This document shows positions 1-61,798 of a stretch of DNA of 61,798 nt, one piece after another. Position numbers and translations under genes: made by a program. This DNA comes from a virus (lineage: Duplodnaviria; Heunggongvirae; Uroviricota; Caudoviricetes): the IMG/VR virus record IMGVR_UViG_3300033233_000007, one strand, 5' to 3'. The notes beneath the pieces are model-generated. The model was given only the letters and a program-made list of their open reading frames with translations. It did no database searches and had not been told where the DNA came from. Numbering within the stretch: the stretch's first letter is position 1; each line of letters starts with the position of its first letter.

Positions 1-213
1 TCCATTATAGGAGACGTAGCCGATGTACTCGCCGTTCTTGTACACGGGCGGGCTTGTCCAGTTGCCGCCGCCCATATCCCAGAACTCGATGTACTCGCGG
101 CACCGCTTGGCGATAGCGGCAAGCGTCCGTGCCGTGACCCTTTGGGGTTCCGACACGGGCGCGTACTGGCCGAAGTCGGGATTGCCGACCGAGTGAAGGT
201 TGACAGCGTACAT
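1..213 (-). CDS. Hypothetical protein, runs off left edge (MYAVNLHSVGNPDF...IGYVSYNG)
   Basis: Manual translation; ATGA overlap with upstream gene; absent from ORF track because truncated. Confidence 0.65.
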   Translation of the reverse strand, partial: MYAVNLHSVGNPDFGQYAPVSEPQRVTARTLAAIAKRCREYIEFWDMGGGNWTSPPVYKNGEYIGYVSYNG

Positions 214-545
214 CAGACCCCTCGCTTTCGTATGAGCGCACGAGTCGCTGCCGCTATGCTCTCGCGGATGCGCTCGTTCGCCCGCTTCTTGGCTTTGCGG
301 ACAGCTTGCGCCCCCGGATCGCTGGCGCGTTCGCGCAGGATCGCCTTGACGTGTTCAGGCATGGGCGGCGGGGGCTTGAGTCCGCAGTAGTCGATGAGGA
401 TACGTCGTGCCTCCTTCTTATCGGGGGCGCGGAAAAACGCGCCCCACGGGTCGCGCTTCTCGCAACTCTCCGCATGGCCGATGATCTCGCGCACGTCCTC
501 GCGGATTTCCTCGCCGCAAGGTCCGCACCGTAGCGTCATGGTCAT
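213..545 (-). CDS. Hypothetical protein with CxxC
   Basis: ORF trimmed to ATG at 545 preceded by AGAAGGGG RBS-like sequence. Confidence 0.6.
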   Translation of the reverse strand: MTMTLRCGPCGEEIREDVREIIGHAESCEKRDPWGAFFRAPDKKEARRILIDYCGLKPPPPMPEHVKAILRERASDPGAQAVRKAKKRANERIRESIAAATRALIRKRGV

Positions 546-624
546 GCCCCTTCTATCAGCAACTTGTATGCCAATGTTTGCATACGTTTCTGAGCGAACT
601 TCAGCGTTTTGGAGTGCCTCGGCG

Positions 625-822
625 TTACCGTTCGGTAATGGCGCGTCATTTCGGTAGTGTAGGGCCGCGAGGTCGTCGCCGCAAGGTTCGCGCCGTAGGG
701 TCGCACTCATGCCCTATCTACTGCAAGATGTATGCCAATGTTTCCTGCGTTTTTAGCGTTTTTGAGCGTATCTTATATTACCAGATGGTAATTTAGTGTA
801 TTGAGACGTTACCGTTCGGTAA
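625..822. promoter_or_regulatory. Three TTACC-N4-GGTAA palindromes (625-638, 778-791, 809-822) in the divergent control region
   Basis: Read directly; lies between divergently transcribed arms. Confidence 0.6.
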
Positions 823-1104
823 TGACACCGCCGCCTCATGGCTCAAGGCCCTCGCCTTGAGCCGCCAGGTGGACGCCCAGGCGCATGAGATCGGACCTCG
901 CGGCACGAGATCGCGCCTTGTGGCTCAAGATCGACGCGGAACCGCCGGATCGGTTACGCTCCCGCACACCGTCCGCACCAGAAAAAAGTCTGATCCGGCT
1001 GGCTTCGGGCAGCTTTCTGGACCGGGCTCGCGCGTGCGCGGGACCGGAGCCGGTCAAGGTCTGGTCCAGACAAAAACTTGACCGCACCGGCTCCACGCGG
1101 TAGC

Positions 1105-1530
1105 ATGGCCCCCTGCGTGCCGCCGAACGAATTGCAGTCAAACGATGCGCGGGACAAAAAACCGCAAAAGACGTTCAGTAATAGTCCCGTCAAGTTTGAA
1201 AATGGGAAGCGCGTCTATCCGAAACTGGGCGTCAGAGGTGGTCCGCGCCTGCCCCCGAGCGAGCGCAGTCTCAAGATCAACACGCTCTTGGCGCTGCTGG
1301 TGAAGAACCAGAACAAGCTCATCGACATGACCGTGCTGCACGCGCAGTCGAACTTCTACCGCGCGCTTCGGTACATGAGGATGATCCTGTTCCGGCATTC
1401 GATCGACGAACTCAAGGCCATGACGGAAGACTCGCTGTTCGAATATTTTCTCGAGAACTACGAGGGGGCTCACGTTTGGGAACGCGAGAACAAACCTCAG
1501 TATCGAAACCCGTTTAAGAGGAGGGGCTAA
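1105..1530 (+). CDS. Hypothetical protein
   Basis: ORF; TAATG coupling to next gene. Confidence 0.6.
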   Translation: MAPCVPPNELQSNDARDKKPQKTFSNSPVKFENGKRVYPKLGVRGGPRLPPSERSLKINTLLALLVKNQNKLIDMTVLHAQSNFYRALRYMRMILFRHSIDELKAMTEDSLFEYFLENYEGAHVWERENKPQYRNPFKRRG

Positions 1531-3608
1531 TGCCGAGACGTAAGGCCGACAGCGCCGTGGGCGAAGAGGATGTCATGGACATCCGGGAACTCGTCCAGGA
1601 ACCGGGCGTCAGGGAGAAAGTCGTCGTTAAGCAGACGCGCGACATCGTGGGCGACAGTCCGCGTGACGCGCTCGAAAGACTGGACGACGCGGACAGGAAG
1701 GCCGCCAAGGCCAATGGCGAAAGCAAGGTCGAAGAAGACATCGTCCAGTTTTCCGACGCCATCACGAAAGCCGGCAACCGCATCGTCGTCTACCGCTACG
1801 CGCCGAAAATCGACCCGGCGACAAACACGGACATCACGGGCCAGGTCGACGTCCTTCCGCCGCCCTTCAGGACCGCCGACCTCGAAGACCACATCAAGAA
1901 GACCCACGGCGGCGGCAAGTATCACATCAGCGCCTTCGGGACCGAGGACGATCAGGTCGAGATCGCCGGCAAGAACCTCGACATCCCCGGCGACCCCATC
2001 GTGATCGGCCCGCAGCGCCCGCGCTTTCAGTTCGAAGAGTACCCGCCCGGCGCGCCGCGCGGGTTGTTCGAAGAAGAAGAGAATCGCGATCCGACGCACA
2101 GGATCATGCAGGACCAACTCAAGACGATGGAGCATCGGCTTCGCGTGGCCGCGATCAACAAGAACATCAAGCGGCTCTCCAAGGACGACGATGACGACGG
2201 CGGTCGCGCTCAGGAAGCGGCGGCTGCCGCGCGCGAGGCCGAAGCCCTGCGGCTGGAACTCGTGAACCAGAAGGCCGACGCCGATCGCCAGCGGCTCGAG
2301 CAGGAGCGGCGCGCCATGGAAGAGCGGCAACGCCGCGAGGTCGACGGCCTCAAGACCGCTTTCGACGCGAAGTTCGAGCGGCTGATGGAGCAGATGGAGC
2401 GCGCCAAGGACGAGGGCGGCGGCACGACGAAGATGATCGAGCTTCAGGCGAAGCTCGATACGATCAAGATGGAGCAGAAGATGGAGATGGAAAGGCTCTT
2501 CATGACGCTGAAGGAGACCTCCAGGCCCCGCGACGACAAGCCCGATGCCATGGTCCAGATCATGCCGCTGTTCATGAAGAGCATGGAGGCCATCGCTCAG
2601 GGCAACCAGCAGCAGTCGAACATGATGATGCAGATGATGCAGCAGAACTCGCAGGCCCAGGCCGCCCAGCAGCAGAGCCAGCTTCAGCAGGCTCAGCAGC
2701 AGCAGACGCTTCTGATGACGCTGATGACGAAGAACACGGAGAACATGATCGGCCTCATCAGCGACGACAAGGACCGGAAGAACCCGCTGACGAACATGAA
2801 GGAGGTCATGTCCATCGCCCGCGAAGTCGCCGAGACTATGGGTGGCGGCGGTTCGTCGGAGCCCAAGGCCTTCGGCGACCGCGTGCTCGACGCCATCGAG
2901 AAGATCGTGCCCGACGTCCTCGAGTTCGTGCGCGAGCGCCAGGAGCGCGGACTCGAAGTGACCAAGAGGGAAATCCAGAACCAGGCGCGCAAGCTCGTGA
3001 CGGATATTTCGCAGAGCGTCGGCGAAGAAGTGCGCGCCGCCCGCGGAGGCAGTTTGCCGCCGGCCCGTCAGGCTGCGACCGCCGCAACTCGCCAGACCGC
3101 CTCGGCCGCTCCGGTCGTCATCGACGCTGATGATCGTCCGGCCGCCGACTATGTGAACTCGTCGCCCATGCAACCCGCGCAGGCCGCGCCGCCGCAGGCG
3201 ATCATCACGCCCGCGCCCGTGCAGGAGGATACGGCTTCGCCGCCTCAGCCGGCCGTCAAGCCCCTGCCCGAGAATTTTGCGGACACGGAGGCGCGGCGTC
3301 GCGTCGAACATGTCCTGCGCGTGCTTCAGGCGGAAGTCCAGGTTCTGCCGGGCATGCAGACGTGGGTCGATGAAGCCCTCAAGCATCTGCCGAAGAAAGT
3401 ACTCGTCGCGGTTGTCGCTTCCGAGAACGACGAGCAGCTTCACGAGGCCGTCAAGCCGTGGGGGTCGCAGGAACTCATGGACAGCATTTGGAACGTCATC
3501 AAAGACAGCGACGACGCTCGCGAGTGGCTCGTCGACGGCATCAACGAACTCAAGGACAGGTACAACGGCGTCGACGAAAACGGCGAAGAGGAGGCCGACG
3601 GTGAGTGA
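1530..3608 (+). CDS. Large coiled-coil, Met/Gln-rich protein (possible morphogenesis factor)
   Basis: 692-aa ORF with heptad-like E/K/Q/M-rich central region. Confidence 0.8.
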   Translation: MPRRKADSAVGEEDVMDIRELVQEPGVREKVVVKQTRDIVGDSPRDALERLDDADRKAAKANGESKVEEDIVQFSDAITKAGNRIVVYRYAPKIDPATNTDITGQVDVLPPPFRTADLEDHIKKTHGGGKYHISAFGTEDDQVEIAGKNLDIPGDPIVIGPQRPRFQFEEYPPGAPRGLFEEEENRDPTHRIMQDQLKTMEHRLRVAAINKNIKRLSKDDDDDGGRAQEAAAAAREAEALRLELVNQKADADRQRLEQERRAMEERQRREVDGLKTAFDAKFERLMEQMERAKDEGGGTTKMIELQAKLDTIKMEQKMEMERLFMTLKETSRPRDDKPDAMVQIMPLFMKSMEAIAQGNQQQSNMMMQMMQQNSQAQAAQQQSQLQQAQQQQTLLMTLMTKNTENMIGLISDDKDRKNPLTNMKEVMSIAREVAETMGGGGSSEPKAFGDRVLDAIEKIVPDVLEFVRERQERGLEVTKREIQNQARKLVTDISQSVGEEVRAARGGSLPPARQAATAATRQTASAAPVVIDADDRPAADYVNSSPMQPAQAAPPQAIITPAPVQEDTASPPQPAVKPLPENFADTEARRRVEHVLRVLQAEVQVLPGMQTWVDEALKHLPKKVLVAVVASENDEQLHEAVKPWGSQELMDSIWNVIKDSDDAREWLVDGINELKDRYNGVDENGEEEADGE

Positions 3609-3900
3609 AAAGGCCAAGACCACGGAAAAGCAGTTCAGCCCGCAGGAGATTTTCGCGGGCTACGTCGCCGTGCTGCACGCCAACACGGAGGCGCTCAGGA
3701 AACACGCGGAGGCCATGTCGAAGTTCGCGAGCGTGCTCGTCGACGTCAAAGACAGCGCCGATGCCGTGCACGACATCATTCTCGAGTACATGAACGAGTT
3801 CGGCGCCGAAGAGGGTGAGGAAGAAGAGGAGCCCGAGGACCCTGGCAAGCCCGATAAGCCGGAGCCCGAGGGCAACGGGCACGACGCGACGAAAACGTAG
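3601..3900 (+). CDS. Small acidic hypothetical protein
   Basis: GTG start overlapping upstream stop. Confidence 0.65.
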   Translation: MSEKAKTTEKQFSPQEIFAGYVAVLHANTEALRKHAEAMSKFASVLVDVKDSADAVHDIILEYMNEFGAEEGEEEEEPEDPGKPDKPEPEGNGHDATKT

Positions 3901-4241
3901 TGGGCAACCTGCGTAACGACGCCGAGGAGGTCATCCTCGACCGCTTCAAGTCGGCGAAGGGCCTCGTTGTTGCCGAGATCGTCCGCGTGATGCGGAAGAA
4001 GAAGATGTCGAATGCCGAACTCGCGAGGCGTCTCGGCGTCAGCGCCCAGTACGTCGGCCAGGTGCTCAAGCGAAAACGCAACGTGACGATCGAGACGCTG
4101 GAGGAGATCGCGCACCATCTCGGCATGGCGTGGTGCTGGACGATGGTAAATATCGATGTTTACCCCGCGGTCGCGAGTTATTTGAAGCTTGTGCAGAAAA
4201 ATTTTCAGGAAGGTGTTGACACGAGGCCGCTGGCCTCCTAA
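3900..4241 (+). CDS. XRE/Cro-C1 HTH transcriptional regulator
   Basis: MSNAELARRLGVSAQYVGQVLKRKRNVTIETLEEIA HTH_3 pattern. Confidence 0.85.
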   Translation: MGNLRNDAEEVILDRFKSAKGLVVAEIVRVMRKKKMSNAELARRLGVSAQYVGQVLKRKRNVTIETLEEIAHHLGMAWCWTMVNIDVYPAVASYLKLVQKNFQEGVDTRPLAS

Positions 4242-4244
4242 TAA
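4216..4244 (+). promoter_or_regulatory. Sigma70-like promoter TTGACA-N17-TAATAA
   Basis: Direct motif match upstream of leader repeat 1. Confidence 0.55.
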
Positions 4245-4259
4245 TGTGACGTCGTAGAA

Positions 4260-4319
4260 AGGGCGGAAGAGTTCGACGACGAACAGTAAAGCCCGGCGAG
4301 AGCTTCGCCGGGCTTTTTT
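4260..4319 (+). terminator. Leader repeat 1: AGGGCGGAAGA-GTTC..GAAC hairpin plus intrinsic terminator
   Basis: AAAGCCCGGCGA..TCGCCGGGC-T6; duplicated at 4561-4620. Confidence 0.75.
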
Positions 4320-4332
4320 CGTTTCGGAGCAA

Positions 4333-4545
4333 ATGACGATAGAACGGGGGAACGGAACGCAGGATGTCTGGAGAGACGTCCATTGCCCAAACTGCGCTGC
4401 CTTCGTCGCGAAATTCGATCATGCCGATGGCCGCGGGTATCTGCGCTGCCGCTCGTGCCCCACGTGGTTCATCGTCGAGTTCCACGGCAATGGGGCGCCG
4501 ACGATTACCCCCGTGCAAAAGAAAGGGACGCAGATGACGGCTTAG
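4333..4545 (+). CDS. Com-like zinc-ribbon regulator
   Basis: DVHCPNC..LRCRSC two CxxC pairs in 70 aa, resembling Mu Com family. Confidence 0.65.
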   Translation: MTIERGNGTQDVWRDVHCPNCAAFVAKFDHADGRGYLRCRSCPTWFIVEFHGNGAPTITPVQKKGTQMTA

Positions 4546-4560
4546 TACGCGTGAGATCGT

Positions 4561-4620
4561 AGGGCGGAAGAGTTCATCAAGAACAGCAAAGCCCGGTGCC
4601 GAAAGGTGCCGGGCTTTTTT
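4561..4620 (+). terminator. Leader repeat 2: same motif plus intrinsic terminator
   Basis: AGGGCGGAAGAGTTC-N5-GAACAGCAAAGCCCGG..CCGGGC-T6. Confidence 0.75.
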
Positions 4621-4657
4621 ATTTGTGGACGTATGGGGAACCAAAGGTCTTGAGACG

Positions 4658-5219
4658 ATGCCTGCCGAAACATATAGCCCGAACGTAACGCTCGCCGACA
4701 TCCCGGCGTCGCGCTTCACGGAAGCAACCATCGGGAAGATGCACCAGTTCGTGCTCGGCGCGGTTTGCGATCCCCACTTCCAGGACCTCGCTTCCAGCAT
4801 CGTCGGCAAGTGCGCCAACAAAGACTACACCTGCGAAGCCAATACCATTTTGAAAGCCGTGAAGTCTCTGGTCCGGTACGTGCGCGATCCCCACGAAGTC
4901 GAACTGATCCAGTCACCGTGGATCACGCTCAGGCGCCGGGCCGGAGACTGTGGATCGGCCCCTCGCGGCGACGCGGGGGGCAAGACGCGACGACATGACA
5001 ACCTTGGTCTCTGCGCTGGCGTCCGCGCTCGGGCACCAGTATCGCTTCGTGACGATCAAGGCCGATGCGCAGAGACAGGCCGAGTGGTCGCATGTCTATC
5101 CCGAGATCATGGTCGGCGGCAAGTGGCTTACCGCCGATGCGTCCGTGGGTCGCAGCTACCTCGGCTGGGAGCCGGAGAAATATTTTGCGAAGGCCGTGTG
5201 GCCGGAGCCGAAACGCTGA
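4658..5219 (+). CDS. Transglutaminase-like cysteine protease interrupted by a 37-nt insert at the catalytic Cys
   Basis: VRYVRDP..GDC in one frame, DDMTTLVSAL..HVY..W..AD in another; removing 37 nt restores GDCDD. Confidence 0.8.
4950..4986 (+). other. 37-nt hairpin insertion (GTGGA...AGAC) with GCGA tetraloop
   Basis: GCCCCTCGCG-GCGA-CGCGGGGGGC stem; boundaries ambiguous by a few nt. Confidence 0.75.
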
Positions 5220-5258
5220 ATGCTCGGACACTGAGGAACAAGGTCGCAAAGCCCGTGT

Positions 5259-6026
5259 ATGGCTAACTTCGAAGCCGACATACCGCCCGACGTTTTCGGC
5301 CCCGAGATGGTCGGAAGCGACAGGGCGCTGGCGCCGCGACTGACGCTCCGTCACGTCCCCGACGGCGGCGATCTCGTCCTGCGCGCCAACGCCGGAGAGT
5401 CCTCGACGGGCCTGCCCATCCTCTCGGGCGCCCGCGGCACGGAGCGCCGGCAGATCAACGCCGCCGATCAGGAGCTTCCGCATTTCCGGCCGCCGACGGC
5501 GACGTGGCAATCCCAGGTTCCTCTCTACTCCGCTCAGGCGTGGCAGGTCCCGCCGGTCGTCACCGGCATTCCCAAGTTCGGCAGGTCCGTCGATCAGTTT
5601 TACGTCCCCGAAGGTGAGATTCTTGACCTGATGTCCCGTGACCTTATGCCTCAGCCTTACGAGGCGACGGCGATTGTTCCCGTTCCCTCTGGAGGAAACA
5701 TGCAAGGATTCGGACAGGAGTTTGACCAGCAGGCCGTGGCCGAAAAGGCGATCGTCGACGTCGGCATCAAGCCCAGTGACCCGTGGTGGCAGCAGGCCCT
5801 CAACGTCGCGCTCGGCACGGTGCAGACCATCACCGCACAGAAGCAGCAGGTGGCCGATCAGAAGGCGCGGGAGCGGGAACTCGAGCTTCAGATTCGCGCG
5901 CAACAGGCGGGACTCACCATCCCCGGTCTGGCGCCCAAGGCCGGTGCACTGTCATCGCCGTGGGTTCTCATTCCCGTTGTCGGGATCGCCGCCTACCTTA
6001 TTTACACCCAGGTCGCCAAGCGTTAG
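5259..6026 (+). CDS. Putative virion membrane protein, C-terminal TM; possible internal start at 5700 (MQGFGQ)
   Basis: C-terminal hydrophobic helix plus basic tail; GGAGG before internal ATG. Confidence 0.75.
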   Translation: MANFEADIPPDVFGPEMVGSDRALAPRLTLRHVPDGGDLVLRANAGESSTGLPILSGARGTERRQINAADQELPHFRPPTATWQSQVPLYSAQAWQVPPVVTGIPKFGRSVDQFYVPEGEILDLMSRDLMPQPYEATAIVPVPSGGNMQGFGQEFDQQAVAEKAIVDVGIKPSDPWWQQALNVALGTVQTITAQKQQVADQKARERELELQIRAQQAGLTIPGLAPKAGALSSPWVLIPVVGIAAYLIYTQVAKR

Positions 6027-6242
6027 ATGAACTATCTCGGACAAGCGGACGCTCTGGGTACGAGCATCGCACGCGCCCTGCAACCGACGGTCGACGCGCT
6101 GGCCGGCCGCATCCGGCCCATCATCGCCGAGGAAATCCAGAAGAACGTCCCCACGGCCGCGACGATCTTCGGCCTCTCCGTGGGCGGCGCGGTTATCGCC
6201 GGCCTCATTCTGGGCGGCTATCTCTATGGAAGGCGCGGCTAA
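6027..6242 (+). CDS. Small membrane protein
   Basis: 71 aa, C-terminal TM then GRRG. Confidence 0.75.
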   Translation: MNYLGQADALGTSIARALQPTVDALAGRIRPIIAEEIQKNVPTAATIFGLSVGGAVIAGLILGGYLYGRRG

Positions 6243-6988
6243 TGCCATTTTTTATGCCCTCGTTCGTCACGACGCGCGACGCCTACACGCCGCAGCAATC
6301 TTCGCGCGTTGAGGCCGGCTATCGCGGGGCGCCGATCTACTCGAGCCGCGAAATGGCCAAGGGAGTGAAGATCGATCCATACCAGGGGCCCGCCCGCGGC
6401 GTGGCCGGACTCGGGCAGGAAGTCTATCTGGGCAAGCTCAGAATGCAGACGGGCGACCGAAGCGCGCTCTTCCATCGCACGCAGGACCTGTGGACGGGTC
6501 TTGACGCGCTGAAGAAACGAATCGCAGGAATCGGCGACGACGTCTGGAAGGTCGCGCAGAACCGGGTCTCGGGCCTGCCGACGAAGACGGCGGCTCTTGC
6601 CATGGTCGAGTCCCCGTCGAAAATTCAGTCCCTCTGGGACGCGTTCGACAAGACCTGCGAGACGTCGTGGATTCCCGGCTTCGACCTCGCGTGTAACAAC
6701 GACGCTTACGCCCAACTCGTCGCCGTGATGGACGCCGCGTCGGCTCACCAGATCGTGGTTGAGCGGCACGTCGCCACCGTCCTTAATACGGTCACGACGG
6801 ACGAACAGAGAAAAATCAGAGACGTGGGGTTCCAGCGGTTCATGGAACTTCAGGTCGAGCGCGTCAAGGAGCCCGCGCCCGTCGGCGGCTTCAGTCTTGG
6901 TGGCATCCTCACGATCGCCGGCATCGGCCTCGCCGCCTTCCTCTTTCTTCCGCGCGTCAGCGAATTCATGAGAGCGGTCAAAAAGTAA
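6242..6988 (+). CDS. Putative virion membrane protein, C-terminal TM
   Basis: TAATG coupling; TM LGGILTIAGIGLAAFLFL. Confidence 0.75.
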   Translation: MPFFMPSFVTTRDAYTPQQSSRVEAGYRGAPIYSSREMAKGVKIDPYQGPARGVAGLGQEVYLGKLRMQTGDRSALFHRTQDLWTGLDALKKRIAGIGDDVWKVAQNRVSGLPTKTAALAMVESPSKIQSLWDAFDKTCETSWIPGFDLACNNDAYAQLVAVMDAASAHQIVVERHVATVLNTVTTDEQRKIRDVGFQRFMELQVERVKEPAPVGGFSLGGILTIAGIGLAAFLFLPRVSEFMRAVKK

Positions 6989-9039
6989 TGGCCACCATCG
7001 ACGCAGACCTTCGCGAGCACCTCGGCCCCGACGCCGTGCCGCAGAGCATCGAGCGCAATCCGCTTCTCATGGCGGTGAGAAACCCGGTCGAGATCACGCC
7101 GGCAAACGTGGAAGACTACGGCGGGCGATATATCGAGACGACGCACGGCGACATGAAGATGACCCACTACGGCCCCGGAAGTTTTTACATCACGCTCACG
7201 CCGATCGTGAAAGGCGAAAAAGCGACCCGCGATCTCACGTGGGGGCCTATCGGCAAGAACAAGGCGATTGAGATCATGAACCGCCTCATCTCGGACAAGC
7301 CGCTTCGCGGAAATCCGATCCAGTGGACGCCGGGCGTCGGATACGAAGACGTGCCGGCGCGCGGAAATCGCATCATCGGCCAAGCGACGTCTCATGTCGT
7401 GAAACGTCCCTTTGGTCGCAGCTACTACTATTGGAGTTGGAAGGGTCAGACGGCCCCGCGCGGCCCCGTGGGGGCTGCAGGTTTTCTGACAGGCGACGAG
7501 ATGATTGATATGCAAACTGGGGAGGTGTTCGTGCGCGAAAATCCGCTTCTCATGGCCGTGTCAAACCCCGGTCCCGTCGAAGTCACGTTCGTGGACCAAA
7601 CGGGGACGAGGACCGTGCGCGCCCGCGTCGGCGGCGACGTCACGGTCCGCAGCATCCTGCCCGCGATCATCACGCGCATGGGCCTGCCGACGACGAGTCC
7701 TGACGGCCAGGCCATGAGCTATTCGCTGGATTACAAGGAAGGCGGGGTCCGCCTTTTGGAAGATCAGACGCTTGCAGACGCCGGCGTCGTCACGGGTCAT
7801 CACCTCATTGTCTTCCCGGAGATCGTGGCGGGGAATCCTGTACATGTTTGCTGCAATCCGCGCACGGGCGTGTGCGACAACCCGCGGCATAGAAATCCGC
7901 TGGACGCTAGAGAAAAATCCGACGTCATCAGCCGCGCGGCTTCCGCATACAGCCGCTCCGCCGTCGCTCCTCGAAGGATCGACGCGGAATACTATCGCGG
8001 GTACGGCCGCGGCATGATGGACGTCGCGGACAGGCATTCGGCCGCGGAGACATATTATCCCGTCGCCGCCAATCCAAAGCGCGCGGGCGGCGTTACCGTT
8101 CTTCCGTACCGCTGGATCGCATCTCTCGAAGAGGCCGGGATCAGGGTTCCTTCCTACGGAGTTTCGGGTCACATGGCCGCTTTCAAGAGGCCCGTGCCTC
8201 TGGCCCACGTCAAGACTATGCTTGAAGAGTACGCGCAAAAGAAGTTGAAGGGACTCCCTCGAGTGGCAGACTTTCTGACCAGGCAGGAGCGGAAGGCGGT
8301 TATTCGAGGAATGATAGATCGTGCGCTTCGCGATGCCGAAACGGGGCAGTTTCATGAAATCGAGAGAGCTTCCGGCGGCTCCAATCCGGGTGAAGACGCC
8401 CTCTTCGACAACCCCTACTACGTCGCCCACCGCGAGGCCATGCCTGCGGAGACCGACATCGTCCGCAGCCTTCGCCGTCGTCGCGACACCTTCCAGCGGT
8501 TTGAGCGTGCGCCGGGGCCCCGCTACGGCGGCGCCGTCGGGCCGTTCCGCACGGGCGACGAGGCAATCGACAGTTGGGGATGGGCCGCGCCTATGGCGAG
8601 GGGCGATGAAGAGCGTGAGATGAGGGTCGCCGCCAACCCGACGCTCGCCGCGGCGCCGTTTCATCCCGGAAAGAAAATCTCCGTAGGCGAGTTCGAGTCG
8701 TGGCTCTCCGCAAACGGCAACCCCGAGGAAAAGCGCGAGTACGAAAGGTCCAAAGCCGCGTACAAGAAGTTTCATCTTGGCGCGGAGCCGAAGTCCATCA
8801 CCCGCGAAGTCATGGACGTCGGCCTGAACCACGGCGTCGTCACGGACCGCGGCTTCGGCTACGGGCTGGGGCAGTCCACGCATGAAACGTACTTCGCGCC
8901 GAAGAATTCGAAAAAAGCGGGCACGGTCTACGTGCACAAATGGGGAACCCGACCCGAGGCCATTGCGACTTCGGACGGCCGGGTCATCATGAAGCCGCTT
9001 AAAGGCACGGCCAGGATCGACGACTGGCTGCGCGGTTAA
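6988..9039 (+). CDS. Asn-Pro-punctuated polyprotein containing a ubiquitin-like domain (7567-7833)
   Basis: 14 NP dipeptides; VEVTFVDQTG..YSL..QTLADAGV..LIVFPEIVAG resembles EsaB/YukD-type Ubl. Confidence 0.8.
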   Translation: MATIDADLREHLGPDAVPQSIERNPLLMAVRNPVEITPANVEDYGGRYIETTHGDMKMTHYGPGSFYITLTPIVKGEKATRDLTWGPIGKNKAIEIMNRLISDKPLRGNPIQWTPGVGYEDVPARGNRIIGQATSHVVKRPFGRSYYYWSWKGQTAPRGPVGAAGFLTGDEMIDMQTGEVFVRENPLLMAVSNPGPVEVTFVDQTGTRTVRARVGGDVTVRSILPAIITRMGLPTTSPDGQAMSYSLDYKEGGVRLLEDQTLADAGVVTGHHLIVFPEIVAGNPVHVCCNPRTGVCDNPRHRNPLDAREKSDVISRAASAYSRSAVAPRRIDAEYYRGYGRGMMDVADRHSAAETYYPVAANPKRAGGVTVLPYRWIASLEEAGIRVPSYGVSGHMAAFKRPVPLAHVKTMLEEYAQKKLKGLPRVADFLTRQERKAVIRGMIDRALRDAETGQFHEIERASGGSNPGEDALFDNPYYVAHREAMPAETDIVRSLRRRRDTFQRFERAPGPRYGGAVGPFRTGDEAIDSWGWAAPMARGDEEREMRVAANPTLAAAPFHPGKKISVGEFESWLSANGNPEEKREYERSKAAYKKFHLGAEPKSITREVMDVGLNHGVVTDRGFGYGLGQSTHETYFAPKNSKKAGTVYVHKWGTRPEAIATSDGRVIMKPLKGTARIDDWLRG

Positions 9040-9050
9040 GAAAAGGAGGC

Positions 9051-10517
9051 ATGAAGATGCTCGAGATGTTCGTGTTAAATCCTCCTCCGCGAAGCGCCAA
9101 ACGCAGGCGCAGCCGCCGGAATCCGTGGGAGAAAATGCGGTCTCCCGGACGTCGGTTCTGGCGGTTCCGCGGTCGGAAGGGGCAGTTCGCGAAGCGGTCG
9201 GCAGGCAAGATGAGAATGAATCCGCGCCGGCGCCGCCGGAAGAATCCGTGGGTCCACCTCACCCGCCCCGCTCGCACGTTCTACCGCTATCGCGGAGCCA
9301 AAGGAAAGTTCCGCAAGCGCGTTCGCCGTGGTCGCGCGAGCGCCTACGGTCTCAACGCTCCCCGTCGACGCCTGCGTAGGCGTCATGCGGTGCGCCGTCA
9401 TCCTCGGACGGTGTCTCGCAGGAATCCAAGGTCGAGGAAACATGGAGGCAGCAGAATGGCCAAGCGTGCCACTCGGCGTCGCCGGGGAACCCGTCGGTCG
9501 TATCGGAGGAATGCCGTTCTCCCGATCCCGGCCAACGTCAACCCGCCGCGTCGCCGCTCTCGCCGCCGCTACCGCAGTAACGCCAAGCGTGGATGGGCGC
9601 TTTACCGCTATCCCGCCCGTTCGGCGTACCACTACGGCGGCTCTCGCGGCAAGTTCATCAAGCGTCGCAAGGGCAAGCCCAGCGCCGCCGCGGCCGCGAC
9701 CGTTGTCGCGAATCCGCGCCGGCGTCGTCGGCGTCACTACGCCGCCAACGTCAGCCGATCCGCCCCCCGTCGCCGTTACGCCAAGCGCCGGTCCCACGCC
9801 CGCCGCAATCCCTATCGCGGCCCGTGGAGCTACCGCCGCAAGGCGTATCGCGTTCCGGGTGGTCGCATCCGCGTTCGCCGGCACCACTACCGCAAGCCGG
9901 GGTATCGCCGGAATCCGATCCTGCCGTTCCCCGTCGAGGTCGGCCTGAACCCGTACGCGGGTAACAACGTCCTCGCGGGTGTCGTCGCCCCGTTCCAGCG
10001 GGCCATGGACTTGTCCTTCGTCACCGGAGAACTCCTGCCCATGGCGGGCGGTTACTTCGGCTCGAAGGCCGTGGGTCGCATGGCCACGGACCTCGTGGGC
10101 GTTCCGTACGACGGCGTGTACAAGTACGTCGCCAACCTTCTGGGCGCGGGCGTCCTTTCCACGGGCGTCAGCATGTTCCTGAAGGATTCGGCGATGGCCA
10201 GTCGCGTCCTCGGCGGAGGCCTGTTCGCGATCTTCGTTGACCTGCTGAAGGATATCGGCGTCACCGGCGCTCTCGGCATCGGCGACCTCGGCGACATCAG
10301 CGATTCGATGAAGAGTCAGATCGTCGACAGCGTCCGCGCGCAACTCCACGGCACGGACGACTACCTCACGTACGAAGCGTACGGCGGTTCGCCTCGTCTG
10401 GCGGACTACGCGTCGGCGGAAGCCCTCAACGCCGCGCCTCATCTGGCGCAGGCCGCGGGCGGCGTCGCGAACATGTCGACCTACGTTGACGAGTTCTCCG
10501 ACGCTCAGTTGGTGTAA
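9051..10517 (+). CDS. Arg-rich protamine-like core protein with RRNP repeats and C-terminal membrane domain
   Basis: Extreme Arg content in N-terminal 60 percent, 10 NP sites, hydrophobic helices C-terminally. Confidence 0.8.
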   Translation: MKMLEMFVLNPPPRSAKRRRSRRNPWEKMRSPGRRFWRFRGRKGQFAKRSAGKMRMNPRRRRRKNPWVHLTRPARTFYRYRGAKGKFRKRVRRGRASAYGLNAPRRRLRRRHAVRRHPRTVSRRNPRSRKHGGSRMAKRATRRRRGTRRSYRRNAVLPIPANVNPPRRRSRRRYRSNAKRGWALYRYPARSAYHYGGSRGKFIKRRKGKPSAAAAATVVANPRRRRRRHYAANVSRSAPRRRYAKRRSHARRNPYRGPWSYRRKAYRVPGGRIRVRRHHYRKPGYRRNPILPFPVEVGLNPYAGNNVLAGVVAPFQRAMDLSFVTGELLPMAGGYFGSKAVGRMATDLVGVPYDGVYKYVANLLGAGVLSTGVSMFLKDSAMASRVLGGGLFAIFVDLLKDIGVTGALGIGDLGDISDSMKSQIVDSVRAQLHGTDDYLTYEAYGGSPRLADYASAEALNAAPHLAQAAGGVANMSTYVDEFSDAQLV

Positions 10518-10550
10518 GCCCGGTAACGGGCCTTTTTGAAGGAGTCAGGA

Positions 10551-11450
10551 ATGATCGGTCAAGTCACGGCTCCGGCTCGTCCCGGTGCCGCACCGGCCGG
10601 CGTCCAGTACATCGTCGGGACGCCCCCGCAGACGCCGGTTCTCCGGCCTCTGCGCCAGCCGATTTTCGATTCCGAGCTTCTGCCGGGCGCGCCGGCGACG
10701 TTCGGTGAGACCCAGATTCACGTCGACCCGCGGAACTTCGCGTTGACCGGCGCCCCCAAGGGCCCGGCCGACACGAACATGACGCAGCCGTCGAGCCTGG
10801 GTACGCCGCTGGAGTTCGATCTGGTCGGCTTCAACTTCCAGATCAACCGCGGCGTCTCGCGCGTGAACAGCAACACGGTGTACAACAACGGCGCGTACGA
10901 GTGGATTTTCGGACAGTCCACGCGCTGGCTGAACACCCAGTTGTCGCGCGTGCCCGAGGGCGTCGCGGCCTTCGGCAGCGTCTCGACCGCCGTGGCCGGC
11001 ACGGAGGCGTCCATTCTGTCGAATGGGTGGCCTCAAGTCACAAATCTCTTCAACTTCACGACGCCCGACAGGCTCGCCCGTCGGATCACGTCGACGGAGT
11101 CGTTCAGATTGATCCTGCGGTTCAATGCGGCCACCGCGTTCACCGCTGGTACTGGTGACACGCGGTTGACTAACTTTATGTTGGGCATTCTGTGAAGAAG
11201 TGCAGCGCCATTGGGCGACTGATGGTGGAAAACCTGAATATCGGGGGAACTCTCGGTTTATTGACCGAGACAATCTCCGACGCGTCAACGGCTCAGCCGC
11301 ACGCGCGAGAGACTGACAAGGGCGTCTCGCTTAACGAGACGATGATACAGTCCGACCTCCACGGCGACGTGGAGAGCGGGTCGGAAACGACTCGCCGCCT
11401 GACGTTTGTCGTCAGGTCCAGCAAGCAACAGCCCAGACAGCCAACTGTAA
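10551..11450 (+). CDS. Putative single-jelly-roll major capsid protein, join(10551..11193,11437..11450)
   Basis: Beta-rich, GPADTNMTQPSSLGTPLEFDL motif; splicing gives ...MLGILYSQL*. Confidence 0.7.
11194..11436 (+). ncRNA. Group I self-splicing intron, ORF-less, 243 nt
   Basis: P1 CUGU/GCAG with U-G pair; P4 UCGGGG/CUCCGA; P7 GACUG(11311-15)/CAGUC(11348-52); P8; P9 hairpins; terminal G; restores frame. Confidence 0.9.
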
Positions 11451-11506
11451 AGTTCGTCAGAGTTTACGAGCCTTGTGCTCATGAACTCTAATCGCTGAAT
11501 GCGATC

Positions 11507-11561
11507 GACCCCCTCCGAAAGGAGGGGGTCGCCTTGGGCCCTGGAAATCAGGGTCCAAGGC
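11507..11561 (+). promoter_or_regulatory. Two strong hairpins ahead of the HNH gene; second sequesters AAGG RBS
   Basis: GACCCCCTCC-GAAA-GGAGGGGGTC and GCCTTGGGCCCTG-GAAAT-CAGGGTCCAAGGC. Confidence 0.6.
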
Positions 11562-11566
11562 GACCA

Positions 11567-12511
11567 ATGGCAAAGACGAAAGAGGAGCGCAGGGCGTACG
11601 CGAAGGCGTACTATGCGGCTAACAAGAAGAAGTTCGTCGAGTACAACCGCGCGTACCACGAGGCGCACAGGAAAGACCGTCTCGAATACCACGCGGCGTA
11701 CCACGCGAAAAACCGCGCCGCACAGAATGAAAAGCGCAAGGCCTATCACACGGAGCACAAGGAAGCCGATAACGCCAACGCGTGCAGGTACCGTACACGC
11801 AGGCCGGAGTTCATCAAGGAGATCGGCGCCAAGTATCGTGCCGAACATCGTGAAGAGGCAAGACGTCGAGCCGCAGAGTGGCACGACGGCATGACCACTT
11901 TCGTCAAGACTGCGCTCGGCGGAAAGTGCGGTTGCTGCTCCGTCGCCGAGTACGAGTTCTTGACGCTCGACCATATTGCTAGCGATGGCGGCGGGTCTGT
12001 GAAAAAACGCGGCAGCAATCACTACGCTTACCGTGAAGTTGAACTCGCGTTCAAGAGCGGCGACCTGAAGGCCATTGAGAAAGTGAAGACTCGTTTTGAA
12101 AATCTCTGTTGGAATTGTAACCTGTCCAAGAGAAACGAAGGAATCTGCCGCCATCGCCGCGGACCTCGCTCGGACGATGGACTGAGCCCGGCCGGCGTCA
12201 ACTACCGCAAGCTCAGCCGCGAAGTTCGTACGCTTCTCGGAGCCAGGTGCGTCTGTTGCGGCGAAGACGGTGATGTCGAATTTCTGGCCGTCGATCATGT
12301 CCAGAACGATGGCCATTTCGAGAAGAAAAATAAGAACGGAAGCCGTGAAGTGCAGAGCTACTACGCCGCGATCGTCCGCGCCTTCCGGTCAAATGACTCT
12401 GAGAAGGTTGCCGCCGTGAAGGCGCGTTTCGCCGTAAGATGCCATAACTGCAACGAAAGCAAGCACTATGGCAAAGGACTCTGCATCCACGAACGGAAAG
12501 CCTGCGCCTAG
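11567..12511 (+). CDS. Free-standing homing endonuclease with two tandem HNH/His-Me domains
   Basis: Two CxCC..DH..N..C..CN motifs after a basic helical repeat N-terminus. Confidence 0.85.
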   Translation: MAKTKEERRAYAKAYYAANKKKFVEYNRAYHEAHRKDRLEYHAAYHAKNRAAQNEKRKAYHTEHKEADNANACRYRTRRPEFIKEIGAKYRAEHREEARRRAAEWHDGMTTFVKTALGGKCGCCSVAEYEFLTLDHIASDGGGSVKKRGSNHYAYREVELAFKSGDLKAIEKVKTRFENLCWNCNLSKRNEGICRHRRGPRSDDGLSPAGVNYRKLSREVRTLLGARCVCCGEDGDVEFLAVDHVQNDGHFEKKNKNGSREVQSYYAAIVRAFRSNDSEKVAAVKARFAVRCHNCNESKHYGKGLCIHERKACA

Positions 12512-12542
12512 CTCTTTGACCTCGTGACATAAACTCTCGTCC

Positions 12543-12635
12543 CGCCGGACAGCGGCGTGTGCGAGACACTTTTCCCCGATCCTGGACAACAGGACGGGGA
12601 TGGCAAAGCGCTTACTGCGGACAACGCAGAAGCGC
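12543..12635 (+). promoter_or_regulatory. Three tandem hairpins with GACA(A/G) pentaloops directly before an AAGGAGG RBS
   Basis: CGCCG-GACAG-CGGCG; TCCTG-GACAA-CAGGA; CTGCG-GACAA-CGCAG. Confidence 0.7.
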
Positions 12636-12647
12636 AAGGAGGAAGAG

Positions 12648-13535
12648 ATGATCCCGACTTATGTCGGCGAGAAGGGCCCGGACGGCCAGATCACCCGCGC
12701 CTGGATTAACCCCGCCAAGCGCCACGTCCGCCCGTACTGGCTGACGACCGAGCCCGACACCATTCTGGTTCCGCCGCTGACGACGAGCCTGCCGCAGATC
12801 ATGCCCATCGACACGCAAGGGCATTTCGAAGCGTTCTCCGTCTGGTTCCAGAGCGATGGGCCTTTCACGGTCACGTTCTTCGACCCCAGTAACGGCCGCT
12901 TCTGGCAGAACCGCGAACTCCACATTAACACCGTGGCCGGCGGAAACCTCGCGACGGTCGGCGGCGGCGCGTCGACGTTCGGCTTCATCCTCCCCGAAAG
13001 CTACTTCTTCAACGTCGAGGACGCCGCGCGTTCGCTCCTCGTGGCGTACCGCGACCTTTCGGGCGTCGCCAACAACATCCGCATGCTCCTCTTCGGCCGC
13101 CGCATCTACAACCGCGAAAGCTCGCCGGACGTGCAGGAAGAGTTCCGCAAGCTCTATCAGAGGAAGGAGCGCACGACCGCCTACTTCCTGACGACGGACC
13201 TGCCCGTCGTTCTTCCCGCGTCGGCCGCCGTGACGACCTTCCAGATCAGGAATACCGACGAAGCGGACATGGAGGCTTTCAAAATCACGGCATCGTCGAC
13301 GGCGCCTTTTGCGTTCCGCCTCCGCGACCGCGCGTCGAACCGCACGCTCTCTAACGGCTTCATCCACCAATTTAACGGCGCCGGCAACGGCTTCGTGCCG
13401 TTCGTGCTGTCGAGCGCGGAGACCTGGCTGATCGAACGCAACTACCAGGTGGAGGTCGACTTCATCAACCTCGTGCCGCTGGCGACTAACACGGTCTTTT
13501 TCACTTTGAGCGGACGGAGGCTCTACTATGCCTAA
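12648..13535 (+). CDS. Putative tandem (double) jelly-roll capsid protein
   Basis: Internal duplication: (P/A)Y(W/F)LTT..FEA/MEA..N....G...N....L.GRR(I/L)Y twice; start at AAGGAGG RBS. Confidence 0.65.
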   Translation: MIPTYVGEKGPDGQITRAWINPAKRHVRPYWLTTEPDTILVPPLTTSLPQIMPIDTQGHFEAFSVWFQSDGPFTVTFFDPSNGRFWQNRELHINTVAGGNLATVGGGASTFGFILPESYFFNVEDAARSLLVAYRDLSGVANNIRMLLFGRRIYNRESSPDVQEEFRKLYQRKERTTAYFLTTDLPVVLPASAAVTTFQIRNTDEADMEAFKITASSTAPFAFRLRDRASNRTLSNGFIHQFNGAGNGFVPFVLSSAETWLIERNYQVEVDFINLVPLATNTVFFTLSGRRLYYA

Positions 13536-14304
13536 CGGCGAAGTTCATAACCTCGGCGACTACCCCTCGCGGCTCGAAGAGGCCAATAACGCCTACTGGG
13601 ACAAGCTTCAGCAGCCCCGCGTCTATCCGGGCAAGCCGCCCGTCATCGAGAAGCCGCCGGCGCCGGAGATTTCGCCCGAGCTTCGGAACCTGGCCAAGAT
13701 GTACGAGACCTTCGTGATCCCCGCTTTGTGCGCGTGCATGTGTGACGCCATGCAGCGGCTCATGATGGACTCGATGCTGCTTGTGAAAAACCCCATGTGG
13801 GAAGAGCCGCCCATCCGCTCGGCCGCCACCAACGGCGCCATCGATCGCTTCGCCCGCGGCATCGTCCTTCCTCCGGGTGGCCCCGAGACGATCGTCGTCA
13901 CGGTCGGACCGATCCCCGACCGCCATGTGGGTGTCATCCGGTTCGTGGGGCAGCTTCTGTCCGCAGCCGCGGCCTTCGGGTCCGTGGGATGGTTCCTCCG
14001 TCGAAACAGCGTCATCGTCCCCGGCTACGGCGACCAGGGTCCGACGGGCTTCTTCTTTCAACTTGGCGATCCTACGAACGTCCCCAGCGGCCGCCTGCCC
14101 GTTCCGATCATCTTGAGCCCGCGGTCGACCTTTACGCTGTCGGCTTTCAACACGGGCGCGGTCGCCGTCAGCGCCGACGCCCGCCTCGGCGGTTGGTTCT
14201 ACGAGACGAACATCACTAGCGATATCATCACCGCCCTCGGCGGCGGGCACGGCAAGGCCGGCGGTTGCGCGCCGCCTTCCTATTCGACGAGAGTGGTGCG
14301 ATAG
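13528..14304 (+). CDS. Putative penton/minor capsid jelly-roll protein
   Basis: Beta-rich C-terminal domain (VPIILSPRSTFTLSAFN..ARLGGWFY); position after capsid genes. Confidence 0.55.
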   Translation: MPNGEVHNLGDYPSRLEEANNAYWDKLQQPRVYPGKPPVIEKPPAPEISPELRNLAKMYETFVIPALCACMCDAMQRLMMDSMLLVKNPMWEEPPIRSAATNGAIDRFARGIVLPPGGPETIVVTVGPIPDRHVGVIRFVGQLLSAAAAFGSVGWFLRRNSVIVPGYGDQGPTGFFFQLGDPTNVPSGRLPVPIILSPRSTFTLSAFNTGAVAVSADARLGGWFYETNITSDIITALGGGHGKAGGCAPPSYSTRVVR

Positions 14305-14850
14305 ATGCCTCCTCGCGCACTTGGAATGACTCAACCCGACCGCGGGCTCGTCGACCCAATCGAAGACGAAGGCATCGCTCGGGCGCTTCCCGACGGTTTT
14401 GCGCTCGCGCCCGGCGGCTTCGCCGTCACGGGCCTTCTGATCGAAGCGTGGGACGGCGCGTTCGTGCGCGTCCTCCGCGCCACGCCTGATGGAGCCCTCG
14501 GCGTGGCGACCGTTCCGTTGGTCACGAACCTTGCCAATACGACGACGCCGCTTGCCGTCGCCGCCGTTTTCACGGGGCCGACCGTTCAGATCGACGGCAT
14601 GGGCGGTGGCAGTCTCGGCGCGAACGTCCTTGATACGATTGCGATGCTTTTCGGCGGCGGGACGCTGGACATTCAGGTCAGTAAAGACGGCCTGACGTGG
14701 TTTACGCAAAGCACGACGGCTCTTGTGGCGGGCGTGGCGAGTTTTATAACCGGCTTGCGGCTCACGGGCATTTTTGCCCGATGCGTCCTGACTGACGGCG
14801 GGGCCGGCAGCGCCACCGTGGTTCTACACGCCGATTTGAGGGCGAGCTAG
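14305..14850 (+). CDS. Putative vertex/structural beta-sandwich protein
   Basis: Beta-rich ORF in structural operon. Confidence 0.6.
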   Translation: MPPRALGMTQPDRGLVDPIEDEGIARALPDGFALAPGGFAVTGLLIEAWDGAFVRVLRATPDGALGVATVPLVTNLANTTTPLAVAAVFTGPTVQIDGMGGGSLGANVLDTIAMLFGGGTLDIQVSKDGLTWFTQSTTALVAGVASFITGLRLTGIFARCVLTDGGAGSATVVLHADLRAS

Positions 14851-14854
14851 TCGC

Positions 14855-15214
14855 ATGAGCGGATATTCGACATACTTCAGCGGTCCAACGCAGGGCATGG
14901 GCACGGCCTCGTTCGGGTCGATGACGTTCGACATGACGAGCGCCGGGGCCTTTATGATCCCGTATCGACCGTCGTATCCGCCCAGAGACGTCGCCATCAA
15001 CCTGTCGGCCATCGGAGCGCCGCCGAATGCGACGTTCTTGAGTTCAGATCAGTTTCCTTTTCCCGGCATCGGGATATCCGGCAATTTGGGAAATACGATT
15101 ACCCTGACGATCATGTCTATTGCCGGCGGTGTCATGACCGGAACGATCACGGCCAACGCCCTTGTTGCCGGGGAGCTGGCGCGAATGGACTTTGTTGGAT
15201 TTGGGCAGTTCTAA
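14855..15214 (+). CDS. Spike-family paralog (MSGYSTYF)
   Basis: Shared N-terminal motif, beta-rich. Confidence 0.7.
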   Translation: MSGYSTYFSGPTQGMGTASFGSMTFDMTSAGAFMIPYRPSYPPRDVAINLSAIGAPPNATFLSSDQFPFPGIGISGNLGNTITLTIMSIAGGVMTGTITANALVAGELARMDFVGFGQF

Positions 15215-15215
15215 C

Positions 15216-16154
15216 ATGAAAGGCAACTACGAATTCTTCAGTCTGTTGTCCGGTGGAGTCGTACCCGGCGGCGGTAACGTCGTGTATTCGACCCGGACTA
15301 CGATGGTCGATTCCGTCAACGGCAACGACGCGACGGGCCAGTTCGGGCGGCTCGACAAGCCCTATAAGACGATTCAGGCGGCTCTCAATGCCATTCCCGC
15401 CGCTACGGACGCGGTGTCGTCCAAGAGGGTCTTTGTCGTGTATATCTCCCCAGCGGATTACGACGAGGACTTGACGATTGACATGGCGGGTAAGCGGATC
15501 GTTCTGGCGTCGCTCGGGCCTTGGGGCCTTGGCACGTTCAACGCCGTGGATTGGGGACCGTCCGGCACGCGCCGTAACATCATGCTCACGGGCTTCGGGG
15601 CCGCGATTAATGGGATCAGGCCCGGCTTCGCCATCATGGGCGCGCCGTTCGGCGAGGGCCTCACGACGCACGAGAGCTATCTGGCCCGACCTCGCATCAG
15701 CGGCAAGATCGACCTGACGGCGATGACCGGCCTCACCGAACTTCTGCTGGCCTGTGAAGTCTTCGGCACGAATAGTGGCCCGACGGGTGATTCCGTTGTG
15801 GCCGGTCCCGTCATCATCCAAAGCTATATTTATCATTCGCGCTTTCGGGGAAAGCTCACGGGCGTAAACTGGAATTTTCAGGTCAACGAGCGCACGCGCT
15901 TTGGCGGACTTGTCAGCATCAGCGGTTACTCGACGATCCTGTCGTGTCGGTTCGACAGCGGCATGACGACCGCAAGCGCCGGTAATGCCGGAATTTTGCC
16001 CGGTGGATTCTACGATTCCGATTTCGCCGGGACATTTACCGGCCCGGTGGCCTCTCTGAGACTCGACGGGGCGACGAACTACTGGTTCAAGACCAACGGG
16101 GCCGTTCTGGCGGGCGGGGCTACGAAAGTCATTCAGGACGATCTGGTGCCATAG
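15216..16154 (+). CDS. Spike/receptor-binding protein, beta-helix-like
   Basis: VDSVNGNDATG..PYKTIQAALNA motif typical of pectin-lyase-like N-termini. Confidence 0.7.
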   Translation: MKGNYEFFSLLSGGVVPGGGNVVYSTRTTMVDSVNGNDATGQFGRLDKPYKTIQAALNAIPAATDAVSSKRVFVVYISPADYDEDLTIDMAGKRIVLASLGPWGLGTFNAVDWGPSGTRRNIMLTGFGAAINGIRPGFAIMGAPFGEGLTTHESYLARPRISGKIDLTAMTGLTELLLACEVFGTNSGPTGDSVVAGPVIIQSYIYHSRFRGKLTGVNWNFQVNERTRFGGLVSISGYSTILSCRFDSGMTTASAGNAGILPGGFYDSDFAGTFTGPVASLRLDGATNYWFKTNGAVLAGGATKVIQDDLVP

Positions 16155-16162
16155 GAGGAAAT

Positions 16163-16510
16163 ATGCACGGTTACGCTACGCATTTCACATCAGCGACGCC
16201 GAACTCTCGCGGAGGCAACGCCAGCATCGCCACGGGACGTTATATCGGCGATGGCGCGCTTCAACCCATCGTGACGGGACTTTCAGGCGCGCTCAAGACA
16301 GTCCTCATTTATTCGTCGCCCGCGCTCGGAGGCGGACGTGGAGTGTATTACTCTGCGCCGGTCCTGCAACCTGGCGGCTGGCGCGACTCCTCGGGCAACA
16401 CGGGTGTCGGACTGACGTTCGCGGGGCCTGACTTTACTGTGGGTATCGGTACGGGCGACGGGCCTAATCAAGTCGGATTCGCCTACGACTGGACGGCCTT
16501 TGCGTCATGA
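16163..16510 (+). CDS. Spike-family paralog (MHGYATHF)
   Basis: Shared N-terminal motif. Confidence 0.7.
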   Translation: MHGYATHFTSATPNSRGGNASIATGRYIGDGALQPIVTGLSGALKTVLIYSSPALGGGRGVYYSAPVLQPGGWRDSSGNTGVGLTFAGPDFTVGIGTGDGPNQVGFAYDWTAFAS

Positions 16511-16520
16511 GGAAAACAGG

Positions 16521-16721
16521 ATGACCAAATCTAACGACGAACTTTACGACGCCATCGTATCCGTTGACGGCAAAGTCGGCACGTTCGGAGAGCGTCTTGA
16601 CAATCACATCAAAGAGGACGAGAAGCTCGCCAACAATTTCAAGTGGCTCGTGACGGTTATCATTCCCGCGATCACCAGCGCCATCGTGCTTGTCGGCACA
16701 TGGCTGATGAAAAAGAGTTAG
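16521..16721 (+). CDS. Small coiled-coil plus TM membrane protein
   Basis: C-terminal TM, KKS tail. Confidence 0.7.
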   Translation: MTKSNDELYDAIVSVDGKVGTFGERLDNHIKEDEKLANNFKWLVTVIIPAITSAIVLVGTWLMKKS

Positions 16722-16741
16722 CTCCTTTTTTGGAGGTTCGC

Positions 16742-17101
16742 ATGGGTACGTTTCGTAGGAATGGCGTGGACCCTCTCGGCAACGTTGCCTTGACCACGAT
16801 CATCCCGGCCGTAATCATCCCGGCCGGCAACGCTCTGAACCTGTCGGACATCGAAGCGGCGGTGGGCTCGACGGGCACGGACACGCACGTCCAGATCGAA
16901 GTCTCGACGGATGGCGGCTTCACGTTCCCCGTCATTCACGTGATCGAGCTTCCCGCGGGCGGCACGTTCCACGAGGGCTTCGGCGCCCAGTTCTTCATCG
17001 CCGGTTCGGCGCTGACGCAGCTTCGCGCGCGGTTCATCCAGGGCGTCGCGGACAACATCGGCGTGACCCTCGTGGGCACGACGGTCGGTGCCGACATCTA
17101 A
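16742..17101 (+). CDS. Beta-sandwich structural protein
   Basis: GGAGG RBS; beta-rich. Confidence 0.7.
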   Translation: MGTFRRNGVDPLGNVALTTIIPAVIIPAGNALNLSDIEAAVGSTGTDTHVQIEVSTDGGFTFPVIHVIELPAGGTFHEGFGAQFFIAGSALTQLRARFIQGVADNIGVTLVGTTVGADI

Positions 17102-17112
17102 GGCCCGTTTTT

Positions 17113-17502
17113 ATGGAGGCCGACATGGTCGGCTTTTCGGTCTATGCCTCCAACCCGAGTCTGAGCGGGGCTCCGAATCCTCCGCCGGTCGTCGGGACGG
17201 GCATTGTCACGTTCGGGTCGGCCAGCGCGGGGCCGTTTTTCATTCCCGTGCCGCCGCTGACGGGCTCGGCGTCGCGCATGGTCCTTAACGCCAGCGCGTC
17301 CGTGCCTGGCATGGTCCCGTTCACGGCGACCATCGACGACACGACGAACCTGCCGGGTGCGCCGTTCATGGTCGCCGGTGACGCGGGCGGGACGATCACC
17401 GTCACGATTCTCGGAACCGCGCCGGGCGTCATCGCCGGAGCCATCATGGCTAACGCGCTCGTCGGCGCGGAGAGGGCCATTCTGTCGGCTGTGGCGGCGT
17501 GA
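17113..17502 (+). CDS. Spike-family paralog
   Basis: Similar to 14855, 17580, 17948 (AG.F.IP..TITVTI..G....NAL). Confidence 0.7.
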   Translation: MEADMVGFSVYASNPSLSGAPNPPPVVGTGIVTFGSASAGPFFIPVPPLTGSASRMVLNASASVPGMVPFTATIDDTTNLPGAPFMVAGDAGGTITVTILGTAPGVIAGAIMANALVGAERAILSAVAA

Positions 17503-17510
17503 CGGAGAAA

Positions 17511-17567
17511 GAGGGAAACAGATTCCCGTGGACTCGCCTTAGAACGGGTCCACGGGAATAACCCCTC
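17511..17567. repeat. Long intergenic inverted repeat (15-bp stem, no U-tract)
   Basis: ATTCCCGTGGACTCG-N8-CGGGTCCACGGGAAT. Confidence 0.7.
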
Positions 17568-17579
17568 GAAGGAGAAAGC

Positions 17580-17951
17580 ATGAAAGGTTCTCAAGAATAT
17601 GTCGGGCCGCAGACGTTTGCTCCATCAGGCGGTGGGGGTGGAGCGGACGCCGCTGGCGGCATCTTTACGTTCACGGCGGCGACACCGCTCGGGCCGTTTA
17701 TTATTCCCCTGAGTGCGGCTATTGCGCCGTTAGTCGTGTGCGCGGGTGAGATCAGACCGACGGTGGGACTGTTGCCGGTTATATTGACTACCGTCTCTTT
17801 GCCGGTCAGCTTCACCGTGATCGCGCCAAGCACGAACGCCGTCGTTTTCGACATCACGGGGTTCGTTGCCGGAGCCGTCCTTGGTACGGTTACGTTTACC
17901 TCATTTGTCGGCGTGGATGTGGCAAGGTTTTCCGTGATGGCGACGTCATGA
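17580..17951 (+). CDS. Spike-family paralog
   Basis: MKGSQEY..GGGGG linker. Confidence 0.7.
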   Translation: MKGSQEYVGPQTFAPSGGGGGADAAGGIFTFTAATPLGPFIIPLSAAIAPLVVCAGEIRPTVGLLPVILTTVSLPVSFTVIAPSTNAVVFDITGFVAGAVLGTVTFTSFVGVDVARFSVMATS

Positions 17952-18283
17952 CCGGCTACTCGACATATTTCGTCCGCATCACCGGCGGCGGTGGAGGTGG
18001 CGGTGGCGTTGACGCCGGAAGCGGCTCGATCACGTTTAACGACACGAGCGCGGGAGCGTTTGTCATCCCGCTAACGACGACGGTTACGCCTGCGGCGGTA
18101 TCGGTTGGGAGTGTGTTGATTCGCGCTGCCGATCTTCCGTTTCCGTTTTCCATTAACGTCGGACGAAATGTGGTCGCGTTTAACATTACTGCGTTCGGCG
18201 CAGGGACTATTAGCGGAATGATTACGGGGAACACATTCGCCCCCGGCGATTCGGCTGTTATGAACGTGATGGCGACCGCATGA
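17948..18283 (+). CDS. Spike-family paralog
   Basis: MTGYSTYF..G8 linker. Confidence 0.7.
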   Translation: MTGYSTYFVRITGGGGGGGGVDAGSGSITFNDTSAGAFVIPLTTTVTPAAVSVGSVLIRAADLPFPFSINVGRNVVAFNITAFGAGTISGMITGNTFAPGDSAVMNVMATA

Positions 18284-18738
18284 CAAGCGTCTGGGCCATA
18301 AAGCAATTCTCCAAAGGCACCGGCCTCTGGGAAGGCGTGAAGTGCTGGATGACGGATCAACCGCACGAACAGAAGTTCATCGACCAATGGGCTTTGGCGA
18401 TGCACGGCGTCGTGGCGGTGGCGGGCCTCGGGCTCGGGCTGGCGATCTCCGCTCTTGTCAAATTGCCCGTCGAGAAAATAATTGTGATCGAGAAAAGCTC
18501 CGGCGTGATCGACTTGTGGCCGACGTCGCCGTATTACACGAATGACACGAGAATCTCCGTGATTCATGGCGACGCGGCGCTCGCGCCTATCGCAAAATGC
18601 GACTCCGCGTGGCTTGATATTTGGCCCACGGCTCCGACCGAAGTCGAGTGGCGTTCTTTGGCGACGGCCTACGCCGCCAAAGGCGCAAAGTCCGTCGTGG
18701 TCTGGCCTCGCGGTTCGGTTTTGACGGAGACGACATGA
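18280..18738 (+). CDS. SAM-dependent methyltransferase-fold (spermidine-synthase-like) protein
   Basis: VAVAGLGLG, VIEKS, HGDA, WLDIWP motifs. Confidence 0.65.
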   Translation: MTSVWAIKQFSKGTGLWEGVKCWMTDQPHEQKFIDQWALAMHGVVAVAGLGLGLAISALVKLPVEKIIVIEKSSGVIDLWPTSPYYTNDTRISVIHGDAALAPIAKCDSAWLDIWPTAPTEVEWRSLATAYAAKGAKSVVVWPRGSVLTETT

Positions 18739-19220
18739 AAGGCAACTTCAGCTATCTCGGCCCCACGACCTACTCTTCTGGAGGTGGCGGAGGCGGGGGG
18801 CAAGAAGCGTTTCTAACGTACACATTCGCAGGCGGTGATCTGATGCCGCAAACTCAAAACCCCGGTTTTGACGCTACGAGAATTCAAGTGCAGATGGGAC
18901 CGTTTACTATAGGCCCCACGGACATTGGGGTAATGTCATACTTCGCCTTGGGGACGTTTCCTGTTGGCGCACCGAATCTTGCGACTCTTCAAGCCATAGA
19001 ACATTTCGTAACGACCGCATCTGCAGTTCCCGGCGTGCCGCCGTTTCAGTCTACTGCTTCCGGCTCATTTGGAAATGTTATCGACATAAGAAACAACGTC
19101 TTGGGCATTGTGTTCACCGCAACGGTCGTAAAGACCGCTACGGGGATCGAAATTACCCCCAGCGTCAACACATTCGCGGGGCGGGGAGATTTCGTGTCAA
19201 TCGGGATGCTCGTGCGCTGA
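18735..19220 (+). CDS. Spike-family paralog
   Basis: MKGNFSYLG..GGGGGG. Confidence 0.7.
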   Translation: MKGNFSYLGPTTYSSGGGGGGGQEAFLTYTFAGGDLMPQTQNPGFDATRIQVQMGPFTIGPTDIGVMSYFALGTFPVGAPNLATLQAIEHFVTTASAVPGVPPFQSTASGSFGNVIDIRNNVLGIVFTATVVKTATGIEITPSVNTFAGRGDFVSIGMLVR

Positions 19221-19645
19221 TGACCGGCTACTCGACAGGCATCTTCCCCACGACCGCTGGTCAAGGCGGCGGGGGCGGCGGGCCGACGTTCGTGCCTGAC
19301 TTCCAGAACATGTTCAGCGGCGGTCCCGTTGCCTCGACCTACGGAAGCCCTGGCGGCGCGGGGGACGAGACCGTCTACCTTCCGGTCTTCCGCGCCGGAG
19401 CGCTCACGCGCATTCGAACAAATGTGACCGTGAATACGTTAACGGCTCCGGCGACGATCGAGGGGGCGGTGAACGGCATCGGCACGGGATTCATGGTCGG
19501 GTATCTGGCCGGAGAACTTGGCACGAAGTCCATCACGCTCAGCGCGCCGCTGGCTGTGCGAAGCAGAATCGCCGTCATCATCACGCCCGGCGTGGGCGTC
19601 GGCGCTATCAGCGTATCGTCCGGCTTGGAGTACCAGCCGTCGTGA
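19220..19645 (+). CDS. Spike-family paralog
   Basis: MTGYSTGIF..GGGGG. Confidence 0.7.
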   Translation: MTGYSTGIFPTTAGQGGGGGGPTFVPDFQNMFSGGPVASTYGSPGGAGDETVYLPVFRAGALTRIRTNVTVNTLTAPATIEGAVNGIGTGFMVGYLAGELGTKSITLSAPLAVRSRIAVIITPGVGVGAISVSSGLEYQPS

Positions 19646-20079
19646 CGGGCTATTCGACATATTTTGCCGCACTGACCGCGACAAGCGGTGGGGGCGGTGG
19701 AGCTACGGCTGGACCCATCTACGGAGTCGTCGGTCTTTCCGTGGACGCCGGCACGCCGGTCGCTGAGGACATTTTTAACAGCCCGCAGAATCCGTTTCCG
19801 AGTCCGCAACTTCGTACGCCCGTCCCCGGAGCAGGGCTTTTCCGTCGCTTTGTCTCCAATGTCACGGTCAATACGCTCACCGCCGTCATGACACTGGAGC
19901 TTCTCGTCAATGGTGCGGGGACGGCGCTCATGACGACGTATCTGGCGGGTGAGACGGGCGTGAAGTCCATCGACATCGCCGTGCCCGTCGTCCTGGGTGA
20001 TCTTGTGAGCTTCCGCGTCACGTCGACGGCGGTCGGTGCGGAGTTCATGAACGGCACCTGTTCCGCGGAATTCCAATAA
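19642..20079 (+). CDS. Spike-family paralog
   Basis: MTGYSTYF..GGGGG; similar to 19220 and 20079 (V.VNTLT). Confidence 0.7.
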   Translation: MTGYSTYFAALTATSGGGGGATAGPIYGVVGLSVDAGTPVAEDIFNSPQNPFPSPQLRTPVPGAGLFRRFVSNVTVNTLTAVMTLELLVNGAGTALMTTYLAGETGVKSIDIAVPVVLGDLVSFRVTSTAVGAEFMNGTCSAEFQ

Positions 20080-20513
20080 TGGCAAGCGGTTACTCGCAAT
20101 TTTTTACGGCCCTGACGATGGCCCCCGGCGGAAGCGGCGGAGGCGCGGGCCGTGCCGTTCTCGCCGCAGAGTCGGCCGTCGGGCCCGGCGACGACCGCGA
20201 GGGCATCTTCTCCGTCAACCTGCCGTTTCCCGCCCCGGAGTTCCGCGTTCCCGTGACCCGGAATGGGAATATTACGAACTTCCATGTGAGCGTGAGCGCC
20301 AACACGCTGACGGTGGCGTCGACCTGTACGGTTTTGATTAACGGCGTAGCGACAGCATTGGTGCTCACCTACCTTGCCGCTGTGACAGGATTCTCGACTA
20401 TCGGCGGTCCCGTTGCGATCGTATCCGGCGACCTCATCAGTGTTCGCATGACAGCACCGGCGGGGCTCGGGTCCGCCAGTTTCAGCGCCGCCATTATCTT
20501 GACTCAGTCTTAG
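20079..20513 (+). CDS. Spike-family paralog
   Basis: MASGYSQFF..GGSGGG. Confidence 0.7.
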   Translation: MASGYSQFFTALTMAPGGSGGGAGRAVLAAESAVGPGDDREGIFSVNLPFPAPEFRVPVTRNGNITNFHVSVSANTLTVASTCTVLINGVATALVLTYLAAVTGFSTIGGPVAIVSGDLISVRMTAPAGLGSASFSAAIILTQS

Positions 20514-20522
20514 GAGAACAGC

Positions 20523-21497
20523 ATGCCTTATCACGTTATCGACGAGTTCGCCAAGAACCGCGGCTACGACACCGCCGGCTTCTCGGACGAACTCAAGACC
20601 CTGCTTGACGCCGAGATTGTCAAGCCCGGCGTTCGTCCCACGATCGAGCAGGCCCTGAACACCGAAGACCCACGGGCGGCGTTTCAAACCCTTGCCGAGG
20701 AATCCGTCTCCGCGGCCCTCGACGAGCAGGTCCACGACCCGTCGACCTTGCCTTTCGCCGATGTCGGCCGCGTCGTGGGCAACTATGTTGAGGCCGTCTC
20801 TGATGCAATCTCCGAACTCACGGACCCGAACTCCGAAGCGTCGGACGAGTTCTTCGGCATGCTGGCCCGTGACGAGGACATCGACTACATCACGGACTGG
20901 CTCGCGAATGAGGCTATGGGAAGCATCAAGACCGTCGGTGAAGACGTTGCCCAGGCCATGGAAACCGAAGGCGCGCTCATGGGCCTTGGCCAGGGATGGG
21001 AAACGATTCTGGCCGCCGCCATCCCCGGCGTGCTCAACGCCGTCTCCGGCGCCTCGGGTGGTCGCACCAGCGGGAAGCCCTACCGCAGCGACTGGCAGAC
21101 CGTTCGTGACGCTCGGGCGGCTTATGACCAGATCAAGAGTTTCGCCGCTCAATCGCCGGAAGCGGCCCAGGCCGTTGACGCGGTCGATCAGGCGCTCCGT
21201 GCCGCCGACGTTGAGGGAAACCGCAATAACGTCGAGGGGCTCCGTCAGAACGTGCAGGCCGCCATGGGCCTCATCGCGGAGATCAAGCGCGCCGTCGCCG
21301 AATCCAGATCGCCGAAGGCCCAAGGCGCGATCACGGGCGCGACGGACAAGGTGACGCAGCCGATCGGTGCGAGCATGACGTCCATCTTCGAAGAACCCGC
21401 GGTGGTAAGCGGCCTGTCGTATGCGGCGCTGGGCATCGGCGCCATCGTCCTCATCAAGCTCGCCACGCGCGGGACGAAGGAAAGACCGAAGGCGTGA
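20523..21497 (+). CDS. Helical virion membrane protein, C-terminal TM
   Basis: ORF with RBS and C-terminal anchor. Confidence 0.75.
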   Translation: MPYHVIDEFAKNRGYDTAGFSDELKTLLDAEIVKPGVRPTIEQALNTEDPRAAFQTLAEESVSAALDEQVHDPSTLPFADVGRVVGNYVEAVSDAISELTDPNSEASDEFFGMLARDEDIDYITDWLANEAMGSIKTVGEDVAQAMETEGALMGLGQGWETILAAAIPGVLNAVSGASGGRTSGKPYRSDWQTVRDARAAYDQIKSFAAQSPEAAQAVDAVDQALRAADVEGNRNNVEGLRQNVQAAMGLIAEIKRAVAESRSPKAQGAITGATDKVTQPIGASMTSIFEEPAVVSGLSYAALGIGAIVLIKLATRGTKERPKA

Positions 21498-22186
21498 GTA
21501 TCCAGATTTACATATCGCCTTTCACGGAATTCCGGGCCGTCTCGCGTTTCGACTACGACGTGCGCGACGCCGACACGGGGACCAGCGTCACATCGGAAAG
21601 CGGCGCGTCCGCTAAGACGATCACGGTGCCTCTGCGTCGCGCGTACCAGATCACCTTTTCGAACATGGCTGAGCTTCCGGGCGTGCGGCACTTCATGCGG
21701 ATTCCTGAAACGGGCGACGCCGGCGACGGTGAAAGTTACTACGCCAACCCCACGCTTAAGCCGACAGGCGAACCCGCGACGATTGTTCCGCCTCTCGCCA
21801 AGGGCCCTATCAACATCATGACGATCCGCGTCTTGTATCCCGACAAGAAGCCCGTGTTCGGCGCCGTCGTACTGGTGCGCATGCCCGACGAGACGGACGT
21901 CATCCGCGGGGTCACGTCTTCGGTCTTCCCCTTGGCGGGCACGGCCATCATCAGCGTTCCCCGTAAGCCCTTCTACTATCTCGAGGTCCAAGTCCCCGGC
22001 TATCCGTCGGCGCGTCCGGTTCTTACGGGAAAGCCTTTCATGTTGTATGATGTCGTCATGGCGCCGGAGCCGGTTGTTCAGAGAATGCCGGGCGACGAGA
22101 CCAGGTCGATCCCGACGGTCGTGTATGTCGGCGCCAGCATCGTCGGCCTGATCGTGCTCGCGTCTATTTTCGGAAGTCAAGACTGA
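21494..22186 (+). CDS. Membrane-anchored protein with Ig/prealbumin-like beta domains
   Basis: Beta-rich plus C-terminal TM. Confidence 0.7.
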   Translation: MSIQIYISPFTEFRAVSRFDYDVRDADTGTSVTSESGASAKTITVPLRRAYQITFSNMAELPGVRHFMRIPETGDAGDGESYYANPTLKPTGEPATIVPPLAKGPINIMTIRVLYPDKKPVFGAVVLVRMPDETDVIRGVTSSVFPLAGTAIISVPRKPFYYLEVQVPGYPSARPVLTGKPFMLYDVVMAPEPVVQRMPGDETRSIPTVVYVGASIVGLIVLASIFGSQD

Positions 22187-22323
22187 TGCCCGAATACGTC
22201 TTTGAACTTGAAAAAGAAGAGGCCGTCGAGATTCTCGGAATTCCCGTGCCTCCTCTTGTAGTTATCGGTGGCGGTGTCGTCATCGGTCTTTTGCTCGTGA
22301 ATCTGTTTATGAAGGAGAACTAA
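22186..22323 (+). CDS. 45-aa membrane protein
   Basis: Manual translation MPEYVFELEK..GLLLVNLFMKEN*; coupled on both sides. Confidence 0.65.
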   Translation: MPEYVFELEKEEAVEILGIPVPPLVVIGGGVVIGLLLVNLFMKEN

Positions 22324-23853
22324 ATGCCCGTGGATTATGGTTCCCTTTTCGGCACGCTCAGCGGTCGCCGGCTCTCGGGCTACGGCGGACTCGGTCAGCC
22401 CGCCTCGATCATGCCCGCCACGAGAAGCAAAATCGAAGGTCTTACGCAGAACTCGTGGGTCCAAAGCGGCGGCTGGGCGGGCAACAAGTTCATCCTCGTC
22501 GTGGACGGACCTGCGTTCACGGCATCGACCGGCAGGGCTGCGACGACTAACCAGATCATGGACTACATCGTCACGGTGAAAGGAATCGCGGCCCAGGCGT
22601 ACGTCACCATTCAGGTCGTGAGTGGTGCAGTGTCTGCCCCCGGTGTGGCCCCGGCGCCCGGCGTTACCGTTCAGCCGGGCATTGCGGCGCTGCCGATCCC
22701 CGACAGCTACAAGGTTCGAATCGACGACGCCCACAACAATCTTGTGGCGGCCGCTCCGGCGCTCGATACGACGTCGGCGTGGAAGAACGCCGCGGCTCAG
22801 TATGCGGCGGTCGTCCAGACGGCGCAGGGCGGAAACATGACCGACCTGCCCTCCCGGCTTGCGTTGCTGGAGAGCATGGTTGCGACCCTGTCGCAGATGG
22901 GCCCCCCGCCCGTAACGCCTCCGCCGGTTTCCGTCATCATGCCTCCTCCGCCGCCGGAGATGGCCACGACGAAGACGATTCGCGTCGTCGCCAGAGCCAA
23001 GAAAGACGGCCAGGCGCTCCCGGCGCAGGCGCGCTACTGGATTGGCACGAACACAACCGGCCCCGCTGAGTCTGTCACGCAGTTCACGGGAGCCGTCGAA
23101 ATCCAGGTCCCGCTGGCGCTTCTCACAGTCCGCGTTCACAGTGCCGGATTCAAGCCCATGACTCGCGTGGTCGATCTCCGGGGTGCGACGCCCGACATCG
23201 GGCCGGGAGTATCCGGTTTTTTTCGAGGCGCGGGGTTTCTAACGCTGTCTGATCTGAATCAGGCCGCTGACGAAGCCCCGCTCGAACTGGCGTTCGATCT
23301 TACGGAAGAGCTTCCCATCGACGTGGTCTTCGACTTGGCGGAAGAAGTCGTGCTGGCGCCCGTGGCCATTGCGCCGGCGCCGCTTCTGCCGATCGTCGAG
23401 CCCATGCCCGTTGCGGTCGCTCCGGCTTATGAACCTCTTGCGCCTGCGCCGATCATGGCGCCGGCCCCCCTGCCGGCGATCGTCCCGGCCTACGCGCCAC
23501 CCGTGGTACCTACGTCGCTCCCTCCGACACCGGCGTATGTGCCCCTGCCCGTAGGGCCGCCGCCGATTGTGACACCCATAGCGCCGCCGGTAAGCCAGCT
23601 TCCTGAAGAGTTCATGACCTTCGGGCCTCCGGCGATGGACGCGTCGATCATCAGTCTGCCACGGGCCGCGGAAGAAGCGCCGTTGCTGCCGGTTCCGCTG
23701 ACGGCGGAAGTTCCGTTCACTCCGGCCCCACGGCCCACACCGGAAGTTGCTACCGACACGGTCAATATCTTCGGCCTGAAGCTGCCGAAGAAACTGCTCA
23801 TCGGCGGCAGTATTGCCGCGGCCGCTTTCTTCCTGTTGAGGAAGAAAGATTGA
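22324..23853 (+). CDS. Pro-rich stalk protein with C-terminal TM
   Basis: 509 aa, Pro-rich linker, C-terminal anchor. Confidence 0.75.
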   Translation: MPVDYGSLFGTLSGRRLSGYGGLGQPASIMPATRSKIEGLTQNSWVQSGGWAGNKFILVVDGPAFTASTGRAATTNQIMDYIVTVKGIAAQAYVTIQVVSGAVSAPGVAPAPGVTVQPGIAALPIPDSYKVRIDDAHNNLVAAAPALDTTSAWKNAAAQYAAVVQTAQGGNMTDLPSRLALLESMVATLSQMGPPPVTPPPVSVIMPPPPPEMATTKTIRVVARAKKDGQALPAQARYWIGTNTTGPAESVTQFTGAVEIQVPLALLTVRVHSAGFKPMTRVVDLRGATPDIGPGVSGFFRGAGFLTLSDLNQAADEAPLELAFDLTEELPIDVVFDLAEEVVLAPVAIAPAPLLPIVEPMPVAVAPAYEPLAPAPIMAPAPLPAIVPAYAPPVVPTSLPPTPAYVPLPVGPPPIVTPIAPPVSQLPEEFMTFGPPAMDASIISLPRAAEEAPLLPVPLTAEVPFTPAPRPTPEVATDTVNIFGLKLPKKLLIGGSIAAAAFFLLRKKD

Positions 23854-24146
23854 TGCAGAATCTCAGCATGGAGCAGTTTGGCATGAGCCATCCCTCACAC
23901 TGGGGCACGCCCGTTCAAGGCGGGACTGCGCATACGCTGGCGGTGAAGATGCTCGGCCAACTGGCGGCGCTCGTAAAGGAGATGACGCCGGACGAGCGAA
24001 GCGACTTCGTGCGCCGCGTCCTTCAGATGTCCAGGCACAACCGCGTCGGCGCCGTCCACCTGCCTACGGTCTATCACGAGGGCACGGCCGGCATTGGCCA
24101 CGTCGTTTTTGGCCGCGTTCCCGTCAACACTATCTACCGTTATTAG
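23853..24146 (+). CDS. Hypothetical protein
   Basis: Coupled ORF. Confidence 0.6.
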   Translation: MQNLSMEQFGMSHPSHWGTPVQGGTAHTLAVKMLGQLAALVKEMTPDERSDFVRRVLQMSRHNRVGAVHLPTVYHEGTAGIGHVVFGRVPVNTIYRY

Positions 24147-24154
24147 GAGATTGC

Positions 24155-24577
24155 GTGAACAACCTGACGATCGGACAGATTTCGCCGGAGACCACGGCGC
24201 CCGTGAACGTCTTTCAGGCCTCGGACTCCCTGACGACGGCCATGGACCGCCTGCGCGTGGAGGAAGAGGCCAAGAAGCGCGCGTACGCGACGCCTGCGTC
24301 GGCGATTTCCGCGCAGCCCATGCTCACGGCAATGGCCAACGCGCGAATCGCTGCCGTGCAGAGGGCCATGCCCGGTGTCACGGCGGCCCGCATCAGCGTG
24401 CCCGCCGATCCCGTTCGCGACATCATCGACAAAGCCGTGGCCGTCGTCCTGTCGACGGGAGACGTTACGACGATGAAGCGGTACTCGGAGTATTTCAACG
24501 CCAAGCTCGGCCGGGCGATGGCGGTGAGGCCGACGATCGCGGCCCTGACCGCCGCGGCCAGAAGGAAGCTCATCTGA
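24155..24577 (+). CDS. Hypothetical protein
   Basis: AGGAG RBS, GTG start. Confidence 0.65.
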   Translation: MNNLTIGQISPETTAPVNVFQASDSLTTAMDRLRVEEEAKKRAYATPASAISAQPMLTAMANARIAAVQRAMPGVTAARISVPADPVRDIIDKAVAVVLSTGDVTTMKRYSEYFNAKLGRAMAVRPTIAALTAAARRKLI

Positions 24578-25407
24578 TGCTCGGGCTTCATCTCGGTAAT
24601 TTCGGGCAAGAGGAGTTCCCGCCGACGGCGGCGCAGGTCTCCCGTATCATCGACTTTGCCGGTGCCCAGGCCAGGCAGGCCATCGCCGCCGTTCGAAGAG
24701 TCCCAAAACCCAGCGACCTGTACTTCGTCATCGACGCCGTTAAGCGGGCCATCGCCCGTAACGGCGTCGGCGGAGCCATTACGATGGGCGTCGGCGCCCC
24801 CGTCTTGGCTACCGGGTCTGCCGAAGACTATCCGCAGTACGATTTCCGGGCGACGAGGGTGCGGGCCGCTTGGAAGAAGAGTTGGCCCGTCGTGAAAGAC
24901 GCGCTCGCCGCGGGCGACGCTTTTGTCATGTCCGTTTCGTTCCCGCGGCTCTCGTCGATGGGGCCTCTGCCGTCCGAGGCCATTGCCGTGCTTAACCAGA
25001 TGCTCGGATATTACGCGGCCGTCGACCCCGGCGCGTCGCCGCCGGCCCTGAGCGTCCGGGCACTCGAATCTGCGGCCCGTGGAGAAGAACTGCCGATCGA
25101 CTTCATGCTGTTCCCGCCGTTTGAGGGCGAGCAGCCCATCGAAATGCCGGGGTTCCCCGAAGTTCCACCGGCCTATGCGGCGCCCTACGAGCCCGTGCCG
25201 ACCTATGCGACTCCGGCCATCACGTCGACCGTCGGACCTGCGGTGTGGCCGTCGGTGACGCCCGTGGCCCCGCCGACGTACGCGACACCCGGACTTTCTC
25301 CCCTTCAGTGGTGGGAGCAGCCGACGGCCTTCAGTACCAAGCCGACGGCCGCGTCTTTGCCCCCTGGGATTTTTGGACTTGGTTTCTTTTACAGGAGCGT
25401 CAGATGA
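24577..25407 (+). CDS. Hypothetical virion protein, Pro-rich C-terminus
   Basis: TGATG coupling. Confidence 0.65.
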   Translation: MLGLHLGNFGQEEFPPTAAQVSRIIDFAGAQARQAIAAVRRVPKPSDLYFVIDAVKRAIARNGVGGAITMGVGAPVLATGSAEDYPQYDFRATRVRAAWKKSWPVVKDALAAGDAFVMSVSFPRLSSMGPLPSEAIAVLNQMLGYYAAVDPGASPPALSVRALESAARGEELPIDFMLFPPFEGEQPIEMPGFPEVPPAYAAPYEPVPTYATPAITSTVGPAVWPSVTPVAPPTYATPGLSPLQWWEQPTAFSTKPTAASLPPGIFGLGFFYRSVR

Positions 25408-25841
25408 AGAACGGTTTCGCACTCGCGTGTGTGTTCCTGTTCATGTTCGGGCTCGCCGCCGTGGCGCTTGCGGCTCAGGATGCCGCGGTCGTCGGCGTGA
25501 CCACGAACAACGCCACCATGTCGTGGGGCGATTGGAAGACCTACACGGGCATCGCCGTCATGGTCACGGGGCTCGTGGGTTTCATCAAGAAGCTCTGGCC
25601 TGCGTTCGCCGCAAACAAGGAACGGTTCATCGCGATGGGCCTCGCCGTGGGCATCGGTATCGTTGCCAAGCTCCTCGGTGCGTTCGACGGGCCGAAATCG
25701 GGTGGTGAAAGTTGGATCAACCACATTATCGCGCTCGTGATGGCCGGCATCGGCTCCGGTTACGTCCACGACGATTTGGTCAATCCGTTCCTGAAGGGGA
25801 AGGAGACCGTTGCGGCCCCGACGGCGTTGCCGGTGAAGTAG
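25404..25841 (+). CDS. Holin-like multi-TM protein
   Basis: Signal-like N-terminus plus three TM segments. Confidence 0.5.
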   Translation: MKNGFALACVFLFMFGLAAVALAAQDAAVVGVTTNNATMSWGDWKTYTGIAVMVTGLVGFIKKLWPAFAANKERFIAMGLAVGIGIVAKLLGAFDGPKSGGESWINHIIALVMAGIGSGYVHDDLVNPFLKGKETVAAPTALPVK

Positions 25842-25873
25842 TTCATTCTATGAACGACAACCCTCTCCTAGCA

Positions 25874-25914
25874 GGGACGGCAGGGCGGGTGGGCAACCCG
25901 CTCTGCCGCTTCCC
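25874..25914. repeat. Intergenic GC-rich inverted repeat
   Basis: CGGCAGGGCGGGT-GGGCA-ACCCGCTCTGCCG. Confidence 0.65.
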
Positions 25915-25926
25915 TCATAAGGCGAG

Positions 25927-26190
25927 ATGATGGAACGGCAATGGGAAATAGACACGTTCAGAAACGGACGGCGGTACACGCAGGACGCCGCCCGCACGAA
26001 GGCAAAGGCCATGGCGGAGGCCAGGCAGATGATAATGGCCGCGTTTTATTCCGCCGGACGGATGCCTAAAGCGGTGACGGCGAAAATCTCTCTCGTGGAG
26101 TACGCCGAGCGCGACATGCGTAAAACGATCGAGAGCTACGAGATGACCGTGAACGTCGGCATCTCATTCAAGACCAGGAGGACGAGATGA
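25927..26190 (+). CDS. Hypothetical protein
   Basis: Coupled ORF. Confidence 0.6.
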   Translation: MMERQWEIDTFRNGRRYTQDAARTKAKAMAEARQMIMAAFYSAGRMPKAVTAKISLVEYAERDMRKTIESYEMTVNVGISFKTRRTR

Positions 26191-26489
26191 TGTACGTCGT
26201 AGGGATTCTCGGCATTGGCGGCCTGATCCTCGGCCTGCTCCTCCTCTACTACCGCCAGCGCGCTTTGGCCGCCGAGCGCGAAGCCGAACTCCAAAAGGCG
26301 CGAGCGGAGAATTTGCTTCGGGTCTTGGAGCTTGAGAAGAAGCTTCGTGAGGCGGCGGCAATCGACAGGGACAAGATCGAGGCCGAGATCAAAGAGGTCA
26401 TGACGCGCGTGAATGAGGCCAAGCCCGGCGACGTGATCGCCAACCCGTTTGAGGCGCCCACGCAGCCGCCGGCAGGAGGAAACGCATGA
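26187..26489 (+). CDS. i-spanin-like protein
   Basis: N-terminal TM followed by coiled coil. Confidence 0.55.
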   Translation: MMYVVGILGIGGLILGLLLLYYRQRALAAEREAELQKARAENLLRVLELEKKLREAAAIDRDKIEAEIKEVMTRVNEAKPGDVIANPFEAPTQPPAGGNA

Positions 26490-26773
26490 CCCGCTACGAC
26501 GACAACTTTCACACCGAAGGTAACTGGGAATACGACCCCGAAAGCGGTGTCATCTTCGTCGGCGAAGAGATTCTCTTCACGGTTGAAGGCGCTGACGACG
26601 AAGACGCGTTCGTGGCGGCAGCAGCGCCGGAGATGCTGAAGGCGTTGAAGTTTGTCCTCGAGCAATGGAATGCACCGACGTATGGCGACCACGAGGCGCT
26701 GATTGACCATATGTTCGACGCCATCGAGATGGCGAACACCGCCATCGCCAAAGCCATAAGGAGGACCTCGTGA
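26486..26773 (+). CDS. Hypothetical phage protein (FVAAAAPEMLKAL motif)
   Basis: Common phage small-protein motif. Confidence 0.65.
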   Translation: MTRYDDNFHTEGNWEYDPESGVIFVGEEILFTVEGADDEDAFVAAAAPEMLKALKFVLEQWNAPTYGDHEALIDHMFDAIEMANTAIAKAIRRTS

Positions 26774-27051
26774 AATATCTCATCGGTCTCTGCCTCCTTC
26801 TCTCCGCCTGCTCGCACGGCGTCCCCGTGGCGGACCTGCCGTACCTGCCCGTGGACGTCATTCCCAAGACGGAGATCGCTAACGTGAATCCGACCCGCAC
26901 GGCAAACGGCATGGAATTCTCGCTCGAAGACTTTGAAAAAACGCTCAGAATGGTAAAGTGGCAGCAGGCCGAGAGCGAGGCCCTGCGTAAAATGATCGAT
27001 GTGTACAACAAGTACGTTGAAGAACAGCGCAAGAAAGCTTTGGAGGACTAG
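26770..27051 (+). CDS. Lipoprotein, o-spanin-like
   Basis: Lipobox LLLSA-C, Pro-rich mature region. Confidence 0.6.
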   Translation: MKYLIGLCLLLSACSHGVPVADLPYLPVDVIPKTEIANVNPTRTANGMEFSLEDFEKTLRMVKWQQAESEALRKMIDVYNKYVEEQRKKALED

Positions 27052-27054
27052 CCG

Positions 27055-27444
27055 ATGCCCAATCACATGACGATCGACGTCATGCGCGTCGTGCCCGATC
27101 TGCCGCGCATGTCCGTCAATCTGCCTGAAGCTCACATCGAGCGCGCGGAGACCAATCTGCCGAGCGTCGTGCCCGGCGTGGCGCCGCGGCCGTGGATCGG
27201 GCCCGAGCCGTACTTCCCCGAGATCGACGAGACCCGTGCCATGGGCCCCTACCGCATCCAGGGCGTCAACCCCCACTGGATTAGCAAGATCGAAGGCAGG
27301 GGCCTCACCTGGCTTCAGCCGTTTACGAATCTGCCACAGAACGTTCCGACGAGCCCGACGACACCGTGGCGCGTGTCCATGATCAGGCCGCCCGCGCGCT
27401 TCGGGCCTTACGCGGTTCGAGTTCACGACGGAGGTGTCGTATGA
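27055..27444 (+). CDS. Pro-rich hypothetical protein
   Basis: ORF. Confidence 0.65.
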   Translation: MPNHMTIDVMRVVPDLPRMSVNLPEAHIERAETNLPSVVPGVAPRPWIGPEPYFPEIDETRAMGPYRIQGVNPHWISKIEGRGLTWLQPFTNLPQNVPTSPTTPWRVSMIRPPARFGPYAVRVHDGGVV

Positions 27445-28148
27445 ACGGAGTGGCGTTGAATGATTTCGGAGGACTGGGCAAATTCAAGCTGCCTAAACTC
27501 TTCAAGACCAAGAAAGCTAAGGCCCCGAAGGTCTTCAAGGCCATCAAAGCTCCGGCGGTCCCCTTCGTCTCCGCGAGAAAGAAGCAAGCGATGCAGATGG
27601 CGCCGCAGGTGTACGTTTCTCATATCCCTCATCCGTTGGCGACGACGGGCCTGCCCACGGCTGCGAACATCGGCAACCACGTGAAGGAAGTCGTGACGCG
27701 TCAGGGTTTCCCCCGGTGGATCGTCCGCGCCATACTCGAAGGCGGCGTCTGGGTCTTCGAAGTGAATCCGGCTGCGATCTCCGCTATGTCCGAAGCTGAC
27801 CTTCTGGCGCGGATAGCCGCCCTCGGCAAGATGAACTCGACGGAAATGATGCTCGTCCGCGTTCGCATGACCAGGCCCATGAGCCAGTCCGACATGTGGA
27901 CTTCCCAGAAGTTCATGCCCGGCATGGGCGATCTTCTTCTGGGCCGTGGTCTCGTCGGCGACGTCGTCTTCGGCGCTGGCATCGGACTCGGCCTGGCCGT
28001 CTTGCTCAAAAAAGACGCCGCCACGTGGGCCAGCTACGGTGCCGGCATCGGTGCGGCCAAGCATTTCCTCGCCTCACGTAAGGACGGGGTTCTCGTGCTC
28101 GAAGAACCCAAATCGGCATTTGCGCCACCGGAGGTCTTGACCGCATGA
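27441..28148 (+). CDS. Putative virion membrane protein
   Basis: GGAGG RBS; C-terminal Gly/hydrophobic helices. Confidence 0.7.
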   Translation: MNGVALNDFGGLGKFKLPKLFKTKKAKAPKVFKAIKAPAVPFVSARKKQAMQMAPQVYVSHIPHPLATTGLPTAANIGNHVKEVVTRQGFPRWIVRAILEGGVWVFEVNPAAISAMSEADLLARIAALGKMNSTEMMLVRVRMTRPMSQSDMWTSQKFMPGMGDLLLGRGLVGDVVFGAGIGLGLAVLLKKDAATWASYGAGIGAAKHFLASRKDGVLVLEEPKSAFAPPEVLTA

Positions 28149-28498
28149 ACAACCTTACGCTCTCTCATTTCGGCGTGCCGCCCCCGCATCCGCATCCGGG
28201 TCCCCATCCGCATCCGCATGGCCCGCGGCCTCACGGCCCCGGCGGCTACTACGGCTCGCCGATCATCTACGGCGGCGGCTATCAGCCGTACATCGCGCCC
28301 TACCCCATCGACTGTAGCGAGGTCCTGCGCTACTGCCTGCCCGTCGTCACTCCCGTGGTCGAAAAACCGCCGGTCGTGCTGGCGCCGCTTTCGGGCATGG
28401 GCGAGGAGAATTTGAACGCCGGCGCCGTTGCCGCCTTTGGGCTCGGCGCGCTCTTCGGGTTCGTCGTTCTGCCTTCACTGATTAAGAAACGGTCTTAG
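28145..28498 (+). CDS. His/Pro-repeat membrane protein
   Basis: PHPHPGPHPH N-terminus, C-terminal TM. Confidence 0.7.
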   Translation: MNNLTLSHFGVPPPHPHPGPHPHPHGPRPHGPGGYYGSPIIYGGGYQPYIAPYPIDCSEVLRYCLPVVTPVVEKPPVVLAPLSGMGEENLNAGAVAAFGLGALFGFVVLPSLIKKRS

Positions 28499-28507
28499 GA
28501 GGATTTT

Positions 28508-28786
28508 ATGGACAGCAAGATGCTCAAAGACGCCGCCCTGTTCGGCGGCATCGGAGTGGTCGCGGGTCTGATCTTCAAGAAGGACCCCGTGATCTTCGGC
28601 ATGATCGGCGCGGCTGCCGGCCTCGGCAAGAACCTGATCGAAAGCGCGGCTGCCAAATCCGCGCTTGACAAGGCCGTCTTGGCCGAGCGGGCCCGCCGCT
28701 TCGCCGCGGAGTCCGCCGGTCAGATGCCTCCGCAGTTGGCGGCGCCGAAGCCCGGTATGGGCCCCGTGCCCGAGCCGATGTTCTAG
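28508..28786 (+). CDS. Small membrane protein
   Basis: Two hydrophobic helices. Confidence 0.7.
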   Translation: MDSKMLKDAALFGGIGVVAGLIFKKDPVIFGMIGAAAGLGKNLIESAAAKSALDKAVLAERARRFAAESAGQMPPQLAAPKPGMGPVPEPMF

Positions 28787-28793
28787 AGGAACC

Positions 28794-29333
28794 ATGTCTA
28801 ACGGACTCGGACTCACAGTAGACGAGATGCGTCACATGTCGCGTGCGGCGCAGCGTTACCAGTTCGCGGCGACGCAGGACAAGCATCCTGCCGTGGCGTT
28901 TCTGCATAACGCCTATGCCGTGGCGATCATGGACAGTCTGCGCGATCTGGCATCGGACGAATTCGTCATGAGGACGACGGGCGAGAACCCCGCAACGCTC
29001 CGGTCCGAAGCGCGAAAGTTTCAGGACAAGCTCGAACTCTCGGCGAGATCGCTTGCCAAAAAGTCTGGCCTTGGAGAAGGCGAGGCGCCCTTTCACAGGA
29101 CGCTCTGGGGGAACGTACTTATCGGCGGTGCCTTTACCGGCCTGGCGACGTGGCTCATCGGTGGACGGCCGCTTACGGGTGTGCTGGTCGGCGCCGGCAT
29201 GGGCGCGGCCAAGCACATGCTCGTCAACGGCTTCGAAGGCCGGCCCGCGACGGCGCCGCACGTGCCGGAAGCGGCGAAGTTGCCGGAGCTTGTGCCGCCG
29301 ACGGGAAGGCTTCCTGGCATCCTGATTTCTTAA
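28794..29333 (+). CDS. Membrane-associated protein
   Basis: C-terminal hydrophobic hairpin like 27441 and 28508. Confidence 0.7.
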   Translation: MSNGLGLTVDEMRHMSRAAQRYQFAATQDKHPAVAFLHNAYAVAIMDSLRDLASDEFVMRTTGENPATLRSEARKFQDKLELSARSLAKKSGLGEGEAPFHRTLWGNVLIGGAFTGLATWLIGGRPLTGVLVGAGMGAAKHMLVNGFEGRPATAPHVPEAAKLPELVPPTGRLPGILIS

Positions 29334-29339
29334 GGACTT

Positions 29340-29837
29340 ATGGCCCGCTACACAACATCGATCGTCGACCGCATCCTTGACGCCGTGGCCGGGCTTGCCG
29401 AAAAGCCGTCAGGCCGGGCCTGTGATGAGGCCATCGTCGACGTCGTGGCCAGTCACACGTCCCATAATCCGCTGGCCGACGCGGCGCTGGCTTTCGACGC
29501 CTACTACGACCACGGTGATGAAGAGGGGACGCTCGACAGGATCGAGGAAGCCGCGCGGGTTGAAGAGCACAGGATCGAAGAATGGCTTAACGATGATCCG
29601 CGCGTGGAGGAGATGGAAAAGAAGTACGACGTCCAAATCACGTTCACGCTCGACTGGGAAGGCGATGGGTTTTATCTTCACGCCGCCATTGAAAGGCCCG
29701 ACGCCGAAGAGGAGGAAGAAGAGGAGGAAACTGAAGTCGCGGCCAACCAGGGTTCGCTGCCCGGCGAAGATGTGCCTGAAGAGGACGAAGAAGAGGACCC
29801 GATAGCCGAAGAAATGCAAGAGAATGACGAGGACTAG
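29340..29837 (+). CDS. Highly acidic protein (possible DNA mimic)
   Basis: D/E-rich. Confidence 0.7.
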   Translation: MARYTTSIVDRILDAVAGLAEKPSGRACDEAIVDVVASHTSHNPLADAALAFDAYYDHGDEEGTLDRIEEAARVEEHRIEEWLNDDPRVEEMEKKYDVQITFTLDWEGDGFYLHAAIERPDAEEEEEEEETEVAANQGSLPGEDVPEEDEEEDPIAEEMQENDED

Positions 29838-30269
29838 GTGGCCAAACACTCCGAATACATTGCTGCCTTCGGTTTTGAAAAGGGCGAAGCAATTTTCAAG
29901 GCCATGCGGAAAGAGCTTGGCGATGACGATCGTGACCGCACGGATTCCGTTGACGCCGCGCTGGACGCCGTCGGCGAAATTTTGGGCGGCTCCGGCGTTG
30001 AGGCCATTAACGGAGAGCATGAGGAGCACGTCGACAGTTACTACCTCGACATTATCTTGCTTTACGTGAACATGGGCAATCCGTACGTCACGACGGTTCT
30101 CTACGATACGCAGGCCGACAGCTTCCTCGTCGGAAACTGGGGCGGCTGGCTTGAGGCGTATCAGGCGGAGATGGAGGAAGAACCTGAAGAGGAGCGCGGC
30201 CTTTTTGATGAAGACGATCCCGCTGAAGACGATCCCGCTGAAGACGAGAGTGTGGAGGAAACCGCTTGA
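29838..30269 (+). CDS. Acidic protein with ERGLFDE tag
   Basis: NMGNPYVTTVLY..F..GNWG core; tag at 30192-30212. Confidence 0.7.
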   Translation: MAKHSEYIAAFGFEKGEAIFKAMRKELGDDDRDRTDSVDAALDAVGEILGGSGVEAINGEHEEHVDSYYLDIILLYVNMGNPYVTTVLYDTQADSFLVGNWGGWLEAYQAEMEEEPEEERGLFDEDDPAEDDPAEDESVEETA

Positions 30270-31303
30270 AGCATCGTAGCCGCATTCGCCGTAACCCATG
30301 GACCGAGTCCATGAAGCAGGCGCTCGGCGGCTATACCCCCAACGGTACGCCCGTCCGCGTTCTCGGTCGCCATGGGCTCGAAGGCAGAATCGAATGGCAG
30401 CGCGGCCGGCCCGACCCCGGCAGTCGCCCCGTCGTCGGACACGGCGCGGAGGTTTTCTTCAAAATCATCTTCGACCAGCCGATCCCGCTACGGGCGTATA
30501 TCGACGCCGTCGGCCACCATGACGTGCAGCGCACGCTCGACAGTCTGGCGTCTATGGGCGCGCTTCCGCCGCAGGCCACGATCCGCATGACCACGGACGA
30601 AGCTCTGTTACGCGGAACGCAATCGTTGCTCAGGGCCAAGCCTGTTGAGCAGGTTTTGGCCATGGGCATTCTCATCACGTTCGTTATTGCGCCATGGCGG
30701 GCGGTCAAGGTCAACCTCGAAAAACTCAAGCAGATGTGGTTCGTTGAAATCACCAGCGGCACAGGAAGCCTTCATGAAAAGCTCATGGTCGTGCCCGCGC
30801 GGTTCGTCGGGCCATATACGTGGGAAGGCGGCAGCGGCTGGCGGTTCGAACTCATCGATCCCGAGTACGCTTCAGCGTGGCAAAAAGAATTCGGCCCCGT
30901 GACGGACGCGGTCAAGGGGACTTACAGCGATTATGTCGGCTTTGTGCCTCATGCGTGGGTCCGGCTGATGGAAAAAGCCAAGGTCAAACTGCCGGCTTAC
31001 ACGGTCAGGAACGAGGGGACGCGTGAACCTATCGCCGCTTTCGCCGAGCCCGTGACGATAGATGAGATCACTCTCGTCTTCGACAAGTACGCCGAGAGAG
31101 TACCGTGGGCCAAGGAACTGTCGTCGGAGGCGATGACAATAAAGAAAAACAAAACTCTTCGAGACATCCTTCAGCTTTTTGTTGTTAGCATCCGCGACAG
31201 CGACCTTCGCAGTTACGCCATCCGACCGCTCCGGGACGAGTACGCGCAGTCGCTCATCGCCGAGTTCACAGGCGTCGAGACGGGTGAGTTCGAAATCACG
31301 TAA
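30266..31303 (+). CDS. Hypothetical protein with N-terminal RRNP
   Basis: ORF. Confidence 0.7.
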   Translation: MKHRSRIRRNPWTESMKQALGGYTPNGTPVRVLGRHGLEGRIEWQRGRPDPGSRPVVGHGAEVFFKIIFDQPIPLRAYIDAVGHHDVQRTLDSLASMGALPPQATIRMTTDEALLRGTQSLLRAKPVEQVLAMGILITFVIAPWRAVKVNLEKLKQMWFVEITSGTGSLHEKLMVVPARFVGPYTWEGGSGWRFELIDPEYASAWQKEFGPVTDAVKGTYSDYVGFVPHAWVRLMEKAKVKLPAYTVRNEGTREPIAAFAEPVTIDEITLVFDKYAERVPWAKELSSEAMTIKKNKTLRDILQLFVVSIRDSDLRSYAIRPLRDEYAQSLIAEFTGVETGEFEIT

Positions 31304-31314
31304 TTGGAGGACCT

Positions 31315-32190
31315 ATGCCCCGCTATGATATCGGAGTACGGACGAACAAAGGACGCATGCAGGTTTTCAGTATCAACGCCGGCAGCGCCGCCGAGGCCAA
31401 GGCCAAACTGCGTAAGCGCCTCTACGCCGACAATCCCTCCCGCGGCAAGTACGTCCGTGAGCGCAAGGCCGACCCCACGCTCTTCGACCATCGCAGCTTC
31501 AGGACGAAGACCGTGAACGACCATCGCGTCGTCGTCGCCTGCCCCAAGGGGAAGTGGAACGCGCGTACGGGTCGCTGTACGGTCGGCATGCGCGCGCAAA
31601 CGCTCTTGCATCCCATGAAGAAAGGCGTGAAGAGGAATCCGGCCGAGTACACGATCGGTCGCGGACCTACGGAACGGAGGATCAGCGCGGCGCAGAAGCG
31701 GCGGATGGCGTGGAATCCTCGATCAAAAAGAATCACGGCGGAATATGCCATTCAACAGGCTTTCCTGTACGCGAGAGACGGACTCACGGGGGGCGCGGAA
31801 GAATGGCTCCAAATGGCCGTGAGACGTGGTGCGTCACCGTCAAAGGTCGCTGGAGTCAAGCGTTCTATAACGACCGCGAGAGAAAAGCGAAAGATTCGGC
31901 AGAGTTGGGAGCGCGAAGCCGTTCATAAAAACCCCGCCGAACTCGATCCCGTAAACGGCGGCGCCGCATTCGAGCAGGACTGGCAGGCCTTCGAAGAGGG
32001 CGCCATCTACAAGATCGCCGCCCGGTACGACAGCTTCAAGCCGCAGTACGCCAAGAGCCAGACGGAGATGACGCGGACGTTCCGCGAGTTTTCGAAGAAG
32101 TACCCGCAGGAGCGAATCGACGTCGTTGACATGCGGGCGCCGCGTCACGTCATGGAGAACCCGCCACGAGGCATCGAATTTCTCGACTAG
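31315..32190 (+). CDS. Basic NP-punctuated polyprotein
   Basis: 5 NP sites separating short modules. Confidence 0.7.
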   Translation: MPRYDIGVRTNKGRMQVFSINAGSAAEAKAKLRKRLYADNPSRGKYVRERKADPTLFDHRSFRTKTVNDHRVVVACPKGKWNARTGRCTVGMRAQTLLHPMKKGVKRNPAEYTIGRGPTERRISAAQKRRMAWNPRSKRITAEYAIQQAFLYARDGLTGGAEEWLQMAVRRGASPSKVAGVKRSITTAREKRKIRQSWEREAVHKNPAELDPVNGGAAFEQDWQAFEEGAIYKIAARYDSFKPQYAKSQTEMTRTFREFSKKYPQERIDVVDMRAPRHVMENPPRGIEFLD

Positions 32191-32196
32191 GAAGAC

Positions 32197-33603
32197 GTGA
32201 CCAGAAATCCCATGTACGAATCCCCGCGCAGTCGCCGGCTTCGCTTCGACCTCGAGGGCATGAAGCGCTTGAAGGCGGAAAGTACGATCTTCGGCTTCAC
32301 GGCGACCGGCGATCCGCCGGAGCGGTATGTCGTCACGTTCAAAGGCAAGAGTTTTTCCGGGCCCGATAAGGTCGTCAACCATCAGGAAATCGAAATCGAC
32401 CTGGGTGCGGAGTACCCCCGAGGCATGCCTAACATCCAATGGAAGAGCAAAGTCTTCCACCCCAACATTTCGTCAAACGGCGGCGTGTGCCTCGGCAACT
32501 ACTTCTCCGAGTGGTCGCCTGCAGCCGGCGTCGTGGGCATCTGCGGCATTCTCTGGGACATGGCCCGATGGGCCAACTTCAACATCAACAGCCCCTATAA
32601 CGGCGACGCCGCTATGTGGTTTCGCCATCAAACGAAGTACCGCTTCCCCATTGACGTGCGATCCCTCAGAGACAAGGTTGACCCGCCATCGGACGCCGTG
32701 TCATCGAAGCCCGCGTGCGCGTCGCCGCCGGATGAGGATATTCTTATCATTGAGAATCCGCCTCCTCCGCTTCAGGACGGCGACCGCGTTCGTCATCTCC
32801 GAAAAGAGGGATGGGTCGGCACGGTCGAGCACGTTGGCCATCCTATCGGCGGGTTTAAGGGCGTGTCGGTTCTGTGGGATCACCAAGCCATGCTCGGGCC
32901 CGACCCATCGGTGCGGCCGTCCGATGTCGTGAAGATTTCGGAGAACCCGCGTGTGCCTCGGTCGGGCAAACCGAGATCGTGGATGCCGAAGATGGTGCAG
33001 TGGAGTTTCCACGAGCCCGCGGCAAAGGACATCCAAGCCCATCTCCGTTCTTTCGGCCTTTACGCCGACATCTCGATGCAAAGCAGACGCATCCGCGAGG
33101 AGCCGTACGTCGAACACGTCTACAGGGTCATCGTACCCGCGTGGCAACTCGATCAGGCCAAGAGAATCCTGAAATCTGGAAAACACGGATGGAACCCGCT
33201 GACCGCGGACGAGCGCGCCACCCTTCAGCGCCGCAGCGCCTCTTTCGCCCGCCGTGCCGACGACTACCCGCTCGACACGCCGCACCGTGCTTACTGGACC
33301 GCGCGGCAACATGAGGCGAGGACGTTGTCGGAAGCGGCGGACGTGGCCGACCTCGAACTGCCCAACGCCGTCGCCGCGAATCCCGACGACCTCTTCTGGA
33401 AAGTCCGCGACTGGCTCGACAATCTTTCCGACATCGCCGACCTCCATAGAGAGAAGTACCCCCACGAGTCCGTGAAGACCGCGCTGCGTTACGCCGAACG
33501 CGTCATGCTCTCCCGCTATGGCCGCCCCGATCCCGAGTTCTTGAAAGAGGCCAGGCGGCAGATCGGAGAACTCAGAGAATTCGCAGAGTCGGAGGGAGCG
33601 TAG
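32197..33603 (+). CDS. NP-punctuated polyprotein with N-terminal E2/UBC domain
   Basis: EYPRGMP..FHPNISSNGGVCLG (catalytic Cys codon 32488-90)..SPYNGDAA. Confidence 0.9.
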   Translation: MTRNPMYESPRSRRLRFDLEGMKRLKAESTIFGFTATGDPPERYVVTFKGKSFSGPDKVVNHQEIEIDLGAEYPRGMPNIQWKSKVFHPNISSNGGVCLGNYFSEWSPAAGVVGICGILWDMARWANFNINSPYNGDAAMWFRHQTKYRFPIDVRSLRDKVDPPSDAVSSKPACASPPDEDILIIENPPPPLQDGDRVRHLRKEGWVGTVEHVGHPIGGFKGVSVLWDHQAMLGPDPSVRPSDVVKISENPRVPRSGKPRSWMPKMVQWSFHEPAAKDIQAHLRSFGLYADISMQSRRIREEPYVEHVYRVIVPAWQLDQAKRILKSGKHGWNPLTADERATLQRRSASFARRADDYPLDTPHRAYWTARQHEARTLSEAADVADLELPNAVAANPDDLFWKVRDWLDNLSDIADLHREKYPHESVKTALRYAERVMLSRYGRPDPEFLKEARRQIGELREFAESEGA

Positions 33604-33604
33604 C

Positions 33605-34600
33605 GTGGACGACTGGAAGTGGTATCAACTGAAGTACGACGTGGCTTCCAATACCTACGTCGTCGCTAATCAGATTCTCTCGTGGGCGACGCGCGTTTTT
33701 CCGCACGAGCTTGAGCAGTACGGCATCCATTCCCAAAGCGACATCGCCGCCGACGCCAGACGCCGCCCCGGCGTGTGGATGCTGTTCTTTTCGGACCAAG
33801 TAGACCGCGGGCTCTTCGACGAGAACCCCTACAGCCCGAATCTCACGTACCATGAGGCCGAAGAGCTTTTCGCCAAGGCGCGGAAGCACTACAGAGACGT
33901 GCCTGTATTCGAGATCAGAACCGTCGAGCCCGAAGACCTCTTCGGCGAAGAGCGCACGGAGCGCGTGAAGGTCGGCACGAAGCGAGAGCTTTCCGTCCAA
34001 GACATGCGCCGCCCGCTTGGCTCGAACACATGGCTCGAGAAGCGCGACGGCGATTACGCGGTCAAGCTCTACTGGACGGACGTCGTGACGGTTCATCCCG
34101 ACGGGACCTATACGATCCAAACGGGCGGCTGGCATACGAACGTGACGAGAGACCGGATCAACATGATTCTGCAGCACCATGGCCTCAATGTCTGGAGCCG
34201 GAGAGTGCGCACGGGCACAAAGGTCGTCCCGCCCGATGAACTCTTCGGCAGAGAAAGGCGGATCGGCCAATACGAGACCGACTGGTGGGTCTTCCGCTAC
34301 GACGGAAAAGACTGGCAGCCGACGACGCCTGTTGGAGACGGCGTGCGCATCGACGCCATGGGCCGGAAGATGCCGTGGCTTCATCGCGTTCAAAGGTTCC
34401 ACCGTAACCCCGGAGACAACGTCGATCGTGCGTACGGCCGCTGGCAGGAGACCATGAAGCTCCGCAAGCGCTGGCCTTTCAAGAGCCCGCCGCCTCATCC
34501 CATGTACACGGCACAGGAGATCGCCGGCATGGAGCGCTTGAGTGATGAAGAGACGCAGGAGCTTTACGCCATGGCGCGCAAGGCGCTGGGGGCGGTGTAG
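33605..34600 (+). CDS. Polyprotein with GLFDENP junction
   Basis: Second module has TGGWHTNVTRDRIN motif. Confidence 0.75.
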   Translation: MDDWKWYQLKYDVASNTYVVANQILSWATRVFPHELEQYGIHSQSDIAADARRRPGVWMLFFSDQVDRGLFDENPYSPNLTYHEAEELFAKARKHYRDVPVFEIRTVEPEDLFGEERTERVKVGTKRELSVQDMRRPLGSNTWLEKRDGDYAVKLYWTDVVTVHPDGTYTIQTGGWHTNVTRDRINMILQHHGLNVWSRRVRTGTKVVPPDELFGRERRIGQYETDWWVFRYDGKDWQPTTPVGDGVRIDAMGRKMPWLHRVQRFHRNPGDNVDRAYGRWQETMKLRKRWPFKSPPPHPMYTAQEIAGMERLSDEETQELYAMARKALGAV

Positions 34601-35907
34601 TGGAGGCGTTCGAAAGGGAAGAGTATTTCTATAAGGACGCTCCGCCTCTCGATCTGGGTAACTGGCATCGCAGTAACGATTACTGGTATTCGCACGGGCG
34701 GTACGACATCAAAACGTTCAAGGGAACGGAGTTTGAAACGGTCTATGGGGATAAATGGATTCTGGCCGGGCCACCTAAAGGCCGGCACATCGCTTATGCC
34801 GATCGACCCGATCAACTGACGAAAAAGGCGCACGATCATTATCACGAAGGATTCGGCCTCTTCGACGAGAACCCCTGTGTCGATACGCGCCGTACTGGAC
34901 GATTCAGGTTTGTTGGATGGGCATACTCCCCCGGTTTTCATTCAGTCAGCGCTGTCTTTGAAGACCCCGAAGGCGCGAGCACCGGCTTCTTTTTCTACAC
35001 GTCCGTGGGCCAGCACGCAGAGGCGGGTCATAAATATGTTACGCATCTTCCTCGAAGGGAACGATGGGTAAGCCGTGTAGAAGCAGAAAAGCTCGATCCC
35101 TCGACCGTCACCGAAGTGACGAGCATGTACGGACGGATACCGGGTGTGGGTGAGGGTGGTCTCTTCGACGAGAACCCCGTTGACCCGCCGAAGCGCGGCC
35201 AGGCTTACACGGTCGGTAGAGACTACGACAGGCTTTGGGTCATCGGCGTCGAGCCGCGTCGTTACGAAAATGTCGTCAGGCTCAGCACAAGGGCGCCGAC
35301 GGCGCGCAGAAGCTTGGACGTGATTACACACAGCTACACCCTTGCCAACTTCATGTCACTCGTTCAATCCGGCTGGTGGCGTCGTGCGCCCGAAAGAGAC
35401 GTGGAGCGCGGCCTCTTCGATGAGAACCCCGCCCGACCCGACTACAACGTCCTGCCAGTGTTCGCCAGCGCTCCCATCACCGGCTACATGGACGGCGGTC
35501 GCGTCAAAGAGCGGTTCCTCAATCACGCGGCAAACTACCTTCGTACGGTTGGCCGTCACCTGCTCGCGCGCGGCATGTTCGAGCAGAGCGTCCATATCAA
35601 CCGCGGCGGCGTCGCCGTCAGTGGCGAAGTCTACGGTGAGTTCCGCTCGTCGCATGAAGACGTTGGCGTCTTCGTGGAGATTTCATCGACGCCCGTGTTT
35701 CAAAACCGGCCCGACAGCGTCATCATCCGCGCGGTCTGGCGGGCTCGAAGGCGCGAGCGTATGCACACGCCGGAAGGCCGTAACAACTGGATCGTCGCTA
35801 ACAGAAATGCCGGCGACTTGGCTAACGATCTTTACGGCCTGCAGCGCCTCGGCGTCCGAGAAGGCGTGGCGCAAGGCGTTGAAGATCGCGGCCTTTTTGA
35901 CGAGTAG
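34600..35907 (+). CDS. Four-module polyprotein (3x GLFDENP, terminal RGLFDE)
   Basis: Junctions at about 34855, 35158 and 35404; tag 35884-35904. Confidence 0.8.
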   Translation: MEAFEREEYFYKDAPPLDLGNWHRSNDYWYSHGRYDIKTFKGTEFETVYGDKWILAGPPKGRHIAYADRPDQLTKKAHDHYHEGFGLFDENPCVDTRRTGRFRFVGWAYSPGFHSVSAVFEDPEGASTGFFFYTSVGQHAEAGHKYVTHLPRRERWVSRVEAEKLDPSTVTEVTSMYGRIPGVGEGGLFDENPVDPPKRGQAYTVGRDYDRLWVIGVEPRRYENVVRLSTRAPTARRSLDVITHSYTLANFMSLVQSGWWRRAPERDVERGLFDENPARPDYNVLPVFASAPITGYMDGGRVKERFLNHAANYLRTVGRHLLARGMFEQSVHINRGGVAVSGEVYGEFRSSHEDVGVFVEISSTPVFQNRPDSVIIRAVWRARRRERMHTPEGRNNWIVANRNAGDLANDLYGLQRLGVREGVAQGVEDRGLFDE

Positions 35908-35910
35908 AGC

Positions 35911-36192
35911 ATGACCCCCACCGAACTCATTCTCATGGCCAACAAGCACTACCCGGAAGGGTTTCTCCTTCGGTATTTTGACGAAAGGACGGGTCGTAAG
36001 AAGGAGGGTCACGGTGACACGCTGGCGTTCTCGATCGTCTTGAACCTCGTGGAGACGTTTGACGAGTCCCTGACGAGCGAAGACCAGGCCGCTGAAGGCG
36101 TTCGCGTCATCGACAGCTTGGTCGACGATCTCGAGCGCGTCAAGCGGGGGCTCCTCGCAGAACCGCCGGAAAGGGGCCTGTTCGATGAGTAG
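35911..36192 (+). CDS. Hypothetical protein ending ERGLFDE
   Basis: ORF. Confidence 0.75.
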   Translation: MTPTELILMANKHYPEGFLLRYFDERTGRKKEGHGDTLAFSIVLNLVETFDESLTSEDQAAEGVRVIDSLVDDLERVKRGLLAEPPERGLFDE

Positions 36193-36856
36193 TCCAAGAA
36201 AACCCTACTACACCGACGCCGAGTATCAAAAGCTAGCGGAGGAGGCTGTGGCTCGCTATGCCCCCAGCGCCCGCGAGGCCCGGTCCTTTGCGTACCGCGG
36301 CGACCTCCCGCTCGGCAAGACGTGGGCGTACACGTTCGGCATGAGTCGCGACAGCGGTCTTCTTGAGCAGAGCAACTTCGACGTGATTTCGCAGAACCTC
36401 AAGGAAGCGTTCCCCGAAGACGTCGAGATCGAACGATCTAGCCATTGGGCCGTCGGATGGATGGATCAAATTGCCGTTCACATGCTCGACGATAGCGGCC
36501 GCGCCACACCTGCAGGTCGTCATGTGCTGGACTGGAAGGCGAAGCTCCTGGACTATCCCGTGGCGGACGAGGAGCACTACAGCGAACGGCAAACCGAAGC
36601 CACGTTCGAGAATATCGTCAGCGCTCTTGGAGATGTCGGGTTCACTCGCGGAGACAGCAAAATGAAAGAAGTCGCTGGAGAGGTTTGGCAGTGGTTCTCC
36701 GACAACAACGAGCGCGCCCTTGACGACGTCGACGATCAGGGGGGCTACCCGAGCGAAGAAGAGACCAGAGAAGCCCTCAAGGACCTCGACTACTTCGAAA
36801 CCGACGATGGATGGGTAAAAGAGCGCGGTCTCTTTGATGAACCTGTGGAGGACTAA
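36185..36856 (+). CDS. Acidic protein (HWAVGW motif) ending ERGLFDEPVED
   Basis: ORF. Confidence 0.75.
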   Translation: MSSPRKPYYTDAEYQKLAEEAVARYAPSAREARSFAYRGDLPLGKTWAYTFGMSRDSGLLEQSNFDVISQNLKEAFPEDVEIERSSHWAVGWMDQIAVHMLDDSGRATPAGRHVLDWKAKLLDYPVADEEHYSERQTEATFENIVSALGDVGFTRGDSKMKEVAGEVWQWFSDNNERALDDVDDQGGYPSEEETREALKDLDYFETDDGWVKERGLFDEPVED

Positions 36857-37362
36857 TGCGTACAAACCCCGTTCAAATTCGTCGCGTCTACGTCAAGACG
36901 ATGATCGATGAGAATCCTGATCTCTCGCATCTCGGCAAGTACAGCGACACGCCTGGACCTTATGCCATTGATCGCGAGGAGCGCGGAGACATGAGGCGCG
37001 GCGAGTTTCGCTACTGGAATCCCGCCATGACTGCTGAAGAAACGGGCAACCCCGATTCCGTCGAACAGGACTACAAGCGCCATGAAGCCTACGGCGATGA
37101 TCTGTGGCAGGCCATGGGTATCCGAGCCTGCGCTGAAGTCGTGGCGGGCGACACGACTCAGACGATCTGTTCGGCGGGACTCTGGGGAATCGAATCGGAT
37201 TCTGAGCCCACGTACTTCACGGGAGTTGCCGAAGAGCAGCTTGAGGAACTTTACACGATCCTCCAAGACTTCGGTATCCCTCAAGCCAGATCGCGATCCG
37301 TTCGCGTCGAGTACCCGGAAAACATCGAGCCGGCTGAGGAGCGGGGGCTGTTCGATGAGTAG
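36856..37362 (+). CDS. Acidic protein (GLWGIESD motif), MRTNP start, ERGLFDE end
   Basis: ORF. Confidence 0.75.
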   Translation: MRTNPVQIRRVYVKTMIDENPDLSHLGKYSDTPGPYAIDREERGDMRRGEFRYWNPAMTAEETGNPDSVEQDYKRHEAYGDDLWQAMGIRACAEVVAGDTTQTICSAGLWGIESDSEPTYFTGVAEEQLEELYTILQDFGIPQARSRSVRVEYPENIEPAEERGLFDE

Positions 37363-37933
37363 GAATCCGAAGACGTACAGCTATGATGACCTTGAGTGGC
37401 ATGCCGCTGAGAAGGCGCTTGAAGGGGCGCGGGAGCGCGGCTACGGCGGCGAGCTTGAGGAGGATGATGTCCGCGACATCATCGAGTTCACCCTCAAGTC
37501 CTACGGCTTCCGCGTAGAGGACCCCGAGCGCGGTATGCAGTGGGAGATCGACTTCATGCGGCCCGGAGACTCGCATGTAAAGTTCAGCGCGCTTGTCGCC
37601 GACATACCGAAGTTCTTTGCGGCTCATAAGGGCCTCGCCGTGGAGCCCGAAAGTCTGTTTGAAGAGTTTCTCGACGAAGACGCCATCTCCTTTGTTCGCG
37701 TGAACATGGACGGGTCCGTAGACATTTCACTCAAGGACGATGACCTGACGGACGACGAACTGGAAGACTTGTCGGCTATTGAAGAAGAAGTAGAGAAAAT
37801 TGCCGACGATGCGGGCAATAAGGCCCTCTGGGCCGTCGTCAAGGAGTACGAGGCCCGTAACAGCGACAAGGCCGTCGAAGAGCGGCTCAGGAAAGAGAAG
37901 ACGCGCTTTACGGAAGAAGGAAGGTTCGCGTGA
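37355..37933 (+). CDS. Acidic protein, MSRNP start
   Basis: ATG embedded in upstream GATGAGTAG. Confidence 0.75.
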   Translation: MSRNPKTYSYDDLEWHAAEKALEGARERGYGGELEEDDVRDIIEFTLKSYGFRVEDPERGMQWEIDFMRPGDSHVKFSALVADIPKFFAAHKGLAVEPESLFEEFLDEDAISFVRVNMDGSVDISLKDDDLTDDELEDLSAIEEEVEKIADDAGNKALWAVVKEYEARNSDKAVEERLRKEKTRFTEEGRFA

Positions 37934-37998
37934 TCCGGCATAGACGCTGGAAAATTCCATCGCAAGAACTACAATAAGAGCCGCTCAAAAGGGGAACC

Positions 37999-38193
37999 AT
38001 GGAGACAATTTTCATGCACGACACCGCCAAGCTCAGTGCCCGCGTCATCGAGCTTCACCGGAGCTATAAGTTCGAAGACAAGATCGCGGCGATCCTCATG
38101 GACCGCAGCATGGGCACCGCGGGCCTGGCCGAAGCCGACGCGCGTGAGAAGGCTTTGCATATCATGGCCATGTACGCGTCGGAGCGGCGATGA
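37999..38193 (+). CDS. Hypothetical protein
   Basis: RBS plus coupling. Confidence 0.55.
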   Translation: METIFMHDTAKLSARVIELHRSYKFEDKIAAILMDRSMGTAGLAEADAREKALHIMAMYASERR

Positions 38194-38840
38194 ACCATTT
38201 GACGCTCGCGGATATTGGCGCCGCACCCGCGCGGCCCCAATATCCGAGCAAAAAGCTTGAGGAGATGACGGAAGCCGAGCTTTCGATCTTCCGCAAGCGC
38301 TGCACGATCGCCGTCGAACTCGCCGCAGCGAAGACGCGAAAGAAGGTCGCCGACGCAAAGGCCGAGCGATTTGAAAACGAGGCCCGTCAGGTCCTTTCGG
38401 AATTCAACAGGCGCCTGGACGAACTCTACAAGGGCCGGTGGACGAGCGGGCAGCAGAAGGCCCTGTACGACTGGTGCGCGGCCGAGTTTGAGAAGCACCG
38501 TGTGGTCGTCCGCAAAGCTCGCGCGGAGTCTGAAAAGGCTGGAGACATCATGAACAAGCAGGCCTTGGCCTGGGTCAAGGCAGACCCTCGTGCGCCGGTC
38601 TACGCCGCCCTCGTGCGGAGTCTGTACCCGACGGGAGAAGACGTTCTGGCCGTCTTGGCCCTGTGTCCCCGTTTGTTTCTCATGAAGAAACCCGCGGCCG
38701 CCGCATTTCCCCTGCCGCCCGTCGCTATTCCAGAGCCGCCGACCGTTGTGACGCCGTTTGAGCCGTCGCCGCTTGTCCCTGCGTCGATCCAGATCGTCCG
38801 GTGGCCGGCGCCTTCGACTTTTTCGATGACCAGGCCATGA
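38190..38840 (+). CDS. Coiled-coil hypothetical protein
   Basis: ORF. Confidence 0.65.
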   Translation: MNHLTLADIGAAPARPQYPSKKLEEMTEAELSIFRKRCTIAVELAAAKTRKKVADAKAERFENEARQVLSEFNRRLDELYKGRWTSGQQKALYDWCAAEFEKHRVVVRKARAESEKAGDIMNKQALAWVKADPRAPVYAALVRSLYPTGEDVLAVLALCPRLFLMKKPAAAAFPLPPVAIPEPPTVVTPFEPSPLVPASIQIVRWPAPSTFSMTRP

Positions 38841-39109
38841 CCGTCTGGATTCTCCACTATTCGCACAAGCGCGGCGACGACATCACCGTGTACGGCAATC
38901 AAGATTCGGCGCTCTTGGCCGCCGTAGAGATCATCGACAGATGGAGCGACGAAGAGATCGCTGACGACAGCATCGAGGCCGAGATCAAGGCGCTCGTGCG
39001 CCGGCGACGCTATGCGGAGGCCATCGGGCTCTACAACGAAAGCACGGGCGAGAACATCGCGGTATCCAAGTACGAGGTTCACGGGCCTCCTGAGGGGCTT
39101 TTCGAATGA
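38837..39109 (+). CDS. Hypothetical protein ending PPEGLFE
   Basis: Tag variant. Confidence 0.7.
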   Translation: MTVWILHYSHKRGDDITVYGNQDSALLAAVEIIDRWSDEEIADDSIEAEIKALVRRRRYAEAIGLYNESTGENIAVSKYEVHGPPEGLFE

Positions 39110-39357
39110 GCGACCTCATCATAGCGGAAAGTGCCGGCCGGCGTGAGATCACGGACCTTCTCCGCGACGCGCCGGACTTCCCGATCTCTGACTTGTGGGC
39201 CGCTGTCGGCCAAGGTGACATGAAGAGCGCCGCCAACATCCTCGGCGATCATTTCGATGATGACGACGGCAACCCCGTTACCGTCAGGGACGTGCGCATG
39301 GTCTCCGTTCCCGACGACATGACGGGCGAACACGTGCGCATCTGGGTGAGAGAATAG
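39106..39357 (+). CDS. Acidic hypothetical protein
   Basis: Coupled ORF. Confidence 0.65.
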   Translation: MSDLIIAESAGRREITDLLRDAPDFPISDLWAAVGQGDMKSAANILGDHFDDDDGNPVTVRDVRMVSVPDDMTGEHVRIWVRE

Positions 39358-39369
39358 GGCGTACGATCC

Positions 39370-39397
39370 TTGACGCGCCTCCACGCCGGACTATAAT
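39370..39397 (+). promoter_or_regulatory. Sigma70-like promoter TTGACG-N16-TATAAT (leaderless mRNA)
   Basis: ATG 7 nt downstream of -10. Confidence 0.65.
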
Positions 39398-39404
39398 AAT
39401 CCTG

Positions 39405-39773
39405 ATGGCCCGGCCGCCTGAAATCTACGTCGGCGCTCTAAGAGACTACGTCAACGAATCCCGCGCCATCGCCGCCAATCACAAGTCGGGATTCCGCGAG
39501 ACGAAAAACGACCCCGTCTGCTCGGTCATCGGCATGTGCAAGAAGTGCAAGGTCAACGGCACGCTCGTTTTCCCGCCGAACATGTCGGCGCAAGCGATCT
39601 CGAAGATCGGCAACGCGATTTTGGCCGGCAAGGTTCCGCCGGCCATCACGTTTTGCTACAACTGCAAGGCGCTCACCGAGTTCGTGCCCATCGGCATGCG
39701 AAAGAGCGGTGTCGACCTGATCGAGCGGACGCAGAAGGACCTCCTCGAGCACGGGTTCTCAGGAAGCGCTTGA
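39405..39773 (+). CDS. Zn-binding hypothetical protein
   Basis: CKKC and CYNC. Confidence 0.65.
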   Translation: MARPPEIYVGALRDYVNESRAIAANHKSGFRETKNDPVCSVIGMCKKCKVNGTLVFPPNMSAQAISKIGNAILAGKVPPAITFCYNCKALTEFVPIGMRKSGVDLIERTQKDLLEHGFSGSA

Positions 39774-39795
39774 CCTTACCGACTTGTAAAGTAGA

Positions 39796-40017
39796 ATGAA
39801 CTGGAGCTTCGACGACCACGGGCGTCTCCGCGCGTCGATGCGGAGTGTTCCGGGCGTACTTATCGACATTGTGTTTAGAACTGGACAAGACGTCGGCTTC
39901 GGGAAAACCGAGGGGACGTCGATCCGTGAAGGCCGCGTCAACGGCGGCGTGCTGGGCGTCTTGTACTGGCCCGGTGATCCGGCCGTCGTCCACAGCGTTT
40001 GGTGGGTGAATCCTTGA
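39796..40017 (+). CDS. Hypothetical protein
   Basis: ORF; start uncertain. Confidence 0.45.
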   Translation: MNWSFDDHGRLRASMRSVPGVLIDIVFRTGQDVGFGKTEGTSIREGRVNGGVLGVLYWPGDPAVVHSVWWVNP

Positions 40018-40262
40018 CGCAGGTCTACCGTATCGACGTCGATCGTGAAGCCGAGTCGGCGTACATCTACTTCGAATCTCCTCAGCCTGGCGTTTCCGTT
40101 CATCAGATCAACGTCGGCAACTCCGTCATATTCGACATCGGAAGCGACGGTCGCCTTGTCGGTCTCGAAATTCTGGACCCCGAACTGGCGGCCAGATTTT
40201 CTAGTCGAACGGCCATGGATCAGTTTGAGGCTTCGAACATTCCCGTGAAGCTGACCGCATGA
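40014..40262 (+). CDS. DUF2283-like protein
   Basis: DREAESAYIYF..VIFDIGSDGRLVGLEIL. Confidence 0.8.
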   Translation: MTQVYRIDVDREAESAYIYFESPQPGVSVHQINVGNSVIFDIGSDGRLVGLEILDPELAARFSSRTAMDQFEASNIPVKLTA

Positions 40263-40540
40263 CGTTTGAATCTTTCCCCCGCGAAGTCTCGTCAACCGCC
40301 GAAGACGTCCCAAAACCCGTCTTCAAACACGCGACCAAAGAAGGATTCTTCACCGGCGCCGAGAAGCTCAAGAACATCGACAAGCTTAAGGCCACGCTCC
40401 GCGAGGCGCGGGAGACCAACGACCGGCTCAGGAAAATCGCGGAGGGCTTCGAAGGTCTTTTGACCGAGTACCGTACGGTCATCGACCGCGTTCAGAAGGT
40501 CGCTGATGACATGGAGGGGCACAATGGAACAGGCGCGTGA
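40259..40540 (+). CDS. Coiled-coil hypothetical protein
   Basis: Coupled ORF. Confidence 0.65.
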   Translation: MTFESFPREVSSTAEDVPKPVFKHATKEGFFTGAEKLKNIDKLKATLREARETNDRLRKIAEGFEGLLTEYRTVIDRVQKVADDMEGHNGTGA

Positions 40541-40994
40541 TCCCGAAAGCGGCATGCCCTTGATCGGCGTGCCGTCACCGACACAGGTGCCGACGCACTT
40601 TCGCGCCGGCGATGAACTGGCCAGCGACCCTCTGGCCGGGTCCATGGCGCCGAGCGTGCCGATGTCGACGGTCGAGCAGAACGGCCAGCCCGAGCCCATG
40701 CCGCTGTCGGCCGTGCAGCTAAACTTCGTCGCCATCGTCAACGACGAGGCCTGGATGCTCGACTCGTGTTACCGCGCCGCCGACGCAATCATCAACCCGC
40801 CGGCCGCGGGCATTCGAGGCATGGCTGTGCCCCAGGGCTTCAGCCCCTACGGTCCCGATCAGGGACCGAAGGTCGAGCCCGTCGTGGCCATGTTCAGCGT
40901 GGAACTCTATAAGCAGACGCGGGAACGGCTCAAGGTCAAGTACGAAGGGCATATCCCGCCCATGGCCGAGCCCGCATCGATCGAGAAGAAGTAG
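40524..40994 (+). CDS. Hypothetical protein
   Basis: GGAGG RBS. Confidence 0.65.
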   Translation: MEQARDPESGMPLIGVPSPTQVPTHFRAGDELASDPLAGSMAPSVPMSTVEQNGQPEPMPLSAVQLNFVAIVNDEAWMLDSCYRAADAIINPPAAGIRGMAVPQGFSPYGPDQGPKVEPVVAMFSVELYKQTRERLKVKYEGHIPPMAEPASIEKK

Positions 40995-41060
40995 AAGCCA
41001 TGAGGCGGAAGAAGCCCGATGAACAATAGCGAGCCGGGACATCAGAGCAACCCGTAACCG

Positions 41061-41270
41061 ATGAGCGTCCAAAAGCGCGACTGGAAAAACTTGCCCACGC
41101 CGTCGTTGGCGCGCGTCGGCGCCATCCGCCGGCACGGCCACCAGTGGAGCCGCTGGTTCGCCGACGACGGCGCGTGGTCGCGGTACTGTACGACGCCGTC
41201 ATGCTTCAAGGGCGAAACGCGCCAAACGGTCTCGAAAGCGGTGCTGTGCAGGATGAAAAATCCGTTGTAA
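41061..41270 (+). CDS. Small basic hypothetical protein
   Basis: ORF; stop abuts array B. Confidence 0.5.
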   Translation: MSVQKRDWKNLPTPSLARVGAIRRHGHQWSRWFADDGAWSRYCTTPSCFKGETRQTVSKAVLCRMKNPL

Positions 41271-41385
41271 AAAGCCGACGAAGCGGAGAAAACCGTTACC
41301 AACGAGCGAGCCGCGGTCCGCCAGAAAACCACACGTACAGAGCGAGCCGACCCGCCGCAGAAAACCGAACGTCCCCAGCGCATCT
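41269..41385 (+). ncRNA. TIGR-like guide array B (3 units, + strand)
   Basis: AGCGAGCCG / AGAAAACCG 9-nt repeats alternating with 9-nt spacers, 36-nt period. Confidence 0.85.
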
Positions 41386-41422
41386 ATTTGCACGCGGCCG
41401 AGGCATGAGCTAAAATGCCGCC

Positions 41423-41827
41423 ATGGCCGCCCTCGACGGCGTTCAGGATTACCTGAAGGTCTTCTGCGACGTCCGCCGCGTCGTCGCCGCAAAGTTCCCC
41501 GAGCTTGAGAAGGTCCGCATGGCCATCTGCCCCGAGATCGCGCGACGCCGAAAAGCCCATCGCGACCCCCTCGAGCGAAAGCGCAGCTTCGGACATACGG
41601 GCCACGTCGACGCCACGGTCTGCGTGCACCCCAAGATTTTCAAGCTCGACCTCCCGTTCATGATCGGCCTGACGTTCCACGAGTTCGGGCACCTCATTGC
41701 CGTGCCACGGGGCCTGACGGGCCAGTCCGATGCCGACGGCGTGATCGGCCAGTATTTCGACGTCCCCATCTTCTACGACGGCCGTCTCGACCTCGAGTGG
41801 ACGCCCGCGGAGTACCTTTATGGATGA
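41423..41827 (+). CDS. HExxH zincin-like protein
   Basis: TFHEFGHL. Confidence 0.6.
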   Translation: MAALDGVQDYLKVFCDVRRVVAAKFPELEKVRMAICPEIARRRKAHRDPLERKRSFGHTGHVDATVCVHPKIFKLDLPFMIGLTFHEFGHLIAVPRGLTGQSDADGVIGQYFDVPIFYDGRLDLEWTPAEYLYG

Positions 41828-42137
41828 TGTCCTCAAGAACTCCGCCAACGTCATCCTGCGTAGCTTGGCGCACAAGGCCGTAGACGTCCTCGGTGACTGG
41901 TTCAAGGACCGCAAGCTCGGTCGCGTGGGCGCCGAGCCCATCGAAATCCCACGGAGCTACCTGCCGGCGCTGCAGAAGAAGGCCGAGAACATGGTTGAAG
42001 GTGACGAACCAGCCAAGTACATCGTCGTCGTGGAGGTCGCGACACGCAAAGTCGTTGGCTTCTGGCGCGTGCCCGCGGGCTCCGACATCGTGCCTAAGAA
42101 GGGGTACATCTACATCCCGATTTTGTTTCAGGAATGA
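41820..42137 (+). CDS. Hypothetical protein
   Basis: Last + strand ORF. Confidence 0.6.
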   Translation: MDDVLKNSANVILRSLAHKAVDVLGDWFKDRKLGRVGAEPIEIPRSYLPALQKKAENMVEGDEPAKYIVVVEVATRKVVGFWRVPAGSDIVPKKGYIYIPILFQE

Positions 42138-42153
42138 CGGGGCTGTTCGTAGT

Positions 42154-42536
42154 CGGTTTTCTCCGCTTCTTCGGCTCACTTGACGCAGACGGCTTCCTAT
42201 GTAAGATCGGCTCGCTTCAGTGCTACGGGCTTCTAATGTCCGGCGGCTCGCTATCTGTAGCCGGTTTTCTTCGTGCAGACGGCTCGCTACGTGCTACGGG
42301 CTTCTCCGTTTTGCGGCTCGCTAGATCACTCCGGTTTTCTCATCTCCCACGGCTCGCTTTGGTTCCACGGTTTTCTAGCCAGCACCGGCTCGCCATGCTC
42401 ATACGGGTTTCTTCTCGACAGCGACTCGCTACGTGCTACGGGTTTCTGCGATTTGCGGCTCGCTAGATTCTTACGGGTTTCTCTCTTCCTACGGCTCGCT
42501 TCGTACGGACGGTTTCCTAAGTTCAATCGGCTACGC
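42154..42536 (-). ncRNA. TIGR-like guide array A (22 repeats, about 11 units)
   Basis: cggttttct/cggctcgct alternate with 9-nt (four 8-nt) spacers; lengths sum to 383 nt. Confidence 0.92.
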
Positions 42537-42872
42537 CGCACCCTCCTCTCCCCTCACGACGAACTGTGCGTTGACCTGCGACGGATGGACCCCATGCGCC
42601 TGCGCGTAGATGTTGAGAAGCGCGTGTTGGACGATTTCGTTGTACTCCGCGGCCGGCAGGTCGGGCTTGACGACGTCGTGGAGGTACGTACCCAGAACTC
42701 CGACCAGAGACCCCATGACGGCGAGGGACGAGTCGGGCGATTCGACGCCGAAGATGGCCCTGATGTGCGCGCGGCGCCCGAACTCCATTTCGCTGATCGC
42801 GCGGCGAAAGCTTTCAAGGTCCTTGGCCACGAGAATCATCTGGCCCTGCGTGGGTCTTGGGCGGTCGGTCAT
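42531..42872 (-). CDS. Hypothetical protein
   Basis: AAGGAG RBS; stop overlaps first repeat of array A. Confidence 0.65.
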   Translation of the reverse strand: MTDRPRPTQGQMILVAKDLESFRRAISEMEFGRRAHIRAIFGVESPDSSLAVMGSLVGVLGTYLHDVVKPDLPAAEYNEIVQHALLNIYAQAHGVHPSQVNAQFVVRGEEGAA

Positions 42873-42898
42873 GACGAGACGCTCCTTAAACTTGTGAC

Positions 42899-43701
42899 CT
42901 AAAGATAGTCCCGCAGGCCAATGTAGTCCGAAAAGTCTTCTCGCCACTGTCCGAGGCTGTCCATTTTAGCCTTCAGCGACCTGGCGGCATTTTGCGCGAC
43001 GGCAAAAGAGTCCTTCGACGCCGACGTCGCCGCCCGCTTGGCCTTCCCACCGATATGAGACGCCTTGTTCAGTACGGACAGGTTTCGTTCGTGCGCTTCG
43101 CGGAGGCGTGTAAAGAGGAAAACAAGTTCCGACACTTCAGGTTCTCGGGGATTTTTGCCGTACCACGTTCTGAACGCATCGGCGACGGTTCTTCGAAGGT
43201 CTCGAGCGGCCGAGACGTACACCCTGGCGGCGATATCGACGACTTTCGGATAACCCGATTTCAAAGCAGACAGAAAGATGTCTCGCGCGACGTCCATCCT
43301 GTCGATCCACAGGACGATGTCCTGCGCCGTAGACGAATACTTTTTCAAATATCCATTCCCAAAATGTCGGACGCATCGGCCATGGAACTCGGCAGCGATG
43401 CCTGGCTCAAGAGCCTGCGCATGCGCAGGACGAGATTCGCTATGTTCAGCTTGTGCATAATCTGGAGCGTGAAGATCGCTTCGTCGCCCGTAACTTTCGT
43501 GAGGTCCACAGGCGCGTCGGGTGGAAGCTTCCTGTACATGCGGATGGCCGCGGACACGTCCTTTTCGACCATGCTCTCGATAATCAGCGCGGCTTCGGGT
43601 TCCGAAACCTGCACGAAGTCCAGGGTCACGCCCTGTTCCGGCAGACCCTGACGAACGCTCACTCTTCGGCCTACGGCGACTTTGATGCCTACGGGGATCA
43701 T
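42899..43701 (-). pseudogene. Helical hypothetical protein apparently split by a 1-nt frameshift near 43420
   Basis: Adding one G in CTGCGCATG joins MIPVGIK.. to ..ALEPGIAAEFHG; could be two genes or an assembly error. Confidence 0.45.
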
Positions 43702-43716
43702 GACGACTCCACAAAA

Positions 43717-44379
43717 TCAGGCCACATCGATAACGTACAGGTTGCCGGTCCACTCGGCATCGTCGATGAAGATGACGTCGAACTGCGGGAAATCCACGAT
43801 GTACCGAAACTCCGGATTTTCAAATCCGTAGGCCATGCCGACGGCCATCGTATGCAACCGTTCGCGCAGGTCGGCGACGATCAGGCTCTTGAGGTTGTCG
43901 TCGTCGGGATCGTAAGCGAAGACGACGTCGATCGGCGGGTTCACGGCGATGATGAAGTCCGTCGCGTACGGGATGAAAGAGTACGGCATCGCCGTGTTCA
44001 GAACGACTTCAATGCCGGTGGAGACGTCGTAATGAGCGCGCCCCCCGAACTGCGCTTGAAGGCTCTTCGATCTGAACATAACGCCGAAGCCGCGGCGCTC
44101 GCGCTCGACTTTGAAAGCGATTTTGTCGAGTCCGCTCTCCACCTTCTGGCGAATCTCCGAAAGGGTCGTTTTTCGCAGGGTGGCGAGTCTCGGCGTCTTC
44201 CCAAGTGTGAATCCGTCGTAAGTCAGTCTGCGGAAGAACTCGGTCGTCGTGCTTATAATGAACGACCAATTCCGCCGGCGGCCCTGCACGGCGGCGGTGA
44301 ACCAGTCGCCGGCGACGAGGACGTCCGAGGGGTCCTTCTGATCTGCGGCGGAAATGTGTTGCCACCTTACTTGCGACAT
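43717..44379 (-). CDS. Hypothetical protein
   Basis: ORF trimmed to MSQVRW. Confidence 0.65.
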   Translation of the reverse strand: MSQVRWQHISAADQKDPSDVLVAGDWFTAAVQGRRRNWSFIISTTTEFFRRLTYDGFTLGKTPRLATLRKTTLSEIRQKVESGLDKIAFKVERERRGFGVMFRSKSLQAQFGGRAHYDVSTGIEVVLNTAMPYSFIPYATDFIIAVNPPIDVVFAYDPDDDNLKSLIVADLRERLHTMAVGMAYGFENPEFRYIVDFPQFDVIFIDDAEWTGNLYVIDVA

Positions 44380-44612
44380 TTCTGCTGCTCCGAAACGAAC
44401 TTCTTGATGATCTCGGCCTTGAGGTCGATGCGCTCCTTTGCTTTCTTGCGCAGGACTTCGATGACACCGAGGAACTGCTCCCCGTTTTTGGCCAGAGTCT
44501 CGAGGTCCTTCATATCGTCGGTGATGCTCAGGCCAAGTTCGCGGGCGACGCGGATGTAGTCGGCGAACGCCTCGGGGAGCCCCTTGCGCCTGCATTGCGT
44601 GTTCGTTCCCAT
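44367..44612 (-). CDS. Hypothetical protein
   Basis: ORF. Confidence 0.6.
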   Translation of the reverse strand: MGTNTQCRRKGLPEAFADYIRVARELGLSITDDMKDLETLAKNGEQFLGVIEVLRKKAKERIDLKAEIIKKFVSEQQKCRK

Positions 44613-44625
44613 GCTATATCATTTC

Positions 44626-45093
44626 CTAAACGGTGATGTTCGCGATTTTCCGAAACTCCTCTTCAAGATCGTCTGTCCAGAACTCCGGCCAGTTACGTTT
44701 GATCGCGTCCCGCGTAGTGCGCGCATGAAGGCCAAGAGTACGAATTAACTTTCTCGCCGACGCTAAAAGGACTCTGTGGTCGTCGACGTCAAAGCCGGGA
44801 CGATCCCGCAAGAGCAAATCTATCGCAATGCCTTCTATGGCCACGGCCAGCCGGAGTTCGTCGATCATCTCAGCCGGCGTCCACGGTATTGGAGGAAGTC
44901 GTGACGGGTTCGACCTCAAGCCGATTCTGTCAAGAAGATCGGACGTATCCTCGATCACTTCAACAAGAGCCGACACGGCTTCGTGCAGAGAGTCGGGCTG
45001 ATCGAACCTGTCGGCCATGAGAATCGTGCCTCGAAGAGAACGCGCACTTCGGTAATATCCGTCGAGTGCAGCGAGAGCAACTTCTGGATTCAT
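44626..45093 (-). CDS. Hypothetical protein
   Basis: GGAGG RBS, MNPEVAL start. Confidence 0.65.
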   Translation of the reverse strand: MNPEVALAALDGYYRSARSLRGTILMADRFDQPDSLHEAVSALVEVIEDTSDLLDRIGLRSNPSRLPPIPWTPAEMIDELRLAVAIEGIAIDLLLRDRPGFDVDDHRVLLASARKLIRTLGLHARTTRDAIKRNWPEFWTDDLEEEFRKIANITV

Positions 45094-45320
45094 GCTCTCC
45101 TCCGGCTCCACGGCTCGCGGATGCGCCAGCGAATGCGCAATTCCAGAGGTTCGTCCATGATAAGTCCACGCATTCCAGTTGGGAAAATCCCGATCTCGAC
45201 CCACGTGCGCGGGTAGCCCGTTTCCCTGGCCACGTGCCCGCGGAAGTCCTCGATCGCGCGATCGGGATGGATCGGTTCGGCGAGGATTTTCGCGTTCATC
45301 CAGTTTGTGACGGCGGCCAT
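45090..45320 (-). CDS. Hypothetical protein
   Basis: Coupled ORF. Confidence 0.6.
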   Translation of the reverse strand: MAAVTNWMNAKILAEPIHPDRAIEDFRGHVARETGYPRTWVEIGIFPTGMRGLIMDEPLELRIRWRIREPWSRRRA

Positions 45321-45838
45321 CAGCCGATCCTCCGTATAAGATATTTGGCCGGCACTGTCGGTCCACCGCTAACGCGACGCAAAAGGTTGATCTTCCACAG
45401 GTAGGCGTCTCGAGCCGCCTCGAGAAGCTCTTCGTCACCGGCCAGCAACGGGGGTCTTTGCACGCCGTCGCCTTCTGCGATTCCTCGGAGCCGCATCAGA
45501 AGCGTCGGATAGTCCTCGTCGGGATCGCCACTGTAGCCGTATTGCGGGTGTGTTCCGGCCTCGACAAATTGCGCCATCTCTTTGGCGAACTCGTCTTCGA
45601 TCGTCGGCGTCCACAACCCGTAGGTCTCCTCCTCGCCCTCCTCCTCGCCCTCCTCGAGTTCAGCGTAAGCGGCCTCGATCCGATCGACCAGTTCTTCGGC
45701 TGCTTCTTCCAAGTCAAGAAGCCTTCCGTTGTGGACGTCGCATTCGTACATACGGTCGATTTCGGCCGCGAAGCGGTTGTAGCGCCGGATCATGAAGTCG
45801 ATGCGATCTTGCGCTGTTCGATTCGCCTGGAACGTCAT
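45320..45838 (-). CDS. Acidic hypothetical protein
   Basis: Coupled ORF. Confidence 0.65.
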   Translation of the reverse strand: MTFQANRTAQDRIDFMIRRYNRFAAEIDRMYECDVHNGRLLDLEEAAEELVDRIEAAYAELEEGEEEGEEETYGLWTPTIEDEFAKEMAQFVEAGTHPQYGYSGDPDEDYPTLLMRLRGIAEGDGVQRPPLLAGDEELLEAARDAYLWKINLLRRVSGGPTVPAKYLIRRIG

Positions 45839-46032
45839 GACTTTTTGCGCATCCCTTCGTTCAAGCGCCTGAGCGCCTCATCCATCGCGGCAAGCGGTCC
45901 TGCGGATAACATGGCCTTCGCCTCCTCTTCCGTCAGGTCCCGCGACACTTTCTTAATGTGGCGCTCGGGCTTGCCGTCGGAGCCGATCGTGATACGCTCT
46001 TCGTAACTCTCGTGTCGTCCGAAGATTTTCAC
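45835..46032 (-). CDS. Hypothetical protein
   Basis: Coupled ORF. Confidence 0.6.
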   Translation of the reverse strand: MKIFGRHESYEERITIGSDGKPERHIKKVSRDLTEEEAKAMLSAGPLAAMDEALRRLNEGMRKKS

Positions 46033-46400
46033 TACTTCACCTCCGTCAACCCTAGCTTACGCGTTTTGGCGATCTCGATCAAGCGATCAGCGATGAGATC
46101 AGACCAACCGCCGATGTCGTCGCTCACGAGCATCGCCGCCGTCGCGTCAAAAAGTTCGCCGGCCTTCACCTCATCCGTCAGCGGCCCGCCAAAGCGCAGG
46201 TAGTGCGTGGGGAAGTGCGCCACACCGAGCCGGATCATGAACGCCGACGGCAGGTCCCCTGTCCGCGTACCGTAAAGGTCCAGAACGACCTGCTGGCCGC
46301 TGGAGGATATGAAGACCTGCTGACGCACCAGCGAGCCGAATAGATTCGACATCGACGGTGTGTCGGCATAAATCGCCGTCAAGAAGGCCATGCCTGCCAT
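46032..46400 (-). CDS. Hypothetical protein
   Basis: Coupled ORF. Confidence 0.6.
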   Translation of the reverse strand: MAGMAFLTAIYADTPSMSNLFGSLVRQQVFISSSGQQVVLDLYGTRTGDLPSAFMIRLGVAHFPTHYLRFGGPLTDEVKAGELFDATAAMLVSDDIGGWSDLIADRLIEIAKTRKLGLTEVK

Positions 46401-46789
46401 CCTTCCGGCCTTTCGTCATACTTTTGCGGAAGCGGAGCAGGTCCCGCGGACGGTTCTGCCGACCGCGGCGGCCGACGTCGGGGCCGGTGCGTCACAACTG
46501 CATCGGGGATCGGCGCGTCGGGAGACGGCGGCGGCTCTTCCTTTGGCTTTGGCCGCGGGGGCACGGGCCTCATCCACGGGGCCTCCTGCTCGATCCGCTG
46601 GACGACGCACGGTGCCGAGACGTAGACGATGTCGCTTTCCCTGACGGTCCACGGGTTGTATTCGTCCTGGGGCTTGCGCCAGACCCGCGTGAGCTTCCAT
46701 CCTTTACCCACCTCGAAATCGGCGACGTCCGAGTACCAGATGTTGGCCGCGCCGCTGGAGTAGACGATGGTCGTGATGTAGTAACTCAA
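46379..46789 (-). CDS. Hypothetical protein, Pro-rich tail
   Basis: TTG start overlapping upstream stop. Confidence 0.55.
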   Translation of the reverse strand: MSYYITTIVYSSGAANIWYSDVADFEVGKGWKLTRVWRKPQDEYNPWTVRESDIVYVSAPCVVQRIEQEAPWMRPVPPRPKPKEEPPPSPDAPIPDAVVTHRPRRRPPRSAEPSAGPAPLPQKYDERPEGWQAWPS

Positions 46790-46995
46790 GGCGTCGGCGC
46801 TCCCTGGGTCTTGTAGTCCGGGCCTTCTTCCGCGCGGGCGCCGCGGTACCACCACCCTTTGAAGAGTTCCCAGCACGCCTGACAAACGTAGTGCACGTCG
46901 TCGCTGAACTTGACGTACTGGTGCGTGGGAATGTACTCCTCGCACCGGCATCGACCGCACTTCACGGAGGGCTCCTCATAGATCACGGCTCGCAA
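46786..46995 (-). CDS. Small Zn-finger protein
   Basis: CGRC..CQAC; TTG start lies within last repeat of array C. Confidence 0.6.
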   Translation of the reverse strand: MRAVIYEEPSVKCGRCRCEEYIPTHQYVKFSDDVHYVCQACWELFKGWWYRGARAEEGPDYKTQGAPTP

Positions 46996-47210
46996 AGTAC
47001 GCCAGTTTTTCTTGATCCACTTGACTCGCTGACGGACATCGGTTTCCTCAGTACGGATGGCTCGCTGTCAATGGACGGTTTTCCCACCTGCAACGGCTCG
47101 CTCTCGCTTGTCGGTTTTCTTGCATCGGACGGCTCGCTGTTTCGCAACGGTTTTCTTATGACGGGCGGCTCGCTGATCCATGACGGTTTGCTCCCGCTTC
47201 CCGGCTACTT
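46986..47210 (-). ncRNA. TIGR-like guide array C (6 units) directly downstream of the Tas-like gene
   Basis: Same repeats; first repeat overlaps the Tas-like stop codon. Confidence 0.92.
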
Positions 47211-55676: not shown

Positions 55677-56138
55677 TCATTTCATCGGCGGCACCACAAG
55701 TCGCACGCCCGTGGCCAGCGGGTACGTGATATCGACGTGGAGCGTTCTCGGCTCGTAGTCCCACCACTCGTCGAAGTTATGGTTCTTGTCGGGCTTGGGC
55801 CCGACGCGGTTGGCCTTCAGGAGCTTCACGGCCTGCTCGAGCGTAAGGGCCGCTACGTCTTCGACCTGGTACCAGACGCTCCACGAGCCGGCGAGCGGCG
55901 GTTTCGGGCCCCTGCGCCGCTTGAGCGTGAACGGCCCAATCGTCTTCGAGGCCTTGAGCTTCGCCACTTTCAGCTTGCCGGTCTCCGCCTTGGCGATCAG
56001 CAGCTTCTCGATAGTCGCCGTCGACGTCGACCTCTCGCAGGGCAGGTCCTTGCGAGATACAGCGCCCGGCGTGTAGATCGTGCGATGCTCGTGCGGATTC
56101 GGCCCCCTCGACGGCGGCCAATTCATGACACCGGACAT
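55677..56138 (-). CDS. Basic hypothetical protein
   Basis: AGGAG RBS. Confidence 0.6.
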   Translation of the reverse strand: MSGVMNWPPSRGPNPHEHRTIYTPGAVSRKDLPCERSTSTATIEKLLIAKAETGKLKVAKLKASKTIGPFTLKRRRGPKPPLAGSWSVWYQVEDVAALTLEQAVKLLKANRVGPKPDKNHNFDEWWDYEPRTLHVDITYPLATGVRLVVPPMK

Positions 56139-56153
56139 AGTAACTCCTAAAAA

Positions 56154-56342
56154 TTATTGAACGCCGACTGCGGCACCGTGTCCGCAGTCGCAGGAATCGC
56201 AGTTGAGACAGGCCTGAAATCCGTGCTCGCACGCAAGCTCGACGGACAGTTCAGCCGCACGGCGGAAGCGGCATCCCTTCTTGTGCTCGACCTTGATCGC
56301 GCAAACGCACGAGACGAGGTTGTCGCATTTGAGGCAGATCAT
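56154..56342 (-). CDS. Cys-rich small protein
   Basis: Multiple Cys in 62 aa. Confidence 0.5.
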   Translation of the reverse strand: MICLKCDNLVSCVCAIKVEHKKGCRFRRAAELSVELACEHGFQACLNCDSCDCGHGAAVGVQ

Positions 56343-56626
56343 GCGCCACCTTGAATAACGTCCACGATCTCTTTGACCGCCATGCAAACCATGCAACAGG
56401 CTCCGAAATCGCAAAACTCTACGTCAAGGCGCGTGGCCTCGCCGCATCGGCCGGCCTTGGCCGCGGCGATGCACCTGGCGCGCTCACGTTCAATGACGTT
56501 TTTGATACAGCCAGTGCAGGCATGATGCCGCCCAGGTGGACCGTGGAAGATGTCCTGCTTCCCCGCTTCAGCGCACTGCTGAATCGCCTCCACCGCCAAC
56601 GCCTCCGGGCTCAAGACCTTACTCAT
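56339..56626 (-). CDS. Cys-containing hypothetical protein
   Basis: Coupled ORF. Confidence 0.55.
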   Translation of the reverse strand: MSKVLSPEALAVEAIQQCAEAGKQDIFHGPPGRHHACTGCIKNVIERERARCIAAAKAGRCGEATRLDVEFCDFGACCMVCMAVKEIVDVIQGGA

Positions 56627-56813
56627 GCTTGATCTCCTCAACTTCACACGTTTTTACGAGCGCAAACGCCGCGTCATACGACTCGAACTTCAGAAGGACC
56701 CGGATCGTCGCGTCGCGCCGACAAGGCCGATGCACGAGGCAGTCCGACCAGTCCGCGCGAAGTCGGCGCTCGGCGCTCCAAGACACATGGCAGCGGCAGT
56801 TTTTGTTTACCAC
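56619..56813 (-). CDS. Hypothetical protein
   Basis: Short ORF filling gap. Confidence 0.4.
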   Translation of the reverse strand: MVNKNCRCHVSWSAERRLRADWSDCLVHRPCRRDATIRVLLKFESYDAAFALVKTCEVEEIKHE

Positions 56814-57289
56814 GGCTGCGGCGTCTTAATGGCACCGATCTTTTCCAGCGTGTTCACGACGGCGCGGGCCCTCTTGATGTCGCCCGCGCGAATCTTGCCG
56901 GCGCCGACGACCCACGCGAGGTCCAGGACGACGAAATCATCCGGCACATCCGAATTCACGGAAAGGTTCGCGAGCGGCTGGAGCGCGACCAGCAGTTCCC
57001 ACGCGTTGGCGAACAGATGCGCCTCGGCGATATTCGGCACCGACGCGGCGGGGCGCTTCCCGCACATGATGAGGTGCGCGGACCCCTGCGGATGGTTGAT
57101 GCCGTTCTCGACGACCCTGTACGGTCCCCCGCCGCAGAGCTTAATGGGACGGGCGTCTGCCGCTGCGGCGCGCATCACCTCTATTTGCCCCTCCAATTCT
57201 TTCACGCGGCTGACCGCATCATCGTACCGCTTCTCAAGCGCCCATCGCTCATGATTAGCCGGGTCGAGCGTGTCGTCTCCGAAGCTCAT
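56807..57289 (-). CDS. Hypothetical phage protein (coiled coil plus AHLFANA motif)
   Basis: ORF. Confidence 0.6.
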   Translation of the reverse strand: MSFGDDTLDPANHERWALEKRYDDAVSRVKELEGQIEVMRAAAADARPIKLCGGGPYRVVENGINHPQGSAHLIMCGKRPAASVPNIAEAHLFANAWELLVALQPLANLSVNSDVPDDFVVLDLAWVVGAGKIRAGDIKRARAVVNTLEKIGAIKTPQPW

Positions 57290-57510
57290 GAGATTTTCCC
57301 CTTCATAAACAGGCGACTGAACGGCCGGCACACCAGTTTCCTGATGCTGCTGATCTGAATGCCGACAATCTTCTTAGTCTTCCGCCCGCGCAGGATGGTG
57401 ATGTCGCAATTGAGCCACTCGGCCACCGCAGGTTCTTTCTCAAGGAAGACCTCGAGCATGTCGCCGACGTCGTTGTAGAAGATGCCGGGTGGGCCCGTCA
57501 ACGCTTTCAC
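57286..57510 (-). CDS. DUF2283-like protein
   Basis: YNDVGDMLEVF..IVGIQI. Confidence 0.55.
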   Translation of the reverse strand: MKALTGPPGIFYNDVGDMLEVFLEKEPAVAEWLNCDITILRGRKTKKIVGIQISSIRKLVCRPFSRLFMKGKIS

Positions 57511-57579
57511 CTTCGTAAGCTTCTTGATCTGCTTGACCCATTCGTTGAAGGGTAAGACGGGGACGCTCTCGTTTGGCCA

Positions 57580-57831
57580 CTACAGCGTCTCCCTTCTGAT
57601 GGCGTTGATCTTGTCTAGCGCCATCATGACTTTCTCGCGGCCCTCTACAAGCGTGCCGGCTGGCACGGTGACGAGCATCACGGCCGTTTCGAGTTCCTGA
57701 TACGCCTCCTGAAGCCGGTCAAGCCGTGCCGTTGCAGCGACGGTAGTGGGCTGTATGGCATTCAGCCAAAGGTCCGCGTTGACCGCGAAGACGTGATCGC
57801 GATTGGCGCTGTCGTCCTGTGCGTGAGTCAT
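57580..57831 (-). CDS. Hypothetical protein
   Basis: ORF. Confidence 0.55.
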   Translation of the reverse strand: MTHAQDDSANRDHVFAVNADLWLNAIQPTTVAATARLDRLQEAYQELETAVMLVTVPAGTLVEGREKVMMALDKINAIRRETL

Positions 57832-58014
57832 CTATTGCTCCTTTTCTACCAATCTGTACAGGCGTCGGCAACATGCTCTGGCCCGAACATGACCTCCTGC
57901 CCCATCGCCATCGGCGCGGCGACCGGCTTCGACATCAGCAGGCCCGTGTACGGCTTCGCGCTGGCGCTCTTTGAGTTCACGCTCCCACGCTTTATTCATC
58001 TTCACCTTCATCAA
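57832..58014 (-). CDS. Hypothetical protein
   Basis: AAGGAGG RBS. Confidence 0.5.
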   Translation of the reverse strand: MMKVKMNKAWERELKERQREAVHGPADVEAGRRADGDGAGGHVRARACCRRLYRLVEKEQ

Positions 58015-58186
58015 ACCTCCTTAAAATCGCGACTGCACATGACGCAATGATAGTGACCGGGCGTTCCAAACGGCGACAGGGGCTCGGGGTACTGGTATGG
58101 GACGAGGTACGTCGGCGTGTTACAGATTGGGCACAAGGGGCCCGTCGGCTTGGGCTGTCGAGGCGTGGAGTTGATCTCACGAAGAG

Positions 58187-58924
58187 TCACGGTTTCTTTC
58201 CGCCTCCGAACGCCTGTCCGAAATCGAAATCGGGCAAATCCCGGATGCGGCCGGTCGTCTTGCGCTGCTTCTGGATCGCGACCTTTTCTTCGTCGTCGCC
58301 GCGACGGATCGAGCCGAGGATGTTCCTTCTGGCGCTCTCCTCAAAGCGGTTCCTGAACCAGTCCGTGTAGTAGACCCAAGGACGGCTGAAGATGGACTTC
58401 AGGATCGCCGTCCGCGCGGACCAGAACTTCTGCTCCGGCACCCATCGGTACTCCTCACGGATGTTTTGCTCGTTCGCTTCGTACTCCTCGGCCGTCGCGC
58501 CGAGGGACGAAAGGTCCACGTCCAGCAGAGCGCACGCCGCGGGATCGGTCGTCGGCGTCTGGTGCGTCGTCAGGAGGATAAGGTCGGCCACCCTTCGGAT
58601 CGTGACGGCTCCGAAGCCGGCTCTGTACGCGACGGCGGAGGCGACGTTCGCGCTCATCTGCTCATTGGCCGGGGCCTTGGCCGTTGTATCGTAGACGATG
58701 TCGTGGTACCAGAAAGCGAATTCGACGAGATCGGGCTCCACGATAGCGGCGCCGGCCTCGGCCATGACGTCCAACCCGCTGGCGATGTGATCGAGCGTGT
58801 GATAGCGCCTGCTCGGGTTGCCGTAGCACCGCTGCAGAACGTCGAACTCACCGGCAGCACCGCTCTGAGCGCCTAGCCTGGCCCAGAGGGACCGAAACTT
58901 GTCCTGTAGCACATCGAGCGTCAT
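58187..58924 (-). CDS. HD-superfamily metal-dependent phosphohydrolase (COG4339-like)
   Basis: RYHTLDH..WYHDIVY..NEQMSA..LDVDLSSLG..IREEY. Confidence 0.85.
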   Translation of the reverse strand: MTLDVLQDKFRSLWARLGAQSGAAGEFDVLQRCYGNPSRRYHTLDHIASGLDVMAEAGAAIVEPDLVEFAFWYHDIVYDTTAKAPANEQMSANVASAVAYRAGFGAVTIRRVADLILLTTHQTPTTDPAACALLDVDLSSLGATAEEYEANEQNIREEYRWVPEQKFWSARTAILKSIFSRPWVYYTDWFRNRFEESARRNILGSIRRGDDEEKVAIQKQRKTTGRIRDLPDFDFGQAFGGGKKP

Positions 58925-58939
58925 AGACTCTCCTACCTG

Positions 58940-58978
58940 CTATAGTAGTCGGGCCTCCTACGTTCGCTGTCGCGAATC
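58940..58978 (-). promoter_or_regulatory. Conserved viral promoter-like motif, copy 4
   Basis: Plus strand ctatagtagtcgggcc..acgttcg..gaatc. Confidence 0.65.
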
Positions 58979-59548
58979 GTCAGGTACTTTGATCTCGCAC
59001 GTCAGCCCGTCGCGGAGCGCCGTGGCGCAGGGGACGCAAAAAGCGGCTCTCGTCTCGAAGCGCAGGCCGTCATACTCCTTAAGGCTACTGGACAAGTTGA
59101 GCCACACGACGCCATCGCCGCCGCAGGGGCAACTGTGCGTGCCCGCTGCGAAGCCGCCTACGGCCCAAGAGCCCGTGTCGTAGGACTTGCCATGCGGTTT
59201 GTCCTGGCCGCAGGGCGGGGTGACGGTATTCTTGTTACGCACATCGGCGGCGCCGGGCTCGTCGTTAAAATTGGACCAGTACGACGTGTCGAAGAACCAC
59301 CACTCGCCGGCCAACAAGTAGTACCAGCCAGCGTACTCAACCTCACACGTCGGGCACACGATCTTGCGAAATCGCACATCATAGCCGCTCGGGCTCCATC
59401 CGTGGCCGCCATTACCCCTGTACGGGCAGTCGGGCCAGCCGATAGCGGTGAGATAGGCATCCTCCGTGATGAGGTCGGAGTCGCGCATAGGGACGCTAAC
59501 GAAGTCGAGGCCGCATTCGCAGACCTTGGAACCGCGATTACGGGACAT
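58958..59548 (-). CDS. Cys-rich hypothetical protein
   Basis: AGGAG RBS; several CxxC. Confidence 0.6.
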   Translation of the reverse strand: MSRNRGSKVCECGLDFVSVPMRDSDLITEDAYLTAIGWPDCPYRGNGGHGWSPSGYDVRFRKIVCPTCEVEYAGWYYLLAGEWWFFDTSYWSNFNDEPGAADVRNKNTVTPPCGQDKPHGKSYDTGSWAVGGFAAGTHSCPCGGDGVVWLNLSSSLKEYDGLRFETRAAFCVPCATALRDGLTCEIKVPDDSRQRT

Positions 59549-59762
59549 CGGATTCTCCTTTCAACTTTACGTCACGAAGCGTGTTGATCGTGTTTGTGCG
59601 TCCGCATTTCGGGCAGCGGGCGTAAAGCAAAAGGTAGTCCCCGTCCGGCGTCAGCCCGCTGAAACACATGGCCAGCTTACATCTCGGGCAGGCCAAGACG
59701 GCGCCGTCGAGGTCGTCCAAATACAGGATGCGGCCGGTCGTGGAGCCGCGGTCATGGGGCAT
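59538..59762 (-). CDS. Zn-ribbon protein
   Basis: CPRC..CPKC. Confidence 0.6.
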   Translation of the reverse strand: MPHDRGSTTGRILYLDDLDGAVLACPRCKLAMCFSGLTPDGDYLLLYARCPKCGRTNTINTLRDVKLKGESDVP

Positions 59763-59778
59763 GGGAGGTCTCCTTTCA

Positions 59779-59979
59779 TCACACGTCGCACAAAATACAC
59801 CGAACGCGCTGCGGCGCAAACCGCACGGGCGAAAGAGGACGAAGATGCCCTCCACCGGCGTATCGTACAGCCACGTGGCCGCACGAGAGGTCGAGGTCCC
59901 ACACGCCGCCGGCTTTCGACCTGCGACGGCGGATGCACTTTACGTCGCGCCATGGGCTCATGCGCTTCATGGTCTTCAT
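59779..59979 (-). CDS. Small hypothetical protein
   Basis: LSCGH..CILC. Confidence 0.5.
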   Translation of the reverse strand: MKTMKRMSPWRDVKCIRRRRSKAGGVWDLDLSCGHVAVRYAGGGHLRPLSPVRFAPQRVRCILCDV

Positions 59980-60215
59980 GGTCTTTCCATCATCGCCCGC
60001 ATGAGGGCGTCGACGAGCCCGAACCAGCGGAGCGTGCTTTCAGGGATCGGAAATCCAGTCATGGGTAAGCAGGTGCAGCCGTCATCGGCCATCATGCAGC
60101 ACCCTTCGCACACGGCCTCGTCGGTGCCGCAGTCGTCGCCGTCATCAAGGGCCCAGAAGCCCGTGTCGAGGATGGCGCGGCGGCCGCATTCGCAGTGCCA
60201 GGGAAGAGGGGTCAT
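59976..60215 (-). CDS. Cys-rich small protein
   Basis: Coupled ORF. Confidence 0.55.
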   Translation of the reverse strand: MTPLPWHCECGRRAILDTGFWALDDGDDCGTDEAVCEGCCMMADDGCTCLPMTGFPIPESTLRWFGLVDALMRAMMERP

Positions 60216-60418
60216 GACTTTCTTCCAGATGCGTTACAAACGCGACTTTGCCAATCCATAGCTCGCTTCTTGCTGAAGATGCCGATTTCCTCAAAGGCGT
60301 AAATGGTGCCGAAAGCCGAGGCCAGCCAAGCTAATCTGTCGTCAGCCGTCGTGGCGAGCCGAAGTTGATCGATACAGAACTGGACAACAGCCCCCGGCTT
60401 CTTTTTCAGTTTGAACAT
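60212..60418 (-). CDS. Hypothetical protein
   Basis: AGGAG RBS. Confidence 0.55.
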   Translation of the reverse strand: MFKLKKKPGAVVQFCIDQLRLATTADDRLAWLASAFGTIYAFEEIGIFSKKRAMDWQSRVCNASGRKS

Positions 60419-60784
60419 CTACTTCTCCTTCTTGGCCTTGTTCGCAGCCACCTTCTTGACCTTGAATTGCGGCCTGTACTTGAGGCCCCATTTGGTGATT
60501 TCGTAGAGACGGACCCATCGACGACCCCCCTCGCCGGCACGGGAGCCCGCCCTGGCGACGTAGCCCCAGTTGACCATCTTGCCGAGCCATGCCGACGCCA
60601 CTAGCTCCGGCGTCAACTCCTTTTTGGCCTCCGGCTTCGGCGTCCCTACCTTTATATGGGCCTGCGCAGCCAGTTCCCGAGCCGTAAAGGGCTTCAGACC
60701 CTTTTTGGGGTCCTTCAGGTCTTTCAGGGCGCAGACCCGCGCTGCCTCGAGGATCGTATACCATCGCTTCGACTTCGATTTCAT
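60419..60784 (-). CDS. Basic, possibly winged-HTH DNA-binding protein
   Basis: FTARELA..WLGKMVNWGYV..RLYEIT. Confidence 0.55.
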   Translation of the reverse strand: MKSKSKRWYTILEAARVCALKDLKDPKKGLKPFTARELAAQAHIKVGTPKPEAKKELTPELVASAWLGKMVNWGYVARAGSRAGEGGRRWVRLYEITKWGLKYRPQFKVKKVAANKAKKEK

Positions 60785-60789
60785 GCTGG

Positions 60790-60818
60790 ATCGTACCTGA
60801 AAAGGGGTGCCTTGTCAA
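60790..60818 (-). promoter_or_regulatory. Sigma70-like promoter TTGACA-N17-TACGAT (leaderless mRNA)
   Basis: ATG 5 nt after -10. Confidence 0.7.
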
Positions 60819-60877
60819 GCATTACAAACCTATATGTTTGATACTTCCGCACCTTTAACACAAAAGGTGCGGAACAC

Positions 60878-61510
60878 CTATTTCGCCCCTTTCCGGCCAC
60901 CGGCGGCCCTTTTAGGGGCATTCCAGTCGGGAAGCGCAAACCCCTCGGACAGCTTGGCCCGGTCGTCCTTGACCCGAATAGCGTGAAGGTACCTATCCGT
61001 CGAACTGATCGACGTGTGTCTGAGCAGGGACTTGATGCGAATGGCCTCCATGCCGCTCTGGGCGGCGTCCATCGCCAGCGTGTGCCGCAAACTGTGGATG
61101 CCGCGTTTCGGCATCTTGATCCCCGCCGCCGTCGCGTACTTGTCGAACGCCTCCTGCGCACGGCGCTTGTGGCTGTAGCCGAGCAGGGGCTCGTCGGGGC
61201 CCTGGCCGATCTCTTTGATCCGCCGTAAGAGCGCCTCACGCACAACAGGAGGGCACTCGATCTCGTCGATTTGATCGTGCTTCTGTTTGAGCGTATGGAC
61301 CTTGAGGACGCCAAGCACCCGGTCGAAGTCGCCCGCGTACAAGCTCACCGCCTCTTTGACGCGAAGGCCGCATCGAGAAACGACGAGGAACAGCGTATGC
61401 GCCTGCGCGTCACGCGCCTTGACCGTAGCGTCCAGCAGACGGTTTAGCTCATCGCGGTCCAGCCACTTATACCGCTTAAGCTGGTTGGCGCTTCCCGTGA
61501 ACTGGCTCAC
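60878..61510 (-). CDS. Tyrosine recombinase, catalytic domain only
   Basis: GLRVKE, HSLRH, LRHTSISSTDRY. Confidence 0.92.
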   Translation of the reverse strand: MSQFTGSANQLKRYKWLDRDELNRLLDATVKARDAQAHTLFLVVSRCGLRVKEAVSLYAGDFDRVLGVLKVHTLKQKHDQIDEIECPPVVREALLRRIKEIGQGPDEPLLGYSHKRRAQEAFDKYATAAGIKMPKRGIHSLRHTLAMDAAQSGMEAIRIKSLLRHTSISSTDRYLHAIRVKDDRAKLSEGFALPDWNAPKRAAGGRKGAK

Positions 61511-61512
61511 CC

Positions 61513-61798
61513 CTACTCCCCCATCCCCGGCGGCCACGCGACGCAGCGCACCACCGATTTCTCGCCGAGGCCGCCATACTCGACGGCCTCGCCCTCATAC
61601 GCGCCTCTGGCGAACAGCCGCCAACCGTCCTCGCCCCACAGCAACGTCGCCAAGCGGGTGATCTCCTTGACGCACAGGGCGCGCTCCATCGCTCCCGTCT
61701 CGGCGCACATCGTCCACGGCAAGAGTTTAGGCCCGGCCTCACGATCGCGGCCCTCGACAGCCGTCTCGACCGCGCGGATGCTGGCAAGGTCCACGAGC
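61513..61798 (-). CDS. Hypothetical protein, 5' end beyond window
   Basis: Open frame to edge. Confidence 0.5.
   Translation of the reverse strand, partial: LVDLASIRAVETAVEGRDREAGPKLLPWTMCAETGAMERALCVKEITRLATLLWGEDGWRLFARGAYEGEAVEYGGLGEKSVVRCVAWPPGMGE

Follow-up and report, generated by a model that had tools for sequence, protein, structure and literature searches.

Eight small dual-repeat TIGR arrays and a putative nuclease-free TasA-type protein in a phage-like contig from sediment

Background

Dual-repeat TIGR-TasA systems such as FpTIGR from Flavonifractor plautii (Faure et al. 2025, PMC12045711) are phage-carried. Their arrays have a period of 36 nt, with 9-nt spacers between two alternating 9-nt repeats, truncated edge repeats at the array ends and an A-rich loop repeat, and their Tas protein has a Nop domain but lacks a nuclease. 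According to the published rules, each unit is composed of edge, spacer A, loop and spacer B, arrays begin and end with truncated edge repeats, edge and loop share their end motifs through covariation, and the 36-nt tigRNAs span from mid-edge to mid-edge (PMC12045711). In the solved TasR complexes the loop is A-rich, the Tas dimer is two-fold symmetric and each spacer bridges the two protomers; cleavage was reported to leave 8-nt 3' overhangs, with the cuts set by the fifth spacer base (PMC12045711).

Three further systems are relevant for comparison. SpTIGR-TasH from Salicola phage CGphi29 (PDB 9w03, 9w04 and 21kl; PMC13421893) also has a dual-repeat array, in which all the spacers are naturally 8 nt long (8+8, a guide of 16 nt), and its TasH protein carries an HNH nuclease and cleaves DNA. 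TasA has been described as an RNA-guided repressor, and the repressors of this set, MbTasA and nuclease-dead TasR, come mostly from stem-loop array systems of CPR bacteria (bioRxiv 10.64898/2026.09.09.750476). Finally, IS110/IS621 elements share a homologous RNA-binding domain and the logic of a guide with two half-sites. Two questions are open in the literature: the natural targets of TIGR guides, and the way in which arrays gain spacers.

Dual-repeat arrays in the window

The stretch of 61,798 nt analysed here (hereafter, the window) contains an array, array A, that was delimited by direct reading and a scripted parse (Table 1). On the minus strand, 9-nt repeats alternate with 9-nt spacers between them and a period of 36, in the order edge AGCGAGCCG, spacer A, AGAAAACCG-type loop, spacer B. 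The array starts with a 5'-degenerate edge, GCGTAGCCG, which contains the TAG stop of the upstream ORF, and it finishes at the 3' end with a loop, 9 nt and AGC. The edge-9 nt-loop pattern occurs 23 times in the window (0.05 expected from shuffles), and the locus has the two distinct alternating repeats (8-12 nt), the spacers of about 9 nt and the unit of about 36 nt that define dual-repeat arrays. Array A is thus a true array of the dual-repeat TIGR-TasA kind, which was described in 2025.

Repeats of the AGCGAGCCG/AGAAAACCG type form seven further arrays between positions 40996 and 50494, two on the plus and five on the minus strand, giving a total of eight arrays and 30 well-formed units, and no further array was found elsewhere in an 81-kb contig rebuilt from four overlapping loci. 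All the characters listed above for the FpTIGR-type systems are found here. However, the guides are distributed over eight small arrays (one with a single unit) spanning 9.5 kb, on both strands and fused to gene ends, one array mixes 36-nt and 34-nt units, and the Tas protein has a zinc-ribbon insert. Furthermore, the box ends shared by the two repeats of the window are AG...CCG, whereas they are UG...CCA in the TasR consensus and the FpTIGR-type systems.

Table 1. Coordinates of the TIGR arrays, selected units, the tas gene and the syntenic units of a related locus (window numbering unless stated)
Feature	Coordinates	Strand	Description
TIGR array A	42141..42536	-	11 units; direct read and scripted parse
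U3, 8+8 unit of array A	42427..42460	-	AGCCG-CAAATCGC-AGAAACCCG-TAGCACGT-AGCG; predicted 34-nt tigRNA
U7, 8+8 unit of array A	42285..42318	-	AGCCG-CAAAACGG-AGAAGCCCG-TAGCACGT-AGCG; predicted 34-nt tigRNA; copy of U3
TIGR array B	46986..47206	-	directly 3' of the tas stop codon; 5 well-formed units followed by decaying ones
tasA-like gene	47205..48221	-	338 aa, with a Nop domain, a zinc-ribbon insert and an N-terminal part made of helices; immediately precedes array B
Solo TIGR unit H	48819..48854	-	lies shortly 5' of the peptide deformylase start; AGCCG, 9 nt, loop, 9 nt, AGCG
TIGR array C	49018..49219	-	3 good units, preceded by degenerate ones
TIGR array D	49475..49550	-	2 units
TIGR array E	50387..50494	-	3 units
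TIGR array F	40996..41067	+	2 units; on the rightward transcription arm
TIGR array G	41273..41380	+	3 units; GC-rich spacers (68.5%); first unit homologous to the last unit of array A
Syntenic units in related locus L125	L125:2185-2328, 3646-3680, 3925-3960		correspond to window 50387-50494, 49018-49053, 48819-48854

A CRISPR array was ruled out, since there are two 9-nt repeats with 9-nt spacers instead of a single repeat of about 25-36 nt; scans with Pfam and PHROG revealed no cas family in the neighbouring genes. The period of 70 reported by TRF does not correspond to a true 70-nt tandem repeat, but to the similarity of two blocks within array A (U2-U3 and U6-U7) added to the identity of the repeats.

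Two features of spacer composition were recorded for the 30 units (window 40996-50494): T is the first base in 28 of the 54 nine-nt spacers, and spacer B starts with ATG in four units, with about one expected. This first position may be part of the box C contact and not of the guide. A variant organization was also observed in four related loci (L005:11069-11643, L007:11033-11560, L037:4550-5100 and L039:9061-9850), in which the edge AGCGAGCCG is combined with a 7-nt loop (AGAATCG, for example) and a period of 34 nt, and in which Tas is 39-43% identical to the protein of the window. Loop length is thus variable in this Tas clade, whereas the edge is constant.

The Tas protein

In phmmer searches the protein encoded by the tasA-like gene matched the TasR structure 9mty (E value 1.6e-19) and TasH (6.6e-7), and a profile of 20 homologues gave values of 3e-48 to 9mty and 5e-27 to TasH. 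The AlphaFold2 model (pLDDT 91.8) consists of helices only in residues 1-110, and Foldseek ranked TasR first, followed by TasH and then IS621. The Nop domain is interrupted by a zinc-ribbon beta-hairpin (CxxC...CPxC, residues ~155-190), the only insert in the protein, which most of the close homologues share and some (P0005, P0014 and P0020) lack. No RuvC or HNH domain was detected in the protein and no Pfam nuclease family was found; on the basis of sequence and model, we therefore assign it to the nuclease-free TasA type.

TasH shares the homologous Nop domain (profile value above) and a conserved His that aligns with H296, but differs in its HNH nuclease. In the processing dyad of SpTasH (Y289/H296), Tyr aligns with His298 and H296 with His310 of our protein; the His310 column is nearly invariant, and the Tyr column, occupied by His298 here, has Y, F or W in the relatives. 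Only the His (H310) of the dyad is therefore conserved, and self-processing is uncertain. An IS110-type bridge RNA element was ruled out, as Tas has no RuvC-like (DEDD) domain; its homology to IS110/IS621 is limited to the RNA-binding domain (Foldseek E ~1e-3), and the locus has guides in tandem arrays rather than a single two-loop bridge RNA and transposon ends.

Given the lack of a nuclease domain, the expected outcome of guide recognition would be DNA binding and transcriptional repression rather than cleavage, by analogy with MbTasA; nuclease-free RNA-guided DNA binding, as in MbTasA and nuclease-dead TasR, would be expected here too, although those systems are mostly of the stem-loop type and the phage system described here is known from sequence. 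No relative of the Tas protein was found in IMG/VR, and the best relatives from metagenomes and genomes are at most 43% identical. Three loci (L007-L009) share an identical Tas and their arrays are identical too, hence there is no variation among them.

Target geometry, spacer composition and foreign targets

A TasA dimer would be expected to bind the edge and loop repeats. Spacer A would pair with one DNA strand and, at the adjacent half-site, spacer B with the opposite one, so that one strand of the target would read as spacer A followed by the reverse complement of spacer B, A+rc(B). Our derivation indicates that only A+rc(B) on one strand yields 3' overhangs, whereas rc(B)+A yields 5' overhangs; A+rc(B) is therefore the geometry that fits the published 8-nt 3' overhangs. 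This was the joining geometry used in the initial annotation, and the three example targets given there (units 42181-42207, 42323-42349 and 42501-42527) had been computed correctly.

The initial annotation also counted by hand a spacer GC content of about 46% (86/185) in array A, below that of the surrounding DNA, and took this to suggest foreign targets. The recount agrees with the value (90/194, 46.4%, with about 60% for the window), but the interpretation is not borne out. Spacers have a lower GC content than their locus in 12 of the 13 related loci, with a mean difference of 8 points; low spacer GC is therefore a trait of the family and provides no specific hint of foreign targets here. 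Moreover, the values differ widely between the arrays of this phage, from 22% in the solo unit to 69% in array G (51% for the 30 units together).

An explanation in which the guides are directed at the chromosome of the host, or at competing mobile elements, of lower GC content falls, in our view, just short of an even chance. It could draw on the 46% GC of the array A spacers against 60% for the phage, subject to the family-wide trend and the range between arrays described above, and on a single long match. In three related phage contigs from IMG/VR with 43-52% GC (L117:5910-5927, L118:1299-1316 and L119:1787-1804), a tail-fibre-assembly gene (phrog_4628) carries, close to its beginning, a match of 18 out of 18 bases to the target ATCTTACATTGACGCAGA (unit 42181-42207). 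However, these sites represent one lineage and the match is indistinguishable from chance. As A+rc(B), the three example targets had 3, 2 and 0 matches in IMG/VR, the three for the first target being the lineage just mentioned; as rc(B)+A they had 2, 1 and 0, which corresponds to background in both geometries. The best named matches of the deformylase are from Acidobacteriota (about 50% identity), and in 301 genomes of this phylum one guide yielded 9 matches when up to 2 mismatches were allowed, and its reversed control yielded 7. For guides of 16-18 nt without a host genome, matches in large databases are thus at background, in agreement with the published caveat.

The 8+8 units

The initial annotation had stated that the 8-nt spacers of array A occur only as the pairs acgtgcta/gcgatttg (U3) and acgtgcta/ccgttttg (U7), with one half shared, and both the direct reading and the parse agree. 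There are only four 8-nt spacers in the array, they make up U3 and U7 (spacers and loop at 42431-42455 and 42289-42313, respectively), and TAGCACGT is common to both units. Each unit is centred on a AGAAAACCG-type repeat, with the box ends AG...CCG and the edge halves intact. The alternative parse, with 9-nt spacers and a 7-nt loop, was rejected for this reason, as the loop keeps both its AG and its CCG end.

The two units are not independent. Their spacers are identical at 14 of 16 bases, and their left neighbours, U2 and U6, are identical at 10 of 18, which places this pair among the top 5 of 378 unit pairs (top 1.3%). The 70-nt block U2-U3 was thus copied to U6-U7, and the 8+8 pairing therefore counts as one event, not two. 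A survey of odd-length units among 364 units from 35 related arrays revealed changes of spacer A and spacer B length, respectively, of (0,+1) in four units, (0,-1) in four, (+1,0) in three and (-1,0) in one, with (+2,0) and (0,-2) found once each. All these units change one spacer, and the symmetric (-1,-1) case occurs only in array A of the window. Related loci carry 9+8 units (L002 and L125) and also 9+10 units, so the two spacers need not strictly be of equal length. The claim of the initial annotation that the 8+8 pairs reveal the guide unit thus had the right direction, but it relied on a single duplicated case, and paired shortening is no rule in the 35 arrays.

This single origin, the changes of individual spacers in the 35 related arrays without any other symmetric unit, and the decay visible at one end of arrays B and C would all be compatible with the 8+8 units being decaying or neutral copies without function, in which the shared shortness is coincidental and uninformative about the guide unit. 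We nevertheless consider this explanation unlikely, though it deserves some weight, since both units retain intact AG...CCG box ends and edge halves, two independent 1-nt losses on adjacent spacers would have a chance of about 9% (an estimate from 21/231 pairs), and systems with natural 8+8 spacers, such as SpTIGR, are functional. SpTIGR differs in that 8 nt is the length of all its spacers; here the 8+8 arrangement is found in only 2 of 30 units. Under the origin we favour, one ancestral unit would have lost one base from each spacer and would then have been copied with its neighbour as the 70-nt block. Equal shortening of both spacers would keep the two-fold symmetry needed by the Tas dimer, a plausible reason for the survival of such units.

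Genomic setting and self-targeting

Many small genes and an integrase give the contig a phage-like character, and it originates from a sediment metagenome. The arrays share the strand of the genes around them and either follow a stop codon immediately or occupy a gap between genes, a position that makes their transcription as parts of operons most likely. No terminator-like site was found at any array end with a simple consensus scan, which can miss weak sites, whereas the published description includes a rho-independent terminator; the scan for promoters and terminators gave nothing above shuffles. The TAG stops of tas and of the ORF upstream of array A were observed to sit within a 5'-truncated edge, GTAGCCG (47202-47210 and 42528-42536), and in a related locus (L125:3955-3962) the deformylase ATG overlaps a 3'-truncated edge. 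The guides thus join directly onto coding genes, without a base to spare.

The embedding of the arrays in early-type operons, the activity of TasA as a repressor in reporter assays and the regulation of the viral life cycle proposed in the literature would suit guides that repress the promoters or gene starts of the phage itself. We searched for such sites with the 30 guides, first in the window and then across the 81-kb contig, masking the arrays and allowing gaps of 0-2. No site with 0-1 mismatches was found in the 81 kb with either joining geometry, which extends the spot checks of the initial annotation, where no full self-match had been seen; at least 44 kb more exists (125.8-kb contig). 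At 2-3 mismatches the counts in the 81-kb contig equalled those of the control geometries and shuffled pairs: at 3 mismatches, A+rc(B) gave 8 matches, the control orders 7 and 9, and the shuffled pairs 5.5 +/- 2.6. Self-targeting therefore seems to us quite improbable, and the natural targets would be placed outside the 81 kb searched. The matches predicted by the initial annotation showed no excess over control geometries or shuffled pairs in the contig itself, in IMG/VR or in Acidobacteriota. Its target prediction is neither supported in these spaces nor refuted, as they exclude the true host and the rest of the phage genome.

Edge, loop and the guide unit

The guide unit is much better defined by the array termini and the solo unit than by the 8+8 pairs. 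In seven of the eight arrays the 3' end consists of a loop, 9 nt and AGC(G), followed by unrelated sequence, and in at least five arrays, including the solo unit, the 5' end has only the 3' half of the edge (AGCCG). Solo unit H, which reads AGCCG, 9 nt, AGAAATCCG, 9 nt, AGCG, contains both half-edges, and its orthologue in L125 has the same form. The 19-unit array of another relative (L002, whose Tas is 43% identical) closes in a similar way, with loop, 9 nt and AGCG, and the loop repeat of the window is A-rich, as are TasR loops. From the array termini and the solo unit we therefore assign AGCGAGCCG as the edge repeat and AGAAAACCG as the loop repeat, as the initial annotation had proposed. 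The reverse assignment could be entertained because both repeats share their end motifs and the sequence alone is nearly symmetric, but it is extremely improbable: the terminal half-repeats are always of AGCGAGCCG and never of AGAAAACCG, the solo unit and its orthologue are centred on AGAAATCCG, the L002 array has the same ending, and the A-rich repeat is the loop in the solved TasR complexes.

With this assignment, the array ends and the published processing suggest that the precursor would be cut within the edge repeat, at AGCG|AGCCG, producing a predicted tigRNA with the structure AGCCG, spacer A, loop, spacer B, AGCG (5+9+9+9+4 = 36 nt); the two 8+8 units would yield tigRNAs of 34 nt.

Changes in spacer content

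Half-spacers that share 7-mers in the same orientation form six pairs in the window, with 0.79 expected and none of 500 shuffles reaching six, whereas the reverse-complement orientation has one pair, with 0.71 expected. Sharing restricted to the same orientation argues for common descent rather than for shared palindromic targets. Homology in both halves was also seen between the last unit of array A (42145-42171, minus strand; AAGAAGCGG/ACTACGAAC) and the first unit of array G (41278-41304, plus strand; ACGAAGCGG/TTACCAACG), where spacer B is displaced by one base. This suggests an inverted duplication between arrays.

The related locus L125 (deformylase 78% identical; nucleotide identity 72-83%) has mini-arrays in the same places, with conserved flanks and repeats and unrelated spacers: only 5 of 18 bases are identical in the solo unit and about 5 of 17 in the last unit of array C. 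Spacers thus turn over inside fixed scaffolds, and much faster than the scaffolds themselves. The initial annotation had proposed that half-spacers diversify independently after unit duplication. The duplication of U3/U7 with a later change in one half is in line with this proposal, but the rapid turnover indicates that point mutation after duplication, although it occurs, is not the whole story.

Units with one identical half-spacer and an unrelated partner were found in four related loci (L103:2235-2380, L125:2221-2328, L010:9446-9990 and, on the minus strand, L012 8347-8545). One of the L103 units combines spacer A of one unit with spacer B of the adjacent unit, as would be expected from recombination between loop repeats. 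With a strict count, half-sharing was observed in 4 of 7,960 comparisons within loci, as against 7 of 295,460 between loci. We tentatively suggest that guides may be renewed in place rather than added at one end like CRISPR spacers, with repeat recombination re-pairing the halves and with the 8+8 units marking a coupling of spacer lengths by the dimer, a proposal that remains doubtful.

Conclusions

Our main reading, to which we give a probability of roughly 0.8, is that the eight dual-repeat TIGR arrays serve one nuclease-free TasA-type protein, with guide processing, binding to A+rc(B) sites, repression and the block origin of the 8+8 units as proposed above. The solo unit and the ends of the eight arrays provide a clean definition of the guide unit for this clade from sequence information only, and this helps the automated annotation of scattered mini-arrays. 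The locus also offers material on the gain of spacers, namely the duplication of a two-unit block, a symmetric change in spacer length and a relative with the same scaffold. Renewal of guides in place, if true, would bear on how TIGR arrays obtain new spacers.
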